In this document: piece after piece, positions 1-64,000 of the stretch
How the letters are laid out: every line of letters starts with the position of its first letter
Position numbering within the stretch: the first letter of the stretch is position 1
Source: an uncultured virus (IMG/VR IMGVR_UViG_2860823798_000002)
Taxonomy: Duplodnaviria; Heunggongvirae; Uroviricota; Caudoviricetes
Virus record (IMG/VR): IMGVR_UViG_2860823798_000002
DNA length: 64,000 nt
Strand: one strand, 5' to 3'
Translations under genes and position numbers: made by a program
Notes under the pieces: generated by a model
Seen by the model: only the letters and a program-made list of their open reading frames with translations
Databases searched by the model: none
What the model was told of the DNA's origin: nothing

Positions 1-300
1 TTACATTTGTTTAAGAAAGTCTCTGAGTACCTGCACTAAAACCTTAGCATCCTCTTTGTTTAATGTCATCAATTCCTCAGTCGAAATCCCATCATTGATT
101 TCCATTCTTAAACTAGGGTCAGCCAATATGGCTGATGAAATCTCTACAGCGTTTTCTTCAGTATCTTCTGAATCATTCTGAGGAGGGATATCAGGAGGAG
201 ACGCAACGAGACTAAGCTTAATTGATTTTTCTTCTCCGGTGTTAATATGTACTTCTGAAAAGTTTGATGGATAGGGGGAGTATGTAACAGTCGTTTTCAT
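1..300 (-). CDS. hypothetical protein
   Basis: 99-aa ORF directly after the holin in the same direction. Confidence 0.65.
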   Translation of the reverse strand: MKTTVTYSPYPSNFSEVHINTGEEKSIKLSLVASPPDIPPQNDSEDTEENAVEISSAILADPSLRMEINDGISTEELMTLNKEDAKVLVQVLRDFLKQM

Positions 301-318
301 TAAATCAGCCCTTTACTA

Positions 319-573
319 TTATTGTCTTGGCTCTTCATATTCCATTGCTTGATTGCTATCAGAGATGCCTTTAGTTGTGGGGTCAACTACAATGCCTAAT
401 GCAACCAACAATGTTAATATAGCGTTGAATTTTTCAGTTAGAGCAGCACTGTATACTGTTATGTCATATCCAAAAGCTGAAGCAATTGTTTGAACAAATA
501 AAAGTGTTGCAGAGAAAATTGTTACAAGGAATGTTTTCTTTTTCAGTCTTACTTTCCAGTTGATTTTATTCAT
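319..573 (-). CDS. phage holin (phi LC3 family)
   Basis: INWKVRLK...two hydrophobic segments...GIVVDPTTKGISDS; lysis cassette position. Confidence 0.92.
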   Translation of the reverse strand: MNKINWKVRLKKKTFLVTIFSATLLFVQTIASAFGYDITVYSAALTEKFNAILTLLVALGIVVDPTTKGISDSNQAMEYEEPRQ

Positions 574-591
574 AATATCAATCTCCTTTTC

Positions 592-978
592 TTATTTAAG
601 TCCGAAATGTATAAGCAACCATGCACCGACTAACGTTGCGATTACAGTAGGTAAAACCTTGTACATGAGGTCTTTACCGAATTGACCTGGATCAATTTTT
701 CTATTGGAATCTGATTGTTCCAGAATGCCCACTCGATTGTCGAGTTTTTCATATGATTTGCTTAGATTTTTTAAGCTGTTATTCATCTCAGTCAATGTGA
801 CAAATTGTTCGCGCGATTGTTTTTGGGCATCTTTGTTTATTTCGATTTGCTGTTCCATAAGAGTTGTTAGTCGACTCATGTCTTCAGTTCTTGCTTCTAA
901 ATTTGTAATTTTTTCTTGATGATTTTTCATTTTTTCTTCTAAGACACTTAACCGTGTATTTACATCTACTTCAGCCAC
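592..978 (-). CDS. holin-associated coiled-coil membrane protein (XhlA/BhlA-like role)
   Basis: Coiled coil plus C-terminal TM helix, between lysin and holin. Confidence 0.7.
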   Translation of the reverse strand: MAEVDVNTRLSVLEEKMKNHQEKITNLEARTEDMSRLTTLMEQQIEINKDAQKQSREQFVTLTEMNNSLKNLSKSYEKLDNRVGILEQSDSNRKIDPGQFGKDLMYKVLPTVIATLVGAWLLIHFGLK

Positions 979-1109
979 AAATTCAACCGTCCTTTATCAA
1001 TAATAAAGGAGGTGTACGTCATCCCACGTTGTTCACCTCCAGTAGAAATAGAGGATATCCATTGATCAATTAAAATCAACAGATATCCTTAATGATACTT
1101 AAATATCAA

Positions 1110-2198
1110 TTAGACTCTTGTGCCAAACTGACCTGAAACATAACCGCGTCTGCCATTGTAAATAACTTCCCAATAGCCTTTAGGGTTATTTTTCCCTTTC
1201 ACTGACCCGGAAATGTCAATTTTGCTGCCGAGTTTAATTGTCCCGATATTCTTTGAATTGTTGCGATCAGGTTTGTCCATAACAATTGCAGCATTTGATA
1301 CTCCAACAATTTTAATTTTTCCCACAGACTTAATTGAAGAAGAACCGGAGCTGGATTTTGATGCTGTTGATTTAGAAGGGGAGGAGGCAGTCTTCAAACT
1401 TCCTGAAACTTCAACATATTTATCAGATGAAGTAATGTAATATGTTGCTCCTTTAGAGTTTTTAACTTTGTACTGATAAGCACTTCCAACCTTAACTTTT
1501 TCAACAACAGTAGGGAAACCATAGCCTTTATTCACTGTACCAACAACATCTCTGTCTTCCCAAGAAGGTTTAGAATAGAAGCGAAGACCATTAACTTTTG
1601 ATTTCAGGGAGCCACTTGCAGCAGTAGAGGAGGAAGAACCTTTACTAGAGGGAGCTGTAGAATTTGAAACAGTTTTGTTTCCGAGCAGTCCATCAACTTT
1701 TTTGCGAAATGCTGCCAGCTTGCTTGAGTCACTTACCCAAGGGGCAGGACAGCTTTTGTTTGTTACATCATAATGACGGACGATTTTATCTGTAGACAAT
1801 TTGAATCTTTTACAAAGATCAGCAACCAATTCAGCAGCATTCTGCACAGTTTCATCATGAATGGTGCCGTTTTTCTCCACGCACATTTCAACGGAAATCG
1901 ATGTTTGGTTCGCATTTGGTTTTAGGAAGCTCACAAAGCAGCGGTTTTGATCGTGTGCATGATAAGCCATTTCATTTTCAGGAATAATATATTGCGCTTC
2001 ATTTCTATCTACAAAGTAATGAGCAGAAGCATAACGTTTATCAGCAATACATGTACCATTGAAATAATTTCGCTCATTTAACGCACTAGCTCCTGGAGTT
2101 GCAGTCCAGTGCATTACAATTCCTTTAACACCAGAAAGCTTTAGACCTGGACGAGTGTATTGATTGACTTTCACAAAATTTTTTACGACTTTAACCAA
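1110..2198 (-). CDS. blyA: endolysin, N-acetylmuramoyl-L-alanine amidase with C-terminal cell-wall binding domains
   Basis: Amidase_2 motifs IVMHWT, SAHYFVD, SISVEMC, VRHYDVTNKSCP; Ser-rich linkers; SH3b-like C terminus. Confidence 0.9.
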   Translation of the reverse strand: MVKVVKNFVKVNQYTRPGLKLSGVKGIVMHWTATPGASALNERNYFNGTCIADKRYASAHYFVDRNEAQYIIPENEMAYHAHDQNRCFVSFLKPNANQTSISVEMCVEKNGTIHDETVQNAAELVADLCKRFKLSTDKIVRHYDVTNKSCPAPWVSDSSKLAAFRKKVDGLLGNKTVSNSTAPSSKGSSSSTAASGSLKSKVNGLRFYSKPSWEDRDVVGTVNKGYGFPTVVEKVKVGSAYQYKVKNSKGATYYITSSDKYVEVSGSLKTASSPSKSTASKSSSGSSSIKSVGKIKIVGVSNAAIVMDKPDRNNSKNIGTIKLGSKIDISGSVKGKNNPKGYWEVIYNGRRGYVSGQFGTRV

Positions 2199-2353
2199 AT
2201 TAAATCACTCCTGTTTGTTTTTGAGCATTAAAAAAGAGACTGGCTAATTACCAATCTCTCTCGTTCTCACATATGCTCTTGTTTTCTCTGTTTTGCTAAA
2301 CTGTAGTTTGAATGAAATCTAAATTTTATTCAGAATTTAACCACCTCCTAAAG

Positions 2354-4258
2354 TTAGGATTCACTCTTAGTAGTTATTTTACGAATGTAATCATCTTTGT
2401 TCGTTCCGTAGTAGCCATTGAAATTGGACTCACCCAGAACAATGATACGGCCAGTTCCTTTGGTGTTGGCCACATTTACCTCGGTAGCTTCAGCTTCTAC
2501 TAAAATAGCGAATTCTTTTTCAACACCTCTAATTCGATTTCCTTCTATTCTTCCATCGTAGCCATTCTCAACATAAATTCCTCCACGGCCTCTTTCGCTA
2601 CTTTGTTCTTTATTATTATTTAATACATTATTATCTCTAACATCAAAATGGTCACATTTTTGAACAAATACACCGTTTCGGCCAGTGGTGTTGATCTCAT
2701 TCCTATCAATTGATACATGATAGGACTTTGTAACAGTGGAGGAGGTGTCTCTACTCTTAGCAAGGTATACTGCTTCTGTATCTACATTTGATACTCCATT
2801 GCCAGAAAAAAAAGTGTTGAAGCAACCTTCAACCCACATTCCTCTTCGTCCACCGTAAATTTTATTATTGCTAACGAAAACGTTTCTGGCAAAGACTAGC
2901 TTTATTGCCTGTTCATCATTGTATTTACCAACCTCTTTTCCTTTTAATTTGAAATAGTTGCCCGATATGCGGATTTCATCGTTCCAAGCTATTTCTTTAT
3001 TATAAATTTGACCAAACGCAACAACTCCACTGGATGTATAATCGTAGAAGTCATTTCCTTCAATTAACACGTTTTGTCCATTTTGCGGTCGATTCATCTG
3101 TACACCATCTGCATCTTTAGAGCTTTCAATTCCACCAGCAGCTTGTGAAATACGCACACACTCTTTATTGCGCATGAACACATTATTTGTAATTTTAACG
3201 TTGTTCCATTTAAAAGTTCGAACTCCAGCAAACCCACAGTCCTCAATAACATTATTAAAAATGGTGATATTACTTTGAAAAATATCATAAACAGCATAAT
3301 GGTTCCCTATAGCACAGCCCCAACCGCCTAACAAATCGGATTTTCCAAAATAATTATGCGCAATATAAACATTTGTGTTAGGTGTGCCATCGAATTCTCC
3401 AAATTGATTAAGTCCTATTTCAATGAATTCTCCAAGCTGAATAGCCTCTGAATAATTTCTCTGTCCAGTAAGATCAATAAAACCAGTAAATTTGCTATTT
3501 GTAATTCGAAGATTATCACATCCATTAGCATCAATCGCATGGGCGCTTATTGTATCTTTAAATGTTACATTGTCTATTGAAATATTTTTGGCGTGTCCAA
3601 GGATTATGGAATCCATAGCGCTCGTAGGGTACTTATCAATGTTTGCATAATTCCCATCTAAAATACCGCCTTCAATGATTATGTTTCCTCTTCCTGAATA
3701 ACCTTTGAATTTATCAGTTGGCGTTCCATTAGCAAAAAATCCTCCTGCCCACCCTCTGAGCAGAATACAATTGTGAGCCATAGTCACCCGAGTATTTTCA
3801 TAGACGAACATTCTTTTTTCAATTAAATATTTGCCACCGGGAATAAAGAGTTGTCCTCCGCCTTCTTTATGAATTTCATCCAGCGCTTTTTGAATAGCCC
3901 CGGCCGAAGGTTTTTCCCCAGTAGGATCTGCTCCATAACTAAGAACATTTTTAAAATAAATTTTTTTATTTAGGGAGCTGGAGCTTTCATTAATTATTTT
4001 CTCCAGATTAGTTATTTTATTATCAACGCCTTTATCCAATTGATCCACTTTCTCATTGATTTTGAGAAAGTCAGAGTCAATTCTTTCTTTAGCTGATGAG
4101 TAAACGTGATTATCATTGTCAATCTTTATATCATCTAAAGATTTAATATCATCAGCAGTATATCTATTGTTTTCAGATTTTAATCCTACGGCGTCTATTG
4201 GAATCCATTTCTGTGAATCTTCATCATAGTAGCCCATTGTGTTTACAGGGATTGACAT
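2354..4258 (-). CDS. yomE: tail spike / beta-helix depolymerase
   Basis: NVLSYGADPTG...AIQKALD...LFIPGGKY (pectate lyase 3-like) followed by parallel beta-helix repeats. Confidence 0.85.
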   Translation of the reverse strand: MSIPVNTMGYYDEDSQKWIPIDAVGLKSENNRYTADDIKSLDDIKIDNDNHVYSSAKERIDSDFLKINEKVDQLDKGVDNKITNLEKIINESSSSLNKKIYFKNVLSYGADPTGEKPSAGAIQKALDEIHKEGGGQLFIPGGKYLIEKRMFVYENTRVTMAHNCILLRGWAGGFFANGTPTDKFKGYSGRGNIIIEGGILDGNYANIDKYPTSAMDSIILGHAKNISIDNVTFKDTISAHAIDANGCDNLRITNSKFTGFIDLTGQRNYSEAIQLGEFIEIGLNQFGEFDGTPNTNVYIAHNYFGKSDLLGGWGCAIGNHYAVYDIFQSNITIFNNVIEDCGFAGVRTFKWNNVKITNNVFMRNKECVRISQAAGGIESSKDADGVQMNRPQNGQNVLIEGNDFYDYTSSGVVAFGQIYNKEIAWNDEIRISGNYFKLKGKEVGKYNDEQAIKLVFARNVFVSNNKIYGGRRGMWVEGCFNTFFSGNGVSNVDTEAVYLAKSRDTSSTVTKSYHVSIDRNEINTTGRNGVFVQKCDHFDVRDNNVLNNNKEQSSERGRGGIYVENGYDGRIEGNRIRGVEKEFAILVEAEATEVNVANTKGTGRIIVLGESNFNGYYGTNKDDYIRKITTKSES

Positions 4259-4273
4259 AACATTCCTCCTTTT

Positions 4274-5071
4274 TTACTCTTTCCTAATCCAGATCAAATC
4301 AGTTTCAGGAGCATCTATTGATGGTTTAACCCTTTTTTTACTTGGTGGTGTATTTGTTCTTAGCCAAACAGTCCTAATGTTATAAGGCTCAACATAGCTT
4401 GATACAATGTTGTAGCCGTCAAATTTATCAGAGATGCTAATGTTGACCCAATCAAAACCGTCCCAGCGATACTCGATTCCTGTTTCTCTGATAGTGACTG
4501 TCCAGCCAATTTGAGGATTTGGATAGGTATCTAAAAGATCTTTGTATGTGTAAACCATTGGGAGGTATATTTTTCTTGTGTTTTCAACCACGTTTTCATA
4601 ATCTGATGTTGCAGATCTTGTCCACTTAGTAATCTCTTTGGATTTTTCTGTAGCTTTTTCCGATTCCTCAGTAGCTTTACGAGCTCTTTCGGTTAGTGAA
4701 TCTAATGTCTCAGTTACTTCATTTCCGTCACGTTTTGTCCAAATACGAGAACCAGGGAAATAATAAGCACCTTCACCGCTGTATTTGAATTGAAGAGATT
4801 TTCCTTCATTTGACGCATTAAAAAAGACAACTCCATTAAGATAATCAACCTTAAAGTAGTCGTCTTGTAATTCACCATCTTCAATTTCTTTCCATAGCTT
4901 GCCGTCACCAGAGACTTCAATTCTCATTTCTCTGTTTGGGACTTCTGTTAATTGAGCCTTACCGTTATAAATCACCTGTGTTTCATTGTAAAGCTGGTAA
5001 GGATCATCAATCGATCCTTTTCTCTTCTTGGATAGAATAGGGTCGTTATAAAGTTTTGGAGTATCTTCCAA
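4274..5071 (-). CDS. yomF: baseplate/tail protein
   Basis: Synteny and size (265 aa). Confidence 0.75.
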   Translation of the reverse strand: MEDTPKLYNDPILSKKRKGSIDDPYQLYNETQVIYNGKAQLTEVPNREMRIEVSGDGKLWKEIEDGELQDDYFKVDYLNGVVFFNASNEGKSLQFKYSGEGAYYFPGSRIWTKRDGNEVTETLDSLTERARKATEESEKATEKSKEITKWTRSATSDYENVVENTRKIYLPMVYTYKDLLDTYPNPQIGWTVTIRETGIEYRWDGFDWVNISISDKFDGYNIVSSYVEPYNIRTVWLRTNTPPSKKRVKPSIDAPETDLIWIRKE

Positions 5072-5086
5072 AGGATCACCTCCACA

Positions 5087-7726
5087 TTAATTTTGTTTAA
5101 ATGCTTCCCAAATATATTTAACATTTAGTTTGTTTCCGCGAGTCTTGCTGTCTGAGCCCGTAATAAAATAATTCAAATCCAAAGAGCCGTATGTTTTATC
5201 TCCTCCTTCAAGATATGTCCCTGCTTCTCCATTCTGTATTGAGTAGCCTCCTAAACTACTTTGTATCATTAGCGTTGAATCAGTGGGGGAAGTGGAATAA
5301 ATCTTTACCATAGTAGGAATGAAGTTAAGGCTGATTGATCTACTTGGTTTTCCATCACCAATATATTCTCCGGATACGTATTGAGGGGGAGAGGGGAGAT
5401 CAGACTTTAGGACATATTCAGAAGCATTATAGCCGCCCAATTGAGTTGCACTTCCCGTAATTGAAGCATCAATTGTTCCTGTTTCATCTCGAACAGCTAT
5501 CGTGTTAGGAGAGGATGCTATCTCAGCACTATATCCATTTAACGAATCTGCAGAAGATACAGTTTGTTCAATCCACTTTTCACCATCGTAAAGTTCTTGT
5601 TTATTAGTTTTAGGATTGATCCAAACAGTGTTGACATCTGGATTTTCTGGTCTTTCTTCAGAAACAGCTTGGATTAGTCCATTTACTCGCCCATTGACTA
5701 CTGCAATAGCAGAAGGGAGGTAGGGGTTTTCTGTTATGTGTTTTGACTGAACAATGTCAGAGAGAATGATTCCAGTTCTCTCAATATCTGCATCAACTCT
5801 GCGGTAGGCTCTAACACCCACAGTGTAGTATTTATTCGAGGCAAGTCCCGTAAATTTATAGGAGCGCTTGTCATACTTCACATTAACCATTTCTTCGTGG
5901 CTCATCTTAGAACCAAACACATATTCATCAGGTGATTCACTGGAGTAGAGATAAACTTCAAACCCATCAATGTTGTATCTATCCTCATCAGAATCTGGGT
6001 ATTCCCATTTTAAAATAATATCTACTGAACCATTATCATTCAGCTCATGAGTAATTGCGGTTCCGTCTGATGCGACGGTAGGAGCTGCAACTGGGGTAGA
6101 AATTCGATCATTCCGGATTTTAAAATTCTCAGCGGTATTCATCCAGTCAATTTTTCTAATTGCATAGTCGTTGTTTATATGACTGACTGTATAAACGAGT
6201 TTGACCATCTTTTCTTTAACAGTTTCAACTCGTTGTGAATTTGACACAGTCAAATTAATCTTATTAGCCTCAAAGTCAAAGGTCATTTCAATTACTTTTG
6301 TTTTAAAATCAATACCAAGGCGATCATGTTGTACTCTAACAATATCTCCGATAGATAGCCTGTCCCAATTCTGATGTTCACTTATGATTCCAAAGAAATT
6401 AACAATGCTCATTGTAATATTGACAGGAGGGGTGTTGCGCTTTTTCATTTCCTCAAGTCCGGCTTCATAAAGGTCAGTTTCATCATAAAGATTGTCATTA
6501 GCCCATTCTTGCTCATTTATAAATTCCGCCAATTCTTCTTTGAGCTCATCATTAAGATGACTTTCAAGCGTCAATTTTCCCTTTAAAAGGGTTATTTTAT
6601 CTTGAATGTCCTTAATCAGTTTTTCTTTTTCTTCAATTTCCTTCTTTTTCGATTCAATTTCAATTTCTTTAGCTTTTCGCTCTTTTATAAGCTCGGCAGT
6701 TGGATCTTTCGCTTCTGTTGCTACTGCAATTTTATCTAAAATAATCTTGTATTCTAAATCAAGCTTTGCCTTTTCTGCGTTAAGTGTTGAGAGTTTCTTT
6801 TCTTCCTCGGTTTGTCGAGAGAGAAGGGAAGAGAATGTTTCAGTTTGAGAATCGATGAACTCATTAAAATCGAGGATTGCATGACATAATTCATCGCTCA
6901 TTTCGTAACTGTGAGTTATCACCTTGCGATCTTTATCTCGCTCAAATGGATAAAGAAAATATGTGAAATCTTCTATGTAAGCTTGTCCAGTTGGATTAGC
7001 AGCGTTTATTGAGAGATCATCTTTCCCAGTTACATAAAGCCTGGTACAGACTTCTTCAAGTTCTTCAGTATCTTCTATTGAATCCAAATACTGACCGTAT
7101 TTTAATCTCATCCCTTTGTAATTTGATACTTCATCTTCAGTATAGAAATGAACCTTTTTTTCTATGGTGTCAAATACAGGGACAGCTTCGAATGTCTCGC
7201 ATATTTTAAAGAGGAAGTCTAACTTTGTGGAAGAGGTAATATCAAAACTGCGGAATTTTTCATTGAACAGAGGATTTATGTATCCGGCTTTCCAGTTTGT
7301 GTTTGCAAAACAGTCATTTGTAACCTGTTGCATATTGTAGGAAGTGACTTCATATCTTCTAACTTTTCGATAGCTCAATTGATGTCCAAGTGACATGCAC
7401 GTAAATGTCAATAATTCATTGTCTGCGCCAGTTTTTTGTTTTGTTTTAATAATGAACCATTCATCTTTGAAGTTGTATGCAGAAAGCCTGACGAGCCTTC
7501 GTAATTTCAGGCGCTTAAGATGAGGATTCTTAACCCATTGTTTGTCTATTTCAATCTTTAGGGGTACTGTGAAAGACAGCTCATTGATTTCACCTAGCCT
7601 GATTGTTAAATTTACATTTGAGATATCGACAAGATTTGCGATTTTCTTTTTGTTAGCTTTAGCAAGTGAAAGTTTCGGCTTTCTTAAATTAAATGATCGC
7701 GTTACTTGTTGAAGCAGTAGAAGCAC
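5087..7726 (-). CDS. yomG: tail tip / Tal-like protein with FN3 domain
   Basis: Prophage tail endopeptidase-like N terminus, coiled coil, FN3-like YKFTGL..NKYYTVGVRAY; exact start uncertain. Confidence 0.8.
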   Translation of the reverse strand: MLLLLQQVTRSFNLRKPKLSLAKANKKKIANLVDISNVNLTIRLGEINELSFTVPLKIEIDKQWVKNPHLKRLKLRRLVRLSAYNFKDEWFIIKTKQKTGADNELLTFTCMSLGHQLSYRKVRRYEVTSYNMQQVTNDCFANTNWKAGYINPLFNEKFRSFDITSSTKLDFLFKICETFEAVPVFDTIEKKVHFYTEDEVSNYKGMRLKYGQYLDSIEDTEELEEVCTRLYVTGKDDLSINAANPTGQAYIEDFTYFLYPFERDKDRKVITHSYEMSDELCHAILDFNEFIDSQTETFSSLLSRQTEEEKKLSTLNAEKAKLDLEYKIILDKIAVATEAKDPTAELIKERKAKEIEIESKKKEIEEKEKLIKDIQDKITLLKGKLTLESHLNDELKEELAEFINEQEWANDNLYDETDLYEAGLEEMKKRNTPPVNITMSIVNFFGIISEHQNWDRLSIGDIVRVQHDRLGIDFKTKVIEMTFDFEANKINLTVSNSQRVETVKEKMVKLVYTVSHINNDYAIRKIDWMNTAENFKIRNDRISTPVAAPTVASDGTAITHELNDNGSVDIILKWEYPDSDEDRYNIDGFEVYLYSSESPDEYVFGSKMSHEEMVNVKYDKRSYKFTGLASNKYYTVGVRAYRRVDADIERTGIILSDIVQSKHITENPYLPSAIAVVNGRVNGLIQAVSEERPENPDVNTVWINPKTNKQELYDGEKWIEQTVSSADSLNGYSAEIASSPNTIAVRDETGTIDASITGSATQLGGYNASEYVLKSDLPSPPQYVSGEYIGDGKPSRSISLNFIPTMVKIYSTSPTDSTLMIQSSLGGYSIQNGEAGTYLEGGDKTYGSLDLNYFITGSDSKTRGNKLNVKYIWEAFKQN

Positions 7727-7729
7727 CTC

Positions 7730-8491
7730 CTAACGATATTTAAATCTATAATTGAAAAGAATTCTACATCTTCCTGAAACTCTAATGCGGTTCATCCCAT
7801 AGCCGAGTAGAAGGTATTCATCATTAAAATTATCGTAACGTTCATCTCCGTATATTGATGATTCTACAATTTCTTTTTCTCCAGTAACTGTTATGATTTC
7901 GCCATCTTCAAGATCGGTGAATTCAGAAGGGGAGGAGAAGCAACTTAAATTTTCAATTTTAACATCACCCTTACCGATCTTTTGAATTTTAAACGATGGA
8001 ATGATGGTGCATTCGCCTTTGTTGTTAATCTCAAGTGTTATGTTTTCCTTTGTAGCGTCGTGCCACGGTGTAGTTATCGACCTACTGTAGGCATAAGGAG
8101 AATCGCACCTCATAGTTAGCCTTACATAGCCTTCCTTGCTGGCATTGTGAACTAAATCATTTGCATCTACAGGCATTGCATAATAAACAATGTCAAGGTT
8201 GTCACTGAAAGAAAAAGGCTGGTATGTATCAACATCCAGCCATCGTTTAATGTTAGCGATTCTTTTTTGATTCCAGTGATCCTTTATATAAAAATTAAGA
8301 TTGAATTGCTTTGGGTCACGTTTTTTCCCTTCATAGAAGGGTGTATCATTACCCTTGATGGAGGTTTCATTAATTGATGAGGTAGCTAGGAATGTTTCTT
8401 CAACTAACCCTCCATCAGTATTGACGTTTTCAACACCCATATCTGTGGATTTTTCGTTCCCGAAAATAAAGTACAGGCTCTCTCTTATCAT
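7730..8491 (-). CDS. yomH: distal tail protein (Dit)
   Basis: Follows tape measure; LTMRCDSPYAYS motif; 253 aa. Confidence 0.82.
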   Translation of the reverse strand: MIRESLYFIFGNEKSTDMGVENVNTDGGLVEETFLATSSINETSIKGNDTPFYEGKKRDPKQFNLNFYIKDHWNQKRIANIKRWLDVDTYQPFSFSDNLDIVYYAMPVDANDLVHNASKEGYVRLTMRCDSPYAYSRSITTPWHDATKENITLEINNKGECTIIPSFKIQKIGKGDVKIENLSCFSSPSEFTDLEDGEIITVTGEKEIVESSIYGDERYDNFNDEYLLLGYGMNRIRVSGRCRILFNYRFKYR

Positions 8492-8547
8492 TGACGATAT
8501 ACCACCATCCTTTCAAAAAAACAGAAAGAGTCGACATCTTGCCGACT

Positions 8548-11500
8548 CTAAATTTTAACCCCTCTAGCTGATACAATGTTAAATGCTTCTCCTAAGAATT
8601 TATTTGCATCATCTTTAGAGCCAGTCATCTTATCTACATTAAAGTTAAAATTAAATGTTTGGTTACTTGTCGTTTGATTAGATGCAGCATTAGGGGAAGG
8701 GAGTGTAGCTTTTGTTTGGATATCTCCAAAAATGTTTCGGGTGAGCTCAACAATTTTCAAGACATTGCTTGTATCAGCTTTATTTAAAACAAGTTCTTGT
8801 TCATGGAGCATTGCAAGTCTTCCTGAACTGCCCCATGTTCCTGTATAGCCACCCACATCAAAAGAGGCAACTTTCTTACCTGTGGTATTTCCAGCGACTA
8901 CAACATTTAAAGCTTTGGAGGCTTCTTTAAGCTTATCAATTAGATTGTTGGAGATACTCTTACCAATAGATTCCATGTTGCTGTTAATGAACTTTGAAAA
9001 CTCGTTAAGCTGCTTGGCGATATCGGTAATCTTTCCATTCATCAACTTATCCTCAAGCTTTTTAAATGCTCTTTCGTCGTTGACAAGATCATCATACTTG
9101 GTGTTTATTGATTTCTCATCTTTTTCAAGTTGATCCTGTAATGCTTCTTTACGTTTAGAATTCTCACGATCCTTTAAAAATTCATCAAGATCTTGTTGTT
9201 GTTCTTGGAGTTGCTTATCTAAATCTTTTAGTTTTGCTTTTGCCTCATCTGAATCATCGAGAGACAGTTTGCTTATCTTGTCTTTTGTTTCTTGAATGGC
9301 ATCCTGTTTTTCTTTAAGGGATTTCTGGAACTTGGCTTCGTCGTCTTCTTTATCAATTTCATCGATTATATCTTGAGTTGCTTTTCGATGTGCTTCCAGC
9401 TCAATATCACGCATCTTTTCGTACATTTCTTTATAAATTGAAACGACTTCATCTGCGAGTGATTTATAGATATCTTTAATGGACTTCTTGGTGTTATAAA
9501 GCTCCAGGTTGTATTCCTTCTGTTTATCCTTCCAGTTTTCAATTTCCTCTGTGATTTGTTTCTGGATGTCAGGGAAACCTTTAGCTGCCTTTTTCTGTGC
9601 TTCAAGTTGCTTAATGTACTTTTTTGCTTCAGCTTGTTGCTGTTGAATCAATTTTATTTGCTGACTGTAGTACTTGACTTTTTGATTGTCATCCTCAGTC
9701 ATTTGAATCTTGATATCAACATCTTTAAGCTTGGATTCAGTTTTCTTAACAGATTTCTCAATATTATTGAGTGTCTGGTCAACCTGTGACTGAATTAGTT
9801 CCCCTTGTAGCTCTCTAACTTGGTCTTGCAAGGAGATGAGATCTAATTTAGCCTGTTTCAGCTCTTCTCTTAGTTGATCGCGTTGAGCATAGTTAAGTTT
9901 TTTATTTGTTTTTAACTCTTTGTTGATCCAGTTAATTTTTTGTTGTTGAATTTTGCGTTGCTCGTCAACAGCTTTCTTCTGCTCATTTGTATATTTGCGA
10001 AATTCCTTGCTGTCAGAAAGGTAACGTTTGGCTAAAGACTCATTTTTAGCAATTTTGACTTCTAGATCAGATTTCCGTTTATCAAATTCATCAAGCTTGG
10101 ATTGAACCAATTCGTATTGCAGGTCTTGAATTTGATCATTAACTGCATCTAAATCACCTTGCAAACCGATTAAATCCGATTTTGCCTGTGAAAGGGCTTG
10201 TTGTCTTTCAGCTTCAGACTGAGAAAGATCTGAGGTTAAACCCTGCATATACTTTTCTGGGTCAATTGGTTTGCCATTTTGCTCAATTTGTAGGTGGAGG
10301 TGGTTTCCTGTTGAGTGTCCAGTGCTTCCTACTTTACCTATTGTTTGGCCAGCAGATACAACATCACCTTTCTTAACTTTAAGGCCGTTTTGCATGTGCA
10401 TATATTTTGCAACTGTTCCATCATCCTGTTGAATGACAACCCAGTTACCTGCTGTTTTTGAATAGGTAGCGGTTATGACTTTACCAGCTTTCAATGCTTT
10501 TACAGGGGTTCCAGCTTTGGCTGCGAAGTCGGTTCCTTTGTGAGGAGAGGAGCGGAGACCACTTTCTTTTTGGCCAAACTTTGAGCTTACTCTAAATCCA
10601 TTCGCGCTGGTATAGTAATTAGCGATTTTTGATGTCGCGGTAGATAAGCTCTTATTGTAGTTAGAAAGAATAGTCTTAACGTAATTTTGTGTTTCTTTGA
10701 AAGGAGGGACGCCACCATATTTAATAACGTTTCCTGGCCCCGCGTTGTAAGCAGCTAAAGCTTTCTCGATGTTTCCGCCAAACTTGTTAAGCATCTGAGA
10801 AATATATTTTGTGCCGCCCATAATGTTTTGGTAGGGATCATATGCATTTTTTACACCTAGACTTTTTGCAGTACTAGGCATGAGTTGCATTAAACCCATT
10901 GCTCCAGCGCTAGAACGAGCTTTGGCATTGAAGCTTGATTCTTGTTTAATAATTGCCGCGATTAGGGCAGGGTCAACACCATATTTGCTTGCCGCAGCAT
11001 TAATGTAAGAAGAGTATTTTCCGGAATATGATCCTCCAGAAGAATATGAGCCTGATGAAGAACCAGAAGAGGAAGAGGAGGTAACAAGTCCAGTTTGAGG
11101 AATATAACCAGATTTGATTTGCTGTTTCAGCAGTTTAATCTGATCTTGCATCAGCTTTTTCTTACGCTCTAATGCCTTGATTTCCTTATTGATTGCGTCT
11201 CTGTATTTTTGTGACCATTTAGGATAATCATTGGTTTGCTTGTTGTATTTCTCAATTTCCGCATTTACTTTTTCAAGGGATTCTTTATATTTATCAATGA
11301 CGTATTTGGATTTCTCAGTTTCTTTGCTAGCTTTTTCTTGTTCATCAGAATATTTCTCAAGGGACGTACCAACTTCATTTAAAGATGAGTTGGCCAATTC
11401 AGCCATTTTATCCAGATCTTCTAACTGTCCAGTGACGTCGCTCAACTCGTTTATTTCTTTAATGATTGGCATTGCCATCTGGATATTGCCACTTTCCATC

Positions 11501-14500
11501 AAAGTGTCTACTTGTTTTCTCATTTTGGAAAGATTGGCTTGCGCATCGGCAACAGTCTGGATTGATTTGACCTCTAAACCATAGTTCTTTATTTTCTTTA
11601 CTGTTGCGTTTGCCTGGTTGATTAGATCCTGTTTAACTGACTTTTGCATGTCGTTGTATGCTTTAAGTTTTGCATCACGTAGTTTTATGATAGCATCTCG
11701 GTTTAATTTAACTACGCCGTTTTCAACACTAATAGCTCCAGCCAAGTCTTTTTCTTTTTGAACCAGTTTCATTGCTTCAGCAGCTGAGATGCTTTTTCCT
11801 TCAGCCATTTTCTCAAGCAGTTCATTGAGAGGGGAGATGGAGTCAGCAAAAGAATCATATGCTTCATTTTGAAGGGCAGAAATAGCTAGTTCTGTTTGTT
11901 GAGAAGCCACCAGATCGTCCATTACAGCTTTTATTGCCTCTAGATCACCTTTGGCATCCTTGAGTTTTTGACTTAAATCTTCAACTTCTCCTGTTAATTC
12001 GCTTACACCTTCACCATTTTCATCCCAAGTGATCTTTGCAGAATCAGCAGCATTTTTTGTAGAGTCTATAGCATTCTTTAGGTCATCATAAGATAAGGAA
12101 AGTTTGTCAGCTTCATCAGAACCTTTGATTTGTTGGTTAATTAAATTCTGAAGTGCTTGAGATGCTCTTGAGAAATCAACTTTATTTCCTGATTCTAATG
12201 CTTTCTGAATGTCATCCATGTATTTTGAAACATTAATGGAAAACGACTCTAATTCATCAGAAGTCATCTTACTAAAGTCAATTTTATTGAAGGCTTCGTT
12301 AATATCTTTGGTTAACTGAGGGTTGATTTTAAGGGAGTTATAAGCGTCAACAGTTTGTAGCACCTGTTCTCTAAGTTTAGCTTGAGAACTAGATAACTTT
12401 TGGTTGACTTGAAGAGCTTGTTGTTCAGCTTTAATTCCAAAATTTTTATAATCACTGTCGCTGTCGAAGATATCCCAGAATGGTCGATCGTTGTTTTTAT
12501 AATGGTCTGCGACTTTTTGATACTCTTTCATTTCATCAGTCAGATTACTGATATCACTGAGGGTTTCTTTAAAGTTGCTATTTGCGCCAGTTTGAATATC
12601 TTTTTTGTTTAATTCGGCTAATTCTTTGGTGTACTTTATGGCATCTTCTAACGCTTCATTATTTTTAATGATGGCATTACCTTGGGAGTCATAGCCAGAA
12701 ATCAAATTAGGGAACGTTTGTGCTAATTGTTGCGTGACCTGTAGATATTCTTGCTCCTTGTCAGGGGAGAGGGAACCGTTATCTTTTGCTTTTTGCAGCT
12801 CTTTATATTTTTGTATTAACTGATCGGTCTGTTCTTTATTTGTGGTTATTGCTTCAACGCTTTTCTTTTGTGACTCTGCAAGCTTTTCTTGTTCTTGTTT
12901 AGCATCAGAAAAAGCAGAGACAAGTTTTTCGATTACGAAGCCTAAAGCCATGAAACCTGCACCAACAACTGTCGCAACCATTAATCCTCTAAGCGCAGTT
13001 TTCAGTAAGCTCGATGCAACTGCTGCACGAGTCATACCCGTACTTAAACCTATACTTGCAAGTGTTTCTTGTCTCATTGCAGAAGTACCGAGCACTAGTG
13101 CGGTTGCAAGAGTTCTTACATTCTTACTAAGAAGGAGAGTAACTGCGCTTGCTAATGCAAAAATACTTGGCAGGAATCCAATCGTTTTTATAACTTCTCC
13201 ACCGACTTGAACGATGTCTCTTAATGCTTCGGCAAAAGCAATTATTCCATCAGAGAGGAAAGCTTCACCTGCATTTGCTGCAAGACCTGTCCAAGCAGCA
13301 GATAATCTGTTTAGGCGACCTTCCAAACTTTCAGAGTAGCGTTCTTGCTCACGCATGGCGCTGTTCTGGCTATTCATAGCACTAGATGTCGCAGAAATTG
13401 CGGTGTCAAAATTTTCCATCAATCCTAGGAATCTCGTATTTTGGAACATGCCCGCTGTTGATACCCCGATTTGCTGCTTCTGTGCCTCAGAGAGGCTGTC
13501 CCACTTAGAAGCAAGATTCTCAAGAATTTCAGATACAGGTATAGCTTCTCCACCTACATCTTTAACTGCAATTCCTACACTCTCAAGACTTTTAATGGCT
13601 GCTCCATTTGTTTGGATTCTGGCGAATATTGTTTTTAAGGCGTTCAATTCTGTTACTTTCACCAAAAGGCTACTGACCATTATAAATGGCGGTGAGGCGC
13701 TTCAACCTCACTCTCTATGTTTCCATAGAGTTCAGACTGTCGCTTCACATTTCTGTGTCTCTTCACTCAGTCGTTCAGGCTACCATTACGCTTGCCCCTT
13801 GTCGTCCTCGACTAAACGTTAGGAGTTCCAAGTCAATCAGAAGAGATTTAATGTCAGCAATCATTTTACCGACAATGTTACCACTTTCTTTAGTGGATGA
13901 TTGAATGGCTGTAGTATCGAATCATTCCATACAACTCGCTACATTGTATGCGCTGTTTACTGCTTATAGTTACCTATAAGTCTAGACTATATCTTCATCC
14001 CATTGGGATGCCTCCCGTTTCGATTTAAGGGGGTCTCACCCACGCCAATAACTTGCGCCCTACTCGTTTTGCGGAATTTCACCGCCTATGCGATAGTCGT
14101 TGAACGTTCCTCAAATGAGGCTTCGCTGCTGATTGTCCTATAAGGAGTTCCCAGCAATTAGAGAGGTTTGTTACCTTTATATTGCTACAAAGGAGGACTA
14201 AGCTTAATCCCAATAACTCTTCCATACTCACGCCATATACTTTTGCAGCGGCAGCTGACTTTCTCATTGATTGAGCCAAGTCCAATGTACTTGTTTGGAA
14301 ATTATTATCAACCTCGTTCAATGCATCGGCGATTTTTAAGCTGTCTTTAGATTGAATTCCGAAGTTGACCATCGCTGCTGTGAGAGCTTTAACGGTATCT
14401 TCAGGTTGTAGTTCACTAATGTTCTCCATCATTTGAGCTGTCTTGGTTAGATCTAATAGCTCATCATCTTTGTAACCCATACGCCCAAATTCGTTCATTA

Positions 14501-15716
14501 TAGTTAGAACATCTGAAGTCTTGTTTGCTAACTCATCACTCAAATCAATAGATTTTTGAAGAAGCTCGTTAAACTTATAATCAGGTAAGTCCATAACCCG
14601 TCGTAAGCCAGTCATTTGAGTGTCAAGCGATATTACTTGGCTGGTGAGATCTTGAAGCAGTCTCAAAGGTGCATAAAAAAGTGTCATAGATGCCATCCAC
14701 ACAGGCACGCGGGACATTGCTACTTGAAGCTGCTCTCCAAAACTCATTGTCTGCCTTGTAGTAGCAGCAATGTTAGAGGACATTTCCCTAAACTGCACAT
14801 TAAGACTAGCCATCTGATTTCTTAGATTAGGTGTCCTTGCAGTTAATTGATTAACTGAATTCAAATACTGTTGAAGCTGTTGATTACTTGCATTGCTCAA
14901 TGAGCTGCCGTATCTGTTTTGCAGGTTCTGAGTATTTACCTGTGCTTGTCTTCTATATAGTTCTAACTGCCTTTCAAGCTCTTTAGTCTTTGCAACTGCT
15001 GCTGACTTGTCATCAAGAGTCTTAAGCTTGACTCTGAGTGCTTCAATTTGTTCTGTAGACTGAGCTAAATTAATTTTTCTTCCAAGAGAGGAGAGGGTGA
15101 CTTCAGACAGTTGCCCTTGCTCTTTTAGTCTTTGTAGGCTTACTCTAAGCTGTTCGATTGCTTTTCTTTGTTGATCAATATTTGTTACAGTGGTTGAGTT
15201 TTTAATATTCCCATTTTGGTCGAGATTGTACGTAATATCCTTAAAACCATCACGATTTTTTTGAGTAGTGCCTGTCTTGATACCTTGAGCATTTTGACGT
15301 TCAATTATCTTTTGAGCTTGGCCAAGCTTTTGAATTTCAGAGGTTAATTTTGCTGTTTCTTGAGTTTCTTGACGAATCTTTTGATTTCGATTATCAATCG
15401 TCTTAATTTCTCGCTGAAGTATTTCTCCATTCTTTTTGTGCTGCTGAATGATTTTTTCAGTTGTCCCATCAGCATTCTTAATGACCGTTTGTGTTTCTTT
15501 AACTGTCTGATTGTAATTCTTAAGATTTTTTTGATATGTTTCAATTGCAGAAGAGAATTCTTTGAGGGTTTTTAAAGCAGAAGCATCAATATTTGTTTGG
15601 AGCTGAAGGGAGTTTAACTTAGATTGTAGTGTTTTAAGTTGCTTGTTAATTTGTTCAACTGATTGAGCGGAGGTGTCGGCAACTGGAGTTACTACAATTT
15701 TTAATTGTTGACTCAA
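8548..15716 (-). CDS. yomI: tape measure protein with lytic transglycosylase and M23 peptidase domains (CwlP/YomI); 3 exons: 15716-14207, 13917-13868, 13644-8548; 2218 aa spliced
   Basis: Removing the two introns gives in-frame ...[32 protein letters not shown]...; SLT motif [10 protein letters not shown]23 motifs HKGTD and HLH. Confidence 0.93.
13645..13867 (-). ncRNA. group I intron 2 (223 nt, ORF-less, compact) in tape-measure gene
   Basis: P1 UGUCGGU/GCUGACA with U-G at splice site; P3 UCUCUUC/GAAGAGA; P7 GACUG/CAGUC; P8 and P9 GAAA tetraloops; terminal G; removal restores frame. Confidence 0.9.
13918..14206 (-). ncRNA. group I intron 1 (289 nt, ORF-less, IA-like) in tape-measure gene
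   Basis: 5' exon ends in U paired with G in P1 (GGAU/GUCC); P AAUUGCUGGGAA, Q AAUCAGCAGC, R GUUCAACGACUA, S AAGAUAUAGUCU; P3 CCUCUC/GGGAGG; P9 with GUAA loop; terminal G. Confidence 0.93.
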
Positions 15717-15766
15717 TTAATAATCACATCCTTTCAAAGAGGAGAGAGTGGGGGAGATGAGAAAAT

Positions 15767-15791
15767 AAAAAACTCTGCATTCAAGCAGAGT
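15767..15791 (-). terminator. intrinsic terminator after the endonuclease cassette
   Basis: ACTCTGC-TTGAAT-GCAGAGT followed by T run on minus strand. Confidence 0.7.
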
Positions 15792-15815
15792 CGAAAATCA
15801 CTTTATGTATAAGAA

Positions 15816-16049
15816 TTAGTTGTCTTCATCGATTTCTTCAGTATCCTCAATTTCAAGTCCCATATTAGAGGCTGGAAGGGTTATCTTATCCCCGTCAAAA
15901 TTTGTTAATGTTATTTCTTTCAGCTCTTCAAATTCACCAAAATCCAAAAGATCGTATTCGGTTAATCGTTTGGCTTCATCTTCAGAGTTTCCAAGTGTTG
16001 TTTGGCAAGCGGCTATAGTCAATGTCAAATGATTAACGTATTTTTTCAT
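15816..16049 (-). CDS. small acidic hypothetical protein
   Basis: ATG at 16049 with GGGAG RBS (shorter than track ORF). Confidence 0.65.
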   Translation of the reverse strand: MKKYVNHLTLTIAACQTTLGNSEDEAKRLTEYDLLDFGEFEELKEITLTNFDGDKITLPASNMGLEIEDTEEIDEDN

Positions 16050-16062
16050 TTTGCTCAACTCC

Positions 16063-17838
16063 CTAAGCCAAGATATTATGGTTTTTAAATTTCTTTTTAA
16101 GCCCATCAAAGTTGTCTTCTAAATCCCTAGGGTATAAGGAAATTAAAGTGATATTGTTTTTTTGACATATCTTTTTCTTTCTTAGAACTTTTTTTCTGTA
16201 TGCCTCTAATGTAACTAAGCCAAAGTACTCTACAATAATATTATTAATTAACCAATCACATCTTAGTTTCCCAGCCTCTGAATCATTAATTATTTCGCTA
16301 TAAAAAACTTCTTTTTTATACTTTATATCATTTTGATAAAGAAAATTTGTTATCTTCATTTCACTTTCTGACAAACATAAGTCTCCATTCAAAGAAATAA
16401 ACTTCCTTACTTTCGAAAAATTAACTACGAAATCTCTATGAATGCCTAACTTGGAAGCTTTCCAGATAATGTCCTCTTTTGAAAAAGGGGTGAGATTTTT
16501 CAGTAAATCACACCAATCCGTATTAGGATAATGCGATTTTAAATATTGAATTTGTTTTTCTGACCAGCGATTGTTACGGGATAGATTTACATTCATTTTT
16601 TTCAATTGATAGTAAATTGAGGCGGAATGTGAATAGTTGAAGTGATTGGCTATTTCCTGTATACTGTCTCCCGCCAAATACATTTCCTTCATTTTAAATA
16701 AATCATCGTCTGTGAAATCTTTTTTTTCCATATTAATTGGTAGGCCAGCCTTTTTTAGCGCATTATTCCAAGACCCGAAACGGTTTGTGAAGGTATCATA
16801 GTTTAAATCATTTCCCACAAAATCTTTTGCAACAGGGGTTCGATTGTATTTGTCGTAGAAATTCTTCAAAAAAGTTATTAAATACTCATTTGAGAATTTC
16901 TCCTTTCCAAATTTAGCCTTATAAGATCTTTTCAGTCCAAGGCTATTGGCTTTATGCTGTATGGTGCTTTTACTCCTTTTCTTAATAAGAGCATTGTTTA
17001 TTTCTTCATAAGAATAGTCAGCATACATACGCTTTAAGGTTTCGATGTCATCAACATACCATCTGTCACTAGTCATTACTCCAATACTCTCTAAAAACTT
17101 TACCCATCCCCCAAACTTTCGTTCGTAAACAGATGGGGAAGGGGAAGACGGATTTTTCTTTAAATCCTCTAAACTAGGGTATCTTCCAAGATCGTTCTTT
17201 AATTTCCAGTAAAAATTAATCAGATCCTCTTTTGTGAACTTTCTTTTTAAGGGTTTTCTGTAGTGAATTGAACAGTTGCATCTTGGGCTCTGTTTAACTG
17301 AACTCCATGTTCGTTCAGTTGGTTTTCCACATGGGCAAATAAGCAACATTTTTGAATTTGTATTTACATATTTCCCATCGGCTATTGAAAATCCATGTTC
17401 TTTTAGAAAGTTTTCAACATATGAAAAATCTGTTCTCTGTTTTTCAGCATTCTGATTTATTGCACAATCCTTACACCTTTGTCCTGCTCTAAATTTATTC
17501 CAAGTCTTATAATCTTTTTTCCCACACGAACAGATATAAGCCATCTTAGTAGAGCTATTAATATACATGGATTCAAGGAGCTCACAATTATTCTCTTTGA
17601 AAAATTTTTTCACATATTCAAAGTCTAGTTTATTCGGCTTCTTTGCTTTTTTTCTTACACATTTATTGCATTTTTTATGATGGCTGTTTCTAAATGAATA
17701 AAAATTTGTAGTTCCTATTTCTCCGCAAACACATCTGTAAGAAAGTATCTGCTTAACATTTTTAAATTCTGAAATAAGTTCACATCCATGTTTCTTGAAA
17801 TAATCTCGCACAAATTCATGAGTGTATATTTGAGCCAA
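16063..17838 (-). CDS. free-standing putative homing endonuclease (Zn-ribbon repeats, homing-endonuclease-associated repeats, C-terminal Vsr/DUF559-like PD-(D/E)xK nuclease)
   Basis: Three CxCG repeats; two RxPxxxD...RFGSWNNALKKAGL-type repeats; C-terminal SESE...CDWLINNIIVEYFG. Confidence 0.75.
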   Translation of the reverse strand: MAQIYTHEFVRDYFKKHGCELISEFKNVKQILSYRCVCGEIGTTNFYSFRNSHHKKCNKCVRKKAKKPNKLDFEYVKKFFKENNCELLESMYINSSTKMAYICSCGKKDYKTWNKFRAGQRCKDCAINQNAEKQRTDFSYVENFLKEHGFSIADGKYVNTNSKMLLICPCGKPTERTWSSVKQSPRCNCSIHYRKPLKRKFTKEDLINFYWKLKNDLGRYPSLEDLKKNPSSPSPSVYERKFGGWVKFLESIGVMTSDRWYVDDIETLKRMYADYSYEEINNALIKKRSKSTIQHKANSLGLKRSYKAKFGKEKFSNEYLITFLKNFYDKYNRTPVAKDFVGNDLNYDTFTNRFGSWNNALKKAGLPINMEKKDFTDDDLFKMKEMYLAGDSIQEIANHFNYSHSASIYYQLKKMNVNLSRNNRWSEKQIQYLKSHYPNTDWCDLLKNLTPFSKEDIIWKASKLGIHRDFVVNFSKVRKFISLNGDLCLSESEMKITNFLYQNDIKYKKEVFYSEIINDSEAGKLRCDWLINNIIVEYFGLVTLEAYRKKVLRKKKICQKNNITLISLYPRDLEDNFDGLKKKFKNHNILA

Positions 17839-18064
17839 TGATGTTCTCTCCCTTTTTAAATCCGTCCCAAGATATTTTTACATTATGTACTTTGACTGTT
17901 CCAAGAACTTTTCCATTCTTATGAAGTAGGGTCAATTCAGTTAGACCGACTCTGTCATCTGATATGGCATAGTATGAATCCAGTATGGCTAGATCTTGAG
18001 TTGTAGCATTAGAGATTCGAGATATTTCTAAATTCATCATGCCGTAAACTGTCTTACTAAGCAT
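17816..18064 (-). CDS. hypothetical protein
   Basis: 82-aa ORF with GGGGAG RBS, overlapping endonuclease start. Confidence 0.6.
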   Translation of the reverse strand: MLSKTVYGMMNLEISRISNATTQDLAILDSYYAISDDRVGLTELTLLHKNGKVLGTVKVHNVKISWDGFKKGENIIGSNIHS

Positions 18065-18109
18065 TGTTAACAGCTCCCCAATGTATATTTAGTTCGACTT
18101 CACGTACCT

Positions 18110-18138
18110 AATATACACATAAGTGAATAACGTGTCAA
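18110..18138 (-). promoter_or_regulatory. sigmaA-type promoter for the endonuclease cassette
   Basis: TTGACA-N17-TATATT on minus strand. Confidence 0.6.
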
Positions 18139-18225
18139 CATTATATATACTTTATATTTGACATATCGATTATTTGGTATGGTTTGTGGTATAATAACTA
18201 TAGATTTTCAAAAAGGAGATTTGCG

Positions 18226-18459
18226 GTGAAGAAATTAAGAATCAGCTTTAAACCCATGGAAATAACTTTGATACGGAGAGATAAAAATAGAACTGATCTG
18301 AAGAAGGATTTAGGAGTATCACCATCAACCTTAGCGAAAATGTCTAAAGGTGAAGTGGTTTCATTGGCAGTCATTCTGAAAATCTGCGAATACTTAGAAT
18401 GCAATATTGAAGAAGTGGTAGAGTTTGTTGAAGATGAAACTGTAGATGCAAATAAATAA
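18226..18459 (+). CDS. Xre/Cro-like HTH transcriptional regulator
   Basis: LGVSPSTLAKMSKGE..SL.VILKICEYLECNIEEVV; GTG start with AAGGAG RBS. Confidence 0.88.
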   Translation: MKKLRISFKPMEITLIRRDKNRTDLKKDLGVSPSTLAKMSKGEVVSLAVILKICEYLECNIEEVVEFVEDETVDANK

Positions 18460-18468
18460 GTCGCCCAA

Positions 18469-19167
18469 TTAATGAGCGACTTGATTTGCTTTTCTTATGG
18501 CTAAGTCCATAACTCCTTGCCAGTACTCAGCTTTCTTAAGAGCAGTTTTGATTATGTCACTGTCTTTTTTATAACCAACAGGGTTATAACCAGGAGAATC
18601 ATGTCCGGGGAGAAAATCAATGTAGTGAACAGGGTTTTTAAAATCTTCCACTGTAATTTTCATGGTAATTGATTTCACCATTGTAACTTGCTTTGACCCA
18701 GAAGAAAGACCGCCAATTATTGCCCCAACTCCTCCAGCCAAAACCCCACCAATGGCTGCACCTGTAATCTGCTCACCTCTAGCGGTTTTCGATACTGTTT
18801 CGTTGTCTAATGCAATAGATGACTCAACTATCTGTGAAAAAGGGTAGGAGAACTCAATAATTTCATTCTGTTCATTCCGTTCATATAACTTTAAAATACC
18901 TTTAGATTCGTTGAACGATATTTTTTTGTTGTAATTAGTAAAAGAACCGTCGGCTTTGAAGTCTTTATCGTATTCTTTTAGCGTTTCAACATTGTTTCTA
19001 AATTTATTAGCTAATTGTTTATTTCGTATTTTATACGGCTCGGTTGCCAAAAGTAATACTCCCAGTATGGTGAGTATCACAGCAAAAGCTCTCCATCCGT
19101 CCATAAAATAGAAGAAGGCTGTCAATACTCCATATAAAATATAAAATAAAACCTTATTATTCACCAA
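18469..19167 (-). CDS. membrane-anchored protein, YomJ-like (possible superinfection immunity)
   Basis: Two N-terminal TM helices, Gly-zipper GAAIGGVLAGGVGAIIGG; position upstream of tape measure. Confidence 0.65.
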   Translation of the reverse strand: MVNNKVLFYILYGVLTAFFYFMDGWRAFAVILTILGVLLLATEPYKIRNKQLANKFRNNVETLKEYDKDFKADGSFTNYNKKISFNESKGILKLYERNEQNEIIEFSYPFSQIVESSIALDNETVSKTARGEQITGAAIGGVLAGGVGAIIGGLSSGSKQVTMVKSITMKITVEDFKNPVHYIDFLPGHDSPGYNPVGYKKDSDIIKTALKKAEYWQGVMDLAIRKANQVAH

Positions 19168-19261
19168 ACCACCTCATCACACAACAATATGCCTACAGTA
19201 TACCACAATTTTCTTTCTCAGGAATGTTTATCTTGAGCAGAAGGGAAGAGGGAGAGGTTCA

Positions 19262-19426
19262 TCAATTTCCACTCACAGTCTCAACAAAACGCTGTCTATA
19301 CAGTTCTTTTCTCTTTTCAAGGTCATCAGTACTATCACCACATTGGCTTATAAGAATCGATTCAGCTGAAAACCACTCTTCAAGAACCTCTTCGAATACT
19401 TCTAAAACTTCACAATAGTTTTTCAT
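19262..19426 (-). CDS. small hypothetical protein (54 aa, not in ORF track)
   Basis: MKNYCEVLEVFEEVLEEWF...VSGN*, AGGTG RBS. Confidence 0.5.
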   Translation of the reverse strand: MKNYCEVLEVFEEVLEEWFSAESILISQCGDSTDDLEKRKELYRQRFVETVSGN

Positions 19427-19487
19427 GGGCTTTTCACCTATTCTTTGGTATATTATTCTTGTTCATGAAAAAAGGGGGACTTATTCT

Positions 19488-20228
19488 ATGCAGGATGCGC
19501 TCTATTTGCTCGATGAAGCAGAACAGGCTTTAGAGGATATATCTAAATTACACGATAAGGCTCTAGCTTCTGAAGATTTGCAACGTACCTTAGCCTTTAA
19601 AATTAAAAATTTTTTGGCTGCTTTGAACTCTTCTTTGGATTACGCTGCATATTATATCTTTGAAGTGTTTTGTCTTGAGAATGCCTCGGCAGTTTACGAT
19701 AATATTGAATACATAAAACGAAAAATATATTTTCCGGCCTATAAAAAAGAAAAAATTTTTGAAGAGCAGGTTAATAAACATTTTGTGGGCTTAAAGGAAG
19801 ACCATAATTTTCTTTATGAAGTATTTAAGATGCCCCAAGAGTTCGAAATCGGCTCATCCTGGTTAACTGACTTTAAAAAACATTGTAATGAAACCAAACA
19901 CGTAAGACTCACACGAAACAAAAAGCTCTATTCTGGAACATTGGATTATTTGTCATTCCCAGAGGGTATTACTATGCTGAATAATAAGTTTGAAGGAGTA
20001 GGGCAGGTTTTGACAGTGAATGATGTTCCTTTTGATCCTGATAATCCACATAACCATCCTTACATAAATCAGTATGAAGGAGAATTCACTTCATACTTTT
20101 CCTTTGAAGGTAGTAGTAAACCTATCGTTAAAACTCTTGAATTTTATTTGAACATGGTTATGGAGATCGTAACTAATATAAATGATTATTGTGAATCTCA
20201 ACAAATTAAACCATCAAAAGAGAGTTGA
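19488..20228 (+). CDS. hypothetical accessory protein
   Basis: ATG with GGGGG RBS; opposite to late operon; NFLAALNSSLDY and NETKH resemble a degenerate HEPN pattern (weak). Confidence 0.7.
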   Translation: MQDALYLLDEAEQALEDISKLHDKALASEDLQRTLAFKIKNFLAALNSSLDYAAYYIFEVFCLENASAVYDNIEYIKRKIYFPAYKKEKIFEEQVNKHFVGLKEDHNFLYEVFKMPQEFEIGSSWLTDFKKHCNETKHVRLTRNKKLYSGTLDYLSFPEGITMLNNKFEGVGQVLTVNDVPFDPDNPHNHPYINQYEGEFTSYFSFEGSSKPIVKTLEFYLNMVMEIVTNINDYCESQQIKPSKES

Positions 20229-20556
20229 GCTGTTTCTTTTCTAGTGACTCTATTTATATCTTGAGATTTTAGAACAACAGGGTGTATTATAAATAATAAC
20301 AAAACCTGCTTTGTAATCTCGTCAGTCTCGACACCCTTACAATCTTTTAAAATGTTTGTCCAGTACTTCGAAATAGTGAGTAGCAGGTTTCTCTCTAATT
20401 CAGGGGTCTGGACATTTTTTCGACATGAATCATTTCATCACAATTAACGATTTTCCACAATGAAACAAGCTGAAGACTATTATTTAAAATAATCTACTCC
20501 CTAGTGCCTGAAAGTTCTGATTATGATTTAATGTAAATTAAGATAGGGGGGTATTA

Positions 20557-20898
20557 ATGATGAGATTACTTATTGGTTTTATATTCGGGGCTTTAGGGGC
20601 GGTTGTAATGTATAACGTCAAATCAAACTTTTCCTTCCCTGCCACAACAACTGTTTTAGTGGTTCTTGTGGCTGCTTGTTTGGTTTTTGACTTAATTAAA
20701 GGTAAGAGGAGTCAAGATCAGGGAGATAGAAAATATGGGGTTATATGGTGGATTGCAACACTCCTCATGCTTCTAGTGATGACTTTTAATACTGTCTTTT
20801 TAAAAATTGACCCTAAGTATAATATCATCGTTGTATTGATTCACATTTTGTCCATGCTAATCATTAAGAGTAAATGGAAGAAAGTTAAGACAGATTAA
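20557..20898 (+). CDS. small 4-TM membrane protein
   Basis: Four hydrophobic segments; RBS; terminator follows. Confidence 0.75.
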   Translation: MMRLLIGFIFGALGAVVMYNVKSNFSFPATTTVLVVLVAACLVFDLIKGKRSQDQGDRKYGVIWWIATLLMLLVMTFNTVFLKIDPKYNIIVVLIHILSMLIIKSKWKKVKTD

Positions 20899-20921
20899 GC
20901 AGGTGATCAGCCTGCTTTTTT
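20897..20921 (+). terminator. intrinsic terminator
   Basis: AAGCAGG-TGATCAG-CCTGCTT plus T run. Confidence 0.75.
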
Positions 20922-20999
20922 CGTTCCATCTTGGCAGACTCATTTCCAGTGTCTGCAATGGGTTTTTCAACTTCAATTTCAAAATTAAAAGACATCCAG

Positions 21000-21464
21000 T
21001 TAAGATGCCTTTTCTTTCTCTCTTTCAGCTTTAACTTGCTCCAGTAAGCTTTTTAAATAAACAGCGTTAATACGCCTACGTGTTTCTCTGGCAATCATTT
21101 TTAACAATATTCCTGTTATAACCGAAGTCACAATAAAAGCATACCAAATATTAATTTCCATATAAAGTTTTAATGATAATCCAACCAAAGCAACTATCGC
21201 GGCAAAATATTTTGAATGATCAAATTGGGATTCAACTTTTGTTGCCTTTGCAATCCCATAAAATAATCCATCATTGTCAAGACCTCGTAAAAGGTTTAAC
21301 ATATCAACACAGTTTCCTTCTGATTTAACTGAAAAACAAGTTTCGATAAATACATGGAATTCTTCATCCGATGCAGTTAAGAAAAAGTGCTTTGCATCTT
21401 CTTTAGACCAATTTTTCACATCTTCAAGGTCTATATCGTTTTTCTTTCTTCTAAACGGCCACAT
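21000..21464 (-). CDS. 2-TM membrane protein (paralog of 22028-22486)
   Basis: GAGGTG RBS; ends SLLEQVKAEREKE. Confidence 0.7.
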   Translation of the reverse strand: MWPFRRKKNDIDLEDVKNWSKEDAKHFFLTASDEEFHVFIETCFSVKSEGNCVDMLNLLRGLDNDGLFYGIAKATKVESQFDHSKYFAAIVALVGLSLKLYMEINIWYAFIVTSVITGILLKMIARETRRRINAVYLKSLLEQVKAEREKEKAS

Positions 21465-21577
21465 ATCACACATTCACCTCAAAGTGATTATCGGTCGCAA
21501 TTGGAAAAATTTAAAGAGAAGGGAGGGAAAAGCGCCCTATATGCCAAATAAAAAAGACATCCTTTAGGATGCCTTGG

Positions 21578-21952
21578 TTAGTTTTTAAGTAATTCTGCTG
21601 CCAATTTTATTGCTATGTCTTTTATTTCATTGTAGCCGCCTTTAGCCAGTTTGCGTGCTATCTCTTTAAGTTTTTCAGGTTTACTAAGGTGTTCGTCAAT
21701 TTTCAATTTTTCCTCAACACAATTTATTCCAAAGCGACTGAGATAAGCAAACTGCAAAAGTACGCCGTATGGCTTCGTATATTTAACATTATTTAAGAAT
21801 CCTTCGTTCTCAAGCTTTTTAATTGCTTCGTAAAACATTTGCTGACTCATTCCTAAACTGTTTGCATCTACATTTTCAAGCATAGGTAAATCCTTTTGAT
21901 ATTCTAAATAAAGGGCGACTAAAACCCTTTCTTTTGCATTCAATTCAGTCAT
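21578..21952 (-). CDS. winged-helix protein (YjcQ-like)
   Basis: LGMSQQMFYEAIKKLENEGFL...LSRFGINCVE. Confidence 0.6.
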   Translation of the reverse strand: MTELNAKERVLVALYLEYQKDLPMLENVDANSLGMSQQMFYEAIKKLENEGFLNNVKYTKPYGVLLQFAYLSRFGINCVEEKLKIDEHLSKPEKLKEIARKLAKGGYNEIKDIAIKLAAELLKN

Positions 21953-22027
21953 TTTCTCACCACCAGTAATATTTTCCTCAATTATAACATCGATTCAGAC
22001 TGCGTGGTTTTCTGTATCCTCTTTTGC

Positions 22028-22486
22028 TTACTGTTTCTCTTTTTCCGATTTCACCTGTTCCAGTAAGCTCGTATATTGAGCTGCTCGGGATCGATGATCA
22101 CTACCATTTTTAATAACAAATATAAACACGAAGAAAATTAGGTATGATACCAGAATAAAGATCAATTGAAATTTTTCTTCATCTGTATAATAATTGAAAA
22201 TTTGAGTAAGCATAAAAACAGTTGCCGCAATTAAACTGGGAACTGTCTTCGAATTGTCGAAAGACTCCTCGATTTCTTTCATCCTTGCGATACCAAGTAT
22301 GACTGTATCTAAATCAAGCCGTCTAATTCGTTGAAGCTCGATTTTCTTGTTTTTGTTTGAACTATAACCAAAATAATCTCTAATGTATTTCTGTATTTCT
22401 TCATCAGGCCACGTTAGCAATACCTCTCCTAAATCTTCAGGCTCTTTTTTTAGTTTATTCCTTTTCCTAATCCACCATCTAAACAT
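22028..22486 (-). CDS. 2-TM membrane protein (paralog of 21000-21464)
   Basis: GAGGTG RBS; ends SLLEQVKSEKEKQ. Confidence 0.7.
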   Translation of the reverse strand: MFRWWIRKRNKLKKEPEDLGEVLLTWPDEEIQKYIRDYFGYSSNKNKKIELQRIRRLDLDTVILGIARMKEIEESFDNSKTVPSLIAATVFMLTQIFNYYTDEEKFQLIFILVSYLIFFVFIFVIKNGSDHRSRAAQYTSLLEQVKSEKEKQ

Positions 22487-22591
22487 CCCATCATTCACCT
22501 CGATCCTATTATCGGGCAAATGTGGAAAATTTTAAAGAGGGGATATGACAATGTGCTATACTTTACTTACCAAAATATTGGAGGTTGAACA

Positions 22592-22897
22592 TTGATGAAC
22601 TTCGATCCTGAGAAATTCAAGAAACTTCTTAATTCTGCGTCAAATCCTTCAAATCCAAAGGATACAAAAATAAAGAACTATTATGTGAATCAAGAGTATC
22701 AAGAGTTTGTATCTTTTGATATTGATTTTAAAAATGTAGACGTCGCCTTGCGTATTGCCGGACTTTTAGGAAAACACGCTACGAACTTTACAATAAACAC
22801 TTTGCATTTCCCTGACACAAACAAAATTGATTATATTCAATTTATAGTATTCAAAATTAATGACCCGGAACTTTTAGCTATCCTAGATCAAATATAA
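22592..22897 (+). CDS. hypothetical protein
   Basis: GGAGG RBS, 101 aa, terminator follows. Confidence 0.65.
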   Translation: MMNFDPEKFKKLLNSASNPSNPKDTKIKNYYVNQEYQEFVSFDIDFKNVDVALRIAGLLGKHATNFTINTLHFPDTNKIDYIQFIVFKINDPELLAILDQI

Positions 22898-22990
22898 AAA
22901 TAAAATCCCACTTAATGATAAGTGGGATTGGTTATTAATCGGTGCATCTCTGTAAGGATGCACTCTTAAAAAGCGATTAACATTTTTGTT
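22897..22990 (-). ncRNA. candidate sRNA downstream of PemK-like gene
   Basis: TTGACA-N17-TATTAT promoter (23025-22997), nested stems, 11-bp terminator hairpin 22904-22929, no meaningful ORF. Confidence 0.5.
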
Positions 22991-23033
22991 ACTATTATAA
23001 TACATCTAAGTTTTTATTTTGTCAATGGTTGTT

Positions 23034-23711
23034 TTAAACTTGATGGTTTTTTTCTTTTAAAACCTTTATTTCATCTCTTAGTTCAGCAATTTCTTGTTCC
23101 ATGTCATTGATTTTTTGATACTGTAAGCTATAAAGCAATGAAAAGGAAGTTTCAATTACTTCTTGAAAAATTGATCCCACTAAATAAATATCTTCATTCA
23201 AAGAGGATATCTTATTCAATAATCGCCCTTTACTTATAATCCTCAATTCATCCATTACAATAGCTGATTCAGATTCAAATCCATCAGCAGGAGTAACTCT
23301 CCTGTAACGTTTAAGTCCAGAAGGATTTGTTATTGGATGAAAAGCATCTTTCACTTTGTCAGGACTTGATGTAACAGGTAACACGATCAATTTGTTTTCA
23401 ATTTCATCGAGAATTAGAACAGGATGACAATAAGCAAATTCGAAATTTAGTCCTAAATCGGCTAAAAAGATTTCCCCTTGTTGTGGTGTTACTATATTGT
23501 TCCTTTCCTTATACTGATTAAACCGCCTTCTTTGAATCCAGTTCTGTAAGCTTTTTGTTATTTCTGACAGCTCATCTTCATTAACTTTATAAGAACAGTG
23601 ATTTACAAAGTTAAAAGATGTGAGGAGAAACTCTCTCCATACTTTTTCTGAATCAGAAGCCTTAATATTATTTGATAAATTGTTAAACTTGCTAAAATCA
23701 GGTTTAAGCAT
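23034..23711 (-). CDS. PemK/MazF-like endoribonuclease-fold protein
   Basis: QGEIFLADLG...HPVLIL...LIVLPVTS...MDELRIISKGRL. Confidence 0.8.
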   Translation of the reverse strand: MLKPDFSKFNNLSNNIKASDSEKVWREFLLTSFNFVNHCSYKVNEDELSEITKSLQNWIQRRRFNQYKERNNIVTPQQGEIFLADLGLNFEFAYCHPVLILDEIENKLIVLPVTSSPDKVKDAFHPITNPSGLKRYRRVTPADGFESESAIVMDELRIISKGRLLNKISSLNEDIYLVGSIFQEVIETSFSLLYSLQYQKINDMEQEIAELRDEIKVLKEKNHQV

Positions 23712-23848
23712 TTGATCCTCCCAAAACTTGATGAATAATCGATTCGACAGAATAGGAGGAAATACCTTCTTTTTTTACAAATTTTCATTTCACACAAAAG
23801 CAAAACCCCTTTAGGGAAGGGATCTTGATTTTGAATAAAAGAGTGATT

Positions 23849-24850
23849 TTACATAAATATTTGATTCTTCTCTTCTTTAAAATCGCGAAGATCATAGTGT
23901 TTGATTGTAGTGGAGACATCTTCGTGTTGAGCAATGTATTTGCTGACAAGTTCAATCTTGATTTTCTTGACTTCGAGTAAGTAGGTGATACAAGAGGCTT
24001 TAAAAAGGTGAGGGTTGATTCTGCGGCCAAGAATGTCTGACAAAACATCGGAGCAAAAATAATCAGCCCACGTTTCTGACATTTGCTTTGGTTGTCCACC
24101 GTAAGTAGTGGTAAAGAGGTATTCATGATCATACCCACGTTTTTCGTGCCACAGCTTTAAATATTTTAGAGCCTCTGTGTTGATCATATATTCCAACACT
24201 TTGCCTTCACCACTGCCTTTGCCAAATACTTTATGTGACAACACATATTGCTGCCCTTCTGGGATAGGGTAATCTAAAATTTCTGTCTTAAACTGTATGA
24301 TTTCAGCTCTTCTAGCACCTACATTAAAAGCCGTTGCAAGCCAGGCCATTCCTAAATAATTTTCATCTTCCTCAAGGGCTTTCATCATGGTTTGATAATC
24401 TTCATATGTAATTTTTACTTTCTCATAGGTGACTGTCTTAGGTATAGCAGGGAGGCCGCGGGTAAAGTTCCTGAATGTTTTATAATTGTCATCATCTTCA
24501 GCCACGACGTTTTCAATATAGTTATTTAAAGAAGAAACACCAGCTTTTTTTAGTGCGATACCACTGGAAGACATGCCTCTGTTTTTTAAGAAACTTTGGT
24601 ATCTAATGAAGTCACGCTTAGTGATCTTATACAGTTTCTTTCCATTTAAAGAATTATGTACCCACCAAAAGAATTGCCGAAGGGAAGAGGTGTATTGCTT
24701 TCTTGTTTTGTTACGGAATGAGTGAGCATCCAAGAATTCTTCTGTTAAATTTCTGTGCTCCTCATCAACCTGCCCCCACATCTTATCAGTAACATCAGGC
24801 AGCTTCTTTGCACGGGGGCGTATCATATTCTGTTTTATTTCTTTCGCCAT
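23849..24850 (-). CDS. yomM: tyrosine recombinase-family protein
   Basis: GARRAE, GKG, NPHLFK, QHEDVSTTIKHY; 333 aa from MAKEIKQ. Confidence 0.88.
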   Translation of the reverse strand: MAKEIKQNMIRPRAKKLPDVTDKMWGQVDEEHRNLTEEFLDAHSFRNKTRKQYTSSLRQFFWWVHNSLNGKKLYKITKRDFIRYQSFLKNRGMSSSGIALKKAGVSSLNNYIENVVAEDDDNYKTFRNFTRGLPAIPKTVTYEKVKITYEDYQTMMKALEEDENYLGMAWLATAFNVGARRAEIIQFKTEILDYPIPEGQQYVLSHKVFGKGSGEGKVLEYMINTEALKYLKLWHEKRGYDHEYLFTTTYGGQPKQMSETWADYFCSDVLSDILGRRINPHLFKASCITYLLEVKKIKIELVSKYIAQHEDVSTTIKHYDLRDFKEEKNQIFM

Positions 24851-24863
24851 TAATTCACCACCA

Positions 24864-25283
24864 CTATTTAATTGTTTTGTGCCCAAGTTTATTGATATCC
24901 TTGGTAACAGCTTCAATTAATCGACCATCCTTTAAAGCTTCAGCAGTGTTGGCCATAAGCGGCCGAGGTTTACCGTATCCATAACCATATGTATCAGGAT
25001 AGGTATAACCTTCACCAGTTTCAACAACAGTTGCAACATCACGGCCTTCGTCTTCTCGAATGTTATCTAATGAGAGCCCGTTAGCTTCATTTTCAGTTAC
25101 AAAGGAATTTTTCAGCTCGTGAGTTCTTTCATAAACTAGGGGATTGTACACGTCGTAAACATCAGTTTCTACATGTTCTTGCCCAGTCTTGATTAACGTT
25201 TGCTTAGTGCTGCTATTTGATTGCTGGATGGCCTTTAAAGCTTCTGTTTGCACTAAAACGGCGAGATCTTTATAAGTCGCCAT
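24864..25283 (-). CDS. yomN: tail completion/neck-type protein
   Basis: Synteny; 139 aa from MATYKDL; KPRPLM motif. Confidence 0.7.
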   Translation of the reverse strand: MATYKDLAVLVQTEALKAIQQSNSSTKQTLIKTGQEHVETDVYDVYNPLVYERTHELKNSFVTENEANGLSLDNIREDEGRDVATVVETGEGYTYPDTYGYGYGKPRPLMANTAEALKDGRLIEAVTKDINKLGHKTIK

Positions 25284-25284
25284 T

Positions 25285-25773
25285 TTAGCTGTCCTCTTGA
25301 GTAAGCTCTTCAACTTTTCTTAGAATATCTTCATTGGCTTCTAGTGAATCTACAAATTCCTTACTCTGTTGAGCAATTTTTGCAACGTTTAGAGCTGTTT
25401 TATCAATTCTTTGCAAACTTTCTTTAGGGAATGACTCGTAAATCTTAGAAGCGAAATCCGATTTTGCAATTTCCTCGAACATTTTTAGTTTATCTGTAAG
25501 TTTTTTAGGGAATTCTGCAATATCACTAAATTCGATAATTGTATACACATAAAGTAAGTCACCTGGGCTAAGTTCTGTTTTAACACCTTTTTTATTTTTA
25601 ATATCCGTGAAATCCCGAATTAAAGATTTAAACATCTTCATAATTCTTGAAGAGTCAAAATTCGGATAAATATAAGTATGATATTGATCATTCAATTCAA
25701 TTCTCTGCTTCTCATTGTATTTCTTATTATCCTCTTTAATATGACTAAGCGTTAATTTTTGTGTTGTCATCAT
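25285..25773 (-). CDS. yomO: putative tail assembly chaperone
   Basis: Synteny and size. Confidence 0.65.
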   Translation of the reverse strand: MMTTQKLTLSHIKEDNKKYNEKQRIELNDQYHTYIYPNFDSSRIMKMFKSLIRDFTDIKNKKGVKTELSPGDLLYVYTIIEFSDIAEFPKKLTDKLKMFEEIAKSDFASKIYESFPKESLQRIDKTALNVAKIAQQSKEFVDSLEANEDILRKVEELTQEDS

Positions 25774-25808
25774 ATTTCCTCCTTATAAACCCAAAATAAA
25801 AACACCTA

Positions 25809-26000
25809 TTAAGGTGTTACGGACATTCCTAAATCCACACTGACATTAATGAATGGCTTATCATAACTCCTGCCTGTTATTTCTTCATACTCTTCAGGGG
25901 TAATGTGCCCCCACTCAACATAGTCTCTCATAATAGAGTCGTCTTCATAGCAGCCCCAATCATAGAACTGTTTGATTGTGGTGTAATCAGGATATTTCAT
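25809..26000 (-). CDS. yomP: XkdX family protein
   Basis: IKQFYDWGCY...ITPEEYEEITG. Confidence 0.9.
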   Translation of the reverse strand: MKYPDYTTIKQFYDWGCYEDDSIMRDYVEWGHITPEEYEEITGRSYDKPFINVSVDLGMSVTP

Positions 26001-26323
26001 GACGATCCACCACTTAGTTCAGCAACAGCCTTCTGTAGTTTTGCTATTTCATAAGTAAGTATTGCATTCTGTTTCTTTAAGAGGTCAATGGGGTCTGGCT
26101 CTGATTCTGTCGGTGGATGTAATGCATTAATGTAATCCTGATCAGCGCTTTCTTTCCATGTTTGTTCAGCGGGATAAAATTTCGCTATATAGAGGCCAGG
26201 AGGGGGTTCAATATCAGTCCATCCATCTGGAACTGTATAATTTCCACTCTGATCGGGTGCAAGAACATCATTTTCGATCAACAAATAAGTTTTCGGATCA
26301 TATTTAAATATGTTTTTCAGCAT
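25997..26323 (-). CDS. yomQ: tail fibre assembly/XkdW-like protein
   Basis: WTDIEPPPGLYIAKF...WKE; position between fibre and XkdX. Confidence 0.7.
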   Translation of the reverse strand: MLKNIFKYDPKTYLLIENDVLAPDQSGNYTVPDGWTDIEPPPGLYIAKFYPAEQTWKESADQDYINALHPPTESEPDPIDLLKKQNAILTYEIAKLQKAVAELSGGSS

Positions 26324-26335
26324 TTTAATCTTCTC

Positions 26336-27964
26336 CTAAAGAGGAATTACTTCATCTAAACCGTAAGATGTAATGTTCTCAAGTTTATCTGAAATTTGAC
26401 CTTCTAGCCTCATATCGCCATTTGTTTCGATATATAGCTTTGTCATACCAGTAGTTCCGTAAATAGGGACTATTTTGCAGCGGAGTTTGGATGGCCTGTA
26501 CGATGCAGGGAGTGTGCCAAACACTGTTCCTCTTGTAGCGATAATTTCTCCTTCCAATAATAAAAGGCCGCCAATTGTTGAACATCTTACTCTTCTGTCT
26601 CCGTGTTTTGCTCCATTTTTTAATGGAACATCAGTCCAAGTTGGTTCAATTTCACTTGATGTTACAACACGCTTCCAGCCTTTGAAAACTCCGTCTGTGT
26701 GAACAGTGCTATGCCAAATCGTATTGTCGTAACTTCTCCAAGCATATATTGTTTTTCTTCCTTGATCAGTCTCAACTACATCGTAGTTAAACCACGAGCT
26801 ATCGTTAGCTGTTGGATTGTTTTGGACTACATGTCCAGGAGCAAAATAAAAACCAGAAGGTAACGTTAATAGGTCTGTCCCATCTGCCAATTTAGTGCGC
26901 TTTCCGTCGTCACTAATAAATTTGTATATTTGTGCATTGCTCCATCTTGTACGTTCGGAAGCAGTCAAATGAACTGTTTTATTGTTTGCGTGAGCATCAA
27001 CTTTAGCCTGTGCTCCCCCTGAAGTTTCAAGCACTTCCCAATCAGACCAATTTCCATTAGAGAGCGTTTTTCGATAGGTTTTATTTGCGTTATCAAACGC
27101 AATGACTTGGCCGTGAGTTCCATTAGAATTACAAGTCCAAATTCCTCTGACAGCCACACCAGGACTGTTTCCTGCACTCGGATGAGATGTAAAATGAACA
27201 AATCCTTTATATTTCAGCAGCAGTTCATGAAAATCATCAGTTTGATTAACGTAGAATAGTTGCTGTCCATCATTGTTTGTGATTTTAAAAAGCTGGCTTG
27301 CATTCCATTTTTCACGTTCTTCAGCAGTTATATGTTTAATTAAATCAGCGGTATGTAAATCAAACTCTGCTTTAGTTGCTTGTTCCTCGTTTGTCACATT
27401 CCCTAAACCGATTTGGTCTTTTGTTACGGAATGCGGATTAGTTTTATCATTTACATGAGCGTCTGTATAATTTTTCGCTAATTTCAGCGCATCATCTACA
27501 TCAGAAGAGGAGGGGACTGTAATGAATTCTGTCCAGCCAGTGGAAGGGTACCAATGACGAAGATAAATCCTTGGATCATTTCGATTTCCGGCATTAAAGA
27601 AAAATTGCGCAAATCGGTATTTGGTAGCCTTAACATTCAAACACTCACCGTACTTACTAGGATATCCAACCGCACTACCTGCGAGATTAAAAGTTGAAAT
27701 TCCAAAAGGGTAGCTATCTCCAGGGTATGAAGCGTCTTGATATGGTGTAGGATCATTAATAATTGTCACCTGTTCAGTAGTTACTTCATGCGGATTAGCT
27801 TTATTGTTAATATGGTAATTCACCAAATCAGAAAACTTTTCAACTTCACCTTTGATCTCTTTCTCGGTGTCCAAAGTGTGTTTTTCCAGTTTGGAAAGAT
27901 TCCCTTTTAAATTCTCAATTTTTATTTCATTTTCTTTATTCTGTGCTCTAGAGAGGTTATCCAT
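26336..27964 (-). CDS. yomR: tail fibre / receptor-binding protein with repeated knob domains
   Basis: H.N.K.NPH.VT..Q repeats and three knob-like modules each ending W..W. Confidence 0.8.
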   Translation of the reverse strand: MDNLSRAQNKENEIKIENLKGNLSKLEKHTLDTEKEIKGEVEKFSDLVNYHINNKANPHEVTTEQVTIINDPTPYQDASYPGDSYPFGISTFNLAGSAVGYPSKYGECLNVKATKYRFAQFFFNAGNRNDPRIYLRHWYPSTGWTEFITVPSSSDVDDALKLAKNYTDAHVNDKTNPHSVTKDQIGLGNVTNEEQATKAEFDLHTADLIKHITAEEREKWNASQLFKITNNDGQQLFYVNQTDDFHELLLKYKGFVHFTSHPSAGNSPGVAVRGIWTCNSNGTHGQVIAFDNANKTYRKTLSNGNWSDWEVLETSGGAQAKVDAHANNKTVHLTASERTRWSNAQIYKFISDDGKRTKLADGTDLLTLPSGFYFAPGHVVQNNPTANDSSWFNYDVVETDQGRKTIYAWRSYDNTIWHSTVHTDGVFKGWKRVVTSSEIEPTWTDVPLKNGAKHGDRRVRCSTIGGLLLLEGEIIATRGTVFGTLPASYRPSKLRCKIVPIYGTTGMTKLYIETNGDMRLEGQISDKLENITSYGLDEVIPL

Positions 27965-27966
27965 CG

Positions 27967-28332
27967 CTATGTCACCGCATTTCCCTTAATGGTAAGTGAA
28001 CCACCATTGATCTTGGAAATTTCAAATAGAATTGCGGTTTTCCCGGCGACATCAAACTCCCATATTTCATCAATTCCCAGAGTGCTTGCGCCAAACATGT
28101 GATTAGAGGAGTTTATTCCTTCTAGGATAATTTTTTTCCCATCCTGTGTAACGCTATAAAATTTAACTTCTCTTGAAGTACAGTCGCCTGTAATTTCAAT
28201 AGTAAGTGTGCGATGAGCACCCACAATAAGTTTTTCACCTTCACTTGGTTCAGTTACAGAATCGTGGAAGACGAAAGGAGTGATTTGAGGTTCGACTTTT
28301 CGCGGTAGTGTTTTATAATCGCAAACTGACAC
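27967..28332 (-). CDS. yomS: virion-associated protein
   Basis: Synteny, 121 aa, beta-rich. Confidence 0.65.
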   Translation of the reverse strand: MSVCDYKTLPRKVEPQITPFVFHDSVTEPSEGEKLIVGAHRTLTIEITGDCTSREVKFYSVTQDGKKIILEGINSSNHMFGASTLGIDEIWEFDVAGKTAILFEISKINGGSLTIKGNAVT

Positions 28333-28440
28333 TAGAAACCTCCTTACATAAATTTTCTTAATAAAACACGCATTTTATTTGTATAAAAAAGAAGAGGGGA
28401 ATCCCCCTCATAATCTTTATTAATTAGATATTATTTTTGG

Positions 28441-28833
28441 TTAGCTGGATGCTTGGCTGCCTTTTAATTCATCAATTTGTTTTTGTAAATCATCGAACTT
28501 AGCCTTAACTTCGCTGTTTAAGTTAACGAGCAAGACGCTGCCGGTTCCAATGTTGTTACTTCTGACAATATTGTCACCAAGCATTTCATGAGTAATGCTT
28601 TTTTCTTCAATGACAGCAGGATCGCCTTTGTCACCTTTATCACCTTTTGGTCCCGGTTCACCCTTGTCACCTTTATCGCCTTTTGGCCCCGGCTCGCCTT
28701 GCATTCCTTTAATGTATAAAGGGTTCTCTTCACTGTTGTTTTTTAAATAAACAGCCGTTACTGGTTTTCCTGTGCCATCATTTTCTGCAGATGTAAATAC
28801 TCCATTACTTTCATTTAGAAATTGTTCAGCCAT
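28441..28833 (-). CDS. collagen-like repeat protein
   Basis: (GEPGPKGDKGDK)x2 Gly-X-Y run, C-terminal coiled coil. Confidence 0.85.
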   Translation of the reverse strand: MAEQFLNESNGVFTSAENDGTGKPVTAVYLKNNSEENPLYIKGMQGEPGPKGDKGDKGEPGPKGDKGDKGDPAVIEEKSITHEMLGDNIVRSNNIGTGSVLLVNLNSEVKAKFDDLQKQIDELKGSQASS

Positions 28834-28872
28834 AATAGAATCTCTCCTTATTTTTGTTTTAGATTTTGATTA

Positions 28873-29706
28873 TTAGTCACCAATGTCTACAGACTTTGTT
28901 TGAGTTCCTGTGTCTGATCCTGGATCTGGAGTAGGTTCTGGTTGCTCAGGCTCGGGAGAAGGTTGGGTATCATCAATAGGATTTCCATCTTCATCGACTG
29001 GAATTTGGAGGACTCGTCCCATTTTCCCCGAACCTCTTTTCGCTGTTGCTTCAAACTTCAATTCAGGAGTGAGAGCAGTTCCGTTTTCAAGTGACATATC
29101 AAACTCACCTGAAGGAGTAACATTATCGAATTGAAAGTATAAATAGTTAATTACTTGATTAGTATCTGGATCGTATTCAATTGTTCGGTATTCAATTTCA
29201 TACTTCTCAGAGAACTTATCAGAGGCAATTTCCATAGAGCGACCTTTCACTTCTTCTTTGTAAATTGCAAGCAGTTCATCACCAGGTTTCGCGAACTCTT
29301 CTGGAACTGTAACCGTTTTGTCCTCTGCTTCAAGTGTAATTGAATTTCCTTTAGCGTCTTGAAGGGTAACTAATCCAATCGGCTCCCTTGTCACGGCAAC
29401 CTCACCAATATCTGAAACAATAAGATCATAATCAGTTTTGTAGACGTTAAATGTTCCTTTTTCAATTTCAACACCTTGAGACATAGCCAACCATTCAAGG
29501 TCAAACAGCGCATTTTTTAGATTCAGAGTAATTTCTTTATCAGATCGAAGGATGGCAATTGTTCTGTTTCCAATACCACCCTTTAGCTTATCTTGGGTAA
29601 CTGCTTGCGAAAATCCAGCAATTTGGGCTTCCGCAGTAGCAACCAAATGGCCATCACGTTTTCTTTTTAGAATAACGTCAGCCGTATCGTTAATAACTGT
29701 TTTCAT
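28873..29706 (-). CDS. yomU: major tail tube protein
   Basis: Synteny, size, tube-like beta-rich sequence with Pro/Glu-rich C-terminal tail. Confidence 0.75.
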   Translation of the reverse strand: MKTVINDTADVILKRKRDGHLVATAEAQIAGFSQAVTQDKLKGGIGNRTIAILRSDKEITLNLKNALFDLEWLAMSQGVEIEKGTFNVYKTDYDLIVSDIGEVAVTREPIGLVTLQDAKGNSITLEAEDKTVTVPEEFAKPGDELLAIYKEEVKGRSMEIASDKFSEKYEIEYRTIEYDPDTNQVINYLYFQFDNVTPSGEFDMSLENGTALTPELKFEATAKRGSGKMGRVLQIPVDEDGNPIDDTQPSPEPEQPEPTPDPGSDTGTQTKSVDIGD

Positions 29707-29737
29707 TAATTAAATTCCTCCTAATAAAAAAAGCAGC

Positions 29738-30448
29738 CTAGTGGCTGCTTGAGATCATTTTAGAAATATTTTCTGCTTCTTTTTTAGAAAGAGTGTGGTT
29801 ATCATCTTCAAATATCTCTATGTCTTTGCTCCAATCCTCTATGTTTTTAGCGTGATCGGGATCTACAGTTGCAAAAAGGGTGGAGGTGTCATATTTCTTT
29901 AATAAAGCTATTCTTAAGAAAGTCATGTAAACTTGATAAATAGTCCAATTAACAATCTTTTCATAATCACTAGAACCAAAAGCGACGATGCTTGAGATCA
30001 TGTTTGTCAAATTAAGCTCTGAGGACTCTAGGCTTTTAAGTCGCTTGCTTCGTTCTATTGCCTTTTGGATAATGGGGTTTGGGTTGATTTTTTCTTCTTT
30101 CAATAAATTCATATCTAAAATCAATTTTCGTATTTCAGTAAAATTGTCCTGAGTAACTTTTTCAAGAATTCCTTCGTCATTAAACATTTTACTTAATACT
30201 TTATGATAGGCTTCTGTAAATAAGGGGAGCTGCGTAACAACTTCAAATAATGTAAGTTTCTTTACTTCCTTGGAAGACTCAGTTTGATTTGCGGAAAACA
30301 GGCTATATGCGATTTCATCCCTACTCATTCTGACAAGGTTAAGATATTGAGCGAACTTGTAATAATCCTTTATTTTAATGAAATGACAATCTCCAATCGA
30401 AGTTTCAATTGGTAAGCCTAATATGTAAAAGTCTCGTAAATCATTCAT
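29738..30448 (-). CDS. yomV: tail morphogenesis protein
   Basis: Synteny, 236 aa. Confidence 0.7.
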   Translation of the reverse strand: MNDLRDFYILGLPIETSIGDCHFIKIKDYYKFAQYLNLVRMSRDEIAYSLFSANQTESSKEVKKLTLFEVVTQLPLFTEAYHKVLSKMFNDEGILEKVTQDNFTEIRKLILDMNLLKEEKINPNPIIQKAIERSKRLKSLESSELNLTNMISSIVAFGSSDYEKIVNWTIYQVYMTFLRIALLKKYDTSTLFATVDPDHAKNIEDWSKDIEIFEDDNHTLSKKEAENISKMISSSH

Positions 30449-30975
30449 TTCATTGCTCCAAATGTGAAAATCATTTTATAACCCAAATAACCAGCAGGAG
30501 GGTTTGCAATCAGCATTCTTTTCGGAGCTAAAGCCTTTCCGAAGCCAGCGATATTTTTATTGAAGAGAAGCGCAGATAATCTGTCCAAAATTTTCAATGA
30601 CCTGAATTCATTTTCTTCATATGTCTCGATATGAGTGTAGACATCAATGTGAAGGTCTTGATCCATAAGCAAATAGCTTTGATTAGAGGGCTTTGATAAA
30701 CCACTTCCCAGATACATGCAGACTCTGCAGATTGGTGTGTCAGTGATATCGTCAGTTTTCGGAGCTCTTTTGAAGATCGTATTAAAAATAGGGGGGACAA
30801 TGCGGGAGTTACCATTCTCTTCAACAGTAGTTTCAACATAATATCCTTCTAAATCCTGAACATCTGGGAGTTCAGGGGAGAGGGGAGTGTCCTTATAATA
30901 TAGAAGCCTGTTGAGATCTGAATCGTCAATCAATGTTCTGAAAATCTTGGTCATGTGTTCGACCATGTTACTCAT
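30445..30975 (-). CDS. yomW: tail terminator-like protein
   Basis: Synteny, size. Confidence 0.65.
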   Translation of the reverse strand: MSNMVEHMTKIFRTLIDDSDLNRLLYYKDTPLSPELPDVQDLEGYYVETTVEENGNSRIVPPIFNTIFKRAPKTDDITDTPICRVCMYLGSGLSKPSNQSYLLMDQDLHIDVYTHIETYEENEFRSLKILDRLSALLFNKNIAGFGKALAPKRMLIANPPAGYLGYKMIFTFGAMK

Positions 30976-31631
30976 GCACTGTCTTCACCTCGGACTTTCT
31001 TTTTGGCAATTAATTTTATTGTGCCATGATCTTCATAAACTTTAGAATAATCAATATCATTAACAAGATAATCCTCACCGAAAAATGAGAGAGCGAGTCC
31101 AATTTTAATTTTGTCATTTTTTACGTTTGGAATTGTAATGTTTGCTTGTCCATCAGGAAGGTTGACGGCTAGATCAGTCCCATTTATAGATGTTGAACGC
31201 TCAAAAACACATGGGATTTCAATAACTTCTCCAGGGACTTTAGTTTTGATTGGTTTACCAGTAACTTCGCTTATTTTGTCTGAATCAATCCATCTGTCAT
31301 TTGTAGTTATCTTTATTGAGGAGTTACACAGCCTAATTTCAGCCTTTTTATAAATTTTATTAAAGCTTGGGAAAGTAGTGATTAGCCACTTTTGACTGTC
31401 CCAGTTGACGACTCCTCCAATATAAATATCTTCGGGCAGTCCAAGAATGTATTTAGTCATTCCATCACCATTTGAAAACTTCGAAGTAATCAAACATGTT
31501 ACTGATTCTTTTTCATCAATTGATACAGTCTCTGACTGAAAACCCTTCAAACCAGCCTGAAAAATTAATTTCCCATCATGTTCAATCTTTTTATTAACGT
31601 CGATCTGATGGTAATTTTTAAAGTCTTTCAT
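30972..31631 (-). CDS. yomX: head-tail joining protein
   Basis: Synteny, size. Confidence 0.65.
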   Translation of the reverse strand: MKDFKNYHQIDVNKKIEHDGKLIFQAGLKGFQSETVSIDEKESVTCLITSKFSNGDGMTKYILGLPEDIYIGGVVNWDSQKWLITTFPSFNKIYKKAEIRLCNSSIKITTNDRWIDSDKISEVTGKPIKTKVPGEVIEIPCVFERSTSINGTDLAVNLPDGQANITIPNVKNDKIKIGLALSFFGEDYLVNDIDYSKVYEDHGTIKLIAKKKVRGEDSA

Positions 31632-31848
31632 CTAAATCACCAGATAGGGATTGACCTAATCTTACGATTTCAGCACTCACGTCCAAAATGATTTCACGAA
31701 TTTCAACTAGTTCTATATCAGACAGCATTTTTTTATTTAAATATTGCTCTACTTTATAAAGAACAGAGTTGTTTTTCTTACTTAGTCTTATGCAGTGTTC
31801 TTGTAAAGAGGAGGGGACTTGTCCTTCATTAATGTATTTTTCTCTCAT
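31618..31848 (-). CDS. yomY: hypothetical protein
   Basis: Synteny, coupled overlaps. Confidence 0.6.
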   Translation of the reverse strand: MREKYINEGQVPSSLQEHCIRLSKKNNSVLYKVEQYLNKKMLSDIELVEIREIILDVSAEIVRLGQSLSGDLDERL

Positions 31849-32243
31849 AAGTAATCCACCTCTGCATTCATAATGAGGCGGTCAATATCTGCTGTTTGTT
31901 TCTCAATTGACTTTGTTAATGAATTGATTTGTGTACCATAGTTGGTAACACCAACGTCTTTTGCAAATGGCTGCCATGTAGTCTGAAAAAAAGTCTGTTC
32001 ATTAATTAAAAAAATTAGACGTAAATAATGAACGAGAATTAACAATTCATCCTCGTTCATTACTCTGTCTACTGTTTCAGTTTCATCGTTACACTTCAAT
32101 TTTTTGTCGCGAAGTCTATTATTGAATCGCAGGACTGCGTTCCTTATAGATTTATAAATTAAAGATTCTTCCGTAGGTAAATTGATATCAGACGTTTTAC
32201 AGTTTAGCAAGAAAAACTCCCAAATTTCATCATAAGAAGTCAT
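31845..32243 (-). CDS. yomZ: head-tail adaptor-like protein
   Basis: Synteny, size. Confidence 0.65.
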   Translation of the reverse strand: MTSYDEIWEFFLLNCKTSDINLPTEESLIYKSIRNAVLRFNNRLRDKKLKCNDETETVDRVMNEDELLILVHYLRLIFLINEQTFFQTTWQPFAKDVGVTNYGTQINSLTKSIEKQTADIDRLIMNAEVDYL

Positions 32244-32254
32244 TATTGAACCTC

Positions 32255-32725
32255 CTAGTCAAAGAGCAGGGAAGGATCTTCGACACCCATCCATTCAGCT
32301 AAGGCTTTAAGTTTTCCAGCAGGGATATCATCACTGAATTCAGAAGCAACATCAATAACAAACTGTTTTTCTGAGTCAACTGTAATCTTTTCAAGTTTAT
32401 TTTTCATTTGTGCAATGTTACCTGTTTTAATCATCTTTGAAATTTCTTCTTTTGTGTGAGTGTTGTTCGTGTATGCTTCCGCATCAACAATTGATTCTTT
32501 GATTTGTTTTGTTGAGTCATCTTCATCAACAATAACTAATTCACCTTTATCAAAGCAGACACTATTCATTGTCAACCAGTCAACAACATCTCTAGGTACT
32601 TCCTTGATCTCAGCCTTACCATTTTTACTACCTGACCAAGTGAATTGTTTAAGTCCACCATCTCCGGTGTACCCAACAAAATAAGAAGTGTTTCTATAAC
32701 GAGCCAATTTAACTTTATCAGACAT
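32255..32725 (-). CDS. yonA: conserved phage protein
   Basis: Synteny, 156 aa. Confidence 0.7.
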
Positions 32726-32759
32726 AATTTCCTCCTAGTTTATCCTTTAAAATAAATAC

Positions 32760-33775
32760 TTAGATAGATACTGCTGCTTGTTCCTCGATAATTCCAATCG
32801 CTTCACCAAACAGAAGGTTGACAGAAGCAGATTGAGTGATTTTCATTTTAATTCTTTCATCTTCGATGTCTTGTTCTGTTAACTGTTTAAGCCCACCGTA
32901 CTCAACAATAGAGAATGGTTTTTGTGACACTCCACCAGCAAACATATAACCTTTGTTTACAGGCAACTCAACTTTTGAGTTAGTTTCATCAGTGAATGGG
33001 TTTGTGAGATTTACTGCAGTAGTTCTTCCGATTGTAGTAGGGTTTAAAGCAGTCAGAAGCTCATTTTTAATGCCATCTGTTAGAAGGTTTTTGTATGTAG
33101 AATCTGTAGCTTGCTGGAAAGCAAAGTAATCAATAAGTAGTGAGTCCCCAACAAATACCGGCCTCCCCCATAACGTTGAAGAACTGAAGCAACTTCATTA
33201 TATTTTTGTAATGTAAGGTTTGAACCAACAGCCACGTTTTTTGGTGGGATTTTTCCTTTAGCAATAGCAGCAGCCGTCAATTGATGGATATTATCCAAAT
33301 ACAAACGGACTTTTGCATTGGCAATGTCGTTGACTAATTTGTTGAAGTACTCGAGAGAATCAGTCACAAGGTCAAGTGGCTCATAGTAAAAACCAGTGGA
33401 TAGCGTACGTGGAACAGCAGGTACATTTTCTTGACCTTCAACACGGACTAGATCTACGCCTGATCCATTAGCAGACCAAATCACTTTTGCTTTATTTTTC
33501 TTAGGAATTTTGATTAGTTTTAGATTTCCTGGTTTCTCTTGTTCGTGATTTGCAAATAAAGTGATTAGGTTTGTAACCATTGGTTTTGCAATTTCATCTG
33601 CTTGTTGTACAACAAGTGTATTAAACTGATGCAACATAGAAGGGTCAGGGGTGACAGTTCCATCACCAAATACTTTCTTAATATAAGTTTCGATATCTGA
33701 TTTATCAGTGGCTTCCATCTTATTGTTGACCACACGGCTAAATAAGCCCTTAATTTTTACAGTGTCAAGTTTCAT
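32760..33775 (-). pseudogene. yonB: major capsid protein, frameshifted in a G5 run (real lesion or sequencing error)
   Basis: Adding one G at 33165-33169 joins both track ORFs into 338 aa: QRYGG-RPVFVGDSLLIDYFAF...ELPVNKGYMFAGG. Confidence 0.8.
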
Positions 33776-33815
33776 ATAATGTACTCCTTTTCAATAAGTG
33801 TTTATTAAGATTCTA

Positions 33816-34418
33816 TTAATCACCAATGTCTACGGCTTTTGCTTGAGTTTCTGAACTTGTTCCAGGTACTAAACCTGTTTCTGATCCTGTAATTACTTCG
33901 AGACGTACGAGCTTTTGTCCCATTGTGTACTGGAGATCATCTTCGCTGTTTACAACAAGGAATTTAGCAGAAGAATCTGCAAAGTCAGCATGAGGTGAAG
34001 AAGGGTCGCTTAAAACATATTTTTCAGTTTTAATATCAAAATGCGCCACTTGTCCTCGTTTAACTTCTTTGACGCCTTCATTCAAAGAGAAAGCAGAAAC
34101 ATCAAAACGTGTGTATCCTGGTTCCAAAATAACGATACGAGCATGTTCACCTTTAGCGTTATAGAAATCAGTCAAAGACTCGCCCAAATAACGAACTTCG
34201 GGAGCTGCAATTAAGTAAGCTCTGTGCTTTTTATTGGAAAGTTTTTTTGCGATACGGTTTCCTTCTTCATCAAAACCGAGTTCCACGAGCATAAAGTTGT
34301 CGATATCCGATCCTGAAACCTTGGCACCGTGAGCAAGTGTTTTAATTTTTAATGAATTTAAGTTACCAGTAGTATGTTTCCCTACTTCTGTGAGGGCAGT
34401 TTGTAGTCTAGTAGCCAT
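33816..34418 (-). CDS. yonC: head decoration/capsid-associated protein
   Basis: Between protease/scaffold and capsid genes. Confidence 0.7.
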   Translation of the reverse strand: MATRLQTALTEVGKHTTGNLNSLKIKTLAHGAKVSGSDIDNFMLVELGFDEEGNRIAKKLSNKKHRAYLIAAPEVRYLGESLTDFYNAKGEHARIVILEPGYTRFDVSAFSLNEGVKEVKRGQVAHFDIKTEKYVLSDPSSPHADFADSSAKFLVVNSEDDLQYTMGQKLVRLEVITGSETGLVPGTSSETQAKAVDIGD

Positions 34419-34441
34419 TTATAAATCCTCCATTTTATTTT

Positions 34442-35881
34442 TTAAGATGAATAGCGTGATTCAAATGAGTCGTCATCTTTAAGTAATTTTTCACGTTTGC
34501 TGGACAGCTCTTTAATAAAAACTCCATCTTGATCAGCTGCATGGTCTACAAGTTCGACCAACATTGAATTCAATTGAAGAATTGCCTTGTCAGTTTCTTC
34601 GCTGTCTTTTGCAGATGCAAAAATAAGATTTTGAACTTCTTCAGTTTCGAATTTCTCTTCAGCATTAAGAGCTTCAAACTTAGACTTGTAGAATTCTTTC
34701 TTTTCTTGGACTCTTTTTTCGAATTCTGCTTTTTCATGTTTTTCTTTGAACGGCTTTAGCTCTTCTACAGCAGAATTTAATTGAACGAGTTTTTCGCTTG
34801 CTGCATTAAACTGCTCTTCAAGCTTAGCTTTACTCTCCTTGATTTCATTAAATTGCTCGGAGAGCTCTGAAATTTTTTTGTTTTTCTCATTCAGTTGACT
34901 TTGGATCTCTTCGGAGACAACTTCTTCCCAATTTCTTTTTAAGAAGACTTCAGTTTTAGAGTCTAGATCAATTGTCAAAGTATCCCCATTTTTGGTGTAG
35001 TTAACTTTGTAATATTTGTCGTAAGAATTATCTTCAGACCAGCTATAAATGTTTACAATAAAGTATGTATCATACACATCAGCAATATATGATTCTTCGT
35101 TTGATTCAAGAGTTGGATCAAGCTGATTATAGATAAGTGCCCTTATGTCTGAATGTGATAGCTCAAAGACTTTTTTAAATTTATCCACTTTTTCACCTTC
35201 CTTTTGTTTTTCTTGGTTCGCAGCTTGTGCAACCAATTTCTCGAATTTTTGCATCTCATTAAAACTCACTAGGCGAGATGAATCATATGCAGGGAGGACG
35301 ATATCGTGTTCTCCTCGCTTCTCCGAATTCAAGATCGCATGACCTTCTAAATAAATAGGTGCTTCAATGTACTCTATTCCATCTTTAACAGAGTAATTTG
35401 AGTATAGAATTTCACAGCTTGTGTTTATATTGATGCCCCGCGAATACCATTCCAACAAAAGCTCACATGCATCACTGAATCGCGAACTCCATAAAACTGC
35501 ATCTGCGGCCAAAACTTCTTTTTTCCCTTCTGTGGTATCGATCTCCATAATGTATCCTTCAGAAGTAAACACTCCGATTGGGGTAGTATCTGTCTTAACT
35601 TCAAGTTCACCGTGTTTATCAGTGCCTAAATATGCTTCATGTGATCCAAGAGCGTCAGTAGCTGTATTGATTCCTTCAACCTCATGATATTTTGCAACAA
35701 TAGGCTTATTGATAATAGTAGGGGAGGCGTCCAAGGCAACTTCCTTAGAAATCACTGTATTGTTATGAGATGTCTCAAAGTCAAAAATGATAAAAGTGCA
35801 GGGGAGTTTTGTGGGATCATCTGTTTTCTTTATCTCATTAAGCTGCAATTGAAAAATTTTTTTCTTTTGCTCTTTGGTCAA
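34442..35881 (-). CDS. yonD: prohead protease / scaffold
   Basis: Globular N terminus (SHNN, TSCE) plus acidic coiled-coil C terminus; TTG start after GGAGGTG. Confidence 0.75.
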   Translation of the reverse strand: MTKEQKKKIFQLQLNEIKKTDDPTKLPCTFIIFDFETSHNNTVISKEVALDASPTIINKPIVAKYHEVEGINTATDALGSHEAYLGTDKHGELEVKTDTTPIGVFTSEGYIMEIDTTEGKKEVLAADAVLWSSRFSDACELLLEWYSRGININTSCEILYSNYSVKDGIEYIEAPIYLEGHAILNSEKRGEHDIVLPAYDSSRLVSFNEMQKFEKLVAQAANQEKQKEGEKVDKFKKVFELSHSDIRALIYNQLDPTLESNEESYIADVYDTYFIVNIYSWSEDNSYDKYYKVNYTKNGDTLTIDLDSKTEVFLKRNWEEVVSEEIQSQLNEKNKKISELSEQFNEIKESKAKLEEQFNAASEKLVQLNSAVEELKPFKEKHEKAEFEKRVQEKKEFYKSKFEALNAEEKFETEEVQNLIFASAKDSEETDKAILQLNSMLVELVDHAADQDGVFIKELSSKREKLLKDDDSFESRYSS

Positions 35882-35915
35882 ACGTTTCTTCACCTCCTTT
35901 CAAAACACACTCAAA

Positions 35916-37436
35916 TTATTCTGGTAGACTGTTTCCATTTGATGTTGCAGATTTAATAGTGTTTTCATTAGCGCTCTCATCTACAGCAGGGTGTCCAACT
36001 TCATTGCCTGTATATGTATAGGATGTTTGATAAGGCCTTATCTTATCTTGAAGATTTAGCTCATCTGTTTCATATAAAGTTTGTTCCAAATAACTTTCCC
36101 ATGACACGCCTGCAATGTTGTCGATAACATGTTTAATTGACCATCCTTTATCATTAAGCTTAATGAGAATGTCCATCTTTTCTTTAAGAGTTAAAGGCTT
36201 TTCTTTGTCATAGTTAATGTAATAATTATCTTTTTGACCTGCAGGCAGGATAAGGTTAAAGAGTTTTTGATATACTTCTTGTTCAACTTCCTCCATTAAG
36301 ACGCCAATTCTTTTGTAAAAGGTATCTAAGTTTAATGAGGACGTTGCATAGTTGCCACCCTCACCATTTAACAGAGAACCTGATAAACCATAAGCGGATT
36401 GTATGTCACTGTTGATATGATCAAACTTGGCTCCATCTAATCCATCAGCTTTCACATCTGGGAATGCTAAACTTGCAAAGTCAGGGATCGAAACAACTGT
36501 AACCCCATCTTTATTGTTTTTTTCTAAAGCAGTTTTAACTCCAGAGTGTACTTTTTGTTTTACTGCCTTTGGAAGTTTAAGGTTTGTGTATTCACCTTTT
36601 CCCTTATCAGTCCCGATAGTTAAAACCGCAACTGCATTAATGATTTTATTAGCAATTGCCCTTTCAACATCTTTGAGTTTCTTTTTATGTAGAACATCAT
36701 ACAATCCTGGTGTAACCCATGATGTACCTAATCCCTGATTTCTTTTTAATGTTCCAGTTCGAAGTGGAAATGTCCGTTCTTGAGGAAGTTCCTTGTATCT
36801 GTATTTCTCACGATCTTGAAGAAAGTTTTCATAATCGGAATTCTTAATGAAAGGGGAAAAGCTGTTTAGCAGCTCTTTTCTATAGTCCTCTTTAATGTTG
36901 CTGAAATACTCCAAATCGATTAAACAAACCCAATCACCATTTCTTCTGAAAGCTGGAAAAACATATTTAACGCTGTCGAACACAAAAGGGTAGGGGGATT
37001 TATCGTCTCCTAGCCAAATTCCAACGAGTGTTCCTGCTGCTGCAGTTTGTTTTAGCAAGTCGCGTGTTAATCTTTTATGCTTTACTTTATGGAGGGCTTT
37101 ATTTAAAAGGGATATGTGCTTATCAGAGGACTTGCTTTTTGTAAAGGAATCAATTTTATAATTCAAAGTGGGGAGGGCTTCAATTAACTCAAATAGTTGA
37201 TGAATCTCAGCGGTTGAAATATAGAAATATTGAGCAAGATCTTCTATCTCTTCCTGAAATTCATCAGGATCAGAAAAGTATTCTTTTAACTGCTTAGCAT
37301 CTACTTCGCTTATAATACCTTGAGAAAATAAGTTAGAAACAAAGCCAGATGCAAAAGTAGACACATAGGTGCTGTAATCGTTCAGCAGCTTTTTGTACTC
37401 CTCCGATTCAATATCGATTTTTTTAATATCAGTCAT
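35916..37436 (-). CDS. yonE: portal protein
   Basis: 506 aa directly after terminase. Confidence 0.8.
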   Translation of the reverse strand: MTDIKKIDIESEEYKKLLNDYSTYVSTFASGFVSNLFSQGIISEVDAKQLKEYFSDPDEFQEEIEDLAQYFYISTAEIHQLFELIEALPTLNYKIDSFTKSKSSDKHISLLNKALHKVKHKRLTRDLLKQTAAAGTLVGIWLGDDKSPYPFVFDSVKYVFPAFRRNGDWVCLIDLEYFSNIKEDYRKELLNSFSPFIKNSDYENFLQDREKYRYKELPQERTFPLRTGTLKRNQGLGTSWVTPGLYDVLHKKKLKDVERAIANKIINAVAVLTIGTDKGKGEYTNLKLPKAVKQKVHSGVKTALEKNNKDGVTVVSIPDFASLAFPDVKADGLDGAKFDHINSDIQSAYGLSGSLLNGEGGNYATSSLNLDTFYKRIGVLMEEVEQEVYQKLFNLILPAGQKDNYYINYDKEKPLTLKEKMDILIKLNDKGWSIKHVIDNIAGVSWESYLEQTLYETDELNLQDKIRPYQTSYTYTGNEVGHPAVDESANENTIKSATSNGNSLPE

Positions 37437-37453
37437 ACTTCACCTCATTTCTT

Positions 37454-39223
37454 TTAAAAGTAGACAAGATCATCATCAGTGTCATATTCTGTTTGTTTGT
37501 TGAGTTTCCGTTCTAAAAGAGTGGCTACATAATTTCCGTATGCCACGGAACTATATCTGTCTTTCCGTTTACTCTTAGGTTCTTTTAGCTTAACTTGACC
37601 ATTATCGTTGTACTCAGCTTCAAGGTTTATCATTTCATTGATTAACAAGGTGATTTGGACATAAGATGAGATAAATTTGGCCTTGGTTTCTTCCGGTAAG
37701 GCTTCGTATCCTTTGAATCGCTTCAAATATTCTCGCCCTTCATTTTCATTAATAGGGATTTTAATTTTTCCTCGTTTAAATCCATCTTTAAGAAGAACTG
37801 CAATCTCACTATTTAATTGAGCGTTACCTTTAATACTGTAAATGAGTTTTTTAGCATTTTGATATGTGCAACGTTCAGCCATTTTTTCGTCATTGATACA
37901 AGAGAGCGGTTCATATTCTTTAGCTCTTTCTTTATCATATAGAGGCTGACAAAGCGCATCATATACACCTAGACCGATGCTTTGAGTATCTAGCACAATG
38001 TAATCACATGCATAATCTTCGAATAATTGTCTTATCCTAGTTGCTTGTGAACCTGTGTGTCCACCAACTATGCTCTCCATATAAACAATGTGTCTATCAT
38101 AACCATTAGAATTTGGAATTAATCTGAAAACGGTATACACACTAGCGTCATTGTCTTTGCCTGCCATGCCAGCGATGTCGTTGCTAATTAACCTTAATTC
38201 TCCAGGTTTTTTGTTTTCAAATTTAAAATTAGAATCTTTAATGAGGTCATAGTAATCAGGCGGGAATAGGGGAGAGGCGAGCTTTCGATTTTTTTCAAGG
38301 TCTTCAAATTTAAAATAAGCTTTTTCAGATTCTCCGAACCACAATGCTTCCATTTCCATTGACCAGCCAATGGGGTCAAAGTCTTCTTCAGACATTTCGT
38401 CCTTTACTTGGTCTTTATCGAGGAGTCCTTCTCTAATAGCAATTTGATAAGGAAGACCGCATACAAAATACTTTGATCCTTTCATCATTGCGTTAAAATA
38501 GGTTACAAATCTGCCGTATGACCAGTGAACTTTATACCAGCAGGAGGATAAGTAAATTTCTTTGTTTCGTTCTTTTAAATGAGCATATTCTTCTTTTTCA
38601 AGATATTTTGGAGACCTTGGAGCGGTAAGAAACTTTCTCAGTACTTTGCTAATGATCTCAAAATCGACCATTCTGAACTCGTCCACAATTAAAAGGTTTG
38701 CACGTTTTGAGCGAGCTCCGTCGTTTGATGCAACAATTTTAATCCAACTACCATTATGGAATTCAACCCTTGCGTCATTAGTTGAAGTTTTTAAGTCCTC
38801 AATTTCTCGTTTTAAATTCGGGGACTCTTTTCGCAAATCATCAATTTTTTCAATAACTTCTCTTGCTTGTCCTTTAGTTCCTGAAGCAATGACTATCTTT
38901 GTACCAGGAAATAGTATGGCTTGAACACAGCAGTACACCGACGTTAACCAAGTTTTACCCTGTCCGCGACTAGCTAAATACATGAAATAATGGTTGTGAA
39001 CCATCATATAAATCAAAATGCATTGAAATAATTTAAGGGTTATTCCTAAGTATTCTTTTACAAATCGATGGGGGTTAGCTCGATAAAAAGAAGCCCAAGC
39101 ACCAATGCCATCCATCAGTCTTTCTGATTTAGATTTTTTGTTGAAGTTCTTGCCTTTATTGAAGAGATTAATCCCTCTACTATGTTTTTTTCGATCTGTT
39201 GTAAAGTTACTGTATGAGGCCAT
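37454..39223 (-). CDS. yonF: terminase large subunit
   Basis: Walker A ASRGQGKT, Walker B LIVDE, nuclease motifs SNDIA, VLDTQ, KDRYSS. Confidence 0.93.
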
Positions 39224-40139
39224 TTTCGTTTACCTCGTCATCTTCTTCATCTACAGGCTCTTCAACAGTGTGCTTTTTCATTTCGTCCCAATATTCATTT
39301 GAATAGTCATTCTTAATACCAAGCATCCTTGATAAGTGGCCTAAGAAAAATACTTTTATGTACTTACCAATCTTATCAGGATCTTTCCAGCGAGGTTCAG
39401 GTTCTGGAATTGGCCTTTCGTTTTCATATTTTTTTATCAATGTACCGAAGGTCTCTTGTTCAACACCGCTAGCGCCTGATTCTTGAACTGGTTTTAGATT
39501 ACTCGATCCCAATAAATCCTGGAGTGTTTTTTGCTGCTGGTCGACTTTCTCTCCATTTTCACGACGCTTACGAATATCCAGCATTGTTAGACAAATTTGA
39601 TTTATAAGCAGTTCCATTCCTTTAGAGTCGCATTCATATCTATTTGTAAAGTCTATGTACTCATTCTGAAGCCATAAATAATCCTCAATAGATAGACCGC
39701 GTCCCCAAAACTGAATGAATTCATCAATGTCTTCCTGTGTCACATTTTCATCGCTTTTAGCAAGCAACATTTTCTTTGTATGTTCTTGTTCTTCTTCAAA
39801 ATCATATTCGCTATCTGACCAATTTTTGGAGATGAAATCTTTCATTCCGATATTTTTCATGTAGACACCAAAAACATTAGCATCGCCATTCTTAGCTTTT
39901 GTTTTTGCTTCATCTATTGAAGCTATCCAAATATCATAAATAAAAGGGCGGTCAATCATACGTAAAATGTTTTGTACATGTGTTAAATTTTCAGGGTCTT
40001 TCTTGTATTCAGTTTGAAGACACATCTTACAGACTGTTAGTTTTCCTGTAGCTGCGTTAAACAAGGATTCAGATTTATAAAACTGAGAAATAGCTTGAGC
40101 TTTCCCACAGCAGGAGCACATAAGTTTTTGTGTAGCCAT
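39207..40139 (-). CDS. yonG: Zn-finger protein upstream of terminase (possible small subunit)
   Basis: CSCCGK...CKMC; ATG after GGAGGTG; overlaps terminase start. Confidence 0.7.
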
Positions 40140-40256
40140 TGATTCACCTCCAATATTGTTAGTAAAACACATTTTATAAAACGCCCAGCAATAAGAGGTA
40201 GAGGAGAAGAGGCCTCAATCATCACTGGGCGTTCTAAAAAGGTGTTTTTATTTTAT

Positions 40257-40310
40257 CCTCTCTGTATTTAAGTATTTATATTTAATAAAGATTAGTTAAA
40301 TACAGAGAGG
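40257..40310. repeat. 15-bp perfect inverted repeat
   Basis: CCTCTCTGTATTTAA ... TTAAATACAGAGAGG. Confidence 0.85.
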
Positions 40311-40419
40311 GTGGTAACTAAGTACTAATTATGGTATAAATTGTTTATTTGTATTTGATAATATGATATAGTTGCGGTGAAAGGGCTTAAAAAATATTAA
40401 AAACAAAGGGGGGAACGAT

Positions 40420-41049
40420 ATGAAAAAATATTTTCCATTCTTTTTAGCCTTTCTACTAGCTTTTGCGACCATCACACCGTCCTTCGCATCAGCAAAGGAA
40501 GAGGGGGAAATTGATGCACCAACAGGAAGTTTAGAGAGTGAACTTCTTTCACCAGACAGTGATTTTGTTAAATTCTTAGAAGGTATTGAGCAGTTGCCAG
40601 CTAGTGTTGAAAAACAAGGTCCCGAAAAAGTAGCTAGTTGGTTAACAGAAAAAACAGGGGTTGAAGTCACTACAAACGGTGATAATTTAGTTGTTCCGTC
40701 TTTATCTGATGTAGATGTAAAAGAATCTAAAACATCTGCTGACAGTTCTGCAATTCAACCTGCTGGAGCGTGGGACTGCGTAATCGCTGTTGGTCTTATG
40801 ATTGGGACTGTCGGCTTCCCACTCTCTAAGATTGTCAAATTGAAAAAAGCCATCAACTTACTCGGCGGCGTAAAGAAAACCGTTGACAGAATTTACTCTA
40901 AGTACAAAAGCTTGAAAAAGCAAAGATGGAGAACAGTAGACGCTTGGAAAGAAGCTGTAAAAAGAACAACCAATAACCTGCCAAAGGATGTAGGAGAGGC
41001 TTTTCTTGATTTTTTCAACATATCAAACGTAATACGACAATGCGTATAG
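40420..41049 (+). CDS. secreted pre-pro-protein, putative bacteriocin-like toxin
   Basis: Signal peptide ending ASA, acidic pro-region, hydrophobic then cationic C-terminal part with two Cys. Confidence 0.65.
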   Translation: MKKYFPFFLAFLLAFATITPSFASAKEEGEIDAPTGSLESELLSPDSDFVKFLEGIEQLPASVEKQGPEKVASWLTEKTGVEVTTNGDNLVVPSLSDVDVKESKTSADSSAIQPAGAWDCVIAVGLMIGTVGFPLSKIVKLKKAINLLGGVKKTVDRIYSKYKSLKKQRWRTVDAWKEAVKRTTNNLPKDVGEAFLDFFNISNVIRQCV

Positions 41050-41056
41050 AGAATAG

Positions 41057-41239
41057 GTGATAACCATTAAATCATTTACATTGCCATTTAGGTTAGCAGT
41101 TATCCTTTTGCTCCTTTTCCAAGTCTACTCAATTTGGAAAAACTGGAACACTGGCTTCGGGTCAAATGTTATCTCAATCATCATTCTTGTAGGTTGTATT
41201 ATCCTGTTAGCTCTGGACATCATCTTTAAAAAGAAATAG
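41057..41239 (+). CDS. small 2-TM protein, putative immunity protein
   Basis: 60 aa, two hydrophobic helices, co-transcribed after secreted protein. Confidence 0.6.
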   Translation: MITIKSFTLPFRLAVILLLLFQVYSIWKNWNTGFGSNVISIIILVGCIILLALDIIFKKK

Positions 41240-41247
41240 CCCTTATT

Positions 41248-41276
41248 GGAATCCACTTAACGGTGGGTTCCTTTTT
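41248..41276 (+). terminator. intrinsic terminator
   Basis: GGAATCCAC-TTAACG-GTGGGTTCC plus T run. Confidence 0.7.
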
Positions 41277-41408
41277 ATTTCAAATGCTGCTGGACTGTTT
41301 CAATTTAATAAGTTGTTCCAAATGTCTGTTCATCAATTCAATTTCTTCTGTTTTATCCATCTTCATCATCCTCATCGATTTTTGATAAAATTAAAGATTT
41401 ATTTAGAT

Positions 41409-42602
41409 CTAGGATTTAAAACGAATTATGTATGTAGCCTCAATACCCTCATCATCAAAAACCAAAAATTTCTGTGATGGTCTTGTGCCAAAACGTCCTT
41501 GCAATGCATAATCGTCAGCGCCAACTAAAGCGCCGTTCACTACAACGGTCGTGCTGCCGTATTCTTTTTCATAATTGTGATGAATGTGGCCACCGAATAT
41601 GTATGAAGGGATATAGCCTAATAATTGAGGCAAGCGTGTTACACACTGATCAACTCGATCATAGTGTCCGTGAACAAAAACGACTTCACTATTATTGATT
41701 TTTGCTGGAATAAAACCATCTTGCTCAGGTTCAATAGAGATGTTTTCAATGTCTCTTAACCTAGCTTCTAAATACCAATTGATAAGGTATTCAAAATTTT
41801 CCTTGATTCCAACATCGTTTTTAGAAGGGGAGAGGCGACCATGATTTCCTGCAACATTATAGAATCTAATCTCTTGGAACTCGGAAGCAAACTTAGCCAA
41901 CACTTCAGCAAGAGTTTCTGATACGTATTTTATTTGTTCAACAGCATCTTCGTTTGCTTGCACTCTCGTTGAAACATGAATGAGCCCGCCGATTAAATCG
42001 CCGAGGTTTGCAATATGCAGCGTAGAAATGTGATTCAACTTTCCATATTCAATGACTTTACTTGTTAAATGTTCCACTCGTTCATTGAAAATTTCTTTGT
42101 TAAATTTGTTAATTCGGTTATCAATCTCCATTCCAAAATGCCAGTCACTAAAAAGAGCAAGCCCATGCTTTTCAGTTGCGACAGAGGATGGGGAAGTGAA
42201 ATTGAGCGGCCGCTTTGATTCTAAGTTTAAAATAGCTTCAACTACATCATCTTTAATCTTTTCAAAACGAGCCTGATTACGGATCTTTTTAGCAAATTCT
42301 CTATTTTGATCCCGTTTTCTAACTTTAGCTTTTTCAGATTCAATAAAAAGTTCTTGGTATTTATCTTGAATATCTTTGTCAATGTTTTTAGACATTATGT
42401 AAGCATACCAGCGCTCGTATTGCTTATAATCTTTACGCCACTTACTCTCATCATAATGAGAGCCATGTTCCTTGTTCAGCAGCTCTGCAATAGTTTTTGT
42501 ATCAATATTGTATGTATCTTTATTTTTAAATAATCTAATGTGGTAATCAGTAAATGATTCATCTTTATCACGTTGAAGAGCGGGGTTCAAAACTGCTGTC
42601 AT
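41409..42602 (-). CDS. yonJ: calcineurin-like metallophosphoesterase
   Basis: SDWHFG, LGDLI, AGNHGR, FVHGH, GHIHH. Confidence 0.9.
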   Translation of the reverse strand: MTAVLNPALQRDKDESFTDYHIRLFKNKDTYNIDTKTIAELLNKEHGSHYDESKWRKDYKQYERWYAYIMSKNIDKDIQDKYQELFIESEKAKVRKRDQNREFAKKIRNQARFEKIKDDVVEAILNLESKRPLNFTSPSSVATEKHGLALFSDWHFGMEIDNRINKFNKEIFNERVEHLTSKVIEYGKLNHISTLHIANLGDLIGGLIHVSTRVQANEDAVEQIKYVSETLAEVLAKFASEFQEIRFYNVAGNHGRLSPSKNDVGIKENFEYLINWYLEARLRDIENISIEPEQDGFIPAKINNSEVVFVHGHYDRVDQCVTRLPQLLGYIPSYIFGGHIHHNYEKEYGSTTVVVNGALVGADDYALQGRFGTRPSQKFLVFDDEGIEATYIIRFKS

Positions 42603-42614
42603 TCAATCACCATC

Positions 42615-42806
42615 CTACTCATCTTCTTTAACAGGAAGTTCATTTTCTTCTTTGATTGTGATTGACACGTTTTTTCCACTAAACTCAGAAAGAATTTCTT
42701 TAAAATCATAAGTATACTCAGTTTCTTTGGTTTGTTCGGTAATTTCCATTACATCCATATCAAAAAAACCTTTCAAATTAACTTGATGAACTTTTTTGCT
42801 TGCCAT
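42615..42806 (-). CDS. yonK: YonK family protein
   Basis: 63 aa, MASKKVHQVNLKG...FSGKNVSITIKEE. Confidence 0.85.
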   Translation of the reverse strand: MASKKVHQVNLKGFFDMDVMEITEQTKETEYTYDFKEILSEFSGKNVSITIKEENELPVKEDE

Positions 42807-42854
42807 ACAAGTATTCCTCCTTATAATCCTTTTAATTAATATATAAAACTAAAA

Positions 42855-42977
42855 TAAATTCCTTCGGAAGTCCGATGATCCGATAGCATCGGCCAATCCG
42901 AAAAGAGGAGATAGAGGGGAAAAATAAGAAATGAATAAATCGGATAGGTGTTGAGGGAAAACACCCGAAGGAATTTA
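42855..42977 (-). ncRNA. candidate structured RNA (multi-way junction with pyrimidine-rich loop)
   Basis: 13-bp closing stem TAAATTCCTTCGG/CCGAAGGAATTTA and internal stems; strand inferred from operon. Confidence 0.5.
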
Positions 42978-43047
42978 CAAATAACAAAAGACGTCTTTTT
43001 AGACGTCTTCAGAAACTCTTTCTACACATGGTAGATGAGCTAAAAAT

Positions 43048-43250
43048 GGAGCAGCAGAGAACAGAGTGAAATTTTTTCGTCTAAATATGACCAAATAAAA
43101 ATATCTAACGTCCGTAAAACTGTAAAGAGCGTGAAACGTAAGCTGTTAAACGTTATCCGTTTCCCATCCTACAAAAAAATTGTAATTTTATCGGTATTGC
43201 AGTTTGGATACGCTCCAAACCAAGGCGGCTCTCTACTTCTCTGACGCTCC
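43048..43250 (-). ncRNA. candidate ~200-nt RNA downstream of DIP1984-family gene
   Basis: Ends pair (GGAGCGUCAGAGAAGUAGAG / CUCUGUUCUCUGCUGCUCC); internal hairpins; short degenerate repeats. Confidence 0.55.
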
Positions 43251-43324
43251 AAGCTGATGATTTTTACACCAGCTATGAAGGTGAAATAATTTTCACCCTC
43301 ATAGCTAAGGCAAAAGCTCAGCAT

Positions 43325-43840
43325 TTATAGATACTTATTAGCAGCCTCAAACTCAATTTCATAGTTATGATTTGCTTTTTCAATTGCATTTGATAAGCGA
43401 TTCGCCATTCTTTCAAGTTTCAATCCTTTAGATTTCATTTTCTCAGGCTCAAACATGGCTTCACGATAACTCACAACATCAGAATATGATGCTAGTCGTT
43501 CAGTTTGTTTCGAACGTCCATAGTTTTTAAGTTTATTAGCTTCACCTCTTAGTTGTTGAGCTAACTCAAGAGCTTCCGTTATAGACAACTCTTTTTCATC
43601 CCATACAACTTTAGCATATAGGTTTGCTTCGGCCATCAATACTACAAGGTCACGATAATCTTTCCTTGCCACTTCCAACTCTGTTGTGATTTTATCAATA
43701 GTTTTTGTTGGTTTAGTGTATGGTTCATCTTTGTCGTGTTCAACATAGGCAACGCTATCTCTTTCTTGCAAGAGCTCTTGAATACGTTTGGAAATAGTAT
43801 TTCTTAAAGGGAGAGCTTCAAATAGTGCGATTTTTGACAT
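43325..43840 (-). CDS. DIP1984-family (DUF6847-like) helical protein
   Basis: L.EAL.LR..I.KRIQEL...AN...LSITEAL...RL...IEKAN pattern; AAGGAG RBS. Confidence 0.75.
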   Translation of the reverse strand: MSKIALFEALPLRNTISKRIQELLQERDSVAYVEHDKDEPYTKPTKTIDKITTELEVARKDYRDLVVLMAEANLYAKVVWDEKELSITEALELAQQLRGEANKLKNYGRSKQTERLASYSDVVSYREAMFEPEKMKSKGLKLERMANRLSNAIEKANHNYEIEFEAANKYL

Positions 43841-43898
43841 TCACATCATCTCCTTTTTCGTTAAGAAAGCGGCTCGCATCTTGCAAGCCCATTTTGTA

Positions 43899-43970
43899 CA
43901 GAGGCGACAGGGATCGAGCCTGCCCACGCGGTTTTGGAGACCGCATCGCCACCGAGGAACATGCGCCCCT
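43899..43970 (-). tRNA. atypical tRNA-Trp (CCA) or tRNA-like RNA
   Basis: Acceptor AGGGGCG/CGCCTCT plus G discriminator, anticodon arm GCGGT-CTCCAAA-ACCGC, T arm GCAGG-CTCGATC-CCTGT; weak D arm, no encoded CCA end. Confidence 0.7.
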
Positions 43971-44461
43971 AGGATCGCCTGCGCACCGGATGGCTCGGAA
44001 GCACATTCCGGAAAGCCCGGCAACGCAAGCACAAATAGAATAGTTTTGAAAAGACAAGACCGAATATAATCCTTTTCAGTGAAATGGGAGCGGTGATCGA
44101 ACGCTCAAATGCCAATTCACTTATTTTACGATTATAGAAAAATCGCTAACCCGGAAAAATTTTATGCCTCATTCGAATAGTCGAAGGGCAGTATTCAGAT
44201 GAGGAAGACGCATCCGCCTCATCTAAGTGCAAGCCGAAGCTGTACACCGCAATTAATTTAAGACAAAACTATCGCCCATAATAAGACTGTGATGGGTTCA
44301 CCCTACAAAGTAGTTAGTAGCAAAGGTCTTATTGACAGTTTTCGTCCGATAATAGCCACTTGCCTGTCTCCTAGAGATACAGGCGAGCTAGCTAACCTCG
44401 ATCCCTCGCAAATGACTATTATCCGACCCACTTCAAATTGAAGTGGAGGGAAGAGGAGTAA

Positions 44462-44611
44462 TTATTCTGAAGAGATTAAACCAATACTCCTCATATACTC
44501 TTCCTCTGAGACGAAGAAAAGCTCGATCTGTTCTTTGGTAATCGTAATATTGTGCTTCTTTGCATTTTTTAATATTACTTTTTCTAAATCATCATAGTTA
44601 AACTCAACCAA
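44462..44611 (-). CDS. small hypothetical protein (49 aa, not in ORF track)
   Basis: TTG start with AAGGGAG RBS: MVEFNYDDLEKVILKNAKKH...ISSE*. Confidence 0.55.
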   Translation of the reverse strand: MVEFNYDDLEKVILKNAKKHNITITKEQIELFFVSEEEYMRSIGLISSE

Positions 44612-44631
44612 CAGAATAATTCTCCCTTTAA

Positions 44632-44907
44632 TTATTGTTTGATAGCATCTTTAAGAGCTTTAGCAGCTTTAAATGCTGGTGCTTTTGTTGCTGGGATTTC
44701 AATTTCTTCCCCTGATTGAGGGTTACGCCCCTTGCGTGCAGCACGCTCTCGCACTTCGAAACTGCCAAGACCGTGCACTTTAACTTTTTCACCATCTTTT
44801 AGAGCAGATGTGATTACATCAAATGTTGAGTCAACAACCAATTCGACATCTTTCTTTGTTAGTTCTGTAGCCTCTGCAACTGCACCAATTAGTTCTTTTT
44901 TATTCAT
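44632..44907 (-). CDS. yonN: HU-family DNA-binding protein
   Basis: MNKKELI...[26 protein letters not shown]. Confidence 0.96.
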
Positions 44908-45017
44908 TCTTATTTCCTCCTAACCTAAATGTAAGTTTAATTTTATGTATCCTTCCATATAATAAAAATTTATGTATGGTTCAAAAACTCTTATATATCA
45001 AGGGTTTTAGCGTTTTT

Positions 45018-45824
45018 CTAAAGCGTTACATTTCGATGTTTTCTTACTCTTGCCCTTGTTTTTTCTTTTGCTATATCGGATGCACAAGAAGGGCAGTATT
45101 TAGATTTGTTGCTTTTAAATCTAAATGGAGTTTGGCAATTGACGCATGATTTAACTTTCTTTTGACCAGTGTGCAGATCGTAATAGAGGCCGATACTGTC
45201 AAACGATCTTATTTTAATAGCCGTTTCTCCACCGGGCTCGATACCATAGATAAAACTTAATTTAATGAATCCTTTATTTCGAATTTCAACAATGTCTTTC
45301 GTGGCCAACTCTCCAATATTTTGATGCAGCTTGTTGGCAGTTAACGAAGTATGAGAAGTATCTATAAGTTCTTTGTATCTTTTGTTGTTTCCACCATAAT
45401 AGTGCTCTGTCGAATGTTCACCATGTTTTATGTAGTGAACTGTTGAATATAACTTTGCTAAGGCGAGAAGGGTAAAGCAGAGCTTTTTTTGTTGATGGTT
45501 GATATCTAAACGATCAATAAATCGAAGTTCATTCTCTGTTATATCAATTTCATCTATATTGATTAAAATATTTTCTTTTTTTCTTGCATGATTGAGCACT
45601 GAATTAATTTTTTTGTAATATAGCACCCGGCTAAAATTCTCTATGTTTTTTTCACAGAAATCATAAAGGAGTTCTTCTCGTTTTTTAGGTTTATATCCTA
45701 ATTCTTTATAATACTTGGCCAATAGCTTCAGTTCATAACTCAGGTTTTTTGAGATAAACCCGTTTTCAATTATTGCTTCTACATATTCCTTCTCTTTGAA
45801 TTTGTATTTGTCTATTGTAGACAC
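45018..45824 (-). CDS. protein with C-terminal Zn ribbon, coupled to RNAP gene
   Basis: CVNC...YCPSC then basic tail; overlaps RNAP stop. Confidence 0.75.
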   Translation of the reverse strand: MSTIDKYKFKEKEYVEAIIENGFISKNLSYELKLLAKYYKELGYKPKKREELLYDFCEKNIENFSRVLYYKKINSVLNHARKKENILINIDEIDITENELRFIDRLDINHQQKKLCFTLLALAKLYSTVHYIKHGEHSTEHYYGGNNKRYKELIDTSHTSLTANKLHQNIGELATKDIVEIRNKGFIKLSFIYGIEPGGETAIKIRSFDSIGLYYDLHTGQKKVKSCVNCQTPFRFKSNKSKYCPSCASDIAKEKTRARVRKHRNVTL

Positions 45825-48589
45825 ACCTTTCTTAATGAGTAATGTTTATTAAGGTAGTTAATATCACCTTCTTGATCAAGTACAGGGATGTTGAAACTTT
45901 TTTGTTTTGCTTTTACGTTTTCAAATATGTATTGGCCGTAGAGATGCCATAAAATCTCTTTATTTGAGCTCTTTTCATCAACATAAAATAAGCGAACAAG
46001 GTAATTAACTGCCTCGTAAACATTGGAGCAAATATCATTGAGTCTTTGTTTGAATAAATCTAGGGAATTGGAGAAATTGCTGCAGAGATCTGAATCATAT
46101 AAATTTTTATCTGCATCACTACTTGTTCCCAATGAAAATGATTGATTAATGCTTTTTTTATGTTTTTGGTATGCTTTTGCTACTTTCCTGTACCGTGATT
46201 CATCAAATTCAACTGCATCATTCATATAAATCTTGTAAATTTCATCATCGATATCCTTGTTAACAATGTTTCTAATACCAAAGTCAACGGATTCAATGTA
46301 CTTGCAGAGTCTGTTCATTACACAGTCGCTCTCAATCACAGGGTTAAACCTTTCAAATAGCTTAAGGAATTCATGTTGCTCTTTTGTCTTTCGTTTTACT
46401 TTCTTGAGCTCCTGAAGACTAGCCCCAAATTTCTGCTTGCAAGTGATATCATAGGTTTTGACATGTTTTTTGTATTTGTTTTTAGTTCCTTTGTATAAAT
46501 AAATAAAAAAGTATGGGTGTTTATCCAATAAGATTCTATTGTAAAATTCCTTAGCCGTCTTAACATTCTCCGTGTCATCTTTTTTTATCTTTTGATAATT
46601 AATCCAGCGAGAAGGGATGCCTTTAACTTCTCGTCCAATTTTGGCCTTATCAATTTGAGCACTTTGCAATTTGGTACACATTTTTACTCGATTTAATGTG
46701 GTGAGATACTCTTCAGAATCAGAATCAAGCTGAGAAAGAAGAGCGTAGCCACTCGTGCTTTTATTAGTGATTGAACCAATAATCGAGCCAAATGAAAAAA
46801 GGTCTGCATTAAATAAATCTTCCTCAGTCAAAACCTTTTTGGTTGAAGTGGGAGGGGTGTAAGCCACTGGCAACTCATTTTTATAAACCCCCTTTAATAC
46901 TGTTTTATCCGAAGTTGTTGCAATAATGTCATAGTCGAAATCACTACCAGCCCAATTCATTGTCTCAGAGCCGTGAATATTCACAATGATACCTGTGTAA
47001 TTATGTCTGTACCAATAATCCATATCTTCAGTTTGCTTTAGATTTAAAATCAAATGTTCGCTGCGATAGGTGAGGGGAGCGCGCATACTGTCAACATATT
47101 TGATTCCTTTTTGATTCCAATAATTTGAGTAGTATTCACGCTTACCTAAAAGCCCTGTTACCTCTAGCCCACAAACGTGCTGCATCATTGCATAGGGATC
47201 GCTAACAAGAGTCTGGAAGTTACCATCTAAGATTATATCCCCAAGGCATCCGCGTTGGATTTTCCTTTTCATTAAGTCATAAATTTTCTTTTTTATGTAT
47301 TTGTCGTTGATTAAGTCAGGGTTAACTATTAAAGACTTAACCCAATGATTATCAGATTTCTCCATGTAATTCGTAATTTTTTCGTCTGTGACATCAGTAC
47401 CCAGCAGAAACAAGATGGTGTAATAGATGTTGCCTGAATTGACCCCGGTTATCCAGTTAACGAATTTCTCACAGACTTTTTCAATGTCTTCATGGTTTAG
47501 ATTCAGAGTCTGCAAAAATTGATAGTTCATTTTTAAAATGTCTTTATCTTTTTTGGGGCTGTGTAGTGAAACTCCCCATTTCAAATTGTTCTTTTCACAG
47601 TTATTTTCATAAACCTCAATGGAGGGAAAGCTGTCCCAGAGTTTAAATTGGCTTTCAGTGAGGATAACATCAATGTCCCTCAAATCCACAATTTTTGGGT
47701 TCCCGTCAGAGTCTTTATAAGATGTTCTGATTCTATAATTCCCATTGTTTACTTTTTCGCAAAACTCATGAATAGGGAAGGTGTTTAGCATTCCTTTGAT
47801 GAAGTTCTGTCTGATACACCATTGTGCAGGTACATAATCTAAGCCTAATTCATCTGCCCATTTTTTCGCCATTTCATAGCTTATCAAGCCTTGGCCATCA
47901 AAACGATTAAATGATTCAACAATATCTTTAACTTCGATGATGTCATCATCTTCATAATTTGTTTCAGTCACAAAGTTTACTTTTACTTTAGTGTCGCTAT
48001 AATAATCAGGGACTAAACAAAACCGAGGAGCACTAACTACTTGAGTGGCGCTGCCAGCCAATCCCTTATAAGCATTAAACTTAGAAGGTACTAGGGCTTT
48101 CTTTAAATCTCTTCCGTTATCCAGGATTTCATTAAGTCTTTTGGATGTCTCTTCTTCGATAAATACAACAGTTGAAACCCTTGCTTGCCCCGCAGAAGAC
48201 GAGAATCGAATAAACTTTTTGTTATTTAAAGTGAGTCCATTTTTATGTAAATCTTTATAATGACTAGGATGATCCATTTTAATTGTTATGTATTCTGGAA
48301 TAAACAGAATTTCGTTAATTTCATTTTGAATACCCTTCAACTTCTTTGAAATATCCTGTGAATGATTTAGTCTTTGTAAAGTTTCCTTCTCTTTGTTGAG
48401 TGATTCAAGGTATGTGTAGTCAACTTCCTTGTTTTTTATGTCCCTAATAGATCTTAAAATTTGATTATCAAATAAAGCAATAACTTCGTTGTACTCTTGA
48501 GCTTCTTCGAAGGATAATGATATGTTATAGCCAAACTCTTTAAGTCTAGAAGAGTTGAACTTGTATGTATAAAACTGTTTATTCTCCAA
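45812..48589 (-). CDS. yonO: single-subunit two-barrel RNA polymerase (YonO/RdRP-like family)
   Basis: SSAGQAR, FDGQGLIS, IRQNFIKGML, ESQFK, RAP, AGSDFDYD, IGSITN, QIDKAK. Confidence 0.88.
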   Translation of the reverse strand: MENKQFYTYKFNSSRLKEFGYNISLSFEEAQEYNEVIALFDNQILRSIRDIKNKEVDYTYLESLNKEKETLQRLNHSQDISKKLKGIQNEINEILFIPEYITIKMDHPSHYKDLHKNGLTLNNKKFIRFSSSAGQARVSTVVFIEEETSKRLNEILDNGRDLKKALVPSKFNAYKGLAGSATQVVSAPRFCLVPDYYSDTKVKVNFVTETNYEDDDIIEVKDIVESFNRFDGQGLISYEMAKKWADELGLDYVPAQWCIRQNFIKGMLNTFPIHEFCEKVNNGNYRIRTSYKDSDGNPKIVDLRDIDVILTESQFKLWDSFPSIEVYENNCEKNNLKWGVSLHSPKKDKDILKMNYQFLQTLNLNHEDIEKVCEKFVNWITGVNSGNIYYTILFLLGTDVTDEKITNYMEKSDNHWVKSLIVNPDLINDKYIKKKIYDLMKRKIQRGCLGDIILDGNFQTLVSDPYAMMQHVCGLEVTGLLGKREYYSNYWNQKGIKYVDSMRAPLTYRSEHLILNLKQTEDMDYWYRHNYTGIIVNIHGSETMNWAGSDFDYDIIATTSDKTVLKGVYKNELPVAYTPPTSTKKVLTEEDLFNADLFSFGSIIGSITNKSTSGYALLSQLDSDSEEYLTTLNRVKMCTKLQSAQIDKAKIGREVKGIPSRWINYQKIKKDDTENVKTAKEFYNRILLDKHPYFFIYLYKGTKNKYKKHVKTYDITCKQKFGASLQELKKVKRKTKEQHEFLKLFERFNPVIESDCVMNRLCKYIESVDFGIRNIVNKDIDDEIYKIYMNDAVEFDESRYRKVAKAYQKHKKSINQSFSLGTSSDADKNLYDSDLCSNFSNSLDLFKQRLNDICSNVYEAVNYLVRLFYVDEKSSNKEILWHLYGQYIFENVKAKQKSFNIPVLDQEGDINYLNKHYSLRKVCLQ

Positions 48590-48622
48590 TAAAGCATTCT
48601 CCTCTTTTGCTTTTAATTATTA

Positions 48623-49063
48623 TTATATTTTAATATCAGTTATGTATAATGAAAGCTCATCCAGTAAAGCATGAATATCCTCGTCAGTTGCATTACAGGG
48701 ACAAGACGAAAAGGTTATGTCTTCAATCCAAGGATTCCTTTCTAAAACTGCTTTAATGTGTTTTACTTTTTCTGAAGGGGATAAGCAAACACCATCACCA
48801 AATTCATTTTCAATGACTCTTTTTAATTTGTTTAATTGGTTGCTTGAAATCCGATCATTTTTATTAAGGATTGCTTCTCTTCTAATAAACATGAATTCTT
48901 TTTCACTCAATCTTTTAATCTTGTTTCTTGTATTCCCTACAAAAGCTACTTCCCCTATAGACAAATCTCGGTTAATTTCTACTCGACTAGTGTATGTATC
49001 ACCGTCATTATTCACTTTTACGTCTTCTGTCAAGGTGTAACCTTGAGTATTATTTAGTAACAT
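48623..49063 (-). CDS. hypothetical protein
   Basis: 146 aa, AGGAGGAG RBS. Confidence 0.7.
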   Translation of the reverse strand: MLLNNTQGYTLTEDVKVNNDGDTYTSRVEINRDLSIGEVAFVGNTRNKIKRLSEKEFMFIRREAILNKNDRISSNQLNKLKRVIENEFGDGVCLSPSEKVKHIKAVLERNPWIEDITFSSCPCNATDEDIHALLDELSLYITDIKI

Positions 49064-49186
49064 GAAGCTCCTCCTGGTTTGTCTGTTTATTTTTCATTAA
49101 CATCACTCCTGTTTATGTAATCTCTTTAGACTTTAGCTTTCTGAAAATTCCCTTACATTTCATCACCCTCTTGTTAATTTGTGTTT

Positions 49187-49215
49187 ATTATATACTTTTA
49201 ATTAGTGTTTGTCTA
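49187..49215 (-). promoter_or_regulatory. sigmaA-type promoter of RNAP operon with overlapping ACWAATTAAAA-type boxes
   Basis: TAGACA-N17-TATAAT; boxes at 49196-49206 and 49172-49182. Confidence 0.6.
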
Positions 49216-49640
49216 TATATTTTGAGTTAAATTATTCATCCAACTCAATTACATCAAATAGATCTGTTAACTCGCAATTCAAAACAGAAGTCTGTTTGGG
49301 GAAGAGAAGGGAAAAGAATTGGACTATTATGTGCTTTTCCTTAGGTAAAGCAGAGAGTTAGAAGTTAGTTATAATAATGCTTGAAGGTGGTTAATTAAAC
49401 AACAAACAGATGTATCCTTAAAGTTCTGACATTATTAGGAAACAGAAAAGATGCATACAGTAATTTAAAGGGGATGGTCAGAACAGAGCGTCTTTTTTAA
49501 ACCTAAATGATGAGACAGTGTTAGAAAACATTCTAAGTTAGAAAAGGGGCGACTTCAAAATGTTTATGCTCAAAGATATTGCAACAAAAATAAGGGACTG
49601 AGAATAGTTACTACATCAGTCCCTTACAAATAACAATCTA

Positions 49641-50051
49641 TTACTTTACCATTTTGTCTAATAATTTTTCATCATACTTTGATATATCATTAATATCAAA
49701 ACCGACAAACTCTTCAAACTTATCATCACTAAAACAAAAAGAAAGGCCAAAAGCGTTAAATGTTTTATTCACTTCTTTATCAGATAATCTGAGACTATAA
49801 ACTACACTTTCATTATCTTCATTCAAAGACTTGGAATAGATTTTTTTTGTGCCCGCCAATTCTTTCAAAGCATGTGCAGAATCCCCAAATAACTCTATTC
49901 CAACAATTCTATCCTCCACGTCAACATCAAGCATGATATCCTCATTGACCTCTAATTCATCTGTAGACTCAATTTTAATTTTCCTGGAAGGGGGTAAAAC
50001 ATATATATATCCTAATTCAGCTTCTTTATCATAAGTTATGAAAGATCTCAT
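49641..50051 (-). CDS. DUF2283-like immunity/antitoxin protein
   Basis: ITYDKEAELGYIY...IMLDVD...IVGIEL. Confidence 0.8.
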   Translation of the reverse strand: MRSFITYDKEAELGYIYVLPPSRKIKIESTDELEVNEDIMLDVDVEDRIVGIELFGDSAHALKELAGTKKIYSKSLNEDNESVVYSLRLSDKEVNKTFNAFGLSFCFSDDKFEEFVGFDINDISKYDEKLLDKMVK

Positions 50052-50064
50052 TGGAACCTCCTTA

Positions 50065-50763
50065 TTATTTCCAACGTGCTTTTGGTTTTTTTGAACGGTA
50101 AGTAGTCGTTAAAGTGTTCCCTTTTTTCGCTACAGCTACGCCTTTATAATAATAAACTGTTGATTTATATTTTGGATCATAATATTTTTTCCCTTTTCTA
50201 ATGGCATCGAGCACATCACCAGGAGAAATATTTCGTTGAACCATGCGTACTACCAAATGAAATGAAGGTTTAAGTGCTTTAATTCCAAATTTTTTTAACA
50301 AAGATTTAACTTGAGAAAGTATGACCCTAGCTGCTAATCCTGCAAATTGTCCCTCAACTTCATAAGTTAATTGTTCATCATCAATATCTTGATCCATCTG
50401 ATCAAGAATCTCTTGGTCTATATCTGGATTAATAGTGTCTATATAGGCTAAAGTTTCATCATCAATTAGTATATCTGATTCTGACAAATCCTCTATCAGC
50501 TTTTCAGCTTTTTTCACTTCTTCAGTCGTTGGGTTAGTGTTTTCATTTTCTATGTAAGACACTAATTTTTTATCTTTTATTAAGTCATCAATATCAAGGT
50601 TCAGCAACTCTCTGTCAGATAGACTTGTCAGGTTTTTAGGTTGAGTTATTTCTTCTGGTGGTGTGTTACTCTCAATTGCTTGCGCAGCTGATGTTCCAAT
50701 AATACTAAAGAACATTACCAGAGCGGTTAAAAAGAAAATGAACTTTTTTGAATTTTTAAGCAT
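50065..50763 (-). CDS. secreted polymorphic toxin with C-terminal DUF4258-like RNase-type domain
   Basis: Signal peptide (AQA), acidic pro-region, SFHLVVRMVQRNIS..VLDAI..GKKYYD...LTTTY. Confidence 0.75.
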   Translation of the reverse strand: MLKNSKKFIFFLTALVMFFSIIGTSAAQAIESNTPPEEITQPKNLTSLSDRELLNLDIDDLIKDKKLVSYIENENTNPTTEEVKKAEKLIEDLSESDILIDDETLAYIDTINPDIDQEILDQMDQDIDDEQLTYEVEGQFAGLAARVILSQVKSLLKKFGIKALKPSFHLVVRMVQRNISPGDVLDAIRKGKKYYDPKYKSTVYYYKGVAVAKKGNTLTTTYRSKKPKARWK

Positions 50764-50873
50764 CTTTCTCCTCCTAATATTAAAAAATTCTAGATTATTA
50801 TACCATGGTTGGGTTATTATTCAATAGTGAATAGGGATTTTTATTCTTAATTTCATAAAAAAAGGAGAAATAA

Positions 50874-51875
50874 ATGAAAAAAGTATTAATTCTATTATTA
50901 TTTTGCTGTGTTATTTATTTGTTTTGTCCAATTTTTGAGACATATGGATTATCCGAGGAAGAATATTTAAAAAATCAATACAGAGAAGTTAAAACAATCA
51001 GAGAGAAATATAATCTAAAGGGAAAAGGAGTCTCAATTGCTCTACTTGATTCAGGCATTAGTAAAAAAAAGAACCAAATAACTATCAAAGGGGGAATATC
51101 ATTTAAAGAAACGGATAATTACGTTGATTTAAATGGGCATGGGACACATATAGCAGGGATTATTAATTCAATTGCTCCAAAGGCAGATATATATGCTGTA
51201 AAGGTTTTAGACAAAAAACTTTCAGGGAGTTATGATGATTTAATTAAAGGTATTCAATGGGCAATTGCCAATAATGTCGATATCATTTCTATGAGTTTAG
51301 GAGGTGACAAAAAGTCTGAAAGCTTACATAAAGCTATAAAAGAAGCACACCAAAAAGGGATCGTTGTGATATCATCTGTAGGGAATAATGGATACTCTGT
51401 AAATGATACAGTTACATACCCAGCTAAGTATGATGAGGTCTTAGGTGTTGGGGCTCTAGGAAAAAATAAGAAAAGATGGTTTAGGACTAGTCGAGGAAAT
51501 GGCATTGATTTTTTGGCGCCAGGAGAAGAGATATTAAGTAACTCTTTGAATGGAAAATATATAAAAAGAAGTGGAACTTCAATCTCTGCAGCATATGCGA
51601 CAGGTGTTGTTGCTCTTATGATAGAACAGAATAAGAGTTTATCAAATGATGAGATTAAAAATATTCTCTCTCAAACAGCTATACCTCTTGGAAGTAAATA
51701 TGAATATGGCCATGGAGTGTTAGATATTAATAACGCTTTAGATCAATCTAATAAAATAAGATGGTTTAAAAATTTAAAAACAGGAGGAATTGTTTTTGGA
51801 TTTTTAACTTTAGTAACTTGTTTCTTCTTTATTCGAAAAAGCCGTAACAGAAAAGTTTTATTAGAAAGAAAATGA
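50874..51875 (+). CDS. subtilisin-family (S8) serine protease with C-terminal membrane anchor
   Basis: Triad LLDSG, GHGTHIAG, SGTSIS; N-terminal signal and C-terminal TM. Confidence 0.93.
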   Translation: MKKVLILLLFCCVIYLFCPIFETYGLSEEEYLKNQYREVKTIREKYNLKGKGVSIALLDSGISKKKNQITIKGGISFKETDNYVDLNGHGTHIAGIINSIAPKADIYAVKVLDKKLSGSYDDLIKGIQWAIANNVDIISMSLGGDKKSESLHKAIKEAHQKGIVVISSVGNNGYSVNDTVTYPAKYDEVLGVGALGKNKKRWFRTSRGNGIDFLAPGEEILSNSLNGKYIKRSGTSISAAYATGVVALMIEQNKSLSNDEIKNILSQTAIPLGSKYEYGHGVLDINNALDQSNKIRWFKNLKTGGIVFGFLTLVTCFFFIRKSRNRKVLLERK

Positions 51876-52536
51876 TGCGGAAGGGATATTGCGAAAGAGG
51901 AACATAAATAGAAAGGGACAGAAATGACTGTCTCTTTTTGGTTATCATGAAGTTAAATTTGAAATTAATGTTATCGTAATTGAATAAGAAAAGGGAAGAA
52001 AAGACAGTAGCTACGAGGAATTTATGTATTATCTATTTAGGGAAGAAGATGAGTGAATCGTAAAGCCCCTGATGTAGAAGAAAATGAGAGCAATTAGAGT
52101 GAGAAGGAGAGTGTATTAGAGAAAAACAAAGGGATGAAAAGTGTTGAGATGAAAGGGTTTTACGATAGCGAATACGATTGAAATAGACTGAATTCGAAAA
52201 ATAATCATGGTGTGGAAATGGAAGTGCTAGGGGAATATTCGTTCCCATTTTTGTTATTTTGGATGTTAATATACCCCCCCTATATAGCCTAATATATGGT
52301 ATTCATTTACGGTTATAAGGGTAGTTATAACTTGATTTATTGAATCTTGATTCAGAAAAACAGTGAGAACAATATAATATTAAAAAGTCAACCATTTCAA
52401 CAGAATTTTTAAAAATTGAAACTGTAATCAGATGAGGGAGCACACTCTTTTATTATAAAGAATCGTTTGAATAACAGCGGGCGGCGAGTCGAAGACTTAT
52501 TTTTATTTAACACACATGTATTATAATCCTTATACA

Positions 52537-52569
52537 AAAAGAGGATCAGCCCTTAAGCTGATCCTCTTT
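52537..52569 (-). terminator. intrinsic terminator
   Basis: AAAGAGGATCAGC-CCTTAA-GCTGATCCTCTTT. Confidence 0.75.
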
Positions 52570-52571
52570 AT

Positions 52572-53012
52572 TTATTCTATAGTTAACCATTGCGACCTAG
52601 CTTCATATAAATTATCTCCGTTTGATGATTTTTTCAAGCCTACATATACAATAGCATCAGTTTTTTCTTCCGGATGTATGATAGTTATAGATTTCAAAGG
52701 AGTAACGGAAGTAAACGAACCTGTTGGCAGGTTTTCACCCATTCCTATTGACCAATTTCCTTTCCAAGACAAAAACATTTCATAATAAATAGTCCCGCAT
52801 TTACCGTTCTGTTCGGCTTTCACATCAACTGTCTTAGCTCTAGATGAATAGTTCAAGGCATCAGTATAAACACGTACTTGACATCCTTGTTTAAATCCAT
52901 TAAAGCTCTGCCAATCTGACCAAGCCGCAGAAGCATTCTGGGGTGAGAACCCTAATAAGATCGCCATGCTCACACCGAACAACACACATAACTTTAATAC
53001 CTTTTTCATCAC
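52572..53012 (-). CDS. secreted hypothetical protein
   Basis: Signal peptide ending ASA-AWSDWQ. Confidence 0.75.
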   Translation of the reverse strand: MMKKVLKLCVLFGVSMAILLGFSPQNASAAWSDWQSFNGFKQGCQVRVYTDALNYSSRAKTVDVKAEQNGKCGTIYYEMFLSWKGNWSIGMGENLPTGSFTSVTPLKSITIIHPEEKTDAIVYVGLKKSSNGDNLYEARSQWLTIE

Positions 53013-53160
53013 TAAACCCTCTTCCTTTTTGATGGAATTTTATATAAATAATTCCATCTGATGAAATCATAGCCTAGCGCTTCTCTTAATTCAATGTGTC
53101 AATAGATTGGTATTTTATGTATGTCAAAGTCGAATAACAAAACAAATTAAAAGAAATATA

Positions 53161-53189
53161 TTGACTATTTTAGATAGCCGTGATACAAT
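53161..53189 (+). promoter_or_regulatory. sigmaA promoter
   Basis: TTGACT-N17-TACAAT with extended TG. Confidence 0.75.
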
Positions 53190-53231
53190 TTAAATATAGT
53201 TAAGCAATACATAACCGAAAGGGGAATTTGA

Positions 53232-53756
53232 ATGTACAATATTCCATGTAAGAAGTGCTGCGGCAAAGGTGTTATTCCTTATTTTAGACATGTGAACGGT
53301 GGTGAATGTTTTACGTGCAATGGGTCAGGGATCCAGGAAGTATCGAAAGATGAATATAGCACTCATTTAGAGAATGAAAAATTCCGAAAACAAATCGAAG
53401 AAAAAGGAAATTATGTGATATACAATACCGAAAATGATACAGTCGAGTATTTCAAAACAGAAAAAGATGCAGTCTCAGAATATGGGAATTTTTATTGTGG
53501 TTCATATGGTGGCTATTCTTGCCGGGTATTTTATAAACATAAACACATTAAAATGAATGTTAACAGAGGTGGAAATGACTTCATAAATGCTTGTCGACAA
53601 CAAACGTTAATTGATAAGCAAAACAAACAGAAAGAACGGATCAAAATCTTAAATGGATGGTTGAAAAAAGCGATTGAAAACAAAAAACATGCCGATGAAA
53701 TTCAAGAATTGAAAATCATGATCAAAGAAGCTGAACACAAGTTACAAAAGATTTAA
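53232..53756 (+). CDS. protein with N-terminal DnaJ-type Zn finger
   Basis: CKKCCGKG...CFTCNGSG. Confidence 0.75.
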   Translation: MYNIPCKKCCGKGVIPYFRHVNGGECFTCNGSGIQEVSKDEYSTHLENEKFRKQIEEKGNYVIYNTENDTVEYFKTEKDAVSEYGNFYCGSYGGYSCRVFYKHKHIKMNVNRGGNDFINACRQQTLIDKQNKQKERIKILNGWLKKAIENKKHADEIQELKIMIKEAEHKLQKI

Positions 53757-53775
53757 AAAACAAATTAAAAATACA

Positions 53776-53804
53776 AGACTCGGTTTTATAACTGAGTCTT
53801 TTTT
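53776..53804 (+). terminator. intrinsic terminator
   Basis: AAGACTCGG...CTGAGTCTT plus T run. Confidence 0.75.
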
Positions 53805-53999
53805 ATTTCCATTTTAACCACACTCACAGCCTCACAGACAAGCCTTAATTCATTCCTAGCATATTTATATTCATTACCGCTAATCCTTATCAGATCAAGC
53901 CAACCCACAAATAAAACCTCTTTCTAAACCCCGTTATTTACTTTTAATTTGTGTTTTAATATGATATAATTATAGGTATAGAAAGGAGGGGAAAACATT

Positions 54000-54182
54000 G
54001 TGTTTGATAGGGTAGGTGTTGTGTTGGCTATTGTCTTATCTCTTTCAACGCTGACAATCAATATACTAGCCATTATTGAGAAGTTAGCCGCAATAAGAAA
54101 TAAGACAAGCCATAGACAGCAAAGAAAAAAGCGTATACGAAAGCGAAACCGGGCAAGGCACCGCAGACGTACACGCCTATAA
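54000..54182 (+). CDS. yonT: type I toxin YonT-like
   Basis: N-terminal TM then Arg/Lys-rich tail KKRIRKR; GAAAGGAGG RBS; position. Confidence 0.85.
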   Translation: MFDRVGVVLAIVLSLSTLTINILAIIEKLAAIRNKTSHRQQRKKRIRKRNRARHRRRTRL

Positions 54183-54251
54183 CACAGCAGGCTAGAGGAG
54201 TAATCCTCTAGCTTCACCTACAGTATAACATAATAAAACACAATTTAAAAC

Positions 54252-54440
54252 ATGAAACGTATTCCTTTATGGGTTACTCATTTATTGTTTATTGTATGTT
54301 TCATTCTATTCCTGTTCAATAGGCAATACTTCAACAGCTCAACACAGATCATTGTTTATACAGTGTTTATAGTTACGCTCATAGTCATAGCTGTTTCATG
54401 GTTTATTTATTATACAGTCAACCGAAACCAGAAAAGATGA
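54252..54440 (+). CDS. small 2-TM protein, YoyJ-like
   Basis: Hydrophobic 62 aa directly after yonT. Confidence 0.55.
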   Translation: MKRIPLWVTHLLFIVCFILFLFNRQYFNSSTQIIVYTVFIVTLIVIAVSWFIYYTVNRNQKR

Positions 54441-54493
54441 GTGATGTTATTCGCTCATCATTACATAATATATAAATTAAAAGGAGATATTGG

Positions 54494-55369
54494 ATGAAAG
54501 GTGTGTACCAAATAACAAATAAAATAAACGGAAAGAAATATATAGGTAGTAGCTCAAATGTATTCAAAAGATGGGAACAGCATGTGACTGATCTGCATTA
54601 CGGGTTACATCATTCACACCTATTACAAAAAGATTGGAAAAAATACAGCTTGAATGATTTCACTTTTGAAGTATTGGAATATGTTGAGGACAAGAAAGAC
54701 TTATTAAAAATAGAACAAATGTGGATAGATGGGGAAGATGTATCTACCCTTTATAATGTGATGTTGGACACTTCATTAAAGAGAAAGTCAGCACCTGTAG
54801 ACTTTTTAAACAGTGTTTTCTTTTCTGACAGAATGGATGAAGAAATCAAAAATAAACTAATTAAAAATCTAAATATACACGAAAAGAAAGGCAATCTATC
54901 TAAATATGGTAATGGTAAATATGACTATTCTAAACTATGGTTCAATAAAAATAGTGAAGGGGTAAAAAGATTAAGGCTTAACATAAACAATTACTTTACG
55001 AATCAAATTAAAACTGTCCATAACGACAGGGCATGGACAACATTTACACAACAGTATAAAAGGTTATCTTATGTTGGTAATATCAAGTCTTTTGTCCCTT
55101 TGACAGATAAACTTGAAGAGGATGACAGACGTAATACTCTTTGTTTTGCGGCGAATTGTTTTCTGAATCCATTTTTGAAACGAAAATATGAAGAATTAAA
55201 AGATCTTACTGAAGAGACTTATGCGCTTTCGGTTTTACTTAAATGGATTGTAGATGTTTCAAATATAAATAAACCTATTCACATTTATGTTGCTTCAAAA
55301 AGAATGGAGGATATCCTAAAAGGTTGGATAAAACATAATAAAAAGGAGAGTCGTTATAGTGAAAGTTAA
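54494..55369 (+). CDS. GIY-YIG nuclease fused to a YonV-like C-terminal domain
   Basis: GVYQI...KYIGSS...RW..H...E; C-terminal ~170 aa align by eye to the downstream protein. Confidence 0.85.
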   Translation: MKGVYQITNKINGKKYIGSSSNVFKRWEQHVTDLHYGLHHSHLLQKDWKKYSLNDFTFEVLEYVEDKKDLLKIEQMWIDGEDVSTLYNVMLDTSLKRKSAPVDFLNSVFFSDRMDEEIKNKLIKNLNIHEKKGNLSKYGNGKYDYSKLWFNKNSEGVKRLRLNINNYFTNQIKTVHNDRAWTTFTQQYKRLSYVGNIKSFVPLTDKLEEDDRRNTLCFAANCFLNPFLKRKYEELKDLTEETYALSVLLKWIVDVSNINKPIHIYVASKRMEDILKGWIKHNKKESRYSES

Positions 55370-56588
55370 AGTAATTGATTCAATAATGGGAAGCGGCAAA
55401 ACAACGTATGTAATTAATATGATGAATAATTCTTCAGAAGATGAACACTTTATTTTTATTACGCCTTATCTTGATGAGGTGGCAAGAATAAAGAAATCAT
55501 GTACGAATAGAAAATTTTATGAACCTAAAGTTCACAGCGAGGAAGGGGAAACAGTATATAAACTTGATTCACTTCACAAATATTTAGCAGAAAACAGAGA
55601 TATTGTAACAACACACGCATTATTTAGCATGGCTAATGAAACAACAAAAGAACTTATTTATTCTGGTAACTATACACTAATCCTAGATGAAGCTATGGAG
55701 GTTGTAAAAAAATTAAACATATCAAAAGATGATTTAGATATGCTGTTTAAAAACAAATGGATTATAAATAATAACGGTCAAATTGTTTGGAATGCAGAAC
55801 ATGAAGAAAAGTTAAACAGGGAATACAAAGGAGAATTTCAAAACCTTAAACAATTAGCATTGAGCAGAAATTTAATTTTACATAACGACAGCGTTCTTTT
55901 TTGGCAATTTCCAGCCGATATCTTTAAACAGTTTAAACAGGTATATAATTTAACTTATTTGTTTGATGCCCAAATACAAAAATATTATTATGATCTGAAT
56001 AATATTCAATACAGTCTATACTCAGTAATTAACGATGGGAATGAATATAAACTAATTAACTATAATAAAGACAATGATAAGAAAATAAAAGCGGATCTAA
56101 AAGACAAAATAAAGATATATGAAGGGCAATTAAACAAAATAGGTGATGACAAATATGCATTATCTAAAAACTGGTTTGAAAGACGTTCAGTACTACATAA
56201 AAGACTTAAAAATAATATCTTAAATTATTATCAAAATATTATTAAATCAAAATCAAAAGATAATCTTTGGACAACATTCAAAACACATAAAAGCAAATTG
56301 AGCGGGAAGGGATACACAAAAGGCTTTTTACCTTGCAATACAAAGGCAACAAATGAATATAGCCACAAAAAGACATTAGTCTATTCAATAAACAGATTTG
56401 TCAATCCAGCTATTGACGATTATTTCAGATCAAAAGGAATATTAATTAACCAAGATATCTATGCGTTATCTGAGATGATTCAATGGATTTGGAGATCAGC
56501 TATACGAAACGGAGGAACAATAAATATATATGTTCCATCTGCAAGAATGAGGGGATTGTTAAAAAACTGGCTTGAAAACAAAATTTAA
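55359..56588 (+). CDS. yonV: helicase-like P-loop protein
   Basis: MGSGKTT, LILDEA, QWIWRSAIR; 409 aa. Confidence 0.8.
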   Translation: MKVKVIDSIMGSGKTTYVINMMNNSSEDEHFIFITPYLDEVARIKKSCTNRKFYEPKVHSEEGETVYKLDSLHKYLAENRDIVTTHALFSMANETTKELIYSGNYTLILDEAMEVVKKLNISKDDLDMLFKNKWIINNNGQIVWNAEHEEKLNREYKGEFQNLKQLALSRNLILHNDSVLFWQFPADIFKQFKQVYNLTYLFDAQIQKYYYDLNNIQYSLYSVINDGNEYKLINYNKDNDKKIKADLKDKIKIYEGQLNKIGDDKYALSKNWFERRSVLHKRLKNNILNYYQNIIKSKSKDNLWTTFKTHKSKLSGKGYTKGFLPCNTKATNEYSHKKTLVYSINRFVNPAIDDYFRSKGILINQDIYALSEMIQWIWRSAIRNGGTINIYVPSARMRGLLKNWLENKI

Positions 56589-56832
56589 AAGAAGGATATG
56601 AAAAAAAAAGCAATAAACCATTTTTAAAAAGCTTGATACACAAGGGGTTTTTAGGCTTGTCTCGTAAAACAAAGGATGTATATAAATTAAAAGAATAAAA
56701 AAAAGACCTTGGGATGCTGACAAACATTTAAAACAGCTTCGCCGTCTTAAATGTTTTGGTCTGCACCATCCCAAACCCTTCACAGACTTATAAATATAAT
56801 TAAATACAAATTAAAAATATTGATAAAAATAA

Positions 56833-56861
56833 TTGACTATTTAAAGTGGTCATAGTATAAT
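56833..56861 (+). promoter_or_regulatory. sigmaA promoter
   Basis: TTGACT-N17-TATAAT. Confidence 0.8.
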
Positions 56862-56942
56862 AAAAACATAAGGGAAAGCAATATTGGAAAACATTATAAA
56901 CAAATTAAAAGTTTACACATAAAAAAGAATGGAGCGGTTAAA

Positions 56943-57221
56943 ATGACAAAACAATATATGATTAAAGATCTTCAAACGGGAGACTTTTCACACCATACTA
57001 CGCTAAACGATATTTTTGAGGACTTGGCTCAAGATTATCTGTCTAATGATTGGACTGCTGAAGAAGCCGGGGAGCTCGAAACAAAATTTAAACAGTACAC
57101 AGAAGAGGAAAAAATAGATTTTGTCCAAGACGAGTATGAATATAAATTAATTGTATATCCTACTCCGCAACAGATAGCAGAATGGGAGGAGTTCACCGGG
57201 AGAAAATGGGAAGCAGTGTAG
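56943..57221 (+). CDS. hypothetical protein
   Basis: GGAG RBS, 92 aa acidic. Confidence 0.7.
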   Translation: MTKQYMIKDLQTGDFSHHTTLNDIFEDLAQDYLSNDWTAEEAGELETKFKQYTEEEKIDFVQDEYEYKLIVYPTPQQIAEWEEFTGRKWEAV

Positions 57222-57305
57222 AGAGTGATAACAGTTCTTTTGAAATCAGTGTAACAGAAGAATATTGCGAGTAAAGATATTTTAATAGATGGGAATGATT
57301 TAACA

Positions 57306-57509
57306 ATGACACACAATGAAAAATTACTAAACGCATTAATGCAGTTCAAAAATTCAGCATATGAAATTCGGGATCTTTGGGAGCAAGCTGACAGCATAAC
57401 AGATAGTAATCTTTGTGATGATTATCCATTTGATAACGATTTTTGTGAAGTTGTTGAAAAGATAGGCGACTGGGTAATGACACAAAAAAAATTATTAAAA
57501 CACCAATAA
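57306..57509 (+). CDS. hypothetical protein
   Basis: 67 aa, early-region orientation. Confidence 0.65.
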   Translation: MTHNEKLLNALMQFKNSAYEIRDLWEQADSITDSNLCDDYPFDNDFCEVVEKIGDWVMTQKKLLKHQ

Positions 57510-57549
57510 ACACAAATTAAAAGTTATTTCACGATTCAAAAAATGTTAT

Positions 57550-57616
57550 AACAGTCGTGGCGGCGACGTTAAATAGGCATTAAGCCGCCAGCGTTCCCCT
57601 TATTGGGGAGATTGCA
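57550..57616 (+). ncRNA. pistol self-cleaving ribozyme
   Basis: P1 GUCG/CGAC, loop UGGCGG pseudoknotting with CCGCCA, UUAAAUAG linker, UUAAG, GCG, P3 UUCCCC/GGGGAG, P2 GCA/UGC. Confidence 0.85.
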
Positions 57617-57681
57617 ACAGGAATAACTCTATATTATTTATCGCGATTAAAATACGAATTAAAAAGAAAAGGGATGATAAT

Positions 57682-57876
57682 ATGAATGAAATGGATTTAA
57701 TTCATGCGTTTAAATCAATGCTAATGGTAGCTAGAGAATACGAGCTAAAAATTGATGAGAAGTACGAAGAATTAGAAAATATCCTTTTAGAAGAGTATGA
57801 CTTAGAAGTGGTTCATACAGTGGATCATGACATGATGGATAGTATGGAAAACGTGTATCAACTGTTAAATAAATAA
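57682..57876 (+). CDS. hypothetical protein
   Basis: AAGGG RBS, 64 aa. Confidence 0.65.
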   Translation: MNEMDLIHAFKSMLMVAREYELKIDEKYEELENILLEEYDLEVVHTVDHDMMDSMENVYQLLNK

Positions 57877-57918
57877 AATGCATATTTTAATTAAAAGATC
57901 TCGAAGAGGGAATAGAAG

Positions 57919-58071
57919 ATGAACTGTTATTTACTTACTGGAGTTAAAGGCGACAAAATTATGTCGTGCCACGCTGATGATGAGAATAGTGCTCGGGCTT
58001 TTTTCAAAACATATCTACTCGAAAAGCATGGTATTAAGAGTTTAAGAGGGTTTAAAGTGATTGAAAGATAA
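57919..58071 (+). CDS. small hypothetical protein (50 aa, not in ORF track)
   Basis: GAGGG RBS; MNCYLLTGVKGDKIMSCH...VIER*. Confidence 0.5.
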   Translation: MNCYLLTGVKGDKIMSCHADDENSARAFFKTYLLEKHGIKSLRGFKVIER

Positions 58072-58137
58072 AGCAGATGTTTCATTCATATACATTTGAT
58101 TGTATAATATAGGAAAACTAAAGCAGAGGGATAGGTT

Positions 58138-58368
58138 ATGAAAATCATTAACTTTAAATTTAATGTTTCTTACTTTGAAATTTACGCGGAGTTTTCCAGT
58201 AAATCAGAATTTCATCAGTCAGACTATGATATACAGATGGATTTGCTAAAGATGACTAAAGCTATTCTAAAGGCTGCAGGCTATTCAAAATATTTAACAG
58301 TGGATACATATACAAAAGACATTGATCGAAATACTGTTTTCTGTTCTTACCAACTTCAAAACAGTTAA
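58138..58368 (+). CDS. hypothetical protein
   Basis: GAGGG RBS, 76 aa. Confidence 0.6.
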   Translation: MKIINFKFNVSYFEIYAEFSSKSEFHQSDYDIQMDLLKMTKAILKAAGYSKYLTVDTYTKDIDRNTVFCSYQLQNS

Positions 58369-58403
58369 AATAAATTCGGCACAAAAAACAGGGAGCTATA
58401 GGC

Positions 58404-58823
58404 ATGTATAAGATCAACATTAAAAAGCTGTATGATTTGATGAGTTTGAAATATGAAAATTGTACAATCTGGACGGAAGAGCCTATTTCTTTATCTTCAT
58501 TCGCAAATGAAGCAAAGAATCTTGTGCCATTAAGAGAGCCATACGGTCATTTAGATAATAAAGTTAATTGGGGAAAGAAAGAGCACCTTAGGAGGATTCT
58601 TTATTTTGTGGAAAATCCAAACGAAATCAAAGGCATACAATTAGACAATGAAATTTTTAATGACTACATACTTCCCAAGCCTATTGTAGTTGATGGAAAT
58701 CATAGAATGTTTGCCGCATTGCATTTAAATTTTAAATACGTTCATTGTAGATATGGAGGTAGAAAAGACGTTCTTGATTCCTTAACAGATAAATCGAATC
58801 CAAAACCGACGAACTGGAAATAG
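58404..58823 (+). CDS. ParB/Srx-like N-terminal domain protein
   Basis: PIVVDGNHRMFAA. Confidence 0.7.
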   Translation: MYKINIKKLYDLMSLKYENCTIWTEEPISLSSFANEAKNLVPLREPYGHLDNKVNWGKKEHLRRILYFVENPNEIKGIQLDNEIFNDYILPKPIVVDGNHRMFAALHLNFKYVHCRYGGRKDVLDSLTDKSNPKPTNWK

Positions 58824-58968
58824 AGGAGATAACTCAATAAAACATGAATTTTAAACTAATTAAAAATACAAAAGGGGACGATGAAATGAGTTCAAATAAA
58901 GAATTCGCTGAGATGGTTTACAGATTGAGTACAAAATAGAAAAGTCTAGACGATGGGAGGATTAACAC

Positions 58969-59151
58969 ATGATTATGTTTGTTTTACATCAAGATGGCTC
59001 AAATTTTTTTAATTTTGATATTGAGCCAAAGCAATTTGAAAAAGGTGAAATAATTAAACATGAAAGATTAAACGGTATTTATCAAGTTATTCATTGCGAT
59101 TTTGCAAGTGTCACGGTAAGGCCATTTAAACGTAAGGAGCAGATTAAATGA
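58969..59151 (+). CDS. hypothetical protein
   Basis: GGGAGG RBS. Confidence 0.6.
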   Translation: MIMFVLHQDGSNFFNFDIEPKQFEKGEIIKHERLNGIYQVIHCDFASVTVRPFKRKEQIK

Positions 59152-59360
59152 TTATACATAACTACCTTTTCCAAGTAACAAGAGAACAAATCAAATCAAT
59201 CTTACTTTCTCCAGAATCCTGTGATATGGTCAAAGAATGGGGAAACCAGGAGCAAGTACTTGATGAACTTACAGAGGGATATTTTAAGTTTAAAAAGGAA
59301 CATCACGGCAACATTAACGAATATATTTCTTGGCGTGTAGAGCCGCCTTATTTTCATTAA
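59148..59360 (+). CDS. hypothetical protein
   Basis: ATGA overlap, AAGGAG RBS. Confidence 0.6.
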   Translation: MIIHNYLFQVTREQIKSILLSPESCDMVKEWGNQEQVLDELTEGYFKFKKEHHGNINEYISWRVEPPYFH

Positions 59361-59383
59361 AACTAATTAAAAGGGTGATTGAA

Positions 59384-59611
59384 ATGGATGCAAAAGAGCT
59401 TAGAGATTACATGAATAACATCAGCACTAGCGAATTGGGGGACATGGCAAAAAAAGCGGCTCAAAGATTATTTAGTACTGTTGATACGACCAACGAAGAT
59501 AATCTAATTATTACAAGTGCAATTGCTAAAAAGGCATTTATTGATGTTTTTGAACTTGAGTACGAATTCCTCTTTGTAAAGGCAGAAACAGACGAAGACA
59601 AGTTTGAATAA
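59384..59611 (+). CDS. hypothetical protein
   Basis: MDAKEL start with AAGGGTG RBS. Confidence 0.6.
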   Translation: MDAKELRDYMNNISTSELGDMAKKAAQRLFSTVDTTNEDNLIITSAIAKKAFIDVFELEYEFLFVKAETDEDKFE

Positions 59612-59908
59612 AAACATTATTTTATGAAAAGTTTACTTCTGAAGAGAAGGGACATTGCTTTGTAAAGCATATAACAGCTCTTGTCTTTTGTTGCGGACAA
59701 ATTTTGATACACTAAGGGATTTTTAAGATGTTGCATAGCTCACTTAAAAATTAAAACAGTATAACAGCAGCGGTAAAAAGTTGCAGGCAATTTTTGCAGA
59801 AACGATATAACAGCCAACTTGAAAAATCGAGGGCATTTTCTGAAATAGGAAAATTCTGATTGACGTTTTAAAGTAGTCAAAGTAAAGTTGAATAAGAGGT
59901 GAGAAAAA

Positions 59909-60118
59909 ATGATTAGATCAAATTTAAAGGCTATTGCAGATGAGGCAGGAATTTCAATTTCTCGGTTAAGTACTGAAATAAATCATGGGAAAGAAACTGT
60001 TAGAAAAATGTACAACGATGACATGGAACGATACCCGCGGGAATTACTTGATAAGCTTTGTAAACATTTCAACTGTGAGCCAGGGGATTTAATTAAATTC
60101 GAAAAAGATGTCCTTTAA
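59909..60118 (+). CDS. Xre/Cro-like HTH regulator
   Basis: ISISRLS...ETVRKMYN...[16 protein letters not shown]. Confidence 0.88.
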
Positions 60119-60241
60119 TAAGTGAATTATATTTGAAAATGTGGTTGATCGACTTGAAAGTCTAGATAGTTAATTATGTAAAAAATGTTAAAAAAACCAT
60201 ACCAAAGGTTTTTTAAATTAAGGATTGTTGGGGGTTTTTTG

Positions 60242-61693
60242 ATGTCCAAAATTAAGAACGGCTCATATTTTGGAGAATGGAAAATTGATGGTTATGAAGA
60301 CACTTTAAGTGGTATTTTAAAGGTCAACCATGAAGCAAATCAGTACTGCTTAAACCTTTATAGTGATGACGCTATTTCTATTCCTTCTTATTATGTTGAT
60401 GTAATCCATGGTAAGACTCACGAGGGAAGGGCATTTACGTTTTATAAATGCTCTATAGGTGGAAGGACATCAACTTCGATTTATCATGAATATAAAAAAA
60501 AATATATCTATGAAGTTAACTTCGAGTATATCCTAGATGGGGTTACATTTTCTAATTCCGAAGATGTTTTAGTAGAAGAAGTAGACTTTAGCTTTACAAA
60601 TTTGGGGCAATGGGCATTCCAAGAAGCAGTCAAGAGAGAATTAACTGAAAATAGGAATTTTGTGATCGAAACCATTAATTTAGATGACATCATACACCAA
60701 AATGATGATTTCAAATTGAGCATAATCTATAATACATCACCTGACTATGGTTATCTATTTACTAGAATAGAAAAGATCACTACGGATGTAAGATTTAATA
60801 TAAAGTTTAATAAACCAACTTCTATACTACATGCTCATAAGTTAATTAATCAAGTGAGAGATTTTCTGACACTGTGTACAACCTTACCATCTTATGTAGA
60901 ATATATTACAGCAATCCCAGCTAACGTGAAAATAAACGGCATTAAGATACCAATTAATGTATATGGTGGATTTATAGGAATTGATAATAAAAATGATAAA
61001 GATATTGAATTAAAACGCCATGATAATTATATAAGTTTAAATAAGATAAAAAAAGATTTTGATCTATGTATGAGAAATTGGTTTGTTAAAAATGACATAC
61101 TTAAACCTGTAATCGAATTGTATTCATCAATTAATTATCATAGAACCTCATATGAACGTCACTTTTTAAACTTAGTTCAAGCGCTTGAAGCTTATCACCG
61201 CTTGACTAGAAAAAACCAGGTTCTCCCCAAAGAAGAGCATACTAACAAAATAAAAGGTATATTGGAGAATGTACCTGAGGAACATCGAGAATGGCTAAAG
61301 TTGAAATTAGCCTTCTCGAACGAACCAAGTCTACATGAAAGATTAGAAGATCTATTGACTCCTGAAACTAGATTTAAGTCAAAGGAGCAAGTAATTAGGT
61401 ATAGAGATTTATTTATTATAGGAGATCAAGAGAAAATCGACTTAATTCGTGATATTAAAAATACAAGAAATTATAATACTCATTTTGATAATAGTTTGTT
61501 GAAAAAAACCGCCAAAGGAGAAAAACTTGTACAACTAACACTTTTATTAAAAGTGTTAGTTGAATATTATCTTTTGACCGAATTAGAAATTGATGAAGAA
61601 ATTGTATTGGATTTTACCTTTGAAAAAATGCGCCGAATTTCTTGGCGAAGTGCAATTATAGAATCTTTTCAAAGCGGAGATATTGATATCTAA
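60242..61693 (+). CDS. ApeA-like HEPN-domain protein (putative anti-phage RNase)
   Basis: ApeA-type beta-rich N terminus; FLNLVQALEAYHR...SLHERL...RNYNTH (Rx4H). Confidence 0.82.
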   Translation: MSKIKNGSYFGEWKIDGYEDTLSGILKVNHEANQYCLNLYSDDAISIPSYYVDVIHGKTHEGRAFTFYKCSIGGRTSTSIYHEYKKKYIYEVNFEYILDGVTFSNSEDVLVEEVDFSFTNLGQWAFQEAVKRELTENRNFVIETINLDDIIHQNDDFKLSIIYNTSPDYGYLFTRIEKITTDVRFNIKFNKPTSILHAHKLINQVRDFLTLCTTLPSYVEYITAIPANVKINGIKIPINVYGGFIGIDNKNDKDIELKRHDNYISLNKIKKDFDLCMRNWFVKNDILKPVIELYSSINYHRTSYERHFLNLVQALEAYHRLTRKNQVLPKEEHTNKIKGILENVPEEHREWLKLKLAFSNEPSLHERLEDLLTPETRFKSKEQVIRYRDLFIIGDQEKIDLIRDIKNTRNYNTHFDNSLLKKTAKGEKLVQLTLLLKVLVEYYLLTELEIDEEIVLDFTFEKMRRISWRSAIIESFQSGDIDI

Positions 61694-62008
61694 GAGTTTA
61701 CATATATATACATTAAGAGTTTCGAAGAATTGCTTTCTAACTGCTTAACGAGTAAATTACAGAAGAACGGCAAGAATTGACTACTCTGCTTACAGAGTGT
61801 TAAGAGATGACCGACAAGTTGTTAAAGCCATCAAAGTCAACACTGAGAACTTTGATGGCTGAATTGATACCTGAGCTGATAGGGTAAAACATTGTATGAG
61901 TTATTCCTAAAAGTTAGGAAAGTAACAAAGATAGGAATTATTTTTTAGATTAAGGAATTAGAATAAAACCAGTCTTTTAAATAAGGTGAAAGGATAAGGG
62001 CAGATCGA

Positions 62009-63352
62009 ATGACTATTGCGTTGTATGAAAAAGCTAATCATTTGAAAAGACAAATGTTAAAGTATGAAAAGTTTGACGATTCAGTTAAAAAGCTAGCCTA
62101 TGAGATTTATTGTGAATTAGAGCAAAAACCTGATTATAGTAAGTCAAATAATCAAAAGGTTAAACGAGCTGAAGATGAAGAAATTAATTTAAATTTCTTT
62201 TCAAATAGAGAGCGAGTAGATTTTTTAATTGAATGGACATTAGATTTATCGCCGATCCTCAATATCATTAATGAGCACTGTGTTTTTCCTTTAGAACAGA
62301 CTTGTGATAATGACTTTGATACTTTTATAAGGAATGTTTATAATGATTATTTCTCAGAACTTCGCAAGCTGCCAGTTACAAGTACGTTTGATTCATCAAT
62401 AATTAATCAAATGGAGAAATTCGGACAAAGTATTGTTAATACAATTGAGTTGTATTTAGACGGCTCCCCCAGTGATGCATTTGGCAAGTTTAAAGAAGCG
62501 ATGAAAATACTTTCAGAAACTGTTGACATAGAAAAAGTACTTTTGCATGAAAATGATGCAATTCGTGTCCCGGAAACATTTTATAGGATGAGGATTGGCA
62601 AAAACGAATTCTTTACTAGAAAAGAGATGTTCTACATTCCATTTGAAAAAAGAGGAATTATACAAACAAATCGATATAGCATTCCAGGATTCCCCTGTCT
62701 TTATTTAGGGAGCTCGTCTCTTGTTTGCTGGGAAGAATTAGGAAGGCCTGATTTAAACACAGTCCAAACATCAGCTCTCAATTTAAAAGATTCAAAAATA
62801 AAAATAATGGATTTAAGCATATCTCCTAAAGAAGTAGCAGACCGTGTGAAAGAATTCTATGAACTAACCTATGGCGGCAAGACTAAATTTAACTTTAACG
62901 ATTTCTTTATGACTTGGGTTTTAATTGCTGCTTGTTCTGTTAAAGTGAGGCATCCAAAGAATGTATTTAAACCAGAATATATTATCCCACAGTTTTTGCT
63001 TGAGTGGATTAGGCAAAGCTCTGACTTCCGAGGAATTTGTTACTTGTCAACAAAATATAAAAGCAACTCATCAAATGACTACACTATTTATAAAAATTAT
63101 GCTTTTCCTGTTCAAACAAGAAAAAAGAAGGGGCATTGTCAAATTCTTCGAGAAGTATTTGAAATATCTGAACCTGTTCCATGGCAGACATTTCAAATTT
63201 ATAGAGGACGACCAGAAACAACTTCTTTGGGTATTTCATTTTATATTGATGAAAGTGTTCAATTGATCGACGATATTGACATTCCTTATAAAGATACAGA
63301 CTTCGGAAGTCTAGAAGAGCTTTTAAAAAGAAAATCCAAAACAATCATCTAA
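62009..63352 (+). CDS. RES-domain protein (putative NAD-consuming defence effector)
   Basis: FYRMR...NRYSIPGFPCLYLG...CWEE...EYIIPQ...GICYLS...NYAFP. Confidence 0.82.
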   Translation: MTIALYEKANHLKRQMLKYEKFDDSVKKLAYEIYCELEQKPDYSKSNNQKVKRAEDEEINLNFFSNRERVDFLIEWTLDLSPILNIINEHCVFPLEQTCDNDFDTFIRNVYNDYFSELRKLPVTSTFDSSIINQMEKFGQSIVNTIELYLDGSPSDAFGKFKEAMKILSETVDIEKVLLHENDAIRVPETFYRMRIGKNEFFTRKEMFYIPFEKRGIIQTNRYSIPGFPCLYLGSSSLVCWEELGRPDLNTVQTSALNLKDSKIKIMDLSISPKEVADRVKEFYELTYGGKTKFNFNDFFMTWVLIAACSVKVRHPKNVFKPEYIIPQFLLEWIRQSSDFRGICYLSTKYKSNSSNDYTIYKNYAFPVQTRKKKGHCQILREVFEISEPVPWQTFQIYRGRPETTSLGISFYIDESVQLIDDIDIPYKDTDFGSLEELLKRKSKTII

Positions 63353-63389
63353 GTTTAAAATAAAATGACAATTTTAAAGGGTGTTAACT

Positions 63390-63659
63390 ATGAGAGTTAA
63401 TCGAAATCCGTTAAGGGAAATAATAGGAACAATACAGGTTAAATTTTCACCTGGCGGTATTTCAATACCAATGGAAGTTTATGAATGTGGACATTATGCT
63501 CCTCCAAAACAAGACATAATAGGCGAATACAATGCGGTAAGAAGAAGATGCGCGAAATGTGGAAGTGGGAAACCTCGAAGTGGGAAACCTCCTCAACTAA
63601 CAAATTTCGAAATAAAACAAATTAAGAACGGTAAACGATTGTTGAAGATAGAAGGATAG
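63390..63659 (+). CDS. hypothetical protein with Zn ribbon
   Basis: ECGH...RCAKC. Confidence 0.65.
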   Translation: MRVNRNPLREIIGTIQVKFSPGGISIPMEVYECGHYAPPKQDIIGEYNAVRRRCAKCGSGKPRSGKPPQLTNFEIKQIKNGKRLLKIEG

Positions 63660-63674
63660 ACCGAATTTTAATAT

Positions 63675-63875
63675 GTGATGTTACGAGTAATTTTGTATGA
63701 TGGTGAGACGCTTTTAAACTCTCCTTCAATTGGGTGGAATCTCAACTCGATAGACGCTATCAATGAAACTCTAAATGATACAGGTGATTTGCATACAAAG
63801 GAAAACGGGTGGCAGCGTCTTTCTACTAATGATATTAAGACATTTCGAGAGGGGATACCTTATGTTCAAACATAA
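63675..63875 (+). CDS. hypothetical protein
   Basis: 66-aa ORF in operon. Confidence 0.5.
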   Translation: MMLRVILYDGETLLNSPSIGWNLNSIDAINETLNDTGDLHTKENGWQRLSTNDIKTFREGIPYVQT

Positions 63876-64000
63876 CGAGATTAATAAAATCAAAGAAAGT
63901 TTTGATGACTTAAAAAATTCAGATTATATACCTATTCCATTTATCGATAAACAATTAAACGAAGTAAGAAGAAAAGACGAGAATGACTTCGAAACGTTCA
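63862..64000 (+). CDS. hypothetical protein, truncated by window end
   Basis: GAGGGG RBS, MFKHNEINKIKESF... open to the end. Confidence 0.55.
   Translation, partial: MFKHNEINKIKESFDDLKNSDYIPIPFIDKQLNEVRRKDENDFETF

Follow-up and report, generated by a model that had tools for sequence, protein, structure and literature searches.

The tape-measure gene of this prophage appears broken, which raises the question whether it is in fact defective or is interrupted by elements that are removed from its RNA. In the window, by which we mean the whole 64-kb stretch of DNA analysed (IMG/VR record IMGVR_UViG_2860823798_000002), the open reading frame (ORF) track breaks the gene into two minus-strand ORFs, at 8548-13680 and 14079-15716. 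The window carries an SPbeta-like Bacillus prophage; among named relatives, a prophage region of Bacillus paralicheniformis KJ-16 comes closest, and the interrupted gene is a homologue of yomI/cwlP. The initial annotation, made from the sequence alone, proposed that the break holds two tandem group I introns flanking a micro-exon. The evidence presented here makes it highly probable that this SPbeta-like tape-measure/CwlP gene is cut by two unrelated, ORF-less, self-splicing group I introns, selfish passengers that move independently of one another. The anatomy of the gene, its junctions, the conserved folds and the presence or absence of each intron in relatives were established directly; what we infer is that the introns are catalytic in vivo and by which route they move.

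Read along the minus strand, exon 1 (14207..15716; 1510 nt) begins with a TTG start and comprises 503 codons plus one base. Intron 1 (13918..14206; 289 nt, ORF-less, IA-like group I) follows the first base of codon 504, at an insertion site hereafter called site C; the 50-nt micro-exon (13868..13917) supplies the last two bases of that codon, Y504, and then codons 505-520; and intron 2 (13645..13867; 223 nt, ORF-less, compact group I with neither P2 nor P7.1/P7.2) lies between codons 520 and 521, at site D. Exon 3 (8548..13644; 5097 nt, 1698 codons and the stop) encodes the remainder of the tape-measure domain, an SLT transglycosylase and an M23 peptidase. Joining by coordinates confirmed the two introns and the intervening micro-exon to the base: the exons (1510 + 50 + 5097 nt) form a single frame of 2218 aa with a stop only at its end, and the junctions after joining in silico read GGAT-ATACT for intron 1 and TCGGT-AACGCC for intron 2 (hyphens mark the joints), letter for letter as had been predicted. 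The frame shift anticipated upon skipping of the 50-nt exon was likewise borne out, as without it a stop codon falls precisely at the new junction and the product ends after 503 aa.

Homologs and natural alleles place these joints independently of the ORF track. The intron-less YomI of SPbeta (locus L001), to which an alignment had been proposed as a check, is 53% identical to spliced residues 381-700 over 320 aa, gap-free across both junctions. The phage minor tail/tape-measure domain PF10145 is matched by exon 1 at profile positions 3-118 (residues 388-502) and by exon 3 at positions 136-198; the gap of 17 positions (119-135) equals the number of residues, 17, wholly or partly encoded by the micro-exon, and splicing thus restores contiguous coverage of the profile. 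Exon 1 matches PHROG 4211, tail length tape measure protein (E = 3.5e-139), and exon 3 matches PF01464 (SLT; E = 2.3e-34) and PF01551 (M23; E = 2.4e-31), hydrolase domains that are as expected of a CwlP-type protein. The boundaries are also fixed in DNA by alleles lacking one insert or the other, that of locus L092 having none at site C and that of locus L013 none at site D. When all frame-keeping junctions were scanned for the introns of the window and its relatives, only a single one of the top-scoring positions carried U at -1 and a terminal G in 22 of 23 intron cases, and the 23rd (L031, site D) conforms to the same rule by eye. The U.G pair in P1 at the 5′ splice site and the terminal G (omega G), both noted in the initial annotation, are present in the two window introns and in 26 of 26 extracted introns.

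Intron 1 is readily recognized by a covariance search, scoring 102.7 bits against Rfam RF00028 (E = 1.6e-25, over the full model, positions 1-253), well beyond the gathering score of 50. In its predicted fold, the internal guide GUCCU (14194..14198, minus strand) pairs with exon GGGAU in a 5-bp P1 whose splice-site pair is U.G, followed by an 8-bp P2 with a GCAA loop and a P3-P9 core that includes the P3/P7 pseudoknot and J8/7. The 5′ strand of P7 is separated from P3′ by 77 nt, close to the ~70 nt estimated initially, and this segment folds as two helical elements, P7.1 and P7.2 (14027..14093, minus strand; a predicted structure in which P7.1 contains two compensatory pairs). Extra P7.1/P7.2 helices define subgroup IA, and on this predicted extension between P7 and P3′ intron 1 is classed as IA-like, as first suggested. 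Pairing was retained in 97.8% of cells in four relatives, with five compensatory pairs located in P7.1 (two), P8 and P9.1, figures that derive from four sequences representing essentially two lineages and for which two of five covariation measures did not exceed shuffles. No contiguous pairs were found for P10.

Intron 2 gave a weaker signal, and the covariance search proposed for both introns succeeded only for intron 1: intron 2 reached 27.9 bits when 1 kb was searched (E = 6.5e-5), below the RF00028 gathering score, and was absent from the matches at E ≤ 0.1 when the whole 64-kb window was searched. The same model also missed inserts of the intron-2 type in six relatives (L018, L031, L096, L061, L091, and L094). 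Because of this low score, the group I membership of intron 2 rests on structure, that is, on the P1 U.G pair, the terminal G, the core, and covariation. The fold, placed on nine distinct sequences, consists of P1, P3-P9 with a P3/P7 pseudoknot and J8/7, and three 3′ hairpins; the guide GCUGACA (13852..13858, minus strand) forms a 7-bp P1 with exon UGUCGGU, and the spacing of 6 nt from P1 to P3 leaves no room for P2, in agreement with the initial description of a compact intron without an evident P2. Across the nine sequences 99.8% of 492 cells were paired, vs. 31-49% when partners were slid, and eight compensatory pairs (in P1, P5, P6, P7, P8, P9.1 (two), and P9.2) were found vs. 0-1 in the slid controls. 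The outermost pair of P1 covaries between exon and guide (AU in four, UA in four, and UG in one of nine), the exon side of the change being synonymous (AUU/AUA, Ile). P10 is weak, with two contiguous pairs. Among GenBank phages only 13 weak and partial matches to intron 2 were obtained. Its core shares 72-88% identity with numerous other phage inserts in which the same J8/7-P7 motif occurs. The low score and the misses in the larger searches would suit a reading in which the insert at 13645-13867 is some other small insertion, with the frame restored by other means, but the complete P1 and P3-P9 layout with its pseudoknot, the compensatory pairs including exon-guide covariation, the shared core, and the fact that the one junction preserving colinearity of the protein has both U(-1) and a terminal G leave that reading with almost no credibility.

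To place the two introns among relatives, the first 180 aa of exon 3 were used as a query, which recruited 10 loci from species-representative genomes (best match B. paralicheniformis KJ-16, 90%) and 80 from IMG/VR, without de-duplication. Uninterrupted genes, colinear over residues 251-900, made up 67 of the 90 loci and interrupted ones 19, with up to three introns per gene; of the others, L071 is frameshifted, and L021, L022, and L101 are partial or weak matches. Four of the interrupted loci (L061, L062, L091, and L094) were revealed by motif scan, tblastn having bridged their site-D introns. Six insertion sites were identified, at codons 464 (A), 470 (A2), 474.67 (B), 503.33 (C), 520 (D), and 591.33 (E) of the window product, all inside a stretch of ~130 codons in the conserved PF10145 domain. 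The C plus D arrangement of the window recurs in L023 (whose rows are letter-identical to the window sequence in the intron alignments), L024, and L026, and is extended by E in L096. Site D is occupied together with E in L092, with A2 in L031, and with A and B in L029 (= G001), where a 32-nt exon separates A and B; it is the only occupied site in L018, L077, L087, L097, L061, L062, L091, and L094. Site C alone is occupied in L013 and L025, and A with E in L020 and L102. In L092, which has the site-D intron and none at site C, the exon DNA is otherwise almost identical to that of the window. All extracted introns are ORF-less and 223-337 nt long. Searches of the interrupted loci with RF00028 returned 12 matches at E ≤ 0.05 in eight loci, and none were returned from nine supposedly intron-free loci, of which six are truly clean and three (L061, L091, and L094) carry the overlooked site-D introns. 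Introns of these types sit in many tape-measure genes that are otherwise intact, including that of a provirus rated 99% complete.

This distribution, together with the open frame, bears on the view that the gene is a decaying pseudogene of a defective prophage, its inserts being dead introns and no full-length tape-measure protein being made. Such a view would be compatible with the low Rfam score of intron 2, the weakness of P10 in both introns, and the fact that no spliced RNA was seen in the RNA-library contigs described below. Against it, however, the three exons are open and in register over 2218 codons, paired positions vary among relatives only in compensating fashion, and the same introns recur in many otherwise intact tape-measure genes, that of the 99%-complete provirus among them; we consider decay very unlikely.

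The RNA data comprised contigs covering the region from X1, X3, and X4, which are RNA libraries of food-fermentation samples, and from X15, a library of unknown kind (24 runs listed). The joints 14207>13917 and 13868>13644 were both absent from the contigs of the three RNA libraries, contigs being an assembly product that drops rare forms and the libraries possibly containing DNA, and one RNA-library contig reads unspliced from exon 1 into intron 1. A contig from X3 in which 14207 is joined to a diverged micro-exon was considered as a possible spliced RNA and rejected: it matches the L092 allele by eye, and because that allele lacking intron 1 already exists as DNA, the contig is not evidence of splicing. 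Likewise, intron cores in X1 reached 10-30 times the exon word depth, but the high-depth contigs continue into other sequence and thus derive from other intron copies, and the excess was set aside as evidence on the window introns. As a whole, the RNA-library contigs neither demonstrate nor rule out splicing.

Under the favored explanation, each intron would fold by itself on the late transcript, intron 1 as P1-P2, the P3-P9 core, and P7.1/P7.2, and intron 2 as P1 leading directly to P3-P9 and three 3′ hairpins. Each would then bind free guanosine and cut after the exon U that is paired with the guide G, and the terminal G of each intron would be used in the subsequent joining of the exons. 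The 2218-aa protein would be encoded only by the doubly spliced mRNA, and skipping of the micro-exon would leave a 503-aa stub; that tail assembly depends on double splicing, as was initially proposed, can be soundly inferred. The introns themselves would be selfish passengers and not regulators, gained and lost independently via DNA recombination in which some dozens of bases of the adjoining exon are replaced as well.

A regulatory role has nevertheless to be weighed, in which inefficient or conditional removal of one intron, or exon skipping that pairs the 5′ site of intron 1 with the 3′ site of intron 2, sets the ratio of the 503-aa N-terminal fragment to the full protein. The exact placement of a stop on the junction formed by skipping is in keeping with such control, and phage exon skipping has been reported for orf142 of Twort and for a polymerase gene of Bastillevirinae, according to the accessible sections of PMC11878797. 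The two window introns, in contrast, are unrelated in sequence and build, which makes cross-use of their splice sites less likely than in Twort. Furthermore, either intron can be missing from close relatives whose gene is otherwise unchanged, and thus nothing points to a conserved requirement for the arrangement. Control by splicing is accordingly regarded as very unlikely, and the introns are treated below as passengers.

The claim of two independent invasions was supported: the window introns belong to different lineages, and close relatives exist that have only one of the two. Site D is occupied by one compact lineage (82-99% identity between loci), and sites A, A2, B, C, and E by a second, IA-like lineage; no sequence similarity was found between the C-type and D-type introns. 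The 17-nt J8/7-P7′ motif of the site-D lineage occurs in at least 120 IMG/VR stretches, and among 80 of these that were inspected, three represent this tape-measure site. Pfam searches on the flanks of the others identified further tape-measure genes, as well as capsid, portal, and NrdD genes, and two motif-bearing stretches were flanked by GIY-YIG or NUMOD3 pieces, most flank fragments being without a Pfam match. Two comparisons within the IA-like lineage link sites A and E: the L029 intron at A and the L092 intron at E share 91% identity over 269 nt, and the L020 intron at A shares ~90% with the introns at E; thus, one intron occupies two different positions of the gene in different phages. 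At sites A, A2, and E the exon ends in CGAU at the splice site, opposite the guide GUCG; the corresponding exon/guide combinations are GCGGU/GCCGC at site B and GGGAU/GUCCU at site C.

Intron 1 is also closely similar to an intron of another gene. It is 94% identical to the bnrdF intron of phage phi3T in two blocks, at intron positions 39-87 (49 nt) and 98-223 (126 nt), which extend from P3 to the P6 stem and from the P6 stem to P7′ and flank the position of the HNH ORF in the phi3T intron. A short P6 hairpin stands in intron 1 where the phi3T intron holds that ORF, and the two introns are unrelated in P1-P2 and beyond P7′ on the 3′ side. From these sequence comparisons, the best explanation is that intron 1 and the endonuclease-bearing bnrdF intron of the phi3T type share a recent ancestor and that intron 1 lost the endonuclease gene.

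Comparison of the window with L092 suggests how such introns may come and go. The two alleles differ at 69 positions in 1050 nt of spliced coding DNA, and 58 of the 69 differences fall into two tracts: 15 between -12 and +34 of site C, where only the window has an intron, and 43 between -31 and +74 of site E, where only L092 has one. The site-C tract changes only one amino acid. Over the 135 nt that surround site D, occupied in both, the two alleles are identical. Clustering of this kind looks like the pattern expected when introns are gained or lost by recombination with a diverged donor, with co-conversion of exon sequence; reverse splicing, as outlined in the introduction of PMC2504315, would not be expected to leave such tracts at the polymorphic sites.

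Neither window intron contains an endonuclease ORF, and 289 and 223 nt are too short for one. A gene at 16063-17838, 347 nt upstream of the tape-measure gene, encodes a 591-aa protein with homing-endonuclease-associated repeats (PF18780, E = 2.2e-24), which also matches PHROGs named HNH endonuclease and endonuclease. Among the loci searched, this gene was found only in L023, L024, and, as a partial copy, L096; it is absent from G001, a locus with three introns. It was therefore rejected as a general mobilizer, being missing from most intron-bearing relatives, and owing to this patchy distribution it is retained only as a candidate within a broader proposal that we rate as unlikely. According to that proposal, the PF10145 stretch is a contested landing zone in which ORF-less introns are moved in trans by free-standing endonucleases, and the crowding of sites reflects competition among phages and not neutral parasitism. 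Intron-less alleles of competing phages may be cut during co-infection or prophage-phage recombination, and intron-bearing alleles, being immune, may then be copied into their place along with a short stretch of exon; the 591-aa HNH-repeat protein may be one of the endonucleases, and one intron lineage may retarget to new CGAU-ending sites via its 4-nt guide.

Arrangements of this kind have precedents, and the novelty implied initially does not hold, as prophages of the Bacillus cereus group were already known to carry several group I introns in their tape-measure genes (Tourasse and Kolsto, 2008; PMC2504315). In the accessible sections of that paper, the introns TMP-IVS1, IVS2, and IVS3a/b occupy three sites; related introns with different P1 elements occur at two sites, different introns occur at one site, and the tape-measure introns are noted as similar to the ribonucleotide-reductase introns of SPbeta. 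As far as these sections describe them, the TMP-IVS introns resemble the present ones in that several ORF-less group I introns lie in one Bacillus prophage tape-measure gene, in the presence of related introns, their P1 guides altered, at more than one site, in occupancy that varies among strains, and in IA-type folds. The likeness, drawn from the description, is one of kind: the TMP-IVS introns are from lambda01-like phages, whereas the window phage is SPbeta-like with a hydrolase-fused protein of ~2200 aa; its introns lie 50 nt apart, with six sites within ~130 codons among its relatives; and one of its introns is compact and P2-less, unlike the IA1 and IA2 introns reported there.

The closest parallel to the micro-exon comes from Staphylococcus phage Twort, in which orf142, a tail tube gene, contains three group I introns and undergoes exon skipping, so that micro-exons between phage introns were already published in 1999 (Landthaler and Shub, 1999, as cited in the accessible part of PMC11878797). 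As portrayed there, orf142 shares with the window gene its identity as a tail structural gene, the presence of several group I introns, very short exons, and the possibility of skipping, but gene and host are different, the two window introns are mutually unrelated, and splicing was demonstrated in Twort, whereas here it is predicted from DNA sequence. The bnrdF intron of SPbeta and phi3T, with an ORF for an HNH endonuclease of the yosQ type (Lazarevic, 1998, 2001, as cited in the accessible part of PMC8270828), is a relative of intron 1, to whose core, from P3 to P7′, its phi3T form is 94% identical in two blocks, and both come from SPbeta-type Bacillus phages; unlike it, intron 1 resides in a tape-measure gene and not in one for ribonucleotide reductase, and a P6 hairpin replaces its endonuclease ORF. 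Lastly, introns that lack an endonuclease can be mobilized by free-standing ones, a process termed trans or ‘collaborative’ homing and exemplified by mobE and I-TevIII of phage T4 (PMC2790892). The window is similar to that case, as depicted there, in having endonuclease-less introns with conversion-like exon tracts and an endonuclease-like gene 347 nt upstream, but this gene is absent from most intron-bearing relatives and is a candidate only.

In the literature searched, no tape-measure introns were described from SPbeta-type phages, and a review of SPbeta mentions, in its accessible sections, only the bnrdE and bnrdF introns (PMC8270828). The layout being already known from other phages, the locus is a well-documented new example and not a new kind of element, and the known kinds of phage-carried elements are unchanged by it; what it adds is the allelic series, the conversion-like tracts, and the link to bnrdF. 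For annotation, gene callers split the gene in two, and the true product is one tape-measure/hydrolase protein of 2218 aa; the same correction is due at no fewer than 19 of the 90 loci examined. For the biology of introns, the near-identical relatives constitute a natural series, each intron being there in some and missing from others while the exons around it hardly change apart from sharp conversion-like tracts, and this series is useful for understanding how endonuclease-less group I introns spread and move between genes, as from bnrdF to the tape-measure gene, and between sites.

The tape-measure gene of L029, the homologous locus of the nearest provirus among the records compared (G001), contains three introns between positions 2498 and 3500, specifically one of 275 nt at codon 464, one of 337 nt at codon 474.67, and one of 223 nt at codon 520; the exon separating the first two is only 32 nt long (2773-2804), and no intron was found at codon 503.33, the site of the first intron in the window. 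Comparison among related tape-measure loci revealed ~90% identity between the intron at 2498-2772 of L029 and that at 3715-3987 of L092, and likewise between the introns at 2511-2792 of L020 and 3223-3498 of L096. Thus, in different phages, introns that are ~90% identical occupy codon 464 of the tape-measure gene in one case and codon 591.33 in the other, and at both sites the intron is preceded by an exon ending in CGAU. In another homologue (L071), the reading frame switches near position 4178, at residue 746/747 in the numbering of the window product; either a frameshift or a sequencing error may account for this switch.

The 17-nt J8/7-P7' motif of the compact second intron of the window was present in at least 120 IMG/VR stretches. 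Among L103-L182, a set of stretches carrying this motif, the nameable flanks included capsid genes (L117 and L130), portal genes (L137 and L149), and an NrdD gene (L135), and GIY-YIG or NUMOD3 pieces flanked the motif in L112 and L170. The 112-kb IMG/VR contig L145 contained two copies on the minus strand (401-417 and 915-931), 514 nt apart and within another tape-measure gene; the tape-measure domain PF10145 was matched on both sides of the pair, with the profile interrupted at 131/132.

In the window, a minus-strand gene (16063-17838) that lies upstream of the tape-measure gene, at a distance of 347 nt, encodes a free-standing endonuclease-like protein of 591 aa. The protein contains Cys-rich repeats in its N-terminal part and two repeats of the homing-endonuclease-associated type (PF18780), and it matched PHROG 559 (HNH endonuclease) and PHROG 681 (endonuclease). 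Among the relatives searched, this gene was recovered only from L023 and L024, with a partial copy in L096, and it was absent from G001.

Elsewhere in the window, an integrase-like ORF (23849-24916) adjoins a 225-aa ORF on the minus strand (23034-23711) whose product contains a toxin domain resembling PemK/MazF (PF02452, E 3.1e-6). In searches with RNA models, the plus strand at 57553-57616 matched the entire model of the Pistol self-cleaving ribozyme (RF02679; 59.3 bits, gathering score 34.5, E 2.9e-8). A weak tRNA-like match (RF01852) on the minus strand at 43900-43970 (29.9 bits, gathering score 47, E 0.074) is probably due to chance or represents an ordinary tRNA. The Bacillus SR6 antitoxin RNA (RF02892) was matched at 54120-54215 on the minus strand, at 48.8 bits slightly below the gathering score of 55; the prophage may carry a type I toxin-antitoxin locus there.
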